A stretch of 19,831 bases of DNA from a filamentous cyanobacterium CCP2. Lineage in GTDB: Bacteria > Cyanobacteriota > Cyanobacteriia > Elainellales > Elainellaceae. This document shows positions 1-19,831 of the stretch, one piece after another (positions within the stretch are counted from its first letter, which is position 1; each line of letters begins with the position of its first letter). The DNA is taken from contig PVWD01000095.1 of assembly GCA_003003615.1 (NCBI GenBank), positions 1-19,831 on the forward strand, written 5' to 3'. The translations under genes were made by a program, and so were the position numbers. The notes under the pieces were generated by a model. That model worked only from the letters and a program-made list of their open reading frames with translations, was not told the DNA's origin and made no database searches.

Positions 1-263
1 ATGGTAAGGCAACGGATGGAAAAGTTAGGACAATTCCAGGTGACTGAAAACCGAAACGGATAGGTTGGGCATTACGGAACCGTCTTAACGTCCTTGCGTA
101 GGGCTATAGCAATCACTAGGGGGCAGTGCGCTGGGTTACTGGCGATAGAGCTTAGAAAAGCTACGATTTCGTAACCTACATGACTTGTTTCTCGGAGGAT
201 AGCCCGATATTCTGGCAGAAGAGACGCTGAAATCGCACTTTTTAGAACCTGTTTGCCCCCCGT

Positions 264-1481
264 ATGGCTAATCTCCCTCGTCTACCAAAACGTCAACCCG
301 CTCCAACGCTGGCTCTCAAGCGATCGATCAATTATTCTGCTGCAACATCCCGATTTCATTTGGCGGGTTGGTGGTTGTGGGCGGTTCCAACACTGTTTTT
401 GTCAGGTGGAGCCGGTTATTGGGCAATTAATCATTTACTGGCCTTACCCGATTTGCCAGGATGCCGCTCTGCTGATGCAGCTAAAGCCCCTTCTTCGGTA
501 CAGCTCTACTGTGCCCAGGAGATGGCAAACCACAAAACGACGGATTCGCTACGACGGGCAATTCTGATGGTGAATGATGTGGCACCGGATGATCCGTTTC
601 GGGCAGAGAGCGATCGCTGGATGAGAACCTGGACTGAGGAAATTTTGCAGTCTGGGGAGGTTGCTTTTCAGCGGGGAGATTTGAAACAGGCGATCAGGCT
701 GGCGGAACAAATTCCGACAACGGTTAGGACACGCCATTTGGCGACGGAGCGGATTGATCGCTGGCAGCTCATTTGGTCAAAGGCAGAGCGAATCTATGAC
801 CAAACGGAGTCTGAAATTGGTTGGGGAAATTGGGACAGGGCGATCGCCGCAGCTAAAGATCTGTTGACGATTGGTAATGAATATTGGGCGACAACCAAAT
901 ATCAGGAGTTGATGAAACACCTGCAAGCGACTAAAGAGCTAAACCAAATGCAGGCAAGCCCTACGGCTCGGCGCACTTCTGCCCGATCGAATGACCCGGT
1001 GGGAGATTATTTAACGCAACGGGAGCAACAACGGGAACAGGAGGCAACTTCTCGGTTGGCAAGGGCGCGAGAACTGGCCAGTGCGGGCGATGTGGCAGGA
1101 CTCCGAGCGGGCATCTTGGAGGCGAGACAGGTTCTCTTTGGTACTCCTCGCTATGATGAGGCGCAGCAGGCAATTACCACATGGCGAGAACAGATTGATG
1201 CGATCGAGGATTGGCCTCATTTAGACCGAGCCAGACAATTGGCCCGTCAGGGAGATTTAGAGTCGATCGAGGCGGCAATTCGGGAGGCGCGGCGCATTGG
1301 CTGGGGTCGTCCGCTTTATGCTGAAGCCCATGAACAAATTCAAGTATGGCAAGAAGAAGCCTACCAGCTACGTGCAACTCGCCAAACCCAGCCGCTTCAA
1401 CCGATTGAAACAGTAGACACCAGAACACCACCCCCTCAAGCGCAATCTGATGGGATTCCAGTGGTAGAACCGATCGAGTAG
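264..1481 (+). CDS. Hypothetical protein with one N-terminal TM segment and degenerate TPR-like helical repeats of about 35-40 aa
   Basis: 405-aa ORF with a hydrophobic stretch WWLWAVPTLFLSGGAGYWAI near the N-terminus. Repeated helical units such as GDLKQAIRLAEQIP..., WDRAIAAAKDLL... and GDLESIEAAIREARRIGW... HIP1 sites occur in the coding region, so it looks native. No family recognised. Confidence 0.6.
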   Translation: MANLPRLPKRQPAPTLALKRSINYSAATSRFHLAGWWLWAVPTLFLSGGAGYWAINHLLALPDLPGCRSADAAKAPSSVQLYCAQEMANHKTTDSLRRAILMVNDVAPDDPFRAESDRWMRTWTEEILQSGEVAFQRGDLKQAIRLAEQIPTTVRTRHLATERIDRWQLIWSKAERIYDQTESEIGWGNWDRAIAAAKDLLTIGNEYWATTKYQELMKHLQATKELNQMQASPTARRTSARSNDPVGDYLTQREQQREQEATSRLARARELASAGDVAGLRAGILEARQVLFGTPRYDEAQQAITTWREQIDAIEDWPHLDRARQLARQGDLESIEAAIREARRIGWGRPLYAEAHEQIQVWQEEAYQLRATRQTQPLQPIETVDTRTPPPQAQSDGIPVVEPIE

Positions 1482-1661
1482 GCTCAGGCAGGGGAAGGAT
1501 GGAAATTCAATCAACAAGCTGGGTGAAACTTTGAAATCGTTGCTAAAGCGCGATCGTATTCTTCTTCGGTTTCAATCACTTTTGGTGTTGTTTCTGTTAG
1601 TAAATTGCGGTAGGCGATCGGGTTAAAAGTAAGGGTCATTTCTTCAAAATTGGCGCATAGT

Positions 1662-2930
1662 CTATTTTGGCTTTAACCAACTTTTGACGATCGCTTTACC
1701 AATATTGACATACGGATTATCTAAAAACTCCTCTATTGTTGCTTCAGTACCAGCTTGTAAAGCAGCAACAACTCGACGTTTAAAACTAGGAGTCGTTTCG
1801 TCATTAACATATACGATTTTCTCAGCTTCAGTTGCAGTTGGGTTAGATTTTTCTAGCTGCTTGAGAAGTTGCTGAATTTGTTCTGCCGCCTCAGTAAGAG
1901 TTTGTTTTTGCTCGGATTGAATAAAGGTATTGTTATCTGATCGAGCATATTTACCAACAGCACCTGCTTGCCCGACATTGTATATATCACCTTGATTGTC
2001 TGTATTCATTTCTCCTATTACCTGTTTATTTTCTGTTGTAGCTTTTGTTTCTATCGTTAAAGATGGTAGACCTTTATTGGCAAGCGTATGAATAAATCCT
2101 TCCAAACTAGAGTAATGTTGTCGATAAAGGGTTATTAGCTCATCTTTCCCTCTAAGTTCAGCCTGATATCTTGCTTCTAATACTTGGACGGAGTTTGTGT
2201 AGTTATACATCAAGTCTTCTAGAATAACTTCTTTGTTAGCATTAGCAGGAACCTTGACTTGAATTACCCAAATACCGTCGTCTCTTTGAGAAATACTTTG
2301 GACTTTGAGTTCAACATCTTCATTTTCAGTTACTATTAAGAAAGATTGCTCAAGAGCTTTCCAATTTACTCCTGCTGGCAGTGGAAGCGAAATCAAATCA
2401 GATGCGTTAGTTACGAGTTTAATATCTTGAATTTCTACACGAGTGACTTTAATCCCCCAAGGCTTAGTGGCTTCATCCAAATTTCTCAGCAATGCACGAA
2501 TGATTCGATAGCGATTTGTGTTCGCCTCCTGAAAGGACATTCGTCTTACTTCTGAGCGTACTGTTGTAATGATTAGGTTTTCGACACCAGCTTCTACATC
2601 TTCAACTGCATAATGCGCGTGCTCCAATTCAGAAATCCGCCAGAATACCACAGTCTCGACTGCAATCCGAACATTGTCTGCTGTCATCGCTTCACTCTTC
2701 GCTGTTTCAGAGCCAATACGTAACGAAACTTGCTCTTTTGTAGAAGCTATGACAACCATTTCATCAACAAATGGAATAATCCCAAAGTGAAGCCCGGGCG
2801 TTAACTTTCTGTGATATCGCCCCAACCGCTCGACCAGTGCTTCACTACCTTCCTGAACTCTTTTAGTTGATGCAAAACTCGCAACTATAACAATAAGAAT
2901 AAAAGAGAATAGCCAAATTAGAGAGTCCAT
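1662..2930 (-). CDS. SPFH/Band-7 (stomatin/prohibitin/HflK-C-like) membrane protein with a coiled-coil and an unassigned ~110-aa C-terminal domain
   Basis: 422 aa. N-terminal TM helix LIWLFSFILIVIVASF, followed by the typical SPFH core (VQEGSEALVERLGRYHRKLTPGLHFGIIPFVDEMVVIASTKEQ..., VRSEVRRMSFQEANTNRYRI...). The gene is about 40% GC against about 52% for its neighbours and contains no HIP1 sites. Confidence 0.85.
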   Translation of the reverse strand: MDSLIWLFSFILIVIVASFASTKRVQEGSEALVERLGRYHRKLTPGLHFGIIPFVDEMVVIASTKEQVSLRIGSETAKSEAMTADNVRIAVETVVFWRISELEHAHYAVEDVEAGVENLIITTVRSEVRRMSFQEANTNRYRIIRALLRNLDEATKPWGIKVTRVEIQDIKLVTNASDLISLPLPAGVNWKALEQSFLIVTENEDVELKVQSISQRDDGIWVIQVKVPANANKEVILEDLMYNYTNSVQVLEARYQAELRGKDELITLYRQHYSSLEGFIHTLANKGLPSLTIETKATTENKQVIGEMNTDNQGDIYNVGQAGAVGKYARSDNNTFIQSEQKQTLTEAAEQIQQLLKQLEKSNPTATEAEKIVYVNDETTPSFKRRVVAALQAGTEATIEEFLDNPYVNIGKAIVKSWLKPK

Positions 2931-2952
2931 GTGCCGCAGTTTCAGTATTTAC

Positions 2953-2985
2953 GGTCAAAGTAGCGAGCTTGTTTGTTCTTTGACC
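2953..2985. promoter_or_regulatory. Inverted repeat GGTCAAAG-N17-CTTTGACC just upstream of the SPFH start
   Basis: Perfect 8-bp arms with a 17-bp spacer, lying 23-55 bp upstream of the minus-strand start at 2930. Candidate operator or promoter element. Confidence 0.3.
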
Positions 2986-3069
2986 ATTAGTCTATCCTCT
3001 TTTCCACGAAACTAGTTTTAACCAGAGGGCAGCAGTCCCCAACCGCGTCCTTACTACGATTGCTCATAC

Positions 3070-3140
3070 TCACCCTTAATCTGCTCCAGGTTATGCCGAT
3101 CGATCAGTTCCCGAATTCGATCGGTTTGCAAGCACTCTTC
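3070..3140. repeat. Copy 1 of a 71-bp direct repeat (67/71 identical to 4991..5061). It is the displaced 3' fragment of an RHH-like gene and contains an internal palindrome CCGATCGA-N13-TCGATCGG.
   Basis: Direct comparison of the two copies. On the minus strand this copy reads ...PEECLQTDRIRELIDRHNLEQIKGEYEQS*, against ...EEYLQTDRIRELIDRHNLDQIKGDDEAE* for the intact gene at 4975..5181. Confidence 0.8.
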
Positions 3141-3187
3141 TGGTTTACGTAGTAGAGCACAATGCTCGAAAAGCCCCACATGAAGTC

Positions 3188-3229
3188 GATCAGTTTAAAT
3201 GTTACTGATCTTAAATGTTACTGATCAGT
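3188..3229. repeat. Composite palindrome with a tandem 16-bp duplication (TTAAATGTTACTGATC x2), bounded by GATCAGT/ACTGATC arms
   Basis: GATCAGT-TTAAATGTT-ACTGATC-TTAAATGTT-ACTGATCAGT. The tandem units are 3195-3210 and 3211-3226. Sits downstream of the high-GC gene and inside the repeat-bracketed segment. Confidence 0.6.
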
Positions 3230-3369
3230 GCGTAGTCGTCTAAACGAAGCCGACGCGTGCCGATCGCGGTGCAAGGTGGGCTTTGGTCCACTCAGCACCA
3301 CTTTGAAGAGAAGCACTTCTACAGAGGTACGGCACCAGCGGAAGGGAACTTCGAACTCGGCTTGCGTCA

Positions 3370-4158
3370 TCATCGTGCTCTTCTCGGTCTCTTTGAAGCC
3401 GCGTTCATTCGTTCTATTTGCGTCTGCTGTTCGTCGAGATTGCGCTCGTGTTCGGCCTTTGCTTCGTGATGGGCGAACTGATCGCCCGATGCTCGGTCTG
3501 AGAGTTCGTGCAGACGGTGCTTGCGGCCATAGAGGACGAGCAGATCCCTAGGACGAAGCTGTAGATCCGCTGGAGGAGTCCCGATGTAATCTTCACGTGA
3601 TCGCTTGACCCCAAGTACGAGGACACCCTCGGCTGCAAGGTTGAGCTCACCAATCGCGTGATTCGCCAACCAGGTACCGTCTTCGACTTCAACCTCAACG
3701 ATCCGGTAATCCTCGCGAAGATGCAGCAGGTCGGCGTAATCTCTCAGATCGAGCGTGGTGTAGCGGGCCAGTGAACGCTCGATCAGGGGCGTGAGCACTC
3801 GGTTGAAGGCCCGGCTTCGAGCCAGTCCGATGAGCACGCAGACGCCCAGCAGCAGCACCAACAAACGCTCCGGTGCCGTCTGCCCAGATCCGACGAAGGA
3901 GAGCAGCAGCGTCGATATCGCCGACACGACTCCGATGGAGCCAAGTCGAATGAGTTGGGTGGCAATCCGCCGCCGCGCTGGGTTCTTCACAATGGACTCT
4001 GCTTCGTCAGTCGTGAATCCGGTGCCTGAGAAGGCCGAGAGTGCTTGGAAACGCGCCACCTCCTCCGATAAACCCGTCATCAAGAAAGCAACGGAGCCTA
4101 CCCGAATCACCAACATTGAAAGGGCCAGAACGAGCAGAAGGGAGACGACAGAAACCAT
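3370..4158 (-). CDS. Membrane protein with a C-terminal TrkA-C/RCK_C regulatory domain (transporter- or channel-associated), foreign high-GC origin
   Basis: 262 aa. N-terminal hydrophobic helices (VVSLLLVLALSMLVIRVGSVAFLM, LGSIGVVSAISTLLLSFVG, LLVLLLGVCVLIGLA) and a TrkA-C-like fold (DYRIVEVEVEDGTWLANHAIGELNLAAEGVLVLGVKRSREDYIGTPPADLQLRPRDLLVLYG). About 60% GC. A strong SD, GAGGAAGGAG, sits 6 nt upstream of the ATG, which is atypical for cyanobacteria. Very few HIP1 sites. Confidence 0.75.
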   Translation of the reverse strand: MVSVVSLLLVLALSMLVIRVGSVAFLMTGLSEEVARFQALSAFSGTGFTTDEAESIVKNPARRRIATQLIRLGSIGVVSAISTLLLSFVGSGQTAPERLLVLLLGVCVLIGLARSRAFNRVLTPLIERSLARYTTLDLRDYADLLHLREDYRIVEVEVEDGTWLANHAIGELNLAAEGVLVLGVKRSREDYIGTPPADLQLRPRDLLVLYGRKHRLHELSDRASGDQFAHHEAKAEHERNLDEQQTQIERMNAASKRPRRAR

Positions 4159-4201
4159 AGCTACTCCTTCCTCAGGGAACAGGGTGAGAACCTGGTTTAA
4201 T

Positions 4202-4456
4202 TCAGAATGCTCCGATCAGTAGCTCGGAGTAGGATTCAAGTCCTCGTGTGAAGTACGCGCGCAGCACCTCCCTACCCACTACCTTTCCTGACGGATTATC
4301 AAGCAGTTTCGCTGCGACGGGCGATACCAGGATCACATCCGCTGCGTAATGGGACAAGCTGGTATCGAGGTCATGTGAGTTCCATGCCTGTACCCAATGA
4401 TGGGCGAAATCGTGCAGTTCTATCTCGGTGAGCATGGCAGTCTCCGCAAGAGGCAT
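4202..4456 (-). pseudogene. SnoaL-like/NTF2-like small protein, probably C-terminally truncated. Alternative starts: GTG at 4492, ATG at 4435.
   Basis: MLTEIELHDFAHHWVQAWNSHDLDTSLSHYAADVILVSP... matches the NTF2-like/SnoaL polyketide-cyclase-like N-terminal half. The ORF ends after about 85-96 aa, right at the junction with the high-GC segment, whereas the family is usually 120-140 aa. Confidence 0.5.
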
Positions 4457-4479
4457 AACTATATATTCACCGTCAAAAG

Positions 4480-4689
4480 TGCGGGATAACACCCCTATGT
4501 TCCACGATTGTCCATCAGATCTGCGGGATAAAACCAGACTTTCAGGATTTAAACAGAAAAATTGATAGTTAAGTCTGGGGATTTGGGGTGTTATCCGTCA
4601 CATTTGATAGTTAAGTATGGAGATTCGGGTGCCTATCTGTCACTTTTGCTGGATAACATCCTTGATAACGGTATTATCCAGCATCTATC
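4480..4689. promoter_or_regulatory. Cluster of GGATAAC/GTTATCC motifs (repeat-rich att-like or operator-like region). It includes a 42-bp tandem imperfect repeat (4563..4604 and 4605..4646, about 36/42 identical) and a perfect palindrome GCTGGATAA-N17-TTATCCAGC (4648..4682). It lies immediately upstream of the recombinase remnant.
   Basis: Motifs read directly: GCGGGATAACACCCC (4481), GCGGGATAAAACC (4522), GGGGTGTTATCCGTCAC (4585, inverted relative to 4481), GCCTATCTGTCAC, CTGGATAACATCC, TTGATAACGG, GTATTATCCAGC. Each tandem unit carries GTTAAGT. Confidence 0.55.
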
Positions 4690-4830
4690 ATGTCGCAACC
4701 TCAACCGCCACGCCTGCTTGATCAAGTCCGGCGATCGATCCCTCTCAAGCACTTCAGCCTCAAAACTGAGAAATCTTGCGTTCACTACATTCGCGATTTC
4801 ATTCGCGGTAAATGTCATTCAAAGACATAG
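4690..4830 (+). pseudogene. N-terminal remnant (46 codons) of an IntI/XerD-like tyrosine recombinase (Phage_integr_N / PF13495-type SAM-like domain)
   Basis: MSQPQPPRLLDQVRRSIPLKHFSLKTEKSCVHYIRDFIRGKCHSKT* parallels the IntI1 N-terminus ...[33 protein letters not shown]. It ends at a stop after 46 codons. No downstream frame continues a recombinase catalytic domain. Confidence 0.6.
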
Positions 4831-4974
4831 GAGTAATCGTGTAAGAACTACTGAAGTGCAAAATCTAAGCAACGTCGTGCCTTGGCTACGTTTTTTCTTA
4901 ACCTGCAAACCATCGCCTATCTTTTCTGCGATCGCCTCAATCTGATCCACATCAGCTATGCCTGCCAAAAATTC

Positions 4975-5181
4975 TTACTCCGCCTCATCGTCACCCTTAA
5001 TCTGATCCAGGTTATGCCGATCGATCAATTCCCGAATTCGATCGGTTTGCAAGTATTCTTCCAACGCCTCATTGAAGAACTCAGATACAGAGACATTCAT
5101 CAAAGCTGCTAAGGCTTTGACCAGTACGCTTGTTTCAGGATCTAGATAGACTCTAACCTCTGGGTTACGTTTAGCGTTCAC
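4975..5181 (-). CDS. Small RHH (ribbon-helix-helix, CopG/ParD-like) putative DNA-binding or antitoxin protein. Orphan, with no adjacent toxin ORF.
   Basis: 68 aa. RVYLDPETSVLVKALAALMNVSVSEFFNEALEEYL fits the beta-strand plus two-helix RHH pattern. Its 3' 71 bp is duplicated at 3070..3140. Confidence 0.55.
   Translation of the reverse strand: MNAKRNPEVRVYLDPETSVLVKALAALMNVSVSEFFNEALEEYLQTDRIRELIDRHNLDQIKGDDEAE
4991..5061. repeat. Copy 2 of the 71-bp direct repeat, forming the 3' end of the RHH-like CDS
   Basis: 67/71 identity to 3070..3140. Same internal palindrome CCGATCGA-N13-TCGATCGG. Confidence 0.8.
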
Positions 5182-5276
5182 GCGATCGGGTTTGTAGATT
5201 TTTTTCCATACCCTATTGTCTGATATCGAGGTAGTGAGCTATCGTAGTATCGTACTGCCGTAATGACGTAAAACCT

Positions 5277-5408
5277 ATGCCGACCCTCTCCGATGATGAG
5301 TTCAACCTGATCCGCAAACTCCTCATGGACTTACGCTCCATCAAAACCTCCGATCTCGACAAAGCCCTTGCTATCCTGCATAAACGCAACAAACCCATTG
5401 ACCCCTAA
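5277..5408 (+). CDS. Small ORF A1 (43 aa) of a duplicated module. Paralogous to a 27-codon ORF at 8296..8379.
   Basis: MPTLSDDEFNLIRKLLMDLRSIKTSDLDKALAILHKRNKPIDP, against copy B MDLRSIKTSDLDKALAIMSKRTKTNDR. The coding status is uncertain and it could be a non-coding repeated element. Confidence 0.3.
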   Translation: MPTLSDDEFNLIRKLLMDLRSIKTSDLDKALAILHKRNKPIDP

Positions 5409-5600
5409 CCCATCAACCCCTGTACGGGCAAAGCATTGGCAGTGAGATGTATGAATCAAAATCAAAAGTTTCTATGCAAATGCTTCGCCCCTACCCGCGC
5501 AACCCCACAACCGATCGTCCTAAACCCGATCGCCCCTTTCATATGGAGAATTCACCATGCTGATTTTGAATGATGCTCAAGCGTTGATTGTGGAATCATT
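5323..5600. repeat. Copy A of a diverged ~250-bp direct repeat module. Copy B is 8294..8505. The two copies flank the NTPase and pentapeptide gene pair.
   Basis: A near-identical 45-bp core (GGACTTACGCTCCATCAAAACCTCCGATCTCGACAAAGCCCTTGC) occurs at 5328-5372 and 8299-8343. A second conserved block lies around the ATGCTGATTTTGAA start. Confidence 0.75.
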
Positions 5601-5748
5601 GCTGACCAAAATGTTGATTAACGATGCCTATTCGGTTGCCCAATTGGAAGAAGCGATCGGTTGGTTTCAGCAAAAACAAACTGTATCTTGCCCCTTTGAG
5701 CAAACCTGGAGTAGAAATCTGGCTGATGATAAAGATGAGCTGACATGA
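5557..5748 (+). CDS. Small ORF A2 (63 aa) of the duplicated module. Its first ~5 codons (MLILND) are paralogous to a 21-codon ORF at 8465..8530; the two diverge after that.
   Basis: MLILNDAQALIVESLL..., against copy B MLILNDVQALDEIVERLRKVC*. The leaders are conserved: CCCCTTTCATATGGAGAATTCACCATGCTGATTTTGAA versus CCCCTTTGATTTGGAGATTGACCATGCTGATTTTGAA. Confidence 0.3.
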   Translation: MLILNDAQALIVESLLTKMLINDAYSVAQLEEAIGWFQQKQTVSCPFEQTWSRNLADDKDELT

Positions 5749-5837
5749 CCCGCCTAGGGTCTTTTCAGAAACTGATTGAAAAACGATACTGAAACCTTAA
5801 ACTAGGGGAACTCCTCAATTCTCCCTTCCCCCTCCCC

Positions 5838-7310
5838 ATGCCCCTGGACATTCGCCAACTTAACCTGGGTTCCGATTCAGCCGAGCGCGATATCGCCATT
5901 GGACTATCCGAGTATTTCTATCAGAACTCCACCTATCACAAGTTTTTCGACAGCGGCAAAACCATCCTGGTCGGCAATCGGGGCAGCGGCAAAAGTGCCA
6001 TCTTCAAGTACATGGCAGCAGTGGAAGCCCGTAAAGGCAACCTCATCCTCGAATTGTCACCAGAGGAATACTCCTACGAACTATTATCGGAACATTTACG
6101 CAGTGAGAAGGAAGGCTCTTGGGGCAAGCAAAGCTCATACTCGGTCGCCTGGCAATATCTGCTCTATTGCCTCATTTTCAAGAAGATTGTAGAGGAAAAG
6201 CGGGGCTTATTACTGGGGAGTCAAAAGGATATTTTTACCTACGTCCAAAGCCATCTACAGAACCAAAATCTCCATTCCATCAGCATTCTTTTCAACTACT
6301 TGAAGCGGCTAGAGGAAATTAAGCTGGGTAGCCATCAAAGCTTACAGCGATCGCGCGAGCTTCAGAGTCTCTATAGTTTAGAAGAAATCAAGCAACTGCT
6401 GCCGAGCCTCAAAAAAGTATTGGGAAAGCTCAGAGTCAAAGTTTTTATTGATGAACTGGACAAAGGGTGGGATAACTCAGAAGATGCCAAATATTTTCTA
6501 GCTGGACTGTTTCAAGCTGCCCAAAAGCTCAATTTGATCAGCTCTAACTTAAAAATCTATATCTCGATTCGCCAGGAGCTATTTGATAACATTCCTCAAA
6601 TCTACGAAGATGCTCAGAAAATTCGTGAAGACGTAGAGGTGATTCGCTGGGGCAAAGCTGAACTCCTGGAGCTAATTGGACTACGGATTGCCCACTGCTT
6701 CCCGGAACTGCAACAGTCTAATGGTCTGCGCTGCTGGAATTCCATCTTTGTCTCCCAACTGCCCCTCCGCAGCGAAGAATCGATCGGCTCTACATCAGCA
6801 GATTACATCATCGATCGCACCCAACTTCGTCCCCGTGAACTCCTACAGTTTTGCAAACTCTGCATCGAGTACTATAACGGTGGCAAGCGGATTGAGGAAA
6901 ATACTATCTATGCGGCTGAAGAAGTTTATTCAGAACAAAAAATTAAAGATTTAGCCTCAGAATATCGCTTCAAATACCCTCATTTATTAGATCTATTTGA
7001 GGTGTTTCGGGGACATAAAAGCCACTACGAAAAAAATGATCTGGAGTATCTGCTACTGTCTATTGTTTGCGGTGAAGTTGATGTGGATCAGGCAGCATCC
7101 TGGGTGCAGGAACTCGACTACCTGGAACTAAAAAAACTGCTCTGGAATATCGGCTTTCTTAAAGCAAAGGTGCCTCGGCAAATGGGTCAAAACATTGGAG
7201 GCAAAGGTACTTTCTTTGGACACTATGAATTGCCAAGTATCAACCTGGAAAACGTTGAACACTTTTGCATCCACCCCGCTTTCTGCTACTTCCTGAGCCT
7301 CAAATCTTAG
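5838..7310 (+). CDS. P-loop NTPase, NACHT/STAND-like (or other AAA+-like), with a ~200-aa C-terminal helical domain and no fused repeat array
   Basis: 490 aa. Walker A KTILVGNRGSGKSAIFKYM, Walker B RVKVFIDELDKGWD (hhhhDE...D), a TSR-like sensor-1 KIYISIRQE, and a sensor-2-like RPRELLQF. Family assignment is from motifs only. The stop TAG directly abuts the downstream ORF. Confidence 0.8.
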   Translation: MPLDIRQLNLGSDSAERDIAIGLSEYFYQNSTYHKFFDSGKTILVGNRGSGKSAIFKYMAAVEARKGNLILELSPEEYSYELLSEHLRSEKEGSWGKQSSYSVAWQYLLYCLIFKKIVEEKRGLLLGSQKDIFTYVQSHLQNQNLHSISILFNYLKRLEEIKLGSHQSLQRSRELQSLYSLEEIKQLLPSLKKVLGKLRVKVFIDELDKGWDNSEDAKYFLAGLFQAAQKLNLISSNLKIYISIRQELFDNIPQIYEDAQKIREDVEVIRWGKAELLELIGLRIAHCFPELQQSNGLRCWNSIFVSQLPLRSEESIGSTSADYIIDRTQLRPRELLQFCKLCIEYYNGGKRIEENTIYAAEEVYSEQKIKDLASEYRFKYPHLLDLFEVFRGHKSHYEKNDLEYLLLSIVCGEVDVDQAASWVQELDYLELKKLLWNIGFLKAKVPRQMGQNIGGKGTFFGHYELPSINLENVEHFCIHPAFCYFLSLKS

Positions 7311-7376
7311 GTGCTGTTATGCGACAATTTGGTCATACTTTTAAGATTCCATCTAATCGCTATAGAGAGAACCAAT

Positions 7377-8189
7377 ATGCCATGGAACCCGCGAAAATTA
7401 ACGTGTACGCTAGAGTTAGTGGCCCAAAAGATCCCCACTTGGGTCGCCGTGTTGATATCAGTGGTGGGCCTTGCAACGATCGCCCTCTGGGTTCAGGAAG
7501 ATATCGTCATCCGTTCACCGCTTGATCTATTCCAACGCGATACCCTTAAAATTTTCTTTGAGAATGCTGAGTCGTTTGCGATCGTGGCAGCGGTGATTCT
7601 CTACTTCAAAGACGCACCCGATCGCAAAGCCAAGAAACACTACGAAGCGTGGAGTATTATTGACAATGCGGCTGCCGCCAAAGTTGCTACCAGTTACGCG
7701 CGCTTTCAGGCCCTTCAAGACCTCCATAAAGATGGGGTTGCACTTTGTGCTCTGGATGCTCCCCGCGCTAACCTGGCAAAAATTCAGCTCTCCGGTGCCC
7801 ACCTCAATGAGGCGAATTTGCCGGGGGCTGACCTGCGAGAAGCCTATCTGCACCGCTGCGACCTGTCCCAGGCGAATCTACAGGGAGCGAATCTGCAAAA
7901 GGCCAACCTCAAAGGGGCGAACCTGCGTGGAGCGAATCTGCAAGAAGCCAATTTGCGTGATGCCAATCTAAGTGGGGCTGATCTGCGGGAAGCGAATTTA
8001 CGGGGAGCCAACTTACGCAATGCGGAACTCTGGAAATCCCAGTTTTTGGGTGCTGATTTGGAGGATGCAGAACTGAAGTGGGCCGAGCTTCAGGGTGCTG
8101 AACTATACGGGGCAAGGCTGCACCGCACAGTGATGCCCGATGGTAGTTTAGAACAGCAGGAAATTGAGCTTTGGAGCCACTTCCTGTAG
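7377..8189 (+). CDS. Membrane-anchored pentapeptide-repeat protein. Alternative GTG start at 7311 directly abuts the NTPase stop.
   Basis: Two hydrophobic helices (IPTWVAVLISVVGLATIALWV; SFAIVAAVILYF) followed by about 25 A(D/N)LxG-type pentapeptide repeats (ANLQGANLQKANLKGANLRGANLQEANLRDANLSGADLREANLRGANL...). Confidence 0.85.
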   Translation: MPWNPRKLTCTLELVAQKIPTWVAVLISVVGLATIALWVQEDIVIRSPLDLFQRDTLKIFFENAESFAIVAAVILYFKDAPDRKAKKHYEAWSIIDNAAAAKVATSYARFQALQDLHKDGVALCALDAPRANLAKIQLSGAHLNEANLPGADLREAYLHRCDLSQANLQGANLQKANLKGANLRGANLQEANLRDANLSGADLREANLRGANLRNAELWKSQFLGADLEDAELKWAELQGAELYGARLHRTVMPDGSLEQQEIELWSHFL

Positions 8190-8293
8190 GAAAGATGAAA
8201 TTGTGCGACAACTGCGATCGGGGATTTGAAGCGAGAGTACAGATTCTTAAGACCATGAGGGCACAGCTTACCGAAAGTGCCAAACTAAAGTTG

Positions 8294-8505
8294 ATATGGA
8301 CTTACGCTCCATCAAAACCTCCGATCTCGACAAAGCCCTTGCCATCATGAGCAAACGGACTAAAACAAACGATCGCTGACTGGGCGGGCAAGATGCCCAC
8401 CCCACAAGAAGTTAGGCAGACAAGATGTTAATACAAGCCCACCCCTTTGATTTGGAGATTGACCATGCTGATTTTGAACGATGTCCAAGCATTGGATGAA
8501 ATTGT
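8294..8505. repeat. Copy B of the diverged direct repeat module. It carries the short ORFs 8296..8379 and 8465..8530.
   Basis: See copy A. Its central part is shortened and diverged. Confidence 0.75.
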
Positions 8506-8665
8506 CGAGCGACTGCGAAAAGTCTGCTGAATCAAATTGAGAAAGAGAAATGATTTCATTGAAAATGAATCGATCGGCTAACTCTCAACTGATTCGCAGA
8601 TAGTTTAATGCATTAGTCAACTCAGTAAAATTTACAGGTTTCTGTTACGGATTACCAAGAAACGA

Positions 8666-9847
8666 CTAAAGGTTGCGAATGGCTTCAATGATTTGAACAT
8701 TTGCTTTAGGGAATGGGTATTGATCTAACTCATCCACCGTCACCCACTTCACCTCATCACATTCGATCGCCTGTGGTTCTCCATGAACATGACGGCAGTG
8801 ATGAACGTTTAGCGTCACACGAAAATGAGTGTAGGTATGATCGATTGTGATCAGCCGATCGCCCACTTCAATGTCTATGCCAATTTCCTCCTGAATCTCT
8901 CGTCGGATGCAGGCTTCAACTGTTTCATTTGGCTCAATTTTTCCTCCTGGAAATTCCCAGAGTCCTCCCAGCAAACCATCTTGAGGGCGACGATCGATTA
9001 AAATTTGGTTCTGGTCATTCCAAATCACAGCCACTCCAATTTGTTTATGAGGGATGGGGCTGCGGCTTTCAGAAACAGGAAGTTCGCTTTGCATATTCAA
9101 CCGATGAGCACAACAGTAGGGTTGCCAGGGACAGAGTAAGCAGGCTGGGTTCTTGGGGGTGCAGATTGTCGCTCCCAGATCCATCAATGCCTGGTTAAAA
9201 TCGCGGGAGTAAACCGGATCAACCAATGCAGTAGACACCTGCCAAAGCAAGTTTATCGCCTGCTTGGGGGAAACGGTCAACGCGATCAGCCGTGCCAACA
9301 CCCGCTTTACATTACCATCTAAAATGGGCACAGGTTGGCTATAGGCCGCACTTAAAATGCCGCCTGCTGTGGTTCGCCCAATGCCGGGTAACTTCACAAC
9401 CGCCTCAAACTCAACGGGAAACTTTCCTTCATCAGATTGGACGATCGCCTGGGCCGCCCGATGTAAATTCCGGGCACGGGCATAATACCCTAACCCCTGC
9501 CATGCCTTCAAGACGTGCTGTTGGTCTGCGGCGGCGAGGGCGGCGATCGTGGGAAACTGCATCATCCAGCGTTCATAGTATGGAATGACTGTCTTCACCT
9601 GGGTTTGTTGCAGCATAATTTCTGACACCCAGATGGCATAAGGATCTTGGGTTTTGCGCCAGGGTAGATCTCGCCCCGATTCTGCATACCAATCCAAGAG
9701 CGATCGTCGCAGTTCCTCAATGTTTGAGATATCAAAATCCTCCCACTGTCCCAAAGCAGGACTTGTAGGAGGAGCATCAAGATTGGGTTGATTCAAATCA
9801 GCAGTAAACGGGGTAAAACCGTCAGAATTGGGGCGATCGGACTTCAT
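8666..9847 (-). CDS. mutY: A/G-specific adenine DNA glycosylase MutY with a C-terminal NUDIX/MutT-like domain
   Basis: HhH-GPD core (LPGIGRTTAGGILSAAYSQPVPILDGNVKRVLAR), a [4Fe-4S] cysteine cluster (CTPKNPACLLCPWQPYCCA) and a NUDIX-like C-terminus (GLWEFPGGKIEPNETVEACIRREIQEEIGI). Confidence 0.93.
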   Translation of the reverse strand: MKSDRPNSDGFTPFTADLNQPNLDAPPTSPALGQWEDFDISNIEELRRSLLDWYAESGRDLPWRKTQDPYAIWVSEIMLQQTQVKTVIPYYERWMMQFPTIAALAAADQQHVLKAWQGLGYYARARNLHRAAQAIVQSDEGKFPVEFEAVVKLPGIGRTTAGGILSAAYSQPVPILDGNVKRVLARLIALTVSPKQAINLLWQVSTALVDPVYSRDFNQALMDLGATICTPKNPACLLCPWQPYCCAHRLNMQSELPVSESRSPIPHKQIGVAVIWNDQNQILIDRRPQDGLLGGLWEFPGGKIEPNETVEACIRREIQEEIGIDIEVGDRLITIDHTYTHFRVTLNVHHCRHVHGEPQAIECDEVKWVTVDELDQYPFPKANVQIIEAIRNL

Positions 9848-10179
9848 TACTCATTCTCTACATCTGCTGCCTGTAAAGAGCGTTCAAAGGTGAGCCGTTG
9901 TTCAGCATTCCGCAAGAAGTAGCCGCTCATCATGGCTGAAGCCAGTAACCGACCCAAATGCTCTCGGCTCGTCGTCACTGTAATATCAAATTGCTCAGAA
10001 GGCAAGCCACCCAAAAGCCCAATAATATTCCGCTCCATCACTTGTAGCACTTCCCCTGAGTCAGGCTTGGAAAGTTGGGAAACGGTTTCTGGACTCATGG
10101 ACTGAACATACTGCCAAAGATGATTGCCAGAGTGACCACCCTCAAAGTATTCTGCGATGCGATTTGGTGTGTCGTTCAT
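9847..10179 (-). CDS. DUF760-family conserved cyanobacterial/plastid-lineage protein
   Basis: 110 aa. LWQYVQSMSPETVSQLSKPDSGEVLQVMERNIIGLLGGLP...MMSGYFLRNAEQRL matches the DUF760 signature. Its stop overlaps the mutY start (ATGA). Confidence 0.8.
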   Translation of the reverse strand: MNDTPNRIAEYFEGGHSGNHLWQYVQSMSPETVSQLSKPDSGEVLQVMERNIIGLLGGLPSEQFDITVTTSREHLGRLLASAMMSGYFLRNAEQRLTFERSLQAADVENE

Positions 10180-10400
10180 TTCTGTACTCGATCAGTGGTG
10201 AGTGTTTGCTCGTATGAACATACTGTAACAACCCAAAGTCGCAGGACGGAGGGGGTGGAACCGTACCAAAGGATGGGGATTTTCTCACCTGAAATGGATA
10301 AGCTAAAAACAAACTTGCCAGGTATTGAGGTGTGAATTTGCTAGGTTGAATCAGGCAGGACTTATGCAAGCTCTATTTCATGCCTCTAGATTTAGCGTAA

Positions 10401-10417
10401 GGTGGGCAGTGCCCACC
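10401..10417. promoter_or_regulatory. Perfect 17-bp palindrome GGTGGGCA-G-TGCCCACC in the divergent DUF760/SDR intergenic region
   Basis: Read directly. Extends to 10399..10419 with one mismatch. Lies about 65 bp upstream of the SDR start. Confidence 0.4.
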
Positions 10418-10482
10418 CTACAAATGAAGGTTTTGCGTAAGTTCTGTCAGGGTTATATACGATCGCAATTTGGACGGAGAGT

Positions 10483-11184
10483 TTGATGGACGGTAAACAT
10501 ATTTTGTTGACGGGCGGTACAGGTGGGCTGGGGTCTGGTGTGGTGCCGATCGCCCTGTCCCAAGGAGCCGCTTCCTTAACGATTCCCTATGTCAAACCGA
10601 AGGAAGTAGAGCGGTTGCAGAACTCAGTCAGTTCGGCAGATTTGGAGCGAATTCACTTTGTAGAAGCCGATTTAATGGATGAGCGATCGGTTGAACGTTT
10701 GGTAAACAGCATGGAGCGGGTGGATGCGGCCATTCATTTGGTAGGCGGCTTTTCGATGGGCAAAACCCATGAATATGGCTACGACCAATGGCAAAAGGAT
10801 TTTCAGCTAAACCTGGGCACGGCATTTCTCATTTGTAAGCACAGCCTGCGACGGATGCTTGACCGGGGCTATGGGCGGATTGTGACGATCGGTTCTCGTG
10901 GAGCAGTGGAGCCAGGCGGACAACTCGCAGCATACTGTGCGTCTAAGGCGGGCGTTGTGGCCCTGACTCGATCGATCGCGGATGAAACCAAGGGAACTAA
11001 TATTACTGCCAATGTGGTGCTGCCCAGCGTCATTGACACGCCTGCCAACCGTGAGGCCATGGGAGCGGAAAATGCCGATCGGTGGGTAAAGCCTGAATCG
11101 TTAGGGCAAGTTATTTGCTTTCTGGCTTCTGAGGCAGCAAAGGATCTGCGGGGGGCTGTGGTTCCGGTTTATGGCAGTGCGTAG
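10483..11184 (+). CDS. Short-chain dehydrogenase/reductase (SDR) family oxidoreductase
   Basis: TGGTGGLG nucleotide-binding motif, catalytic YCASK, PSVIDTP. 233 aa. Confidence 0.9.
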   Translation: MMDGKHILLTGGTGGLGSGVVPIALSQGAASLTIPYVKPKEVERLQNSVSSADLERIHFVEADLMDERSVERLVNSMERVDAAIHLVGGFSMGKTHEYGYDQWQKDFQLNLGTAFLICKHSLRRMLDRGYGRIVTIGSRGAVEPGGQLAAYCASKAGVVALTRSIADETKGTNITANVVLPSVIDTPANREAMGAENADRWVKPESLGQVICFLASEAAKDLRGAVVPVYGSA

Positions 11185-12169
11185 CTTCTGATAGGGGCCT
11201 GCCTGTTCCCCCTCGCCTCACCATGATTAGCTCAGCCCCAATGCTGATGGCAATTTCTTCCGGCGTTAAAGCCCCAATATCTAGCCCAATGGGAGCATAA
11301 ACCGATCGCAGTGCTTCTACGGGAATGCCTGCTGCTTCGATCGCCTGAAACACTTGCTTTACTCGCCGTTCGCTGCCAATCATGCCAATATACCGGCAGG
11401 GTGGATCGCGCTGGAGGAGGGCAGTGAGGGCAGCCAAATCATGCTGATAGCCTCGCGTGACAAGGGCGGCATACAGTTGAGTTTGTTGAACAAGCTGGGT
11501 AACGGTTGCAGCAATGGGTTCAGTAAAAATCTGGCTGGCTTGAGGATAGCGTTGGGAATTGGCCCATTCCGGGCGATCGTCTTGGACAGCAACCTGAAAC
11601 CCAATCTGAGCCGCAACTGCCGCAAGCTGAATGCCCACATGCCCTGCACCAACAATGAGCAGCATCGGAGGAGGATACAGCGTTTCAATGAAGGCGTGGG
11701 TGGAATGGGGAACGGGAGCATCGGCAATGTAAGGAGGGTTGGCATCGAAGGGTGTCACCAGGGTAACGGGCTGCCCTGACTCAAGCTGTTGAAGGATTCG
11801 CTGAATCAAGCCGATCGCCCCTTTGCTCGCTCCATTCTCATCCGTCCAGCGTTCCAGCCAAACCTGCATCGTACCACCGCAAATCCCTTCTGTGGGGAAG
11901 CTTGTAGAGCGATCGGCTCTGGTTGTTCCAGTGAGGTTAATTTCGACAAACTGTTTTTGTCCCGTTTCCAACACCGCCCTTGCCTGACGAATTACTTTTG
12001 CTTCTCCTGCCCCACCCCCAATGGTGTTGAACGTTTGCCCATCCCCACAAATCACCATTTTTGCCCCCACTTCTCTGGGCACAGAACCCCGAACTGCCGT
12101 CACCGTCGCCAGAACGGCCATACCATGATGCAACACGTCAGCCAGATAGCGATAGCAGTCAAGGGACAT
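11111..12169 (-). CDS. XdhC/CoxI family protein (xanthine dehydrogenase accessory / Mo-cofactor insertion-like)
   Basis: N-terminal XdhC_CoxI-like region (AVLATVTAVRGSVPREVGAKMVI) and a Rossmann XdhC_C region (LLIVGAGHVGIQLAAVAAQIGFQVAVQDDRPE). The 3' end overlaps the convergent SDR gene by about 74 bp, so the C-terminal low-complexity tail may be over-called. Confidence 0.85.
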   Translation of the reverse strand: MSLDCYRYLADVLHHGMAVLATVTAVRGSVPREVGAKMVICGDGQTFNTIGGGAGEAKVIRQARAVLETGQKQFVEINLTGTTRADRSTSFPTEGICGGTMQVWLERWTDENGASKGAIGLIQRILQQLESGQPVTLVTPFDANPPYIADAPVPHSTHAFIETLYPPPMLLIVGAGHVGIQLAAVAAQIGFQVAVQDDRPEWANSQRYPQASQIFTEPIAATVTQLVQQTQLYAALVTRGYQHDLAALTALLQRDPPCRYIGMIGSERRVKQVFQAIEAAGIPVEALRSVYAPIGLDIGALTPEEIAISIGAELIMVRRGGTGRPLSEATHCHKPEPQPPADPLLPQKPESK

Positions 12170-12257
12170 AGATGCGAGGAAGGGAGTGATTCATCGGATG
12201 AGAATTGCTGTTAGCCCACTCGTTTGCTGGCGATCGAAACAGAAAAGAAACGATATT

Positions 12258-14636
12258 TCAAGCTTTTCGATTAAATTTGGCTTTCAGATCCTCCAAAGAA
12301 GTAGAAGACTGACGAGTTTCTTGGGTTTTCGGTTCTTGCCGCCTGCCGTCCGATCGCTTTCCTTCCTTTTGCTTTGGCTCCTGCCGTTGGGGCCGATCGC
12401 CCTTCTGGGCTTGCTGGACTCTTTGATCTTTCTGATCTCTCTGATCTCTCTGCCCCCTCGCACCTCTCGGCTCATCGGCATTGGGGGAACGCATCGACAG
12501 GCTAATCCGCTTCAGTTGCTCATTCACCTCCAGCACCCGCACCTTGACCACCTGCCCGACTTTGACCACTTGCTTCGGATCACTGACAAAGCGATCGGCT
12601 AACTGGGAAACGTGAACCAGTCCATCCTGATGCACCCCAATATCCACAAAGGCTCCAAAGTTCGCCACATTGGTCACGACTCCCTCTAGTTCCATGCCAG
12701 GTTTCAGGTCGTTAATTTCCTTAATGCCCTCCTTGAAGGTAGCGTACTTAAATTCAGCACGGGGGTCGCGTCCTGGTTTCTCCAATTCCGCCAAAATGTC
12801 CCGCAGGGTTGGCTCCCCGATCGCCTCGGTGACGTACTTTTTCAAATCGGTTTTCTTGAGTCGATCGGCAATTTCGGTAATTTGGGTCAGGGGCACATTC
12901 AGGTCAGTGGCGATCGTTTCCACCACGCTGTAGCTTTCCGGGTGAACGGCGGTGTTATCCAGGGGATTTTTGCCCCCCCGAATGCGTAGAAACCCAGCAG
13001 CTTGCTCGAAGGCTTTGGGGCCCAATTTCGGGACTTTCAGGAGTTGGCGGCGATCGGCAAAGGCTCCATTCTGGTTCCGGTACTGCACGATGTTATTGGC
13101 GACGGTGGGACTGATGCCAGAGACATAGCTCAGTAATTCTTTGGAAGCCATGTTCAAATCCACGCCAACGTAGTTCACGCAGCTTTCCACCGTTTCATCC
13201 AGCTTCTTTTTCAGCAATTTTTGATCCACATCATGCTGATACTGCCCCACGCCGATCGATTTGGGATCGATCTTGACCAGTTCTGCCAGCGGATCTTGCA
13301 GCCGTCGCCCAATGCTGACTGCTCCCCGCACCGTCACATCCTGATCGGGGAATTCCGCGATCGCCACTTCACTGGCAGAATACACCGAAGCCCCCGACTC
13401 ATTCACCATAATCTTGATTGGCTTGCGTTCCAGGGTTTGCAGCACTTCCGCCACAAACTCATCGGTTTCTCGTCCAGCCGTGCCATTGCCGATCGCAATC
13501 AGTTCAATCTGGTAGGTTTCAAGCAGCCGTTTCAGCGTTTCGCCTGCCTGAACCCGTTTGGCATCGGAGGATGCATGGGGAAAAATGGTCTGGTACTCCA
13601 GGAATTTGCCCGTTTGATCCAACGCCACGACCTTACAGCCCGTCCGAAATCCAGGGTCGATCGCCAGGGTTGGCTTCATTCCCGCCGGAGCAGACAGCAA
13701 CAACTCCCGCAAGTTGGCTTCAAAGGTGCCGATCGATGCCACATCCGCCTCTAGCTTCTTCGCCGTTCGCACTTCCCCGATGAGCGAATTTTTCATCAGG
13801 CGGTTAAAGGCATCCTTGATCATGTTCCGGTAAAATTCCCGCATCGGCCGCTGTTTGGTGCGAATCACCTCTGACTCCAGATAGCCCAGCACCGTCTCCT
13901 CATCAAACTCCAGGGCAAAATCCAGAATCCCCTCGGTCTCACCCCGATAGAGGGCAAGGAGGTTATGGGGCGCGATCGCCTTCACCTTTGCCTGATAGTT
14001 GCGGTACATCTCAAATTTGGTCGTCCCTTCCGGATAGTCCGCCTTCACCTGGGAAGCGAAGATACCCGATTCCATCAAGTAGTCCCGCAGATAAGCCCGC
14101 AGTGCCGCCTGTTCTGCCACCTCTTCCGCCAGAATGTCCGAGGCTCCCTTCAGGGCATCCTCCGCCGAATTGACTCCCTTCTCTGCGGAGACATACTTCG
14201 CGGCTTCTGGTTCCAGATCCGCTGCCTGAGCGTTGGGCTGATTCAAAGCCTTGATCCACTCCGCCAACGGCTCCAAACCCTTCTCCTTGGCGATCGTGGC
14301 TCTGGTGCGCCGCTTCGGACGGTAGGGCAGATACAGATCTTCTAGTTCGTTCTTCTGGAGGCAAGTTTCGATCTGATCGCGCAGTTCCTCGGTCAGCTTG
14401 CCCTGCTCCTGGATCGATTTGAGAATGGCAGCTTTGCGCTCCTCCAGTTCCGTTAGATAGGTGTAGCGATCGAACAACTCCCGCAACTGCACTTCGTTCA
14501 TTTCTCCGGTGCGCTCTTTCCGGTAGCGAGAGATAAAGGGAACGGTTGAACCTTCTGCCAGCAGTTGCAGGGCATTTTCCACCTGGAAGGGCTTGAGGGA
14601 AAGTTCGGTTGCCAGCAGTTGAGGAATGTTCAGCAT
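12258..14636 (-). CDS. tex: Tex-like transcription accessory protein (Tex N-terminal, YqgF/RNase H-like, HhH, S1 domains) with a basic low-complexity C-terminal tail
   Basis: MLNIPQLLATELSLKPFQVENALQLLAEGSTVPFISRYRKE... is the canonical Tex N-terminus. An S1 domain (GMELEGVVTNVANFGAFVDIGVHQDGLVHVSQL) is present. The six-frame ORF extends to 14948, but the family-typical ATG is at 14636. The RDQRDQKDQR tail is encoded by short DNA repeats at 12400-12470. Confidence 0.9.
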   Translation of the reverse strand: MLNIPQLLATELSLKPFQVENALQLLAEGSTVPFISRYRKERTGEMNEVQLRELFDRYTYLTELEERKAAILKSIQEQGKLTEELRDQIETCLQKNELEDLYLPYRPKRRTRATIAKEKGLEPLAEWIKALNQPNAQAADLEPEAAKYVSAEKGVNSAEDALKGASDILAEEVAEQAALRAYLRDYLMESGIFASQVKADYPEGTTKFEMYRNYQAKVKAIAPHNLLALYRGETEGILDFALEFDEETVLGYLESEVIRTKQRPMREFYRNMIKDAFNRLMKNSLIGEVRTAKKLEADVASIGTFEANLRELLLSAPAGMKPTLAIDPGFRTGCKVVALDQTGKFLEYQTIFPHASSDAKRVQAGETLKRLLETYQIELIAIGNGTAGRETDEFVAEVLQTLERKPIKIMVNESGASVYSASEVAIAEFPDQDVTVRGAVSIGRRLQDPLAELVKIDPKSIGVGQYQHDVDQKLLKKKLDETVESCVNYVGVDLNMASKELLSYVSGISPTVANNIVQYRNQNGAFADRRQLLKVPKLGPKAFEQAAGFLRIRGGKNPLDNTAVHPESYSVVETIATDLNVPLTQITEIADRLKKTDLKKYVTEAIGEPTLRDILAELEKPGRDPRAEFKYATFKEGIKEINDLKPGMELEGVVTNVANFGAFVDIGVHQDGLVHVSQLADRFVSDPKQVVKVGQVVKVRVLEVNEQLKRISLSMRSPNADEPRGARGQRDQRDQKDQRVQQAQKGDRPQRQEPKQKEGKRSDGRRQEPKTQETRQSSTSLEDLKAKFNRKA

Positions 14637-14686
14637 TTCAGTACAAACAATCGATCGGTTATTTAATGCGCTTGAGTTATCTCTGT

Positions 14687-15403
14687 TCAATCTTGGAGTA
14701 TATCTCGCAATTTTGCTACCATCTCCGTCCGGGCAGAAACCTCTAATTTCCGAAACATGCGCTTTAAGGCTTGTTTGACAGAATTCTGAGTGATCCACAA
14801 CTCTGCACCAATTTCGGCATTGGTTAGCCCCCGCGCCACCAAGTTTGCAATCTGAATTTCTCTGGGAGTCAAGCGTTTCAGAAGTGGATTGGCATTTGCA
14901 AACAATGGTCTGCGTAATTCCGCAAGTCGAGTCGAGAGATGCGTACAAACTGCGCCCAGCATGGCTAAATCCAACGGATCGAATGCAGGGGTATCCCCCA
15001 CACGAGCAAAGTTAACGGTGCCAATTAACTGTCCCTGCCCGACGATCGGCCCCGTCATGATGTGTTCATGATCGTACTCAGAGCAACACCGCTGATAGAG
15101 TTCACTTTGTTTCCAGCCTCCTTCCGGTAGTACCAAGGATTCATGGGCTGGAGCATGATACTGCAACACATATTGCAGAACCGGATCAACAGCTTTGCCG
15201 AATTTTTGGTATCGCTCTACAAAAGTATCTGAGACACCTTGGACATCAACGCTTGCTAGTTGGCTCTCTTCATTCAGCAAATAAATCCCCCAACGCTGCA
15301 CCCCAAAATATTCGCTGACACAATCCATAAACCGGAACCGCAGGGCTTCTTCCGTTGGGGCAGTGGCGATCGCTTGAAAGAAGGGATAAAGGGAACGAAC
15401 CAT
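14687..15403 (-). CDS. LuxR-family transcriptional regulator (N-terminal GAF-like/autoinducer-binding-like domain plus C-terminal LuxR HTH)
   Basis: The C-terminus LTPREIQIANLVARGLTNAEIGAELWITQNSVKQALKRMFRKLEV is a GerE/LuxR HTH. The start may instead be at 15448. Divergent from the DJ-1/PfpI gene. Confidence 0.8.
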   Translation of the reverse strand: MVRSLYPFFQAIATAPTEEALRFRFMDCVSEYFGVQRWGIYLLNEESQLASVDVQGVSDTFVERYQKFGKAVDPVLQYVLQYHAPAHESLVLPEGGWKQSELYQRCCSEYDHEHIMTGPIVGQGQLIGTVNFARVGDTPAFDPLDLAMLGAVCTHLSTRLAELRRPLFANANPLLKRLTPREIQIANLVARGLTNAEIGAELWITQNSVKQALKRMFRKLEVSARTEMVAKLRDILQD

Positions 15404-15522
15404 GTTTGTGTTTAAGGTTGTACTGAAATGGCTGGAAGGTGTACCCACTTGAGGACTATCCGAGGTCGAAGCCTGATTCTACGATCGTTTCATGTTCAGC
15501 CCTTTCAGACAACTGCAAAACA

Positions 15523-16227
15523 ATGGCTAAATTGCAAATTGGCTTTTTAATCTATCCTGATGTTGTTCAGCTTGATGTGATGGGTGCCTACCAAGTTTTC
15601 GCCTTTCCACCCAACACGCACGTACATTTGGTTGGGAAAAACCTGTCTCCCATGACTAGCAATGAGGGTTTGACCCTGGTTCCAACTACAACGCTGTCTG
15701 ATTGTCCACCTTTGGATGTGATTTGCGTTCCGGGGGGCGGCATGGGACAAGTAAAAGTGATGCAAGATCAGGAAATTTTAAACTTCTTGCAACAGCAGAG
15801 CCAAACTGCACGATATGTCACCAGCGTCTGCACAGGTTCCCTGATCCTTGCGGCAGCTAGCTTGTTGCAAGGCTACAAAGCCACTTGCCATTGGGCATTC
15901 CAAGATCAACTGGCAATGCTAGGTGTTGAAGTGGTTCCCCAACGAGTGGTGATCGATCGCGATCGCGTAACAGGTGCAGGGGTAACTTCAGGGCTCGATT
16001 TTGGCTTAACCCTGCTGGGGTTGCTCTGCGGTGAAGAAGTGGCACAAATGACCCAATTGATGATGGAGTATTGCCCTGAACCTCCTTTTAATGGAGGCAC
16101 TCCAGAAACCGCAGGCGAAGAGGTTACGCAAAAACTATTACAGTTTGGCAAGCCCCTGCTCAATGCCTTCCTGGTTCAAACGAGAGATACGGCACGTCGG
16201 CTGAATCTGGAAAGTCATCAAGCTTAG
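15523..16227 (+). CDS. DJ-1/PfpI (ThiJ) family protein
   Basis: ICVPGGGMG and the nucleophile elbow SVCTGSLILAAASLLQGYKATCHW. The ORF can extend upstream to 15439, but MAKLQIGFLIYPD at 15523 is the family-typical start. Confidence 0.85.
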   Translation: MAKLQIGFLIYPDVVQLDVMGAYQVFAFPPNTHVHLVGKNLSPMTSNEGLTLVPTTTLSDCPPLDVICVPGGGMGQVKVMQDQEILNFLQQQSQTARYVTSVCTGSLILAAASLLQGYKATCHWAFQDQLAMLGVEVVPQRVVIDRDRVTGAGVTSGLDFGLTLLGLLCGEEVAQMTQLMMEYCPEPPFNGGTPETAGEEVTQKLLQFGKPLLNAFLVQTRDTARRLNLESHQA

Positions 16228-16433
16228 GATTGGGGATTGAATAACCCTGTGCAATTGTTCTGCTTCGTTGGTCGAGCGGTCACGATGCCCGTTTCAAAGG
16301 GTTTCAGAACTTTCGTCGCTACGACTTAAAGCATGAAATTATCTTCACACGAACCCAGTAATACAACCAGTAATACAATCTGATGCCAAATGACGCAGCG
16401 ATAGGTCGTCCGATCGCCCTGTAGAATCTGGGC

Positions 16434-17270
16434 ATGTACGACAACGTTTGCAAATTTCTTGCCGAAAGCTACAGTCAGGACTTTGCCCAGTGGTTACTCG
16501 GAGAACCGATCGGCTTGACCCAACTCAGTCCCTCTGAGTTGTCCGTGGCACCGATTCGGGCGGATGCGCTAATTCTGCTGGATTCTGAACAAGTGGTGCT
16601 GCATCTGGAATTCCAAACTCGTCCTGATGCCAGCATTCCCTTTCGCCTAGCAGATTATCGCCTGCGGGTCTATCGTCGGTATCCAAACAAGCAAATGCGT
16701 CAGGTGGTGCTTTACCTCAAGCCCACAGAATCAGAGCTAGTGCATCAAACGGTGTTTGAAATTTCAGGAATGCGCCATGCGTTTGAAGTGATTCGCCTGT
16801 GGGAAGTCCCTGCCGCAGAGCTGCTCCAGTTTCCAGGATTATTACCCCTGGCAGTGCTGAGTCGGGCTGAGGATAAAGTTCAGACTCTTCAGCAAATTGC
16901 CCAGCAGATTGACACCTTGCCAGAGCAGGAAACGAAAAGCAACGTCGCAGCCGCAACTTCGGTGCTAGCAGGATTAGTATTGGAGAAGGCAGTGATTCGA
17001 CAAATTTTGCGGGAGGAGATCGTGAAAGATTCGGTGATCTATCAAGACATCCTGGAACAAGGACTCCAGCAAGGACTCCAACAGGGAGCGCAAGCGGGAG
17101 AAGCCACGTTGGTGTTGCGGCTTGTGAAGCGTCGATTGGGTGATCCGGGACAAGAGGTAGAAACACGGATTCGATCGCTCTCGGTTGACCAATTAGAAGC
17201 CTTGGGCGAAGCCCTGTTGGACTTCACGCAGCCAGAAGAGTTAACAACTTGGTTAGAAGACCATGCATAA
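16434..17270 (+). CDS. Rpn-family recombination-promoting nuclease/putative transposase (PD-(D/E)xK N-terminus plus DUF4351 C-terminus)
   Basis: RADALILL...VVLHLEFQ nuclease core; the C-terminal DUF4351-like ...EATLVLRLVKRRLGD...IRSLSVDQLEALGEALLDF. Multi-copy family in cyanobacteria. Confidence 0.8.
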   Translation: MYDNVCKFLAESYSQDFAQWLLGEPIGLTQLSPSELSVAPIRADALILLDSEQVVLHLEFQTRPDASIPFRLADYRLRVYRRYPNKQMRQVVLYLKPTESELVHQTVFEISGMRHAFEVIRLWEVPAAELLQFPGLLPLAVLSRAEDKVQTLQQIAQQIDTLPEQETKSNVAAATSVLAGLVLEKAVIRQILREEIVKDSVIYQDILEQGLQQGLQQGAQAGEATLVLRLVKRRLGDPGQEVETRIRSLSVDQLEALGEALLDFTQPEELTTWLEDHA

Positions 17271-17305
17271 TCAGTAAAGTTATCCGATCAAAGTGTGCGG
17301 GCAAA

Positions 17306-19135
17306 TCATTGATGGATAGAACCAATGACTGGGCCAGCCGAGGCGATCGGATTGGCATGGAGAGGAATCTGCACTGTGAAGGTGCTGCCTTGTTTTTCCT
17401 GAGATTTGAGGTAGATTGAACCGTTCATCAGTTTGACAAACTGGCGGCAAAGGGCCAGCCCTAGCCCCGTCCCACCGGCTCTTCTCTGCATGGAGTTGTC
17501 TACTTGGTAAAAGGCTTCAAACACTTTTCCCTGCTCCCGCAAAGGAATGCCAATGCCCGTGTCAATCACTGAAAAGTTGAGCATGGAGGTTTTTTCCAAA
17601 CTCAGACGCAGAATCACTTGCCCTTTGGCAGGGGTAAATTTAACGGCATTAGAAACCAGATTGACCAAAATTTGATACATCTTGCGATCGTCTAGCAATG
17701 CCGTTTTGAGGCGATCGGGCAAGTGGTTTTCAAAGGTGAGAGAAATGTTTTTGCCAATCGCTCGCTCTCGCATTAAACAGATCACCCGCTCACACAATTC
17801 AACCGGAGAAACAGACTGCAAATCCAACTCCATGCGTCCGGCTTCTACCTTACTCAAATCCAGCAAATCATTAATCAGATTCAGCAAATGCTGCCCGCTT
17901 GTGTGAATCAAGTTAACATACTGCATTTGTTTGGGGTTCAGATCCCCATGAATTTGATCATGTAAGAGGCGGGCAAAACCGAGAATCGTTGTTAACGGAG
18001 TTCGGAGTTCGTGGCTGACATTTGCCAGAAATTCGGTTTTTTGTTGATTGGCAGTTTCTGCTAAAACCAGTGTTGAAGCTAACTCCTGGGTGCGTTGCTG
18101 TACCTGCTCTTCCAGCCGATCGCTATATTGCTGAACTTGGCAATACATTTGGGCGTGTTGAATGGCAATGGCCACCTGATCCGCCACATGATTGACCAAA
18201 TCCACCTCATCGGATTGCCACTGCCGCAGCCGATCGCACTGATGGCAGCAAATAATGCCAAATAGCTGACGATCGACGTATACAGGTGCAAAAATCAGGC
18301 TTTTAATGTTTAATTTTGCTGCACCCGATCGCCAGTCTTTCAGCTTGGGGTCAGTTTGCGTATTGTGAATAACCAACGAACCGTGAAGTAGCTGGTCTGC
18401 GATCGAGTTTTCCTCCCAGGAAAGCGAACCGCCAACCCCTTGCGTGGAAGGACATCCGGACTGAGCAGCGCAATGCGTTACAATCCACTCTGTCTCAGTG
18501 TAGCGAGTAAAACAGCATCGGCTAAGGTGTAAATGCTGCCGAAGTTGCTCAATGGCAGATTCCACAATTTTGTCTAAATCAAGAAATTGGCGAACAATCC
18601 GCGTGATATCGTGCAGCAAAGCCTCACGATTTGCCCGAACTTCTAACTCTTGACGAGTGCCATTCAGTTCACCAAGAGCTTGTTCCAGTTGTGCAACGTG
18701 GCGTTGTAGGTCGAGCTGGGTCAAAATTTGGCGGCCCAGCGAATGTAACGCTTCAATTTGAGACGGATCTAGCTGGCGTGGCACCTGATCTAAAACACAT
18801 AAAGTGCCCAACGTTGCCCCATCAGAAGCAGTTAATGCAACACCTGCACAAAAGCGAATTTGAGGAGGGGCTGTAACGGCAGAATAGTTTGCATAAGCTG
18901 GTTCTGCAAGCGTATCTGAAATGATCAACACGCCGCCGTTTTCCCGAACTTTTGCACTGATTTCCCACTTTGAAGCTGCCTCCAAGTCTAACCCCACCGA
19001 CATCCACACCGGCTGATGATTGTACTCAAACAAATGAATCAGCGCAAAAGGGGTTTGGCAAATTTGGGCAGCCAACCTAACAAGCTCATCCAGGGCAAAC
19101 TGAACCGATCGACTTTGAGTAAGACTTTGCGACAT
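17306..19135 (-). CDS. Sensor histidine kinase with tandem GAF domains, HisKA and HATPase_c
   Basis: H-box ANVSHELRTPLTTILGFARLL; ATPase N, G1 and G2 boxes (LVSNAVKFT, DTGIGIP, GGTGLGLAL). Two GAF-like regions in the N-terminal 350 aa. Confidence 0.9.
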   Translation of the reverse strand: MSQSLTQSRSVQFALDELVRLAAQICQTPFALIHLFEYNHQPVWMSVGLDLEAASKWEISAKVRENGGVLIISDTLAEPAYANYSAVTAPPQIRFCAGVALTASDGATLGTLCVLDQVPRQLDPSQIEALHSLGRQILTQLDLQRHVAQLEQALGELNGTRQELEVRANREALLHDITRIVRQFLDLDKIVESAIEQLRQHLHLSRCCFTRYTETEWIVTHCAAQSGCPSTQGVGGSLSWEENSIADQLLHGSLVIHNTQTDPKLKDWRSGAAKLNIKSLIFAPVYVDRQLFGIICCHQCDRLRQWQSDEVDLVNHVADQVAIAIQHAQMYCQVQQYSDRLEEQVQQRTQELASTLVLAETANQQKTEFLANVSHELRTPLTTILGFARLLHDQIHGDLNPKQMQYVNLIHTSGQHLLNLINDLLDLSKVEAGRMELDLQSVSPVELCERVICLMRERAIGKNISLTFENHLPDRLKTALLDDRKMYQILVNLVSNAVKFTPAKGQVILRLSLEKTSMLNFSVIDTGIGIPLREQGKVFEAFYQVDNSMQRRAGGTGLGLALCRQFVKLMNGSIYLKSQEKQGSTFTVQIPLHANPIASAGPVIGSIHQ

Positions 19136-19349
19136 AGCATTCTACTCAAATAGAAATTCAAGACATGACAGGGTTTTGGGATAAGATTTCCAAGAAAATT
19201 CACAACGCCAACGATAGTATGTGGTGCGTTTGATCCTGGTATTTCTTTCCCTGTATCTTTTTCACTGCAATTCTTTATAGCTTAGCGAGCTGATGAATCA
19301 ACCCTGGAAATTTTCAAGCATTTCTTTAGGACATTACAACTATAAATTT

Positions 19350-19387
19350 TTGTCAAAATAAAGCGCATCTTTAAGCAAAAGATACGC
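19350..19387 (-). terminator. Rho-independent terminator for the 19470..19826 gene
   Basis: On the minus strand: a 10-bp stem GCGUAUCUUU/AAAGAUGCGC (one G-U pair), a 5-nt loop, then UUUAUUUUG. About 80 nt downstream of the stop. Confidence 0.5.
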
Positions 19388-19469
19388 TGGTGTTCAACTG
19401 AATGCTTTCTTCTGGCTAAGTGAGTTTTAAGCCAGATAGAATCGGTTTAATAAAGTTTTTCAACACTGA

Positions 19470-19826
19470 CTAAGCTTGCTGCCAAAGTTCGCGTACACCG
19501 CCCTCAGGTAGCCAACTTGCAATTTCTTGAATTCGCTCTTCAGAAAGTTCATCTTTGGTGGCAGAAAATACAGCCGATACCAGACGCTCTCGATCGACCT
19601 GCTTTGAGAACCCGCCTTCATTGGCAACGCGGAATAAAAAGCGATCGGAATCAATCTTAAAAATGCCTGGGCCTTGCCACGGTGGACGAACCCGGCTCAG
19701 GAAGCCGACGATCGGGTTTGTATCTCTCCAAAGGTCAGCGACTTGCATTTGCAGGGTTTTGTCCTTAGTCGGCAGAACATCTTCATGCAGTTCGCTTTCA
19801 ACGCGATCGGCCGCTTCGGTCGTCAT
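19470..19826 (-). CDS. Hypothetical protein (118 aa), family not recognised
   Basis: Complete ORF with an ATG 6 nt from the window end. No motif recognised. Confidence 0.5.
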   Translation of the reverse strand: MTTEAADRVESELHEDVLPTKDKTLQMQVADLWRDTNPIVGFLSRVRPPWQGPGIFKIDSDRFLFRVANEGGFSKQVDRERLVSAVFSATKDELSEERIQEIASWLPEGGVRELWQQA

Positions 19827-19831
19827 GAGAT

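What the first reader, a model, noticed from the sequence alone, without database searches (positions are those of the whole stretch)
3070..5061. 71-bp direct repeats (94% identical) bracket a 1.85-kb mosaic segment; the repeat is the 3' end of an RHH gene, consistent with site-specific integration
Copy 2 forms the last about 24 codons of the intact RHH-like gene (4975..5181). Copy 1 (3070..3140) is a displaced 3' fragment that still translates to …LQTDRIRELIDRHNLEQIKG… on the same strand. Each copy contains the inverted repeat CCGATCGA-N13-TCGATCGG, which looks like a recombinase-binding core. The bracketed DNA contains a high-GC foreign gene, a truncated SnoaL-like gene, a GATAAC-repeat region and a tyrosine-recombinase remnant next to the right-hand repeat. 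This is the classic layout of an integrative element inserted into the 3' end of a gene, with attL and attR regenerating the target. It differs in that the target is a small protein gene rather than a tRNA, and the element is now decayed. A second reading is that the repeats are attC-like cassette boundaries of a degenerate chromosomal integron.
Basis: partly seen in the sequence, partly recalled or inferred. Interest (0 to 1): 0.6.

Follow-up and report, generated by a model that had tools for sequence, protein, structure and literature searches.

The report
Orphaned gene tail beside decayed integron
The two repeats are real, but they are an intact small regulator gene and a leftover copy of its last 28 codons, most likely stranded by ordinary recombination in a scrambled cyanobacterial gene island rather than the attachment sites of an integrating mobile element.

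Summary
The direct repeat is real: 3063-3140 and 4984-5061 share 78 nt at 92%, and the match is far beyond chance. Copy 2 is the 3' end of an intact 68-aa ribbon-helix-helix gene (R). Copy 1 is an orphan tail. The inventory of the DNA between them is also correct.

The attL/attR reading is not supported.
- The "recombinase-binding palindrome" is two CGATCG hexamers, a motif 19-fold over-represented in this window.
- The recombinase stub is integron-type (IntI). It has its own repeat-rich attI-like site, which faces away from R. The stub also occurs without R in other cyanobacteria.
- R's 3' flank, which the model requires to be element DNA, accompanies R in four relatives. None of them has a second tail.
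- The tail is not dispersed: one hit among 185,579 species genomes.
- No attC-like sites or hairpins were found.

My best explanation is that a block carrying its own R copy, dragging a decayed integron platform and cargo, was joined into a resident R gene. Homology anchored one side and an illegitimate junction at 3140/3141 closed the other. Another gene of the same module is demonstrably split by a 2.46-kb insertion. This is an ordinary relic of low interest.

The parts
3054..3140 (-). R': orphan 3' fragment (last 28 codons plus stop) of a ribbon-helix-helix gene. It is direct-repeat copy 1 (repeat proper 3063-3140).
   Evidence: It is 92% identical to the window's own R tail and 94.9% to the R tail of L004/L005. 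There is no RHH domain upstream and no Pfam hit for the 41-aa ORF.
4975..5181 (-). R: intact 68-aa ribbon-helix-helix (CopG/RelB-like) gene. Its last codons are direct-repeat copy 2 (4984-5061).
   Evidence: Homologs at 96-97% identity occur on four metagenome contigs. Homologs at 57-59% identity share only the tail.
3141..3369 (.). Non-coding spacer to the right of the abrupt junction at 3140/3141. It contains a perfect 16-nt x2 tandem/palindromic motif at 3195-3226.
   Evidence: It has no similarity to any fetched locus.
3370..4158 (-). TrkA_C-domain membrane protein gene (262 aa).
   Evidence: Pfam TrkA_C 6e-13. It is 82% nt identical, over the coding region only (3419-4160), to a chromosomal gene in another cyanobacterial contig (L014, ClpB-DUF3082 context). 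The gene's GC is 0.58 in both, so the high GC is a property of the gene family.
4202..4492 (-). Truncated SnoaL_2-like gene (N-terminal half only). Its ATG lies inside the boundary motif GTTATGC.
   Evidence: Pfam SnoaL_2 matches profile positions 2-51 of 102. Sequence.
4447..4689 (.). attI-like region of a decayed integron platform. Five GGATAACACC-like sites sit in both orientations with 42-nt periodicity. The outer edge is C(A/C)TAAC, the reverse complement of GTTA(T/G)G.
   Evidence: 5 of the 6 window matches to GGATAACACC cluster here, against 0.72 expected window-wide. Tandem period 42. The same edge is shared by L007, L010 and L011. GTTAGGT fits GTTRRRY in L007. All three promoter-like matches in the scanned stretch 2800-5400 fall at 4614-4691.
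4690..4830 (+). intI stub: the N-terminal ~46 codons of an integron-type tyrosine recombinase. It carries a 6-nt deletion and a 1-nt frameshift, both shared with L007.
   Evidence: NCBIfam integron integrase E 9e-6, far below the cutoff. tblastn gives 52.8% identity to residues 2-37 of the Kovacikia minuta pB integron integrase, with no other integrase remnant in the window. L007 has lost the ATG.
4893..4974 (.). Native 3' flank of R, which travels with R in relatives.
   Evidence: Shared with L004 and L005 (to 4901), L008 (to 4842) and L007 (through to 4456).
5277..5408 (+). S: 43-aa gene divergent from R. It is a constant partner of R in the R-S-T module.
   Evidence: Found next to R in L003-L008.
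5557..5729 (+). T (5' part): third gene of the module, cut after codon 58.
   Evidence: Nucleotides 8-183 of the Egbenema T gene match window 5554-5729.
5730..8193 (+). 2,464-nt insertion that splits T. It carries an Sll1717-family P-loop ATPase and a pentapeptide-repeat protein, and is flanked by a 5-bp GATGA at both junctions.
8194..8229 (+). T (3' end), displaced by the insertion.
   Evidence: Nucleotides 179-212 of the Egbenema T gene match window 8194-8227 at 94%.
1662..2930 (-). SPFH/Band_7 gene (GC 0.39), downstream of R' on the same strand.
1511..1639 (-). 42-codon ORF (no Pfam hit) that resembles an antitoxin only by eye. It contains a 55-nt patch (1544-1598) that is 98% identical to the gene lying just downstream of R in L005.

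Best explanation
The two repeats are two copies of the 3' end of one small ribbon-helix-helix gene, R. They are not recombination sites.

A DNA block was joined into a resident R gene by general recombination. The block carried its own R copy, R's native 3' flank, an already-decayed integron platform (intI stub plus attI-like repeats) and two cargo genes (a half SnoaL gene and a TrkA_C gene). On the right, homology in R or in the R-S-T module anchored the exchange. On the left, the end of the block was ligated illegitimately into the resident R at codon 44 (junction 3140/3141). The incoming R stayed intact. The resident gene's last 28 codons (R') were stranded 1.9 kb away, still next to their own downstream neighbours.

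Shown here:
- the duplication itself;
- the abrupt junction at 3140/3141;
- the composite nature of the intervening DNA;
- that R's flank and the intI stub travel together in another genome without a second tail;
- that another gene of the same module has been split by an insertion.

Inferred: that R' and the 5' part of R were once one gene, and that the joining was homology-anchored plus illegitimate rather than enzymatically site-specific.
For: 1. Only the tail is duplicated. No relic of S, T or the R 5' half lies between 3141 and 4974 (tblastn). One module plus one insertion is therefore simpler than a second module that was almost wholly deleted.
2. R' is closer to the R allele of L004/L005 (94.9%) than to the R beside it (92%). 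The two copies therefore come from different lineages, not from an in-situ duplication.
3. Synteny: in L005 the gene just downstream of R shares a 55-nt, 98%-identical patch with window 1544-1598, which lies downstream of R' on the same strand. This places R' at the resident position.
4. The block R tail + 3' flank + intI stub + attI-like region (5031-4456) recurs at 90.7% identity in L007, attached to an R gene with a different N-terminal half. This shows that homologous exchange inside the tail happens in this family.
5. B-type R genes are 56-59% nt identical to the window's R in the head but 90-98% identical in the tail. Tails are therefore recombinant patches.
6. A precedent in the same module: T is split by a 2,464-nt insertion with only 5 bp (GATGA) shared at the junctions.
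7. Nothing at 3140/3141 resembles a recombinase site.
Against: - No relative with the predicted pre-insertion state was found, that is, an uninterrupted R carrying the ...EQIKGEYEQS tail next to the Band_7 or antitoxin-like genes. The R family has only five database homologs.
- The source genome outside this contig could not be searched.
- The same final structure would arise from site-specific integration or from truncation of an independent paralogue. The discrimination rests on indirect arguments.
- The near-identity of the tail at the DNA level across genera could also mean that the tail has a DNA-level function.
Confidence: 0.45

Rival explanations
1. Independent paralogue relic. The genome once held a second full R gene (or R-S-T module) at 3054 onward. 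A deletion or unrelated insertion removed everything but its last 28 codons. R' and the present R were never one gene.
For: - Module genes are duplicated and decay locally. S' (8287-8380) and T' (8465-8530) are relics of a second S-T unit, and Egbenema has two S-T units in tandem.
- R-S-T modules sit in a different context in every genome examined.
- R' is a distinct allele.
Against: - It requires complete loss of the R' head and of S and T exactly up to codon 44, with no other relic between 3141 and 4974.
- It gives no reason why the orphan lies in direct orientation only 1.9 kb from an intact R.
Confidence: 0.22
2. An integrative element (3141 to about 5061) carrying a tyrosine integrase inserted site-specifically into the 3' end of R. 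The 71-78-nt repeats are attL/attR, and the element has since decayed.
For: - Direct repeats flank heterogeneous DNA, and the gene is regenerated.
- A tyrosine-recombinase stub lies within 150 nt of the right-hand repeat.
- The tail is unusually conserved at the DNA level across divergent R genes, as an attachment site would be.
Against: - The stub is IntI-type. Its own recombination-site-like region faces away from R, and the stub is found without R in L010 and L011.
- The R flank and stub junction is shared with L007, which has no second tail before core genes begin.
- The 3' flank occurs in L004 and L005 without the stub.
- The breakpoints are nested.
- The palindrome has a 13-nt spacer and consists of two CGATCG hexamers, a motif 19-fold over-represented here. 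Folding is weak.
- The tail occurs once in the one species-representative genome that carries it, out of 185,579 scanned.
Confidence: 0.13
3. The repeats are attC-like boundaries of cassettes in a degenerate chromosomal integron.
For: - An IntI-type stub with an attI-like site is present.
- All ORFs from 1511 to 4492 are co-oriented and opposite to intI, as in a cassette array.
- GTTATGC occurs both at the attI-like edge and inside the repeat.
Against: - Copy 2 lies on the wrong side of intI, outside any array.
- No RYYYAAC...GTTRRRY pair at 40-150 nt spacing exists anywhere in the window.
- The repeat forms only an 8-bp stem with a 13-nt loop, z about -1 to -2.
- It is coding sequence of a conserved protein tail.
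- It is not a multi-copy family.
- The GTTATGC lies mid-repeat, not at a junction, and in the opposite orientation.
Confidence: 0.03
4. R' is retained because it is functional. One possibility is a 41-aa peptide (GTG start at 3179) that keeps the partner-binding tail of R. Another is a DNA or RNA element within the tail.
For: - An open frame of 41 codons is preserved.
- The tail is the most conserved part of the family.
Against: - No promoter-like match lies near it.
- No homologous short ORF exists in 5.8 billion proteins.
- There are two synonymous and two non-synonymous changes in the shared codons, and the last five codons are scrambled.
Confidence: 0.05

Closest known systems
Genomic islands and prophages integrated by tyrosine integrases into the 3' end of a gene (tRNA/tmRNA targets, P4/lambda-type integrases)
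   Same: Direct repeats consist of the target gene's 3' end. An intact gene sits at one end and a displaced 3' fragment at the other, with foreign DNA between them.
   Different: The only recombinase trace is an integron-type stub with its own site facing the other way. The repeat has no core-type architecture. Relatives show no occupancy polymorphism at the repeat. The att-proximal DNA accompanies R in relatives that have no second repeat.
Integrons with decayed integrase (intI pseudogenes, In0-like platforms). These are reported in Cyanobacteria, and about one third of intI genes are pseudogenes (PMC2426708, PMC4889954).
   Same: An IntI-like N-terminus is preceded by a repeat-rich site. The outer edge of that site, where conservation between genomes stops, is a GTTRRRY-like motif. 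Downstream genes are co-oriented and opposite to intI.
   Different: Only about 46 codons of intI survive, so the IntI-specific domain cannot be checked. No attC sites were found. The 71-nt repeats are not part of the platform.
Homology-facilitated illegitimate recombination, that is, one-sided homologous anchoring of foreign DNA during natural transformation (established knowledge, not tested here)
   Same: Foreign DNA is joined with homology on one side and an abrupt junction without homology on the other. A short duplication of recipient sequence is left next to the insert.
   Different: The donor and the pre-insertion recipient are not available, so the mechanism is inferred from the end product only.
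Cyanobacterial gene-interrupting elements excised by XisA/XisC-type recombinases (nifD and hupL elements of Anabaena; from my own knowledge)
   Same: Cyanobacterial host, a protein-coding gene as target, and direct repeats at the element ends.
   Different: Those elements interrupt the gene, carry an intact recombinase, and have short repeats of a few to about 16 bp. Here the gene is intact, the repeat is 78 nt and no cognate recombinase is present.

Membership tests
Site-specifically integrated element (attL/attR at a gene's 3' end) | Direct repeats of target sequence flanking the inserted DNA | tested here: met
   78 nt at 92% (3063-3140 / 4984-5061), with 0 of 200 shuffles matching.
Site-specifically integrated element (attL/attR at a gene's 3' end) | A cognate integrase (P4/lambda/ICE-type) encoded at one end and associated with that att site in related elements | tested here: not met
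   The only remnant is a 46-codon IntI-type stub. It occurs without R in L010 and L011. No other integrase remnant was found in the window.
Site-specifically integrated element (attL/attR at a gene's 3' end) | Core site made of inverted recombinase-binding arms around a 6-8 bp crossover region | tested here: not met
   The arms are two CGATCG hexamers (87 observed against 4.5 expected) extended by one base on each side, and they are separated by 13 nt.
Site-specifically integrated element (attL/attR at a gene's 3' end) | Occupied and empty sites in relatives, with boundaries exactly at the repeat | tested here: not met
   Relatives break at 5031, 4901, 4842 and 4456. The DNA just downstream of R is shared by four relatives that have a single tail. 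No relative of the R' side was found, so this test is incomplete.
Site-specifically integrated element (attL/attR at a gene's 3' end) | Excision to a circular form | not testable with these tools
   Requires reads or PCR from the organism.
Integron | IntI integrase with the family-specific additional domain | tested here: inconclusive
   The N-terminal 36 aa are 52.8% identical to the Kovacikia IntI, whose sequence does contain the ALERKYP...DPRSG...RHH insertion. NCBIfam integron integrase is the best hit, but at 25 bits against a cutoff of 435. The C-terminal part is deleted here.
Integron | attI site upstream of intI ending in a GTTRRRY core where cassettes begin | tested here: inconclusive
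   Conservation among the window, L007, L010 and L011 stops at C(A/C)TAAC. GTTAGGT in L007 fits GTTRRRY, as does L010's GCCTAAC read in reverse complement (GTTAGGC). GTTATGC in the window and L011 departs at one position. Recombinase binding was not tested.
Integron | attC sites (R''-L''...L'-R' imperfect palindromes) bounding cassettes | tested here: not met
   No RYYYAAC-N(40-150)-GTTRRRY pair on either strand of the window. The repeat folds weakly. The IntegronFinder covariance model was not available.
Integron | Cassette genes co-oriented and transcribed away from intI | tested here: met
   The ORFs at 1511-1639, 1662-2930, 3054-3179, 3370-4158 and 4202-4492 are all on the minus strand, and the intI stub is on the plus strand.
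Ribbon-helix-helix (CopG/RelB-like) DNA-binding proteins (for gene R) | N-terminal RHH fold signature | tested here: met
   Pfam RHH_1 at 22.1 bits (cutoff 20.5), residues 11-44. This is marginal, and no structure was predicted.
Type II toxin-antitoxin antitoxin (for gene R) | An adjacent cognate toxin gene | tested here: not met
   The neighbours S (43 aa) and T (67 aa) match no toxin family. The RelB_antitoxin model scores 17 bits against a cutoff of 50.

The most novel reading that the evidence does not exclude
The last ~45-70 nt of R would be a genuine DNA-level recombination target, not just a protein tail. It is 90-98% identical at the nucleotide level between R genes whose remaining sequence is only 56-59% nt identical. 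It marks the point at which different R heads, flanks and the intI-stub block are joined. In this window it brackets inserted DNA. An unidentified (or lost, or trans-acting IntI-like) recombinase would use a small protein-coding gene's 3' end as an attachment site in filamentous cyanobacteria.
Probability: 0.1. Interest if true: 0.6.

Novelty: new member of a known kind. Interest (0 to 1): 0.22.

Why it matters
As it stands, this is a cautionary example. A gene tail duplicated around foreign DNA next to an integrase fragment looks like a textbook attL/attR pair. Comparison with relatives instead points to general recombination in a variable island, and the "binding palindrome" is background from the cyanobacterial CGATCG/HIP1-like motif.

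There is modest positive value in three things:
- It documents a decayed integron platform (intI stub plus a repeat-rich attI-like site) that recurs in several cyanobacteria.
- It documents a small, horizontally shuffled three-gene module (R-S-T) whose tail behaves as a recombination patch.
- It gives a clean example of a P-loop ATPase/pentapeptide gene pair inserted into a small gene.

If the tail were shown to be a real attachment site, it would add a protein-gene target to cyanobacterial site-specific integration.

Tried and rejected
- **Copy-number test.** A strict 34-nt pattern gave 0 hits in 185,579 species genomes. A codon-degenerate 38-nt pattern hit only Egbenema, once, and gave 0 in metagenome contigs and 0 in viral contigs. 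The source genome itself is not in those collections, so copy number in CCP1 outside this contig remains unknown.
- **Plasmid origin.** blastn of 4440-5760 against PLSDB found no match.
- **RNA features.** No Rfam family and no tRNA or tmRNA in the window, so there is no RNA-gene target or known RNA.
- **attC test.** A regex for R''/R' boxes with folding found nothing in the window. In L007 the only relevant hit was the attI-like region itself.
- **Split-module hypothesis.** I considered that R' and the S'/T' relics at 8287-8530 were the two halves of one module split by a 5-kb insertion. I rejected it. T'' (8194-8229) turned out to be the displaced end of the intact module's own T, and S'/T' are a decaying tandem second S-T unit, as in Egbenema.
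- **Full-length relatives of the intI stub.** The word-indexed search returned only three other stubs of 46-81 aa. A metagenome scan with an attI-like pattern returned only the already known L011 contig.
- **Donor of the TrkA_C patch.** The closest DNA match covers the coding region only, so patch boundaries could not be set.
- **Sister strains.** An exact-protein look-up of the MutY-like gene, intended to find sister strains, was not on record.
- **High GC as evidence of foreignness.** This is weakened, because the gene's cyanobacterial homologue has the same GC.
Full report
**Observation.**
The window is a complete 19,831-nt contig of "filamentous cyanobacterium CCP1" (name attached to the identical TrkA-C protein, longest contig 19,831). 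The repeat finder reports 3063-3140 and 4984-5061 as a 78-nt direct repeat at 92% identity. A 47-nt core occurs exactly twice with at most 1 mismatch and never in 200 shuffles.

Allowing a 3-nt indel, the similarity continues to the two stop codons at 3054 and 4975. It ends abruptly at 3140/5061. Copy 2 is the last ~28 codons of an intact 68-aa ORF, 4975..5181(-). I call this gene R. It just passes Pfam RHH_1 at 22.1 bits against 20.5. Copy 1 (R') reads ...EECLQTDRIRELIDRHNLEQIKGEYEQS* on the same strand and has nothing RHH-like upstream.

A second assembly of the organism (GCA_003003915.1) is 100% identical over 2165-6240.

**The palindrome.**
CCGATCGA-N13-TCGATCGG is present in both copies. 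However, CGATCG is itself self-complementary and occurs 87 times in the window against about 4.5 expected, roughly one per 228 nt. Two such hexamers 21 nt apart, each extended by one complementary base on either side, are therefore weak evidence.

As single-stranded DNA, either strand of either copy forms only an 8-bp stem with a 13-nt loop. The z-scores are -1.2 to -2.1. A 13-nt spacer is also not what tyrosine-recombinase core sites look like (established knowledge).

**The recombinase remnant is integron-type and has its own site.**
- The 46-codon ORF 4690..4830(+) hits NCBIfam "integron integrase" with E 9e-6, far below the family cutoff.
- It is about 50% identical to IntI2 and 52.8% identical to residues 2-37 of a full-length integron integrase on Kovacikia minuta plasmid pB. 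That protein contains the IntI-specific ALERKYP...DPRSG...RHH insertion.
- No other piece of an integrase is detectable in the window.
- Upstream of the stub, five of the window's six GGATAACACC-like sites cluster at 4484-4679, against 0.72 expected window-wide. They show 42-nt periodicity.
- All three sigma-70-like matches in 2800-5400 fall at 4614-4691. These are consensus matches only.
- The unit of repeats plus stub recurs in L007 at 90.7% identity, in L011 at 79% over 4448-4802, and in L010.
- In all four sequences conservation stops at the same edge, C(A/C)TAAC at window 4447-4456. This is the reverse complement of GTTA(T/G)G. In L007 it reads GTTAGGT, which fits the integron core GTTRRRY.
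- The window and L007 share a 6-nt deletion and a 1-nt frameshift in the stub, and L007 has lost the ATG. The stub was therefore already dead in their common ancestor.

Integrons and frequent intI pseudogenes are already reported for Cyanobacteria (PMC2426708, PMC4889954). This recombinase family acts at attI and attC sites. Its site here faces away from R. L010 and L011 carry the unit without any R gene.

**What relatives show about R.**
R has only five homologs in the 5.8-billion-protein collection. R is accompanied by a divergent 43-aa gene (S) and usually a 67-aa gene (T). The flanking genes differ in every contig examined. Relatives break from the window at four different points:
- L004 and L005 (R 97.5% identical) share R plus about 80 nt downstream, to window 4901, and then diverge.
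- L008 shares to 4842.
- L007 shares 5031 through 4456, that is R tail, flank, intI stub and attI-like region. Its R head is of a different type.

These nested breakpoints (5031, 4901, 4842, 4456) indicate general recombination rather than one specific crossover site.

In the attL/attR model, the DNA immediately 3' of the intact gene must belong to the element. Yet it accompanies R in four relatives, each of which has exactly one tail. In L007 the sequence in hand continues through about 2.6 kb of accessory genes into MFS, desaturase and phytoene-synthase genes without a second tail.

The tail is also not a dispersed element. There was one hit (Egbenema, single copy) among 185,579 species genomes, and none in the metagenome or viral collections. 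No attC-like R''/R' pair exists in the window.

**The tail is a recombinant patch.**
B-type R genes (L006-L008) are 56-59% identical to the window's R over nucleotides 1-120 and 43% over 121-150. Over 151-192 they are 90-98% identical. The evenly diverged A-type genes of L002 and L003 are only 79-83% identical in that stretch. R' is 94.9% identical to the L004/L005 allele and 92% to the R next to it. The two window copies therefore descend from different alleles.

**A precedent in the same module.**
Nucleotides 8-183 of the Egbenema T gene match window 5554-5729, and nucleotides 179-212 match 8194-8227. GATGA is present at both junctions. T has therefore been split by a 2,464-nt insertion. The insert carries an Sll1717-family P-loop ATPase (NCBIfam 3e-86) and a pentapeptide-repeat protein.

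The further fragments S' (8287-8380) and T' (8465-8530) are a decaying second S-T unit. Egbenema keeps a second unit intact. This locus demonstrably acquires DNA by insertion into module genes without long homology.

**Most likely history.**
One R-S-T module was resident, with R followed downstream by an antitoxin-like gene, as in L005. Window 1544-1598, downstream of R', retains a 55-nt, 98%-identical patch of that gene.

A block carrying another R allele then recombined into the locus. The block also carried R's native flank, the dead integron platform, a half SnoaL gene and a TrkA_C gene. Homology in R/S/T resolved the right side. The left end was joined illegitimately at codon 44 of the resident R (3140/3141). 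This accounts for four things:
- Only the tail is duplicated, with no other module relic between 3141 and 4974.
- The duplication is in direct orientation.
- The copies are different alleles.
- There are no site features at the junction.

I give this 0.45. I give truncation of an independent paralogue 0.22, true site-specific integration 0.13, an attC reading 0.03 and a retained functional mini-ORF 0.05. The remainder is unassigned.

**Composition of the cargo.**
The TrkA_C gene's nearest DNA relative (82%, coding region only) sits in a conserved chromosomal context in another cyanobacterium. It has the same GC of 0.58. The high GC is therefore a property of the gene, not proof of a distant donor. 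The SnoaL gene lacks its C-terminal half and abuts the TrkA_C ribosome-binding region. The segment between the repeats is thus itself a composite of at least three joins, not a single coherent element.

**Verdict.**
The repeat is real and the layout was described correctly, but it is best read as a recombination relic. The neighbouring integron remnant is a passenger or neighbour, not the agent. The kind of thing is known, the mechanism is ordinary, and interest is low. The one reading that would raise it is that the R tail is a DNA-level attachment site. Its cross-genus nucleotide conservation does not exclude this, but nothing else here supports it.

Noticed in passing
window 5554-5729, 5730-8193, 8194-8229: The 67-aa gene T is split by a 2,464-nt insertion with a 5-bp GATGA at both junctions. 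The insert carries an Sll1717-family P-loop ATPase (490 aa) and a pentapeptide-repeat membrane protein (292 aa). No transposase or terminal inverted repeats were seen. The pair could be defence-related, because the ATPase hits an anti-phage model weakly.
   Followed up: partly
window 8287-8380 and 8465-8530: These are relics of a second S-T unit. S' lacks its first ~13 codons. T' is an internally deleted 21-codon ORF that joins the T N-terminus to its C-terminal DEIV..LR motif. Egbenema (L006) has two intact S-T units in tandem.
   Followed up: partly
window 4975-5748; L002-L008: The three small genes R (RHH), S (43 aa) and T (67 aa) form a module found at 84-97% nt identity in several cyanobacterial contigs, including Egbenema. 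The flanking genes differ each time, and similarity mostly ends at the R and T stop codons. Its function and its means of movement are unknown.
   Followed up: partly
window 1544-1598 (within ORF 1511..1639, minus strand); L005 1042-1096: A 55-nt patch is 98% identical between two otherwise dissimilar antitoxin-like ORFs (motif ETTPKVIETEEEYDRAL). Together with the 43-nt R-tail patch in Egbenema, this shows very short, near-identical patches embedded in unrelated sequence. I cannot say whether they reflect short-patch gene conversion or something else.
   Followed up: no
window 4447-4830; L007 10362-10734; L010 2593-2886; L011 1063-1544; L013 3998-4261: intI N-terminal stubs are cut at different lengths (about 39, 46, 78 and 88 codons). 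In four of the five loci they are preceded by the same repeat-rich site, and they recur in different cyanobacteria. The closest database relatives of the stub (77-84% identity) are all stubs, and no close full-length gene was found.
   Followed up: partly
window 8376-8413; L006 984-1088, 5685-5722, 19778-19814; L007 1552-1585, 4254-4285, 19062-19094: A ~35-nt GC-rich hairpin-forming sequence (CTGACTGGGCGGGCAAGATGCCCACCCCACAAGAAG) recurs at 90-100% identity at several places in two other cyanobacterial genomes. It is probably a small dispersed repeat.
   Followed up: no
whole window: CGATCG occurs 87 times against about 4.5 expected, and GCGATCGC (HIP1) occurs 8 times. Any palindrome built on this motif in this genome should be discounted.
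   Followed up: yes
window 3195-3226: A perfect 16-nt x2 tandem repeat (TTAAATGTTACTGATC) is flanked by GATCAG, forming nested palindromes (ACTGATCAGT) in the spacer between the TrkA_C gene and R'. No match was found in any other locus.
   Followed up: no
window 1662-2930: The SPFH/Band_7 gene has GC 0.39 against 0.49 for the window. It lies between R' and the antitoxin-like fragment, which suggests it is a separate insertion.
   Followed up: no

Follow-up and report, generated by a model that had tools for sequence, protein, structure and literature searches.

A putative attI with ten phased core-like boxes beside a probable integron integrase remnant in a filamentous cyanobacterium

The window analysed here, a 19,831-nucleotide stretch of contig PVWD01000095.1 from the filamentous cyanobacterium CCP2 (GenBank assembly GCA_003003615.1), carries at 4690–4830 on the plus strand the probable remnant of an integron integrase gene, in which codons 1–38 (4690–4803) are homologous to IntI before the frame is lost and a stop codon follows. 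This ORF matches only two NCBIfam models, NF011946 and TIGR02249, both of them integron-integrase models, over profile positions 1–33 and with a score that stays under the cutoff because the ORF is short. When full-length relatives were used as tblastn queries, only residues 1–38 matched and the remainder of intI was found nowhere else in the window; nucleotide homology to the intI family likewise ends at ~4804. The locus also occurs, arranged alike, on contig PVWE01000305.1 of GenBank assembly GCA_003003915.1. In the protein database the remnant has only three matches, all truncated too, which sit in unrelated gene neighbourhoods yet have their upstream DNA in common.

Full-length relatives preceded by the same upstream block (321 aa; loci L009 and L011) score 482 bits against TIGR02249, for which the cutoff is 265, and align end to end with VchIntIA (PDB 2A3V), gap-free through the IntI-specific additional domain, with an E value of 1.6e-95. 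Loci with an intact intI include L008 (Nodosilinea sp. P-1105), L009 (Phormidium sp. FACHB-1136), L011 and L158. The IntI profile match begins at residue 9 of 321, and to our knowledge the IntI family has no separate arm-binding domain. Decay takes other forms as well: at L002:1478–1560 an intI copy has an in-frame stop followed by an internal deletion that brings the C-terminal GVRSP(M/L)D motif up against ~residue 70 (STQ).

Directly upstream of the remnant lies a cluster of repeated motifs. The original prediction, which had placed at least seven GGATAAC/GTTATCC-type motifs here in both orientations, was right about the cluster and too low in its count: the region holds five 42-bp units with a total of ten half-sites in phase. 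The module begins 27 bp to the left of the edge first drawn, at 4453. The proposed inverted pair was located as TGCGGGATAACACCCC at 4480–4495 and GGGGTGTTATCCGTCA at 4585–4600, and the palindrome as GCTGGATAA (4648–4656)-N17-TTATCCAGC (4674–4682), ahead of the recombinase ATG at 4690. The 42-bp tandem is present at 4562–4603 and 4604–4645 with an ungapped identity of 33/42 (79%; 82% by TRF) instead of the 36/42 first given; its GTTAAGT repeat looks unlike the GGATAAC boxes because of conserved position-specific variants (TTAAAC at R2, GGTTAA at F3/F4).

Enumeration of the motifs and their spacing, one of the checks proposed with the prediction, yielded ten boxes separated by gaps that strictly alternate between 18 and 12 bp, and a second check, against shuffled sequence, put the cluster far above chance expectation. 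GGATAA/TTATCC hexamers have 5 of their 12 occurrences in the window within 254 bp. All four window matches to TGCKGGATAAC with at most one mismatch fall within 4480–4683, as do 6 of the 18 with at most two mismatches, and none of 200 shuffles reached 18 matches. Self-similarity at a lag of 42 is 0.50, a value that 0 of 2,000 shuffles reached at any lag. An additional GATAAC at 4664 is not conserved in relatives. The region is also non-coding, as had been proposed: related copies differ by single-base indels and by their upstream reading frames. The overlapping ORF at 4562–4945 was rejected as coding, given the single-base indels in relatives and an in-frame upstream extension that ranges from 2 to 49 codons; the N-terminal extension of one database protein, P0003, is array DNA in translation.

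The distal edge of the module is formed by a putative attI simple site at 4453–4471, made up of an R box (GCATAAC, 4453–4459; GTTATGC on the minus strand), a TATAT spacer and an L box (ATTCACC, 4465–4471). By analogy with G↓TTRRRY, crossover would take place between 4458 and 4459. Five 42-bp units sit between this simple site and the intI start codon, and within them ten core-like boxes with the consensus GTTATCC are found at 4484–4679. Box orientation alternates between F (GGATAA-like) and R (TTATCC-like), such that each 42-bp unit is an inverted pair, with the unit consensus (ATCTGC)TGGATAAC(ACCC) / (GGGT)GTTATCCAG(CAGAT). Centre-to-centre spacing of the boxes is 24 and 18 bp in the array versus 12 in the simple site.

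Unit 1 (4472–4513) comprises F1 (GGATAA, 4484–4489) and R1 (TTGTCC, 4508–4513), with 0 and 1 mismatches to the consensus, respectively. Unit 2 (4514–4554), which is 41 bp long in the window, pairs F2 (GGATAA, 4526–4531) with a degenerate R2 (TTAAAC, 4549–4554), a variant that is 92% conserved across loci. In unit 3 (4555–4596), F3 reads AGTTAA (4567–4572) and R3 TTATCC (4591–4596), and in unit 4 (4597–4638), F4 again reads AGTTAA (4609–4614), followed by a decayed R4 (CTATCT, 4633–4638) with 2 mismatches, the sole box lost in the window copy. These two units hold the first and second copies of the 42-bp tandem, whose register is shifted 7 bp into the unit in each case. Unit 5 (4639–4683), with F5 (GGATAA, 4651–4656) and R5 (TTATCC, 4674–4679), is the N17-spaced palindrome. 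Overall, 9 of the 10 boxes in the window lie within one mismatch of their position-specific consensus.

Across the edge of the simple site, the minus strand of 4436–4458 reads (G)TTATGCCTCTTGCGGAGACTGCC, a cassette-derived leader, and leads into a truncated SnoaL-like ORF of 77 aa at 4202–4435, also on the minus strand (Pfam SnoaL_2, 8.5e-07, profile positions 2–51 of 102). The start codon of this ORF is 22 nt past the junction and has GGAGA ahead of it. The ORF, whose transcription runs away from intI, is probably what is left of the first gene cassette.

A scan of species-representative genomes returned 32 loci, mostly from Leptolyngbya, Nodosilinea, Elainella, Phormidium and related filamentous cyanobacteria; several genomes have two or three copies, and intI is mostly decayed. 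A block of ~235 bp precedes this intI clade in about 30 cyanobacterial loci, those with full-length IntI genes included. Eighteen arrays align over the 233–237 bp that separate a fixed boundary from the ATG, and the most invariant stretch among them is AACTAT.TATT.A (4457–4469 in the window). On the far side, homology ends at ATAG↓TT (cassette strand) in all loci that keep the boundary, and the flanks beyond are unrelated. Family homology in the window is limited to ~4456–4804, with nothing to the left of ~4456 homologous to other loci. At the junction stands a GTTRRRY-like heptamer whose last four bases vary by locus (AGGC, AGAC, ATGC, AGCT, GGGC and others), and these heptamers are distributed like the attC R′ boxes of the same loci. 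The window flank GTTATGCCTCTTGC exactly matches the cassette start found after attC L007:4975–5059 and agrees with the cassette-start consensus GTTA(G/T)(G/C)C(C/T)(G/T)C(T).

The direct repeats in the flanks of L007 and L015 are imperfect palindromes of 85–97 nt with the form RYYYAAC...GTTRRRY. A canonical attC regular expression combined with a folding scan gave nothing in the window and missed the real sites of relatives; a covariance model seeded with 8 attC sites was used in its place and run on the related loci. This model added 29 sites, giving 37 in all from 20 distinct loci and of a single polarity, and all but one are on the cassette side of the block. In L007, the cassette ORFs between attC sites are all divergent from intI. 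A fixed boundary followed by a locus-specific flank is the pattern that would be expected at an attI/cassette junction. Because conservation stops at ATAG↓TT and at variable heptamers, with attC arrays and divergent cassettes beyond, comparison of the sequences identifies the block as an attI and establishes its anatomy, its conservation and its junction between 4458 and 4459.

Several features of individual cassette flanks deserve mention. The cassette starts in L002, L007, L010, L015, L022, L026, L030 and L032 share GTTRRRC(C/T)GCTT... over the first 12–35 nt, and many attI-adjacent flanks continue this shared start with ...GGTTGAGGCAG. An ungapped search with a cassette-leader consensus gave no result, because the motif varies in length. 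At attC L007:3675–3761, the outer flank ahead of R″ is complementary to the one past R′, and therefore the attC palindrome in this group may reach ~8 bp past the R box; the shared cassette-leader motif can be explained as an outer palindromic extension of attC. At L004:5733–5769, a perfect 19-bp tandem duplication of TTCCAGAGGTCTAACTAT spans the attI/cassette junction, and the core GTTAGAC therefore occurs twice, 19 bp apart. At L001:2881–2968, an attC immediately adjoins the truncated intI remnant, thus placing a three-unit attI and 37 intI codons between cassette junction and attC in the manner of a delta-attI-type cassette.

The boxes themselves are the better-conserved part of the array, their columns being 90% identical across loci as compared with 75% for the other array columns. 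Inverted symmetry amounts to 67–69% complementarity in both registers versus 32–47% in slid controls, and covariation is no better than in shuffles (189/500 and 280/500). Symmetry without covariation indicates half-sites that are each held to a consensus, and argues for recognition of duplex DNA by a protein, not a hairpin. A hairpin or cruciform reading of the palindromes was dropped on the same grounds, covariation being absent in either register, and a known RNA family was set aside after an Rfam scan of 4100–5300 gave nothing above noise. Read as GTTATCCAGCAG, the box has GTTA, C7 and G9C10 in common with the core sites of cassettes in the same genomes. The accessory boxes depart from GTTRRRY at positions 5–6 (TC), and the 24/18-bp spacing together with TCC instead of RRY would bar them from use in crossover. 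In a distant IntI clade from Lyngbya confervoides (L022/L024), a block of similar length holds seven GGRTGTTARR boxes in both orientations, and Microcystis copies carry CGGTCTAACACCC-type repeats, so that box sequence changes with the integrase clade. Since IntI has no arm-binding domain, any extra sites would have to be of core type, as these boxes are. The boxes are thus most likely accessory IntI-binding sites, resembling DR1/DR2 of attI1 and differing from them in being five times as many and palindromic. Autoregulation, which the original prediction had listed as an operator function, would be at most a secondary role.

The F3 variant in L003, L014, L025 and L026 reads AGGTTAAG, which we take to be the reverse complement of the cyanobacterial Pho-box unit CTTAACCT; F3 and F4 of the window (4567–4574 and 4609–4616) read AGTTAAGT, a near match at most. 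The likeness is probably a coincidence, as the boxes are single and do not form 11-bp-spaced repeats. A scan of viral contigs with AGGAWTTAAACAGAA gave at least 120 chance matches, with no box cluster in any of the matches listed, and is uninformative because the pattern is too unspecific.

Natural variation in the family is quantised, with arrays of five (233–237 bp), three (149–150 bp) or one unit (65–69 bp). Three-unit arrays are found in L001 (149 bp) and L021 (150 bp) and one-unit arrays in L017 (69 bp) and L030 (65 bp), and reduced arrays occur only beside decayed intI. The complete arrays that adjoin an intact intI (n = 3) all have five units and 9–10 good boxes. In more than 25 loci from many genera, at an overall identity of 70–80%, the order of the five units and the position-specific variants (TTAAAC at R2, GGTTAA at F4) are kept. 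A search anchored on the array instead of on intI retrieved 16 metagenomic loci, and a full-length intI is present in one of them. Complete five-unit arrays in L159, L160, L165 (identical to L169) and L171 lose homology 3–10 bp past box R5, with no intI within 2.5–7 kb of them, and at least L165/L169 still head attC arrays. As a group, such orphan arrays retain a mean of 8.6 of 10 boxes. The intI-less arrays that head attC sites would be classed as plain attC clusters by current integron categories.

Insertion sequences also occur inside or near the array, in L016 and L018/L019. The element at L019:3480–4645, present in L018 too, is bounded by inverted ends, TAGGGTTGATTCTCT, contains two ORFs (185 and 180 aa) and lies in the unit 5 spacer with a duplicated CACCCTCTACCCC. 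A similar insertion of ~1.15 kb lies between array and intI in L016 (~672–1800).

We consider it likely that 4453–4689 is the attI of a decayed chromosomal integron of filamentous cyanobacteria, with ten accessory boxes that served IntI. Cassettes would be joined to the simple site at G↓TT (4458/4459), and each of the ten accessory boxes would be a half-site at which an IntI protomer binds double-stranded DNA. A period of 42 bp, equal to four helical turns, would set each box pair in the same helical phase, and the bound protomers could then assemble into a large nucleoprotein array, which would capture the folded attC or hold it in position and favour attI x attC integration as DR1/DR2 do in attI1. 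Binding by IntI and such an enhancer role may be accompanied by a regulatory one: as the array fills the whole intergenic region between intI and cassettes, it probably affects the intI and cassette promoters too. A more far-reaching combination, in which IntI, nucleated on the five units, oligomerises to as many as about a dozen protomers, forms an intasome from core sites only, captures cassettes free of host bending factors, shuts off the promoters and serves a distributed multi-platform integron, is possible but on balance doubtful; in this view the array acts in trans, for which reason a genome would retain more than one orphan attI platform.

The serious alternative is that the block is a promoter/operator for cassettes and intI, with palindromes that act as operators of a host-encoded dimeric regulator and are kept for cassette expression. 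Each unit is palindromic (GGATAA-N18-TTATCC), and a palindrome with an 18-bp gap would also suit a dimeric transcription factor; the array occupies the whole divergent intergenic region, and complete arrays survive without intI while still heading attC arrays. Such near-intact arrays, averaging 8.6 of 10 boxes after loss of intI, could point to an array that serves cassette expression and not IntI. A promoter search in the array returned nothing significant, only weak 9/12-type −35/−10-like matches that are formed by the boxes themselves, and although these would fit an operator region they are no commoner than in shuffles. The agreement of the boxes with IntI-recognised cassette core sites at GTTA, C7 and G9C10, and the change of box sequence with IntI clade, also argue against a host regulator, as do the number of sites, ten being too many for an operator, and the lack of a regulator gene conserved nearby, both flanks being variable. 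We therefore regard the host operator as unlikely. Distinctly less probable is that the units arose by tandem duplication from a single ancestral box pair, have no function and owe their apparent conservation to youth. The units are clearly related to one another, their number shifts in 42-bp steps (the 149–150- and 65–69-bp variants), and units 3 and 4 look homogenised in the window and in L002; set against this, unit order and position-specific variants persist in more than 25 loci of many genera at 70–80% overall identity, the boxes are 90% identical against 75% elsewhere, and reduced arrays are confined to the vicinity of decayed intI.

The remaining explanations involve other replicons or elements. 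Multiple copies per genome in differing contexts, often beside truncated integrase genes, might indicate the end of another mobile element, either a phage or ICE attP with arm-type sites or a Tn7/Mu-like multi-site end, but the integrase is a true IntI without an arm-binding domain, neither transposase nor phage genes are conserved alongside, and the block ends distally in a GTT cassette junction with attC arrays beyond it, which makes this reading very improbable. Arm-type att sites in the lambda sense, raised in the original prediction, fail for the same reason (a profile that starts at residue 9) and because the boxes are core-like. Least probable of all is a remnant replication origin in the form of a DnaA-box cluster or of plasmid or phage iterons. 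TTATCC does occur within the DnaA box TTATCCACA, and the repeats do show phasing; yet TTATCCACA, with one mismatch allowed, matches the window at 8 places, all of them outside 4437–4690, and box positions 7–9 read AGC/GTC, not ACA. There is no adjacent rep or dnaA gene, the neighbours being the SnoaL-like stub and the intI remnant, and in every related locus the block either adjoins intI or stands at the head of attC arrays. The absence of rep and this constant association with intI also exclude an iteron array, and the repeats are inverted pairs. From the list of options given at the outset, attI repeats beside an integron-type integrase remnant thus survive, whereas origin or DnaA sites, iterons and lambda-type arm sites do not.

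Taken as an attI, the block can be compared with the few systems that have been described. In attI1, the accessory repeats DR1/DR2 bind IntI1 and favour attI x attC (PMC8946536); the DR boxes read GTTACGC and GTTATGG (PMC3146285). The attIA of Vibrio cholerae has no accessory repeats and requires host factors (PMC8946536). For most integrons the attI is not known, and accessory repeats have been described mainly for attI1 (PMC4889954, PMC3146285, PMC8946536); attI co-evolves with its integrase (PMC8946536, PMC3146285, PMC4889954). Like attI1, the cyanobacterial module occupies the stretch from intI to the first cassette, has a simple site in which two IntI boxes face in opposite directions and crossover would take place at G↓TT, and bears core-like 7-bp boxes starting with GTTA on the intI side of that site. 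Unlike attI1, it has ten accessory boxes instead of two, these alternate as five 42-bp palindromic units whereas DR1/DR2 are direct repeats, and it spans ~235 bp against ~65 bp; sequence similarity is restricted to GTTA. With the attIA integron it shares a sedentary chromosomal platform and an integrase that aligns end to end with VchIntIA, but here the accessory array is dominant and in attIA there is none. Many phased recombinase sites flanking the crossover, and a presumed higher-order complex, recall lambda-type attP. Lambda arm sites, which are bound by a separate N-terminal arm-binding domain of the integrase, differ from its core sites, in contrast to the core-like boxes here. No description of a five-unit palindromic attI architecture was found in the open-access literature, and in complexity the array far exceeds every attI characterised to date.

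Integrons are on record from cyanobacteria, as are frequent pseudogenes of intI (PMC4889954, PMC2426708), and intI decay is common, about one third of copies being pseudogenes (PMC2426708); attI fragments may end up inside arrays (PMC12901181), and the usual integron categories rest on intI and attC only (PMC4889954). The present loci resemble pseudo-integrons, In0/CALIN and delta-attI-type cassettes in their decay of intI and, at L001, in an attC that adjoins truncated intI. They differ from the In0/CALIN categories in that the recognisable survivor is the attI itself, with or without cassettes.

The window copy is one such survivor. It contains no attC, even with filters off, the best match reaching 15.9 bits far from the site, and its integron context therefore rests on homology; with no attC and only a truncated first-cassette-like ORF, it is a relic and not a working integron. 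The repeat cluster is a fossil to which no present function in cis is assigned, and the attI could act only in trans, if an intact IntI is encoded elsewhere in the genome. A 78-bp direct repeat, 92% identical between 3063–3140 and 4984–5061 and corresponding to the 3′ end of an RHH/RelB-like antitoxin gene at 4975–5181, encloses the relic together with a TrkA_C-domain gene (3370–4158), which suggests a later rearrangement by segmental insertion or duplication. The intergenic DNA that separates the RHH-fragment region from the TrkA_C gene contains, at 3195–3226, two perfect tandem copies of the 16-bp sequence TTAAATGTTACTGATC. Further downstream, a second set of direct repeats, 82–86% identical (5325–5409 versus 8296–8380 and 5550–5586 versus 8458–8494), falls in two small ORFs of 43 and 63 aa and encloses an Sll1717-family P-loop ATPase (5838–7310; NF047389, 290 bits) and a pentapeptide-repeat protein (7311–8189); the enclosed segment may be a defence-island-like insertion.

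The attI is the least characterised part of the integron, and only attI1 has well-studied accessory sites. In the family described here the attI is conserved and easy to recognise, its ten candidate integrase boxes keep strictly to a 42-bp register, and its natural five-, three- and one-unit variants constitute a ready-made deletion series for the role of accessory sites and for the replacement of host factors. The block also serves as a sequence signature for integron platforms without intI, where current tools see attC clusters or nothing. Should the combined reading that we hold to be doubtful prove true, cassette capture would need no host bending factors, the two divergent promoters, of intI and of the cassettes, would be autoregulated, and a single surviving integrase would serve the platform in the window as well as the intI-less arrays that head attC clusters.

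Follow-up and report, generated by a model that had tools for sequence, protein, structure and literature searches.

The stretch of DNA analysed here, from a filamentous cyanobacterium (19.8 kb, referred to throughout as the window), very probably carries a fossil chromosomal integron that comprises the 5′ end of an integrase gene (delta-intI), a complete attI site and one composite gene cassette devoid of attC. Because both an attC site and a remnant of the catalytic domain are absent from the window, its status as an integron rests on comparison with other loci. The remainder of the window is chromosome, with genes for MutY, DUF760, SDR, XdhC, Tex, DJ-1 and a GAF histidine kinase; it contains eight copies of HIP1 (GCGATCGC), compared to 0.3 expected, and both Rfam and tRNA scans of it were empty.

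The integrase remnant and its intact relatives

The open reading frame at 4690–4830 on the plus strand encodes the 46-residue peptide MSQPQPPRLLDQVRRSIPLKHFSLKTEKSCVHYIRDFIRGKCHSKT, which the earlier note on this DNA had described as the N-terminal 46 codons of an IntI/XerD-like recombinase. The remnant is real (tblastn E value 2.8e-14) but its homology spans 38 codons only, corresponding to delta-intI at 4690–4803; the last eight codons, RGKCHSKT, are unrelated DNA leading to the stop codon at 4828–4830. When full-length cyanobacterial IntI proteins were compared with the window by tblastn, the sole match was to 4690–4803, which covers amino acids 1–38. The IntI of locus L008 is 79% identical to the stub over 38 residues (E 2.8e-14) and that of L013 is 88% identical over 33 residues; the E values for L008, L017 and L013 range from 1e-13 to 3e-14, and the nearest full-length relatives, those in L008, L013, L017 and L027, are 59–88% identical to the stub. 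This match is far above chance, even when a scan of 19.8 kb in six frames is taken into account.

Profile searches assign the stub to the same family. Its top NCBIfam matches are two integron-integrase models, NF011946 (E 9.3e-6, residues 8–40 aligned to model positions 15–47) and TIGR02249 (E 7e-4, residues 9–41 aligned to positions 1–33), with scores of 19–25 bits that fall short of the curated whole-protein cut-offs (265 for TIGR02249 and 435 for NF011946). Judged by these similarities, the stub is a remnant of an integron integrase and not itself a member of the family. The Pfam search with PF13495, which the earlier note had proposed as a check, did give a match to residues 9–39 (E 0.006), but at 17.4 bits it stays under the 27-bit cut-off.

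The rest of the gene is missing. The earlier note had suggested looking for remnants of the catalytic (RHRY) domain. When six full-length IntI proteins were run against the whole window by tblastn (word size 2, E values up to 10), no such remnant appeared in any frame, and nothing with E < 0.1 lay outside 4690–4803; the additional domain of IntI (ALER motif near patch III) is likewise absent from the window. Since the tblastn match is confined to 4690–4803, the remnant is real. It derives from IntI and not XerD, and the remainder is absent as opposed to frameshifted. The stub corresponds to 38 codons, or 12%, of the 321-residue IntI, and the other 283 residues are without counterpart in the window, close to the deletion of some 90% that had been proposed (about 88% is missing). 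At the DNA level, the blastn homology of the window to at least 25 loci stops at 4800–4804.

Within the stub, the substitutions R18P and Y30C, the latter inside the TEKSY motif, fall at residues conserved in intact relatives. In sequence terms they are consistent with relaxed constraint, and the stub is presumably non-functional. Its three nearest database proteins (77–84% identity) are all fragments, of 46–81 residues, in three different contexts.

To place the stub among its relatives we draw on a survey that took one genome for each species and used N-terminal peptide patterns as seeds; it yielded 32 loci (L004–L035), nearly all from filamentous or colonial cyanobacteria. An intact intI, encoding 317–350 residues, is present in five of the 32 (L008, L013, L017, L024 and L027); the others either retain an N-terminal stub or have lost internal sequence between two preserved ends (L007, L012, L022 and L025). 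As the survey was seeded by N-terminal peptides, the retention of the N-terminus reflects ascertainment bias and is not readable as selection. On TIGR02249, whose cut-off is 265, the proteins of L008 and L017 reach 480 bits, and the signature motif of the additional domain of IntI (ALERKYP) is found as LPYALERKYP in L008, L017 and L027 and as LPYALDRKYP in L013. The intact layout, seen in L008, L013 and L017, consists of a 321-residue IntI, an attI of about 237 bp upstream and divergent cassettes with 87-nt attC sites. Several genomes have more than one locus, namely Nodosilinea P-1105 (the intact L013 and the degraded L022), Lyngbya confervoides (L024 and L026) and JTS-RE22 (three loci). The degraded L022 retains three attC sites.

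The attI site and the cassette beside it

The 237 bp directly upstream of the intI start codon (4453–4689, minus strand) form an attI site. At least 17 cyanobacterial loci align over it (blastn E 1e-33 to 3e-80), and when the window was compared with all fetched loci by blastn, homology was restricted to 4447–4804. Conservation begins abruptly at AACTAT (4456–4461); past the GTT core the sequence differs locus by locus (GTTAGGC, GTTAGAC, GTTATGC and others), with YTAAC-like bases at the edge. The earlier note had placed attI upstream of intI, and this block, aligned across 17 loci with its onset at the GTT core, bears that out. The simple site (4453–4469, minus strand) consists of an L box, TGAATAT (4469 to 4463), a spacer, ATA, and an R box, GTTATGC (4459 to 4453), whose core is of the GTTRRRY type. 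The crossover lies between G4459 and T4458 of the minus strand, so that the junction of attI and cassette reads ...TGAATAT-ATA-G/TTATGCC, the slash marking the crossover. The features of an integron-platform attI are all present: a position upstream of intI, conservation within the class, a simple site and a G/TT crossover. The site is near the family consensus and essentially complete, and it has the simple site in common with the intact integron of L008.

In the 227 bp that lead to the start codon (4463–4689), repeat families and a register table define five full 42-nt units and a sixth half unit, which start at 4463, 4505, 4547, 4589, 4631 and 4673 in strict 42-nt register. Each is a palindrome, TTATCC-NNCA-N4-TGNN-GGATAA, in the window as well as in the 17-locus consensus, and the attI of L014 (9765–9970) likewise has units spaced by 84, 84 and 42 nt. 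The units are probably accessory boxes for IntI binding.

For attC sites we used two covariance models, R1, which derives from 5 sites, and R2, which derives from 26. Five attC sites of L014 (Nodosilinea), 766–1728 nt apart, make up the seed alignment and fold as expected; they are about 87 nt long, with the pattern GCCTAAC...CACCGGA...TCCGGTG...GTTAGGC, and the covariance model found a sixth at 8975–9059. R1 and R2 together revealed attC sites in 13 loci, in one orientation and on the cassette side of intI except in L001. In the window the two models, run with filters off, found zero attC sites in 19.8 kb; the best E values, 0.1 and 0.69, belong to the attI palindromes.

The DNA adjoining attI is that of a gene cassette (3134–4458, minus strand) whose 3′ end is missing, as homology to three metagenome contigs (L036, L037 and L038) indicates. 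L036 and L037 were found via two database proteins with the same 77-residue SnoaL truncation, and L038 via a third protein. The window at 3134–4460 aligns with L037 over 1327 nt at 93.9% identity and with L036 and L038 at about 94%; in each of the three the homology stops at 4458–4460, the crossover base of attI. The cassette thus begins, as a cassette should, at the TT of the preceding site's GTT. In L038 a strong attC site (74 bits, E 2e-18) has the identical start, G/TTATGCCTCTTGCGGAGACTGCCATG, as its R′ end, and a second attC (81 bits) lies further upstream. That one cassette occurs at an attC junction in L038 and at attI here is what integration catalysed by IntI through attI x attC recombination would be expected to give. 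In L037 the cassette closes with its own attC at 11368–11450 (28 bits, E 9e-6), whose R′′ box, GCATAAC, complements the cassette start TTATGC. That attC lies 82 nt beyond the cut point of the window copy, which has lost about 164 nt of its 3′ end, own attC included.

The earlier note had pointed to the divergent geometry of intI and cassettes, which stands, given the attI site and a cassette bounded by attC elsewhere (L038, L037). The cassette array it had suggested is not present: the covariance models found no attC in the window, and the DNA at attI is one composite cassette whose attC is lost. The composite structure is as follows. The N-terminal part of a SnoaL-like gene (codons 1–73; 4217–4435, minus strand) matches only positions 2–51 of the 102 in Pfam SnoaL_2. 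Its reading frame starts at the ATG at 4435 and encodes 77 residues, with a stop at 4202 inside an insert, compared with 119 residues in full-length homologues. The insert, about 1 kb long (3200–4216, GC 0.56–0.62), splits the SnoaL gene near codon 73 and contains a 51-codon ORF and the gene for a membrane protein of 262 residues with a TrkA-C domain (3370–4158, minus strand; Pfam TrkA_C, E 6e-13). The SnoaL frame resumes at 3199, and this C-terminal part, FKLIDFMWGFSSIVLYYVNQKS (3199 to 3134, minus strand), was recognised by comparison with the homologues P0007 and P0009 (...KFELIDVMWGLSSVVLYYVNQ...) and with the continuation in L037, ...TKTGEFMEFDFDGKVIRVVANYSG*; it is cut at 3134. The same 262-residue gene follows the truncated SnoaL gene in L037, and since the split structure is common to L036, L037 and L038, it predates arrival at this attI. 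On the strength of these comparisons, the truncated SnoaL and TrkA-C genes are to be read as one composite cassette, not two. The difference in GC content that had been noticed at the two genes was confirmed, with 0.52 for SnoaL and up to 0.62 for TrkA-C against about 0.44–0.46 in the flanks.

Some further observations concern the insert and the cassette homologues. The sequence ACTGATCG stands on either side of the TrkA-C insert (3200–4216), a 13-nt inverted repeat is present (4209–4221 and 3219–3231), and the insert is without a transposase. At 3195–3226 the window has a perfect 16-nt tandem duplication of TTAAATGTTACTGATC, which is single copy in L037. In L036 and L037 the cassette starts, at position 9976 of each, at G/TT (T/TT in L036) and has upstream of it no recognisable attI or attC, which means that it can occupy non-canonical sites. 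There it adjoins a stress-gene island (DnaK, two YfdX, DnaJ, MerR, ClpB and DUF308), with short direct repeats and a TTATGC...GCATAA palindrome just upstream. This position could be a secondary-site insertion or an attI of an unrecognised type. Separately, 33 nt of the window (8377–8409) are 100% identical to L037 15714–15746, at the contig end and outside the shared genes; this stretch is probably a short dispersed repeat.

The broken ends and how the locus may have decayed

After codon 38 the intI homology gives way to a 97-nt spacer (4804–4900), which is followed by a complete RHH module (4901–5406). The spacer holds no attC and matches no fetched locus by blastn, and a 20-mer taken from it had no exact match in the metagenome collection. 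The module carries an intact RHH (CopG-like) gene (4975–5181, minus strand; Pfam RHH_1, E 1.4e-4) and, as in L039–L042, a divergent 43-codon ORF. RHH relatives with 96–97% amino acid identity occur in four unrelated contexts, so that the module is a multi-copy element and not an orthologous flank; the covariance-model search found no attC near the RHH modules of L039–L042. A second copy survives as a 3′ remnant, the last 27 or so codons (3054–3141, minus strand), fused to the truncated cassette. It has 78 nt at 92% identity to 4984–5061 and is 95% identical to the RHH genes of L041 and L042. At the joint, where the homology to L037 stops at 3134, both partners carry the 9-nt sequence GAAGA(G/A)T(A/G)C, suggesting a deletion or fusion mediated by microhomology. 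The integron relic lies between the complete copy and the remnant, which are in direct orientation to each other, an arrangement that would fit a Campbell-type integration via RHH homology, going by the sequence.

Repeated small modules also occur elsewhere in the window. The contig of L042, which carries an RHH module, was considered as an empty site and rejected, because its match to window 1544–1598 is to another small repeated antitoxin-like module. A 42-codon ORF at 1511–1639 (minus strand), MTLTFNPIAYRNLLTETTPKVIETEEEYDRAL..., shares 55 nt at 98% identity with L042 1042–1096 and resembles what is left of the N-terminal part of an antitoxin-like gene within that module. Further along, a small ORF pair (of 43 and 63 codons) has partial repeats at 5274–5671 and 8296–8490 that are 83–88% identical. 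The repeats flank a gene for a 490-residue P-loop ATPase-like protein (5838–7310), which has a weak PADLOC match to PDC-M28C (E 1e-6), and a pentapeptide-repeat gene (7311–8189); the region may be a small inserted island.

We searched for an orthologous locus in a sister strain by exact MutY look-up, by a scan of metagenome contigs for the RHH protein and with the spacer 20-mer, and found none, so that the comparison with an equivalent locus proposed earlier yielded full-length homologues at other loci but not the orthologous one. For this reason we infer the ancestral state, the order of events and the partner in the intI deletion. In the history we favour, attI x attC recombination by IntI would first have brought a circular cassette into attI, leaving ...ATATAG/TTATGCC. 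A later deletion or rearrangement would have taken away intI from codon 39 on, and a second, microhomology-mediated event would have removed the last 164 nt or so of the cassette, with its attC and anything beyond, joining the truncated cassette to the RHH gene remnant. What remains is delta-intI with its 38 codons, the complete attI and one immobilised cassette with the truncated SnoaL and TrkA-C genes. A single cassette without attC cannot be excised. Its genes would now be fixed and, if expressed, would presumably depend on a promoter within the attI/stub region; attI itself should be usable only with another IntI supplied in trans.

The intI break does not mark a recombination hot spot, for instance a secondary GTT site, a possibility we considered and rejected: the breakpoints of relatives scatter between codons 27 and 85 and a common junction sequence is absent. 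Three of them (the window, L001 and L018) fall at codons 37–41. In L001, a metagenome contig (2865–2965), the intI stub ends at codon 40; about 15 nt further on an attC (53 bits) begins in array orientation, which suggests that a cassette-array rearrangement destroyed the intI of that locus.

A different view of the same remains is that attI is not dead, either because an intact IntI elsewhere recombines it in trans or because attI and the 5′ stub are kept for expression or regulation of the first cassette. The near-consensus attI would agree with this, as would the several related genomes that hold more than one integron locus and the many loci that keep attI and only the first 27–56 codons. 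In class 1 integrons, moreover, the promoter Pc lies at IntI1 codons 31–39 (PMC2791841), which by the profile-alignment offset are codons 24–32 of the window, within the stub. We nevertheless consider it unlikely. A promoter at the Pc position gained no support from a consensus scan of 4150–5250, which stayed at the shuffled level (3 sites, the shuffles giving 1.9 +/- 1.2); the minus strand has a single site, 4643 to 4614, which is weak with 9 of 12 matches, and the cassette strand inside the stub is without a site. Retention of N-terminal stubs is accounted for by the ascertainment bias of the survey seeds, and the scattered breakpoints, codon 27 to codon 85, likewise speak against it. The stub carries R18P and Y30C, the sole cassette has no attC, and a second intI is absent from the 19.8-kb window, the part of the genome examined.

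A more far-reaching idea, which we hold to be decidedly improbable, is that the large attI acts as a nucleoprotein scaffold beyond recombination and, with the first 30–50 or so codons of intI, is kept as a promoter/operator or as a landing pad for IntI acting in trans. The five-and-a-half palindromes of attI are phased every four helical turns and reach the intI start codon. Were this true, the attI-plus-stub relics of cyanobacteria would be a maintained class of functional elements and not debris.

That the attI and stub block is a discrete MITE-like mobile or repeated element, spreading by itself, comes to mind because the same block of about 350 bp is found in many unrelated contexts, sometimes two or three times per genome. 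This reading is largely refuted, and we give it very little credence: the right end varies in nearly all loci (codons 27–85), often running into more of intI or an internally deleted intI, the left end is a cassette junction, followed by attC arrays in 12 loci, terminal inverted repeats or target duplications delimiting the block are absent, and the intact versions are ordinary integrons. Finally, a chance match or a remnant of another tyrosine recombinase (XerC/XerD or phage integrase) that shares the SAM-like N-terminal domain, for which one could cite the PF13495 score below threshold and the occurrence of that domain in many recombinases, is hardly tenable and is refuted by the integron-integrase models at the head of the NCBIfam matches, by the 79–88% identity to IntI proteins whose scores are 480 bits on TIGR02249 but only 136–153 bits on XerC/XerD models, which upholds the IntI side of the earlier assignment, and by the co-linear, family-specific attI. 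We therefore retain the reading as a fossil integron.

Comparison with known integrons

The relic accounts for the presence at this place of a high-GC TrkA-C gene and half a SnoaL gene. It is also a clean case of past IntI activity, in which two genomes carry the same cassette at different junctions, attC in one case and attI in the other, and its by-products are a usable attI definition and an attC covariance model for this clade of cyanobacterial integrons. Both intI pseudogenes and cyanobacterial integrons are already known, and the locus is an ordinary, well-documented case of decay that leaves knowledge of how integrons work or decay unchanged. Its only mildly new detail is the 42-bp phased attI architecture, and this attI of the clade may be the only feature worth follow-up.

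The simple site of attI1 reads CTAAAAC-AAA-GTTAGGC, and that of the window resembles it in having an inverse core, a 3-nt spacer, a GTTRRRY core and a G/TT crossover. As defined in PMC3146285, a simple site is accompanied in attI1 by the direct repeats DR1 (GTTACGC) and DR2 (GTTATGG), and the window attI too has extra core-like boxes, its half-site GTTATCC resembling these IntI-binding boxes of attI1. In contrast to attI1, which is 65 bp long with two direct repeats, the window attI is about 237 bp with five-and-a-half palindromes at 42 bp, and so both much longer and more regular. For most integrons attI is unknown (Cury 2016, PMC4889954). Like the class 1 platform, the locus has intI and cassette in divergent orientation and attI directly upstream of the start codon; unlike it, it has neither an integrase nor an identified promoter.

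Pseudogenes make up from one third to 46% of intI genes (PMC2426708, PMC3108266), and integrons have been recorded in Cyanobacteria (PMC2426708, PMC3108266, PMC4889954). The locus resembles the pseudo-integrons described by Nemergut 2008 (PMC2426708) and Cambray 2011 (PMC3108266) in being chromosomal, in the loss of intI by a large deletion and in the canonical divergent arrangement of attI and cassette. It has decayed further than the usual intI pseudogenes, which carry frameshifts or stop codons: just 12% of intI is left, and the attC of the cassette is lost too. IntegronFinder requires the IntI C-terminal domain or attC sites (PMC4889954), and as both are absent here, standard integron finders would miss the locus. 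Of the recognised classes of incomplete integron, In0 is defined by a recognisable intI, CALIN by two or more attC sites (PMC4889954). With zero attC in 19.8 kb and no recognisable intI, the window falls into neither, and its attI, stub and attC-less cassette represent a third kind.

Follow-up and report, generated by a model that had tools for sequence, protein, structure and literature searches.

The window (the whole 19,831-nt stretch of DNA that was analysed) carries at 4975-5748 a nearly intact copy of RHH<>A-B, a conserved and so far uncharacterised three-gene unit in which a small RHH (CopG/Arc-like) gene lies divergent from two tiny genes, A and B. A P-loop ATPase gene and a pentapeptide-repeat gene follow this copy (copy 1) and are followed in turn by related sequences (copy 2, 8194-8530) that appear to be what is left of a second, decayed unit belonging to another, older lineage of paralogues (A2-type). 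The direct repeats that bracket the gene pair are thus probably near-intact and wrecked copies of the same tiny-gene unit, and the bracket itself a by-product of tandem units recombining and decaying.

The RHH<>A-B unit and its small proteins

The unit was defined in the present analysis from ~40 loci, and RHH<>A-B was found in ~35 loci of Leptolyngbya-like cyanobacteria, with a few copies per genome. Its setting is usually a variable region with toxin-antitoxin, defence, mobile or Tn7-like genes, often inside or beside Tn7-like elements, as in the arrangements A-B-TnsD and A-B-C beside tniQ/tnsC/tnsB. Genes 3' of the unit are often on the opposite strand in distant loci, so that a description of the unit as heading its cargo is valid only for a subset. 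Searches of Pfam, NCBIfam, PADLOC and PHROG returned no family for the unit.

In most loci A is immediately preceded by an RHH homologue on the opposite strand; in copy 1 the distance between the RHH gene and the A start is 95 nt, and copy 2 has no RHH gene. The RHH protein also gave weak matches to RelB/antitoxin families. Repeats occur in the divergent control region of copy 1 (Table 1), equivalent regions elsewhere harbour paralogue-specific direct or inverted repeats, and the region is missing from copy 2. The RHH protein may repress the divergent promoter, with A-B as an RHH-repressed small operon, and A and B may be co-translated small proteins that act with or on downstream genes. On the far side of the unit, 3063-3140 duplicates part of the RHH 3' end and forms a scar in mirror image.

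Gene A has 21 genomic homologues, with B downstream in every one, and further tblastn matches to A were found directly 5' of B in ~30 loci; gene B has 95 database homologues of ~68 aa (family length ~67 aa), the short database matches being fragments from short contigs. The A stop and the B start in distant genomes are separated by 1-35 nt or overlap by 1-17 nt, and gene order is fixed among homologues with protein identities down to 53-69%. Substitutions are enriched at third codon positions, and dN/dS is ~0.24 for A and ~0.11 for B. A and B are therefore conserved small proteins under purifying selection, a possibility raised for the mini-ORFs in a first-pass annotation of this DNA and now upheld by the families themselves, by this selection and by linkage to an antitoxin-like or repressor-like RHH gene.

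The A motif, TLSxDExxLIxxLLxxLRxIKxxDxDKAL, is full length in copy 1 and represented by codons 17-43 only in copy 2. Two C-terminal types were distinguished: ILHKRNKPID(P/S), carried by the window A1, by the A copies of Egbenema and by L029; and IMSKRTKTNDR, carried by the window A2, by the intact P0004/L003 gene and by the degraded A' of Egbenema. The B motif is MLxLNDAQA...QLEEAIxWF...SCPFEQxW...EIVRxLR (~67 aa), and neither window copy is full length, B1 having residues 1-59 with a replaced tail and B2 only residues 1-10 and a tail. Alignment with Egbenema and L003 showed the B1 C-terminus to be a local 63-to-19 nt replacement after ...NLAD; an insertion splitting the gene was considered for this tail and rejected on the same alignment. 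B is predicted to form three helices, although the structure model is of low confidence (pLDDT 66) and matched no known fold. Neither A nor B had a match in Pfam, NCBIfam, PADLOC, PHROGs or PDB.

Two unequal copies around the ATPase-pentapeptide pair

Table 1. Features of the window around the RHH<>A-B unit and its cargo genes
Feature	Position	Strand	Remarks
Partial copy of RHH 3' end	3063..3140	-	92% to 4984-5061 (repeat D3); tblastn RHH residues 41-66
Integrase-like N-terminal fragment, 46 aa	4690-4830		Phage_int_SAM_4, 17.4 bits vs cut-off 27
RHH (CopG/Arc-like) gene, 68 aa, divergent partner of A-B	4975..5181	-	Pfam RHH_1 E=1.4e-4, above cut-off
Divergent RHH/A control region, putative operator	5182..5276	.	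TATCGTA-G-TATCGTA and CTGCCGTAATGACGTAA repeats
Gene A copy 1 (A1-type), intact, 43 aa	5277..5408	+	8 database homologues; 21 genomic homologues
A1-B1 spacer	5409..5556	.	Long imperfect hairpin repeat (about 5422-5494) and B leader with GGAG
Gene B copy 1, 63 aa	5557..5748	+	95 homologues; codons 1-59 family-like, C-terminus altered
P-loop ATPase, Sll1717 family, cargo gene 1	5838..7310	+	NCBIfam NF047389
Pentapeptide-repeat protein, cargo gene 2, 270 aa	7377..8189	+	Pfam Pentapeptide (PF00805) E=1e-40
Orphan B tail (codons 57-67, DEIVRQLRSGI, and stop)	8194..8229	+	4 nt past pentapeptide stop
66-nt spacer	8230..8295	.	In Egbenema after a B gene, before 80aa-136aa-NACHT cargo
Putative A2-type gene A remnant, codons 17-43	8296..8379	+	Tail IMSKRTKTNDR; no promoter, no RHH partner
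A2-B2 spacer	8380..8464	.	Dispersed repeat GGGCAAGATGCCCACCCCACAAG (8386-8408) and B leader
Putative B2 remnant, codons 1-10 and tail-like end (MLILNDVQAL-DEIVERLRKVC)	8465..8530	+	Codons ~11-56 deleted

The first-pass annotation had described a ~250-bp module, 5323-5600, that reappears at 8294-8505 with a diverged centre. Repeat search and alignment within the window confirmed the recurrence (5325-5409 versus 8296-8380, 82% identity over 85 nt; 5550-5586 versus 8458-8494, 86% over 37 nt) and replaced the single module with a pair of conserved coding blocks whose intervening spacers, 148 nt in copy 1 and 85 nt in copy 2, are unrelated. The 45-bp core also held, GGACTTACGCTCCATCAAAACCTCCGATCTCGACAAAGCCCTTGC being exact at 5327-5371 and 8298-8342 only (0 expected; 0 matches in 200 shuffles), as did the leader and start CCCCTTT(C/G)AT(A/T)TGGAGA..ACCATGCTGATTTTGAA, which aligned in both copies. 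The centre has indeed diverged, because the spacers carry small dispersed repeats that are unrelated to each other: 5428-5494, within a predicted hairpin of -28.8 kcal/mol (z=-3.7), also matches an unrelated Egbenema site (L001 19977-19912), and the 23-mer of the A2-B2 spacer recurs at unrelated positions in L002, L006 and L029. Two short ORFs per copy were present as claimed, although in copy 1 the start of the first ORF lies 16 codons 5' of the one given (MPTLSDDEFNLIRKLL-MDLRSIK..., 5277-5408), and those of copy 2 are open but truncated (27 aa and 21 aa versus 43 and ~67 aa in the families). A third related piece (8194-8217 versus 8495-8518, 79% identity, repeat D13) was absent from that annotation.

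The first cargo gene encodes a member of the Sll1717 ATPase family (290.2 bits versus the NF047389 cut-off of 75; residues 10-486 aligned to profile positions 1-454), and the second a protein with tandem A(D/N)LXX repeats (137 bits versus the PF00805 cut-off of 20.2) and a hydrophobic N-terminal stretch, with a membrane location judged by eye only. The length of the latter is counted from the ATG shared with Egbenema, and the Egbenema and L003 orthologues are also 270 aa. The order A-B-Sll1717 ATPase-pentapeptide is kept in Egbenema and in metagenome contig L003 with 92-93% DNA identity.

The B-tail 28-mer follows the pentapeptide gene in 3/3 ATPase loci and occurs at the 3' end of close-clade B copies, and at no other position across the 31 loci scanned. 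In Egbenema and L003 a 28-34 nt version of this tail flanks the ATPase-pentapeptide pair left and right, the right-hand one being kept in 3/3 genomes; a site-specific event would yield the same pattern. From the orphan tail the window can be followed in Egbenema (8194-8295 against L001 6173-6274, 85% by blastn) until homology ends exactly at 8295. To the left of this breakpoint (8295|8296) lies the sequence found 3' of Egbenema B'; the L003 counterpart of this tail and spacer runs into 80aa'-136aa-NACHT.

Origin of the bracketing repeats

Given these junctions, we propose that units in tandem recombined through their shared sequence and then decayed, the bracket being a leftover that bears the scars of homologous and illegitimate recombination among them. 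One deletion would have joined the region 3' of a B gene (tail and 66-nt spacer) to A2 codon 17, and would have taken with it any material in between, a place that an 80aa-136aa-NACHT cargo occupies in two relatives; a second deletion would have removed B2 codons 11-56. RecA-type recombination between unit copies may in this way move, reorder and delete cargo. The bracket is read as recombination scars because no recombinase lies between the copies and because breakpoints vary between genomes, cargo being found between A/B pieces with breakpoint codons as varied as B 32-67, 36-67, 57-67 and 1-23 and A 17-43 and 20-42. Partial B copies are restricted to the close clade, every distant locus having a single intact B. 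No empty site was found in relatives, where synteny ends exactly at the mutY stop and is followed by unrelated genes, and the order of events is therefore reconstructed rather than observed. The mobile or duplicated cassette of the first-pass annotation survives in a weaker form only, in that clade cargo repeatedly lies between whole or partial A/B copies and its order varies between genomes.

A site-specific origin, with the B tail (perhaps also the A core) as an att-like site at which cargo circles enter as in an integron or integrative island and leave flanking direct repeats, is improbable. It would account for the 28-34 nt tail GATGAAATTGTGCG(A/G)CAACTGCGATCG that flanks the pair in Egbenema and L003 (right side only in the window), for the presence, 150 nt from the RHH gene, of repeated GGGATAAC sites in a cluster together with an N-terminal fragment resembling an integrase, and for the RHH 3'-end partial copy that brackets other genes in mirror image. 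However, the partial copies vary in length and breakpoint as listed above, RHH 41-66 included; they are coding sequence of paralogous genes rather than structured sites; and distant genomes with intact units have no extra tails. The integrase fragment is a 46-aa pseudogene below the Pfam cut-off, with CTG in place of its ATG in relatives, which also share its stop; no intact IntI-type tyrosine recombinase was found beside the array and no recombinase gene in or beside the bracketed segment. The elements flanking cargo are gene fragments, and the intergenic SnoaL/TrkA_C gap, at 43 nt, would not accommodate attC. An integrative element would have near-identical repeats of fixed extent and an integrase inside, whereas these copies are 82-86% identical with unrelated centres. 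The attL/attR-like junctions suggested earlier are not supported, the two copies being old paralogues with different C-terminal tails and spacer inserts, no recombinase between them and breakpoint codons that differ among genomes. Direct same-strand repeats with a 45-nt identical core could also suggest recent duplication, with copy 2 derived from copy 1 as a long target duplication upon insertion or tandem duplication of the ATPase-pentapeptide pair. Close relatives show almost no DNA-level variation across the entire A gene, and the identical core therefore cannot date a duplication; outside the core, the A tail and spacer repeat differ as two paralogue lineages do across genomes, the window A2 and spacer match Egbenema A' better (86.7%) than they match the A1-type gene (84.5%), and Egbenema has A-B-ATPase-pentapeptide without a downstream A2-B2. 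We regard recent duplication as distinctly improbable.

That copy 2 still functions, its mini-ORFs (27 aa, 21 aa) as small proteins or the whole as a regulatory leader, is very unlikely, even though both ORFs are open, B2 retains the conserved GGAG leader and ATG, and the A2 remnant is only one residue off an intact A2-type protein. A2 lacks 16 conserved N-terminal residues, a promoter and an RHH partner; from B2, 46 of 67 residues are missing, among them those of the invariant SCPFEQxW block; and truncated forms of this kind do not recur as conserved proteins. The repeated regulatory leader that had been proposed does not fit a copy that is without a promoter region and has nothing to regulate, since the next gene is the convergent mutY. 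The refuting scenario of the first-pass annotation, a high-copy, MITE-like, non-coding dispersed repeat placed around the gene pair by chance, has almost no probability for the module: the unit is indeed multi-copy, but with few copies per genome rather than tens or hundreds; its conserved blocks are the ORFs under purifying selection already described, in fixed order with homologues at 53-69% protein identity; and the repeat search of the window found no terminal inverted repeats or target duplications. It does apply to the diverged centres, both spacers carrying short repeats known from unrelated loci that resemble the small dispersed repeats of cyanobacteria (HIP1-rich hairpin/MITE-like), which explain the spacers only and not the conserved coding blocks. 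Of the earlier interpretation as a whole, the conserved small proteins stand, and the recombination and decay of tandem units remains the likely origin of the bracket.

Comparison with known systems

The unit resembles type II toxin-antitoxin systems with an RHH antitoxin (RelB, ParD, CopG type) in its small genes, its RHH part, its several copies per genome and its place among other toxin-antitoxin pairs in variable islands. It differs in having three genes rather than two and an RHH gene that is divergent from A-B, on the opposite strand in all loci, instead of in an adjacent co-directional operon; there is also no recognised toxin partner, A and B being without match in any of the databases named above.

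There is a parallel in placement with the small RHH repressors (Arc_1 and Arc_2, 53-72 aa) and CvkR of cyanobacterial type V-K CRISPR-associated Tn7-like transposons, which lie in reverse orientation 5' of the genes that they presumably regulate (Ziemann et al. 2023, PMC9938897). The 68-aa RHH protein here is likewise encoded in reverse orientation directly upstream, in cyanobacteria and in Tn7-like contexts, the unit lying 5' of tnsD or beside tniQ/tnsC/tnsB in some loci. The divergent partner here is A-B rather than cas12k, which was found in none of the loci; the likeness is one of size, orientation and context, and the RHH protein here is a putative repressor. The window has neither a cas12k nor a transposase gene.

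The surroundings of the unit also resemble the cargo and defence islands of Tn7-like elements (Benler et al. 2021, PMC8649781), as a P-loop ATPase, NACHT, toxin-antitoxin pairs and IS fragments adjoin it. Unlike such cargo regions, the window island abuts the mutY 3' end with no recognisable transposon boundary, and no Tn7 genes (tnsB/tnsC/tniQ, tnsD) or end repeats were found in the window. Distant loci do have Tn7-like features (L007, L010, L012, L014, L019, L021, L034, L035, L046 and L047), and the element that encloses the unit in distant genomes has identifiable left-end repeats.

With integron cassette arrays the locus shares short promoter-poor cargo, recurring elements between cargo genes, strain-variable cargo order and a nearby integrase-like fragment; the recurring elements here are paralogous protein genes or their fragments and probably not attC hairpins, with variable breakpoints and a 46-aa integrase relic. 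A broader reading, speculative and on balance unlikely, is that RHH<>A-B is an undescribed accessory module of cyanobacterial Tn7-like/CAST elements, whose small proteins would cooperate with, or regulate, target selectors such as TnsD and neighbouring defence cargo and whose copies would provide portable homology for cargo capture, reordering and loss. If true, copies of RHH<>A-B would constitute a recombinase-independent, gene-based analogue of the integron cassette array.

Two small protein genes and a divergent RHH gene

The conserved blocks of the repeat are two small protein genes, A (43 amino acids) and B (about 67 amino acids). A first-pass annotation had suggested that its mini-ORFs could be conserved small proteins, and this was borne out by homologues, a third-position substitution bias and low dN/dS. 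Gene B has 95 database homologues, nearly all of 66–70 amino acids, from Leptolyngbya, Elainella, Oculatella, Thainema, Egbenema, related genomes and metagenomes; the B1 protein is listed under the source name 'filamentous cyanobacterium CCP1'. Gene A of copy 1 (A1) has its true start at 5277 (MPTLSDDEFNLIRKLLMDLRSIK...), giving 43 amino acids; the gene has 8 close database homologues, and tblastn adds about 30 loci where A, at 53–69% identity, stands directly 5' of B. In a comparison of 21 A and 23 B sequences, changes cluster at third codon positions, with a median dN/dS of 0.24 (A) and 0.11 (B). Among distant genomes, A ends 1–35 nt ahead of the B start or overlaps B by 1–17 nt, a spacing typical of a co-translated pair.

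A profile of B searched against 1.84 billion representative proteins gave only 34 matches, all small, with no multidomain relatives among them; B forms a narrow family that is never embedded in a larger protein. Neither A nor B matched a family in Pfam, NCBIfam, PADLOC or PHROGs, and sequence profile searches of the PDB returned no credible match for either. The AlphaFold model of B has three helices at low confidence (pLDDT 66) and had no Foldseek match in the PDB at E ≤ 0.001. Comparison of the A and B profiles with hhalign placed their N-termini in register but was not significant (probability 3.8%, E = 0.011). For an RNA element at the locus, Rfam gave one spurious sub-threshold match only, and a promoter and terminator scan gave signal at background level. 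No B match was found in PLSDB plasmids, and an exact 27-mer of the B tail had 0 matches in JGI metagenomes.

Just 5' of A, most loci have a ribbon-helix-helix (RHH) gene on the opposite strand, separated from A by 95–170 nt with direct or inverted repeats that differ by paralogue, the TATCGTA-G-TATCGTA repeat of the window being one of these. Cyanobacterial CRISPR-associated transposons carry Arc-like RHH genes in reverse orientation upstream of cas12k (PMC9938897); by analogy with this precedent, and with RHH repressors generally, we infer that the RHH protein may control the divergent RHH/A promoter region. The terms ribbon-helix, CopG, MerR, Xre and 'small ORF' are absent from a survey of cyanobacterial Tn7-like elements (PMC9881144).

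The RHH 3' end (residues 41–66) is itself duplicated in the window (3063–3140 versus 4984–5061, 92%), so that the TrkA_C and SnoaL-like genes stand between a partial 3' end and the intact RHH gene, just as the ATPase pair stands between the A/B copies; the one bracket mirrors the other across the unit.

Features of the window around the two unit copies
Feature	Position	Strand	Remarks
ORF holding partial RHH end	3054–3179	minus	
TrkA_C-domain membrane gene	3370–4158	minus	between RHH-end copies
SnoaL-like gene	4202–4492	minus	between RHH-end copies
42-nt tandem repeat	4562–4648		
46-aa ORF	4690–4830		resembles integron-type integrase N-terminus; Phage_int_SAM_4 E = 0.006, below cut-off
RHH gene	4975–5181	minus	Pfam RHH_1 above cut-off; holds the other RHH end
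A1	5277–5408		
B1	5557–5748		
Sll1717-family ATPase	5838–7310	plus	NF047389, 290 bits versus cut-off 75
Pentapeptide-repeat protein	7377–8189	plus	Pfam Pentapeptide E = 1e-40
Orphan B tail	8194–8229		DEIVRQLRSGI and stop; directly past pentapeptide gene stop, then 66 nt
A2	8296–8379		codons 17–43 of an A gene
B2	8465–8530		codons 1–10 fused to tail-like end; about codons 11–56 gone

Unit copies and cargo in the window and its relatives

The repeat is real: its 45-mer occurs exactly twice in the window, with none expected (200 shuffles). The first-pass module stood as far as its repeated coding blocks are concerned, which align pairwise within the window at 82% over 85 nt (5325–5409 versus 8296–8380) and 86% over 37 nt (5550–5586 versus 8458–8494), with unrelated sequence of 148 nt (copy 1) and 85 nt (copy 2) between them; it had overlooked a third related piece, 4 nt past the pentapeptide gene stop (8194–8217 versus 8495–8518, 79%). 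The identical 45-mer gives no indication of age, since all close relatives have almost the same sequence over the first 110 nt of A.

The order A, B, Sll1717-family ATPase, pentapeptide gene is common to the window, Egbenema (loci L001/L005) and the metagenome contig L003, at 92–93% DNA identity. Plasmid relatives of the ATPase are distant only, and sll1717 was mentioned in no paper that we found. The Egbenema B upstream of the ATPase is full length (67 amino acids, ending ...NLADEIVRQLRSAI); at the end of B1, 63 nt of the Egbenema equivalent are replaced by 19 nt, yielding ...NLADDKDELT. The last 8 B1 codons and the sequence downstream (5734–5752) are unlike those of all relatives. B1 (63 amino acids), the only full-size B at the window locus, has lost the conserved EIVRxLR end and could be impaired too. 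That the ATPase-pentapeptide pair had inserted into and split a B gene is excluded by the full-length Egbenema B before the same ATPase; the idea is wrong because the window differs from Egbenema only by this local replacement. The A1–B1 spacer holds a long imperfect hairpin (z = -3.7) that also matches an unrelated Egbenema site. Locus L029, from a relative, matches the window from the region 5' of the RHH gene through that gene and A as far as the hairpin; unrelated genes follow, and B, the ATPase and the pentapeptide gene are absent.

The tail of A2, IMSKRTKTNDR, resembles that of intact genes in P0004/L003 (IMSKRTKANDR) and of a decayed Egbenema copy, and the other tail type, ILHKRNKPID(P/S), is found in A1, the intact Egbenema copies and L029. 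Since the tail types are split across genomes, two A lineages are older than the divergence of these organisms. This speaks against copy 2 being a recent duplicate, which is unlikely; judged by its sequence, it is the wreck of a different paralogue and no fresh duplicate of copy 1. The A2–B2 spacer carries GGGCAAGATGCCCACCCCACAAG, a short repeat also present at unrelated sites in three other loci. Copy 2 has neither RHH gene nor promoter region and runs into the convergent mutY, and there is little likelihood that its mini-ORFs are functional or that it serves as a leader.

In Egbenema the equivalent of the 66-nt spacer past the orphan B tail lies after a B gene and before a cargo of an 80-aa gene, a 136-aa gene and a NACHT gene. 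Homology to Egbenema ends exactly at 8295, where A2 codon 17 starts. L003 has the tail and spacer past the pentapeptide gene, then a partly deleted 80-aa gene and the 136aa-NACHT genes. A 28-mer B tail is present past the pentapeptide gene in all three genomes (window, Egbenema, L003) and, in the latter two, also forms the end of the B that precedes the ATPase. The order of cargo varies by genome and breakpoints fall at many different codons. L003 reads RHH, an A2-type A, full B, [DUF4160-DUF2442], B residues 32–67, ATPase, pentapeptide, tail and 136aa-NACHT; Egbenema L001 reads A' residues 20–42, B' residues 36–67, spacer, [80aa, 136aa, NACHT], A, B, ATPase, pentapeptide and tail; and Egbenema L006 reads RHH, A, B, [DUF2283 pair], A, B residues 1–23 and apparent transposase fragments, the last judged by eye from ORF translations. 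Partial B copies occur only in this close clade; at distant loci there is always a single intact B, with no stray B heads or tails.

Mobile settings and island borders

Egbenema holds at least three full B copies, with fragments and one A-only site, and several other genomes have two or three copies of the unit. Its neighbours at the surveyed loci are mostly accessory or mobile genes. At loci L010, L012, L014/L038, L034 and L035, tnsD lies directly 3' of B: a gene for a full-length TnsD (TniQ and TnsD domains) starts less than 100 nt past the B stop, on the strand of A-B. At least three genomes have this arrangement, as do some metagenome contigs. Immediately upstream of its RHH gene, L014 has Cas7-like and Cas5 genes, which suggests a position of the unit between Cascade genes and tnsD in a type I CAST-like element. 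At L007, L015, L019, L021, L037, L046 and L047, B is followed by a conserved gene 'C' of 98–115 amino acids (motif FPDVETPRFLYGD) with no Pfam or PHROG match, and sometimes then by an HTH-like gene 'D' (roughly 105 amino acids); beyond C, with or without D, convergent tniQ/tnsC/tnsB are found at L007, L019, L021, L046 and L047. L021 has the left-end repeats of a Tn7-like element beyond tnsB and no inverted copy of them within 10 kb on the other side, and the unit therefore lies inside the element. Other neighbours include an IS200-like transposase, a relaxase with NikA, ParE/Phd, DUF433/DUF5615, PIN, HepT/MNT, HerA and NACHT. L025, a 1.8-kb Thermosynechococcaceae MAG contig, has B twice, 1.5 kb apart, with a HepT/MNT-like pair and a D-like fragment in between; tandem units enclosing a toxin-antitoxin pair thus also occur outside the Egbenema/CCP1 clade.

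The window has no Tn7 genes and no end-like repeats, and a Tn7 end adjoining mutY was ruled out as no cluster of such repeats is present. Right of 8666 lie the housekeeping genes mutY, DUF760, SDR, XdhC, Tex and DJ-1. Two relatives (L032 and L033; MutY 87% and 79% identical) retain DUF760-mutY and diverge exactly at the mutY stop, past which they carry unrelated accessory genes that differ by genome, including a BrnT toxin in L032. Synteny is lost at this stop and unrelated genes lie there, which marks the sequence downstream of mutY as a variable spot; it (stop at 8666) behaves like an insertion or variable hotspot. The empty site that had been proposed was not recovered in these two MutY relatives, which show no A/B remnants, att-like duplication or precise scar past mutY.

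A conserved non-coding block (4456–4974) adjoins the RHH 3' end and is 88–91% identical in two relatives. Five GGGATAACACC-like sites, in both orientations, fall within 4483–4680, and the window total is 10 versus 3.5 expected. The 46-aa integrase-like ORF is an old pseudogene, because two relatives have CTG for its ATG. Outside the bracketed region, a 278-aa protein (16434–17270) has a C-terminal DUF4351 (E = 6e-21), a domain typically found in Rpn-type recombination-promoting nuclease or transposase-like proteins.

Origin of the bracket and significance of the unit

In structural terms, the bracket is probably the outcome of tandem units recombining and decaying. RHH<>A-B units, each with different cargo, would have stood in tandem and undergone homologous recombination between their near-identical stretches, and surplus copies would have been degraded by illegitimate deletions, IS insertion and small-repeat insertion. 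For the window, the simplest history would be a deletion from the spacer end to A2 codon 17, which would have taken out a cargo of the 80aa-136aa-NACHT type. We consider a site-specific (att or integron-like) origin improbable: although the B-tail repeat around the ATPase pair, the nearby integrase-like relic and the clustered GGGATAAC sites would fit it, the breakpoints are variable, the integrase is dead and stray tails are absent elsewhere. It is likewise unlikely that the module, whose conserved blocks are genes A and B, is a MITE. The 45-nt identical core should in principle suffice for RecA-dependent deletion or circularisation of 5372–8342.

The origin of the repeat is thus ordinary, namely paralogous gene units and their decay products; the gain from the analysis is two conserved small-protein families (43 and about 67 amino acids) found in no curated library searched. 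Together with an RHH protein, these two tiny proteins make up a three-gene unit that is undescribed and of narrow distribution, and that is linked to cyanobacterial Tn7-like elements and to the reshuffling of defence-like cargo. Should the unit control or aid transposon target selection or defence cargo, it would be an extra component for CRISPR-associated transposons, which are now being engineered; if it supplies homology only, it would exemplify island rebuilding without a dedicated recombinase. For annotators it is a reason to keep such tiny ORFs. As to known kinds, we rate it as resembling RHH-controlled small accessory operons, together with the gene remnants of variable islands.

Follow-up and report, generated by a model that had tools for sequence, protein, structure and literature searches.

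In the mfp conservon of mycobacteria, the NTPase MfpB binds and modulates a pentapeptide-repeat protein, MfpA, encoded in the same operon (PMC3575795), and in bacterial NACHT proteins pentapeptide arrays are C-terminal sensor modules (bioRxiv 10.1101/2022.07.19.500537). We analysed a stretch of 19,831 nucleotides from the filamentous cyanobacterium CCP2 (contig PVWD01000095.1; "the window" means this whole stretch) in which a gene for an AAA+ ATPase of 490 amino acids (gene A, 5838..7310, + strand) is followed by a gene for a membrane-anchored pentapeptide-repeat protein of 270 amino acids (gene B, 7377..8189, + strand). A previous sequence-only reading had proposed that the pair is a split STAND protein or a novel defence-like module. 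When the pair is compared with MfpB-MfpA, several differences appear: MfpB is a small Ras-like GTPase whereas A is a 490-residue AAA+ protein, MfpA, a soluble protein, has gyrase as its target whereas B is anchored in the membrane, and no Roadblock/MglB or other conservon genes are present in the window. Compared with the ORC/Cdc6 and STAND NTPases (Cdc6/Orc1, the archaeal Sso1545/PAB2304 and the NB-ARC/NACHT/Avs proteins), A has no NACHT match, no fused sensor repeats and no effector; the fused effector and/or sensor-repeat array of the STAND class is absent from it.

The top Foldseek matches to the structure model of A are BrxC of BREX and RdrA of RADAR (E 5e-5 and 6e-4), two large AAA+-type anti-phage ATPases. 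The TM-scores are 0.31-0.37, and the BREX and RADAR partner genes PglZ, BrxB, PglX and RdrB are absent from the window and from related loci. The ATPase core of A also has weak collinear matches (1e-6) to the PADLOC models PDC-M28C and mad8 and to NCBIfam DS41_1. In relatives these matches go down to 1e-12, in the region from Walker B to sensor-1; they are partial (80-140 residues) and far under family level. The best match of A in PADLOC-DB 2.0 is PDC-M28C, with 25.9 bits over 80 residues, and B has none in that database, which agrees with the earlier statement that the pair corresponds to no described defence system. As to B, the cyanobacterial Rfr proteins HetL, Np275/276 and Rfr23/32 share its right-handed quadrilateral beta-helix; in addition to this fold, B possesses a transmembrane hairpin, which is conserved, and a juxtamembrane module.

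Gene A and the Sll1717 family

Gene A encodes a full-length member of NCBIfam NF047389 ("P-loop ATPase, Sll1717 family"), whose namesake is Sll1717 of Synechocystis sp. PCC 6803. The protein scores 290.2 bits, the cut-off being 75, and its residues 10-486 are aligned with the whole profile (positions 1-454 of 454). The profile search which the sequence-only reading had suggested thus returned a named family, and no match to PF05729 (NACHT) even at E <= 1, so that the NACHT identity given to A must be abandoned. One distant relative of A has a match to NPHP3_N, and some relatives have matches to nSTAND1/3, all below threshold. Database homologues in Nodosilinea, Sphaerothrix, Leptothoe and Actinoallomurus bear the name of the Sll1717 family. 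This little-studied family has been named already, and its definition does not include a pairing with a membrane pentapeptide protein, a pairing which is confined to one cyanobacterial clade.

The motifs by which A had been recognised as a P-loop NTPase are invariant or nearly so in 53 homologues: Walker A GNRGSGKS (5973..5996, + strand, residues 46-53), with G46, R48, G49, G51 and K52 invariant; Walker B VFIDELDKGWD (6441..6473, + strand, residues 202-212, after the model strand 200-204), with D205, E206, L207, D208, G210 and D212 invariant; and the sensor-2-like arginine motif RPRELL (6828..6845, + strand, residues 331-336), with R331, P332, R333 and E334 invariant, at the start of the lid helix (332-345 in the model). 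The interval between Walker A and Walker B holds a long helical insert (residues 97-195). No literal TSR was found at sensor-1, for which a TSR-like motif had been announced, but a sensor-1 position can be proposed: it is likely to be the ISIR which closes the model strand 238-245, where S243 and R245 are conserved. The C-terminal domain (7086..7295, + strand, residues 417-486) contains the invariant residues W422, W436, G439, F440 and H479 and is probably winged-helix-like, judging by its succession of helices (417-438) and strands (441-478) in the model. The structure model of A is confident and places the predicted fold among the AAA+ ATPases close to ORC/Cdc6 and STAND; a helical lid and a winged-helix-like C-terminus complete it. 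A profile search of the PDB with the 53 homologues gave P-loop noise only (all E >= 0.07), and the sequence identity of A to any solved structure is at most 13%. With its complete motif set, A is an intact P-loop ATPase and can be read as a catalytically competent switch. It is under strong purifying selection (Ka/Ks = 0.044). No toxic effector domain is recognisable in A or in B.

A and its 120 best homologues measure about 485-520 amino acids and contain no extra domain, and A has no fused repeat array, as had been stated. Pentapeptide repeats and transmembrane segments are absent from the 150 family representatives and 10 extended members which we scanned. No fused ATPase-pentapeptide protein was found among the homologues of A, and an objection raised beforehand by the sequence-only reading itself is thereby removed. 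We read the neighbourhoods of 80 of the roughly 230 genomic homologues of A. Outside the clade in which B is linked to A, homologues of the same length (41-59% identity) stand alone in 13/13 loci read. Since these proteins have the same length and the same motifs, we concluded that A is not an incomplete module.

Gene B and its linkage to gene A

The open frame of B spans 7311..8189, and all orthologues start at Met 7377. The intergenic spacer (7311..7376, + strand) therefore measures 66 bp, the upper value of the 0-66 bp gap that had been given, with the strand correctly assigned. The protein matches Pfam Pentapeptide PF00805 with 138.2 bits (cut-off 20.2), its AlphaFold model has a pLDDT of 79.7, and it is under strong purifying selection (Ka/Ks = 0.070). 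Two transmembrane helices and about 25 repeats had been announced; the model displays a hairpin and about 24 repeats. The hairpin (7434..7607, + strand) consists of TM1 (residues 20-39), a loop and TM2 (residues 64-77), corresponding to AlphaFold helices 21-39 and 64-100, and the mean hydropathy is 2.3 in each segment. In 63 orthologues the net charge is +2.4 at the N-terminus, -1.8 in the loop and +1.7 after TM2. By the positive-inside rule, both termini of B would be inside and its repeat domain would be cytoplasmic. The hairpin is followed by a juxtamembrane module, KxAPDRKAQKHYEAWxxIDxAA...SYARxxALxDLHxDG (7608..7751, + strand, residues 78-125), the most conserved part of B, found also in B-like paralogues unlinked to A. 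The beta-helix (7755..8126, + strand) extends from residue 127 to about residue 250 with one model strand per 5 residues.

The resemblance of this fold to Qnr and MfpA, noticed earlier, is borne out at the level of structure, as Foldseek relates the model of B to HetL, Np275/276, QnrB1 and MfpA with E values from 1e-10 to 1e-7. It does not extend to membership: the equivalog scores of B are far under the cut-offs (41.6 against 240 for Qnr, 48.3 against 360 for MfpA and 86.6 against 260 for HetL), and we rejected the assignment of B to the Qnr or MfpA proteins. One could still imagine that the beta-helix of B mimics DNA towards a topoisomerase or some other enzyme that binds DNA, with A loading or regulating B, in the manner of the documented partnership of MfpB and MfpA. 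Besides the likeness of fold, this idea may call upon one Acidobacteriota genome in which a solo homologue of A lies between gyrB and gyrA, immediately preceded by a gene for the toxin BrnT; this is however a single locus, and B is missing from it. Given also the low equivalog scores, the membrane anchor of B, the AAA+ nature of A and the lack of other conservon genes nearby, we regard such a mechanism as very improbable.

The membrane-anchored pentapeptide proteins of cyanobacteria which share the N-terminal module of B form a large family with ordinary gene contexts, and some B-like paralogues which keep the whole architecture of B occur without A. The subfamily of B is the only one that we found linked to an Sll1717-type ATPase. 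A word-indexed search with the N-terminal 131 amino acids of B gave 4 matches and was uninformative, hence full-length B was used instead. Phage proteins match B through the repeats only, and none of these matches covers 80% or more.

In 64/66 cyanobacterial loci with room for it, the non-repeat N-terminal domain of B is encoded directly 3' of A on the same strand, at a distance which varies from 14 to 272 bp in the 64 related loci, while all the other neighbours turn over between clades. At one locus, A carries a frameshift and B has disappeared. The distance matrices of A and B are correlated (r = 0.89, Mantel 0/999), so that the co-occurrence test proposed by the sequence-only reading turned out in favour of the pair. 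We had to consider that a common pentapeptide gene might lie beside an unrelated ATPase gene by accident, as cyanobacteria have very many genes of this kind (8000 scored candidates gave 6380 matches at E <= 1e-10) and as a second pentapeptide gene occurs nearby in the Leptothoe clade. The presence of an orthologous B gene, identically placed and oriented, in 64/66 loci, the turnover of the other neighbours and the co-divergence of A and B effectively refute this explanation, which we regard as hardly credible. This means that the adjacency of A and B is not due to chance. Because more than 60 thin filamentous cyanobacterial species encode the two proteins in adjacent genes, A and B very probably work together.

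We found no promoter-like or terminator-like site between A and B, and the two genes may well be co-transcribed. A promoter-like site (TTGAAA, a 16 nt spacer, TAAACT; 5776..5803, + strand) lies 35 nt upstream of A; it does no more than fit the consensus, and the region is no richer in such sites than the shuffles. Physical contact between A and B is plausible. The 14 positions which are fixed in A of the B-linked clade and different in 10 solo homologues are spread over all domains of A without forming a cluster.

These data bear on the proposal of a split STAND system acting by abortive infection, in which A would be the nucleotide-binding oligomerisation module while B would be both the sensor, through its repeats, and the effector, through a hairpin disrupting the membrane when clustered. 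Such a system would account for the strictly conserved pairing and for the co-divergence of A and B, and it is in keeping with the sensor role of pentapeptide arrays in NACHT proteins and with the nSTAND1/3 matches below threshold. It is difficult to reconcile with the 13/13 loci in which A-type proteins of equal length and motifs stand alone, with the absence of repeats and transmembrane segments from the family members scanned, with the failure of NACHT to match A and with the recurrence of the architecture of B in paralogues without A. Moreover B evolves slowly, unlike typical sensor arrays, and the sole change in its number of repeats between clades is one 20-residue block. We consider a split STAND quite unlikely.

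Genomic setting of the pair and mobility of the family

The pair had been placed in an island of the kind in which defence modules are found. In cyanobacteria, the pair is surrounded by housekeeping genes, namely xdhABC and those for RNase II, an ABC transporter and MutY, and its position is stable within sub-clades, in up to 15 species. A is at least as conserved as the flanking genes for RNase II, XdhB and the ABC ATPase, with divergences correlated at r 0.54-0.98. The pair being among housekeeping genes and evolving equally slowly, we concluded that it is not located in a defence island in cyanobacteria. Such stability and slow evolution are unusual for defence sensors. The genes next to A and B gave no meaningful PADLOC match (generic domains only, for example MutY to a NUDIX model), and scanning the window for Rfam families and tRNAs gave nothing. 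In the Leptothoe clade, the second pentapeptide gene near the pair is soluble and unrelated.

Some other elements of the supposed island are real. The RHH gene (4975-5181, - strand) matches RHH_1 with 22.1 bits (cut-off 20.5), and the SPFH gene (1662-2930) has a low GC content, 0.38-0.40 against about 0.50. The diverged direct repeats around the pair belong to a repeated small-ORF unit: 5325-5409 and 8296-8380 are 82% identical over 85 nt, and 5550-5586 and 8458-8494 are 86% identical over 37 nt. The upstream copy (5277..5748, + strand) comprises ORFs of 43 amino acids (5277-5408) and 63 amino acids (5557-5748), which match no family of Pfam, PADLOC or PHROGs. The partial downstream copy (8194..8518, + strand) starts 5 nt past the stop codon of B and opens with the 27-mer GATGAAATTGTGCGACAACTGCGATCG (8194-8220), the 3' tail of the small ORF. 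Neither a recombinase remnant nor a foreign cassette was found, and the ORFs in 4500-5300 have no family match.

The low GC content of A was rejected as a proof of recent transfer: it mostly reflects a constant GC2 of 0.32, that is to say the amino-acid composition, and GC3 deviates in some clades only. Where the pair interrupts the xdh operon, its GC3 is about 0.48 against 0.70; in the Leptothoe clade, as in the window, A and its neighbours have the same GC3.

Kufryk and Vermaas, in 2006, reportedly linked Sll1717 of Synechocystis to plastoquinol oxidation, a suppressor mutation in sll1717 being said to alter quinol-oxidase activity and the redox state of the plastoquinone pool. To our knowledge this is the sole experimental report on the family; our full-text literature search on Sll1717 returned no match. 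This link points to physiology rather than to defence. A would then be an ATP-dependent regulator at the thylakoid or plasma membrane, for instance of electron transport, B would be its receptor or adaptor, and the two would form a vertically inherited, clade-specific operon. The stable position among housekeeping genes, the conservation of A, the strong purifying selection on both genes, the GC3 which A shares with its neighbours in the window and the Leptothoe clade, and the ordinary contexts of the N-terminal module of B all fit this possibility. We nevertheless consider it unlikely, for the foreign GC3 of the pair in the xdh operon and the properties of the family as a whole weigh against it.

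The family comprises about 490 clusters at 50% identity (E <= 1e-30), plus thousands of remoter relatives. Its distribution is patchy, over at least 8 phyla, with atypical GC, and it has clearly been horizontally transferred. Near-identical motif sets occur in non-photosynthetic bacteria, which implies that the core activity of A cannot be specific to thylakoids. The GC content of solo homologues is far under that of their hosts (for example 0.44 against 0.66), and their neighbours include genes for a Dcm methylase and HNH (restriction-modification), ThsB-TIR, BrnT, Cas1 and transposases. One solo homologue lies 1 kb from a prophage integrase, and A matches phrog_13260 of PHROGs with an E value of 9.5e-36. 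Isolated phage genomes gave no homologue of A, and plasmids gave remote relatives only (24-27% identity). Rare members of the family are fused to REC, CHAT-like, TIR-like or vWA/TerY domains; these fusions are single metagenomic sequences, with CHAT and TIR matches that are weak or below threshold. The CHAT-like, TIR-like and vWA fusions, as well as the mobile and defence contexts and the prophage copy, fit conflict systems better than physiology.

Because of this family-wide evidence (the contexts of the solo homologues, the fusions, the prophage copy and phrog_13260), a defence-type role is still alive. In its strongest form, the pair would be an undescribed two-gene system of anti-phage defence or abortive infection, the solo Sll1717 ATPases, with phrog_13260 of prophages among them, would make up a new and widespread family of single-gene defences, and B would have been gained as a sensor, a decoy or an effector. 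We hold this to be possible, although on the unlikely side.

A proposed membrane-tethered ATPase operon

The explanation that we tentatively prefer, while giving it somewhat less than an even chance, is that A and B form a functionally coupled operon, in which a mobile conflict-type ATPase switch has been joined by a membrane-tethered pentapeptide partner gained in one cyanobacterial lineage. The Sll1717 family is horizontally mobile and would behave like the NTPases of biological conflicts, and B would have been recruited as a lineage-specific accessory in the ancestor of Egbenema, Nodosilinea, Leptothoe, Phormidesmis and their relatives. The hairpin of two helices would anchor B in the membrane with its rod-like beta-helix towards the cytoplasm. 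The juxtamembrane module or the beta-helix could then offer a docking or mimic surface to A, by which B may hold the ATPase at the membrane or regulate it. When A switches or oligomerises in an ATP-dependent way, this would be coupled to an output close to the membrane. That this output serves conflict or defence is a suggestion which we infer from the family.

Provided that A and B do work as a unit, the pair would give a first handle on the Sll1717 family, which extends over many phyla and prophages, as well as on the membrane pentapeptide proteins of cyanobacteria. Almost none of the latter, as far as we know, has a known partner or role, and a conserved ATPase partner makes one of their subfamilies directly testable. 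The pair would also join MfpB-MfpA as the second case in which a beta-helical pentapeptide protein is controlled by an NTPase. Should the defence reading be true, the pair would represent a new type of system with an unusual membrane-tethered repeat component; should the physiological one be true, it would represent the domestication of a mobile conflict-type ATPase.

Family and fold of gene A

Gene A (5838..7310, + strand) encodes a protein of 490 aa with three of the motifs named by the sequence-only reading: Walker A GNRGSGKS at residues 46-53, Walker B VFIDELDKGWD at residues 202-212 and RPRELL at residues 331-336. An alignment of 53 homologues, with identities down to 42%, shows no variation at these positions or at some 70 more. 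We found that A is an end-to-end member of the Sll1717 family (NCBIfam NF047389, "P-loop ATPase, Sll1717 family"), with a score of 290 bits where the cut-off is 75, and that the NACHT profile of Pfam (PF05729) does not match it even at E <= 1. Hence, the NACHT identity proposed earlier was rejected. The best Pfam match, ORC-CDC6-like, lies slightly below its cut-off (24.9 bits against 27), and a profile search of PDB sequences returned no match. The AlphaFold model of A is confident (pLDDT 87.8, pTM 0.87); among known structures it matches a plant NB-ARC (11.6) and BrxC (11.4), next TnsC and DnaA, and lower down CED-4, NLRP3 and Avs (9.6-10.3), and Foldseek ranked BrxC and RdrA at the top. From these family, Pfam and structural matches we concluded that the earlier label "STAND-like" is fair for A if it is taken to mean the ORC/Cdc6-STAND neighbourhood within the AAA+ proteins, and that "NACHT-like" is not.

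Linkage of A to the membrane protein B

Gene B, downstream of A on the same strand, has an open frame that could start with a GTG at 7311. Its orthologues always start at the Met at 7377 (MxW...); the spacer between A and B is therefore 66 bp, and no promoter-like or terminator-like site was found in it. The protein (7377..8189, +, 270 aa) scores 138 bits with the Pfam Pentapeptide profile. Its AlphaFold model (pLDDT 79.7) has helices at 21-39 and 64-100, a short helix at 107-118 and, from 127 to about 250, one strand per five residues, that is, about 24 repeats; the two TM helices and some 25 repeats announced from the sequence are thus recovered. The repeat part matches HetL, Np275/276, QnrB1 and MfpA in structure; that B acts on topoisomerase in the manner of MfpA is, in our estimate, very improbable. 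Across 63 orthologues, the segment preceding TM1 has a net charge of +2.4, the loop one of -1.8 and the segment following TM2 one of +1.7; the positive-inside rule then predicts that the repeat domain lies on the cytoplasmic side, in the compartment of A. A phage family, phrog_12514, matches B collinearly from TM2 onward (B residues 67-246 against 66-244 of 287).

A one-genome-per-species scan gave 230 relatives, and 80 loci were kept; the closest belongs to Egbenema sp. FJBBOT/2019 (98% protein and about 92% DNA identity). The query for B was its non-repeat N-terminal 125 residues, and the linkage count is therefore independent of the repeats. The co-occurrence of the two genes holds across cyanobacteria: B lies directly 3' of A on the same strand, with a spacing of 14-272 bp, in 64 of the 66 loci with room. 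In the two exceptions B is absent, A being intact in one (L016) and frameshifted in the other (L062). When ORFs were clustered across loci, no window gene besides A and B was kept next to A, and only these two were common across clades. The pairwise distances of A and B are correlated (r = 0.89; Mantel 0/999 permutations), B being the faster-evolving (mean 0.44 against 0.26, slope 1.39); relative to the Egbenema copy, A and B have Ka/Ks values of 0.044 and 0.070, respectively. The linkage, this co-divergence and the failure of other neighbours to be kept exclude a fortuitous adjacency, whose probability we regard as practically negligible.

None of ten non-cyanobacterial A loci (41-49% identity; Verrucomicrobiota, Acidobacteriota, Binatia, Planctomycetota, Actinoallomurus, Burkholderiaceae, Spirochaetota) has a pentapeptide neighbour, and three more homologues (59%, 56% and 49% identity) are likewise without a pentapeptide neighbour. 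B-like proteins (46-53% identity), with the same TM hairpin and module KxAPDRKAQKHYEAW...SYAR...AL.DL, occur without a nearby Sll1717-type ATPase in Halotia, Oculatella and one other genome. Family representatives found by an exhaustive profile search are mostly 480-505 aa long, and the ten extended members scanned have neither pentapeptide repeats nor membrane segments. Given these solo A genes, A-free B-like proteins and the lack of a pentapeptide fusion among the members scanned, we concluded that A is a complete unit which acquired B in one lineage, and not a STAND protein cut in two. We consider the split-STAND abortive-infection model of the sequence-only reading decidedly unlikely.

In Halotia branconii (L081 3506-6020) the gene directly 5' of a B-like membrane pentapeptide paralogue encodes a protein of 423 aa with an EndoU_bacteria domain; Uma2 and PIN genes are present in the same region. 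In the Leptothoe/Adonisia clade B is followed, on its own strand, by a second pentapeptide-repeat gene, whose 312-aa product is soluble and lacks a membrane anchor (L028, L031, L033-L035, L037, L038, L042-L046, L050, L054, L061 and L064; for example L031 8690-9628).

Neighbourhood and signs of movement

In cyanobacteria the pair is flanked by housekeeping genes, kept within sub-clades: HD, xdhA, xdhB, A, B, xdhC in the Nodosilinea-type clade; CNNM/CBS, ABC ATPase, secreted repeat protein, A, B, soluble pentapeptide gene, methyltransferase, RNase II in the Leptothoe/Adonisia clade; and, in the Phormidesmis clade, a third arrangement that includes a gene for a polynucleotide kinase-phosphatase. 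The window holds SPFH, TrkA_C, SnoaL, RHH, MutY, DUF760, SDR, XdhC, Tex, LuxR-GAF, DJ-1, DUF4351 and GAF histidine kinase genes; its neighbours have no meaningful PADLOC match, and the defence-like island supposed around the pair is not borne out in cyanobacteria. Inside the sub-clades, the conservation of A equals that of RNase II, XdhB or the ABC ATPase, with divergences correlating at r 0.54-0.98. This pattern is the signature of an operon under strong constraint, stably and vertically inherited, and not that of a defence island with fast turnover. Such vertical, slow evolution favours a purely physiological membrane regulator, as does Synechocystis Sll1717, which reportedly affects quinol-oxidase activity; we rate this reading as somewhat unlikely.

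The SPFH/Band 7 gene (1662-2930, -; 422 aa) lies in a stretch of GC 0.38-0.40 against about 0.50 for the window, compositionally foreign as had been claimed, and has no PADLOC match. The RHH gene also exists, as a CopG-type ORF of 68 aa (4975-5181, -) just upstream of a repeated unit of small ORFs; none of the genes adjoining it was recognised as a toxin-like partner. A 278-aa protein (16434-17270, +) ends in a DUF4351 domain, which is typical of cyanobacterial proteins of the Rpn family (recombination-promoting nuclease or transposase-like).

In the Nodosilinea-type clade the pair interrupts the xdh operon between xdhB and xdhC (L005-L011, L015, L017, L018 and L060; for example L017 1902-9000). 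A has a GC3 of about 0.44-0.59 there and B one of 0.41-0.56, the xdh neighbours lying at 0.61-0.78, and because of this gap the arrangement looks like an insertion into the operon; in the window, xdhC (11111-12169, -) lies 3 kb from the pair in opposite orientation. The GC of A is below that of its flanks in 62 of 64 loci, which otherwise mostly reflects a constant GC2 of 0.32, that is, amino-acid composition. The direct repeats reported around the pair are real: they are copies of a multi-copy unit of two small ORFs (43 aa and 63 aa, neither with a family match), found at 5277-5748 and 8194-8518 in the window and at 1654-1951, 5396-5879 and 8500-8526 in the Egbenema locus, L001. The 63-aa ORF of the window (5557-5748) is homologous to an uninterrupted ORF of L001 (about 1785-1905), 4 kb upstream of the pair, whose 3' tail recurs in the window at 8194-8229, 5 nt past the stop codon of B. 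The pair in L001 is enclosed by two identical direct copies of a 27-nt sequence, GATGAAATTGTGCGGCAACTGCGATCG (5846-5872 and 8500-8526); the two loci share about 92% identity over A and B and differ in both flanks. Recombination between small elements present in several copies around the pair would account for this pattern, which does not on its own establish the pair as a mobile element.

Family contexts and possible working of the pair

Solo homologues adjoin a C5 DNA methylase and HNH nuclease (L068), a ThsB-type TIR protein (L073), a Cas1 homologue and transposases (L078), or a DDE transposase and resolvase (L086). Their GC is far under that of the host: in an Acidobacteriota locus (L072 5383-7482), where a BrnT-type toxin, a small partner ORF and the solo ATPase are inserted between gyrB and gyrA, the ATPase has 0.44 against 0.66 in the flanks. 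The single viral-contig homologue (L090 3998-7428, IMG/VR UViG_2806310405_000003; 41% identity, solo) has a prophage integrase gene at a distance of 1 kb, and genes for a small terminase subunit and a DNA methyltransferase are close by; like A itself (9.5e-36), it matches phrog_13260, a phage family of function not known. A remote relative on a Nostoc plasmid stands among HerA-like, NurA, DUF3696 and HNH genes. Rare members collinear with A carry an N-terminal REC receiver (P0248/P0253; one form at 39% identity over full length) or CHAT-like domain (P0246; 38%), and remoter ones a TIR-like N-terminus (P0331) or a vWA/TerY-like domain, which is N-terminal in P0321 but C-terminal in P0338 and P0340. 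All of them are individual sequences from metagenomes, and the CHAT and TIR matches are weak, with 2.5e-6 in PADLOC and, in Pfam, 23.8 bits where 24.7 is the cut-off. These contexts and fusions fit modular NTPases of conflict systems and do not prove defence. About ten other members (563-579 aa class) have an unexplained N-terminal extension of ~95 aa.

We tentatively prefer to see A as an autonomous ATP-driven switch from a mobile, conflict-type family, and B as a membrane-anchored partner specific to one lineage, which would use its cytoplasmic parts, the juxtamembrane module and the beta-helix, to dock A at the membrane or to regulate it there. The known analogue of such a partnership is MfpB-MfpA, where the pentapeptide protein is bound and modulated by an NTPase from its own operon (PMC3575795); in detail the proteins are unrelated to A and B.

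The family of A already has a name, though it is uncharacterised, and the repeat family to which B belongs is very large; what appears to be new is a partnership kept across more than 60 species, together with the family-wide view of Sll1717 ATPases. The pair is real, conserved and testable, and a function in defence or in physiology is at this stage a proposal.
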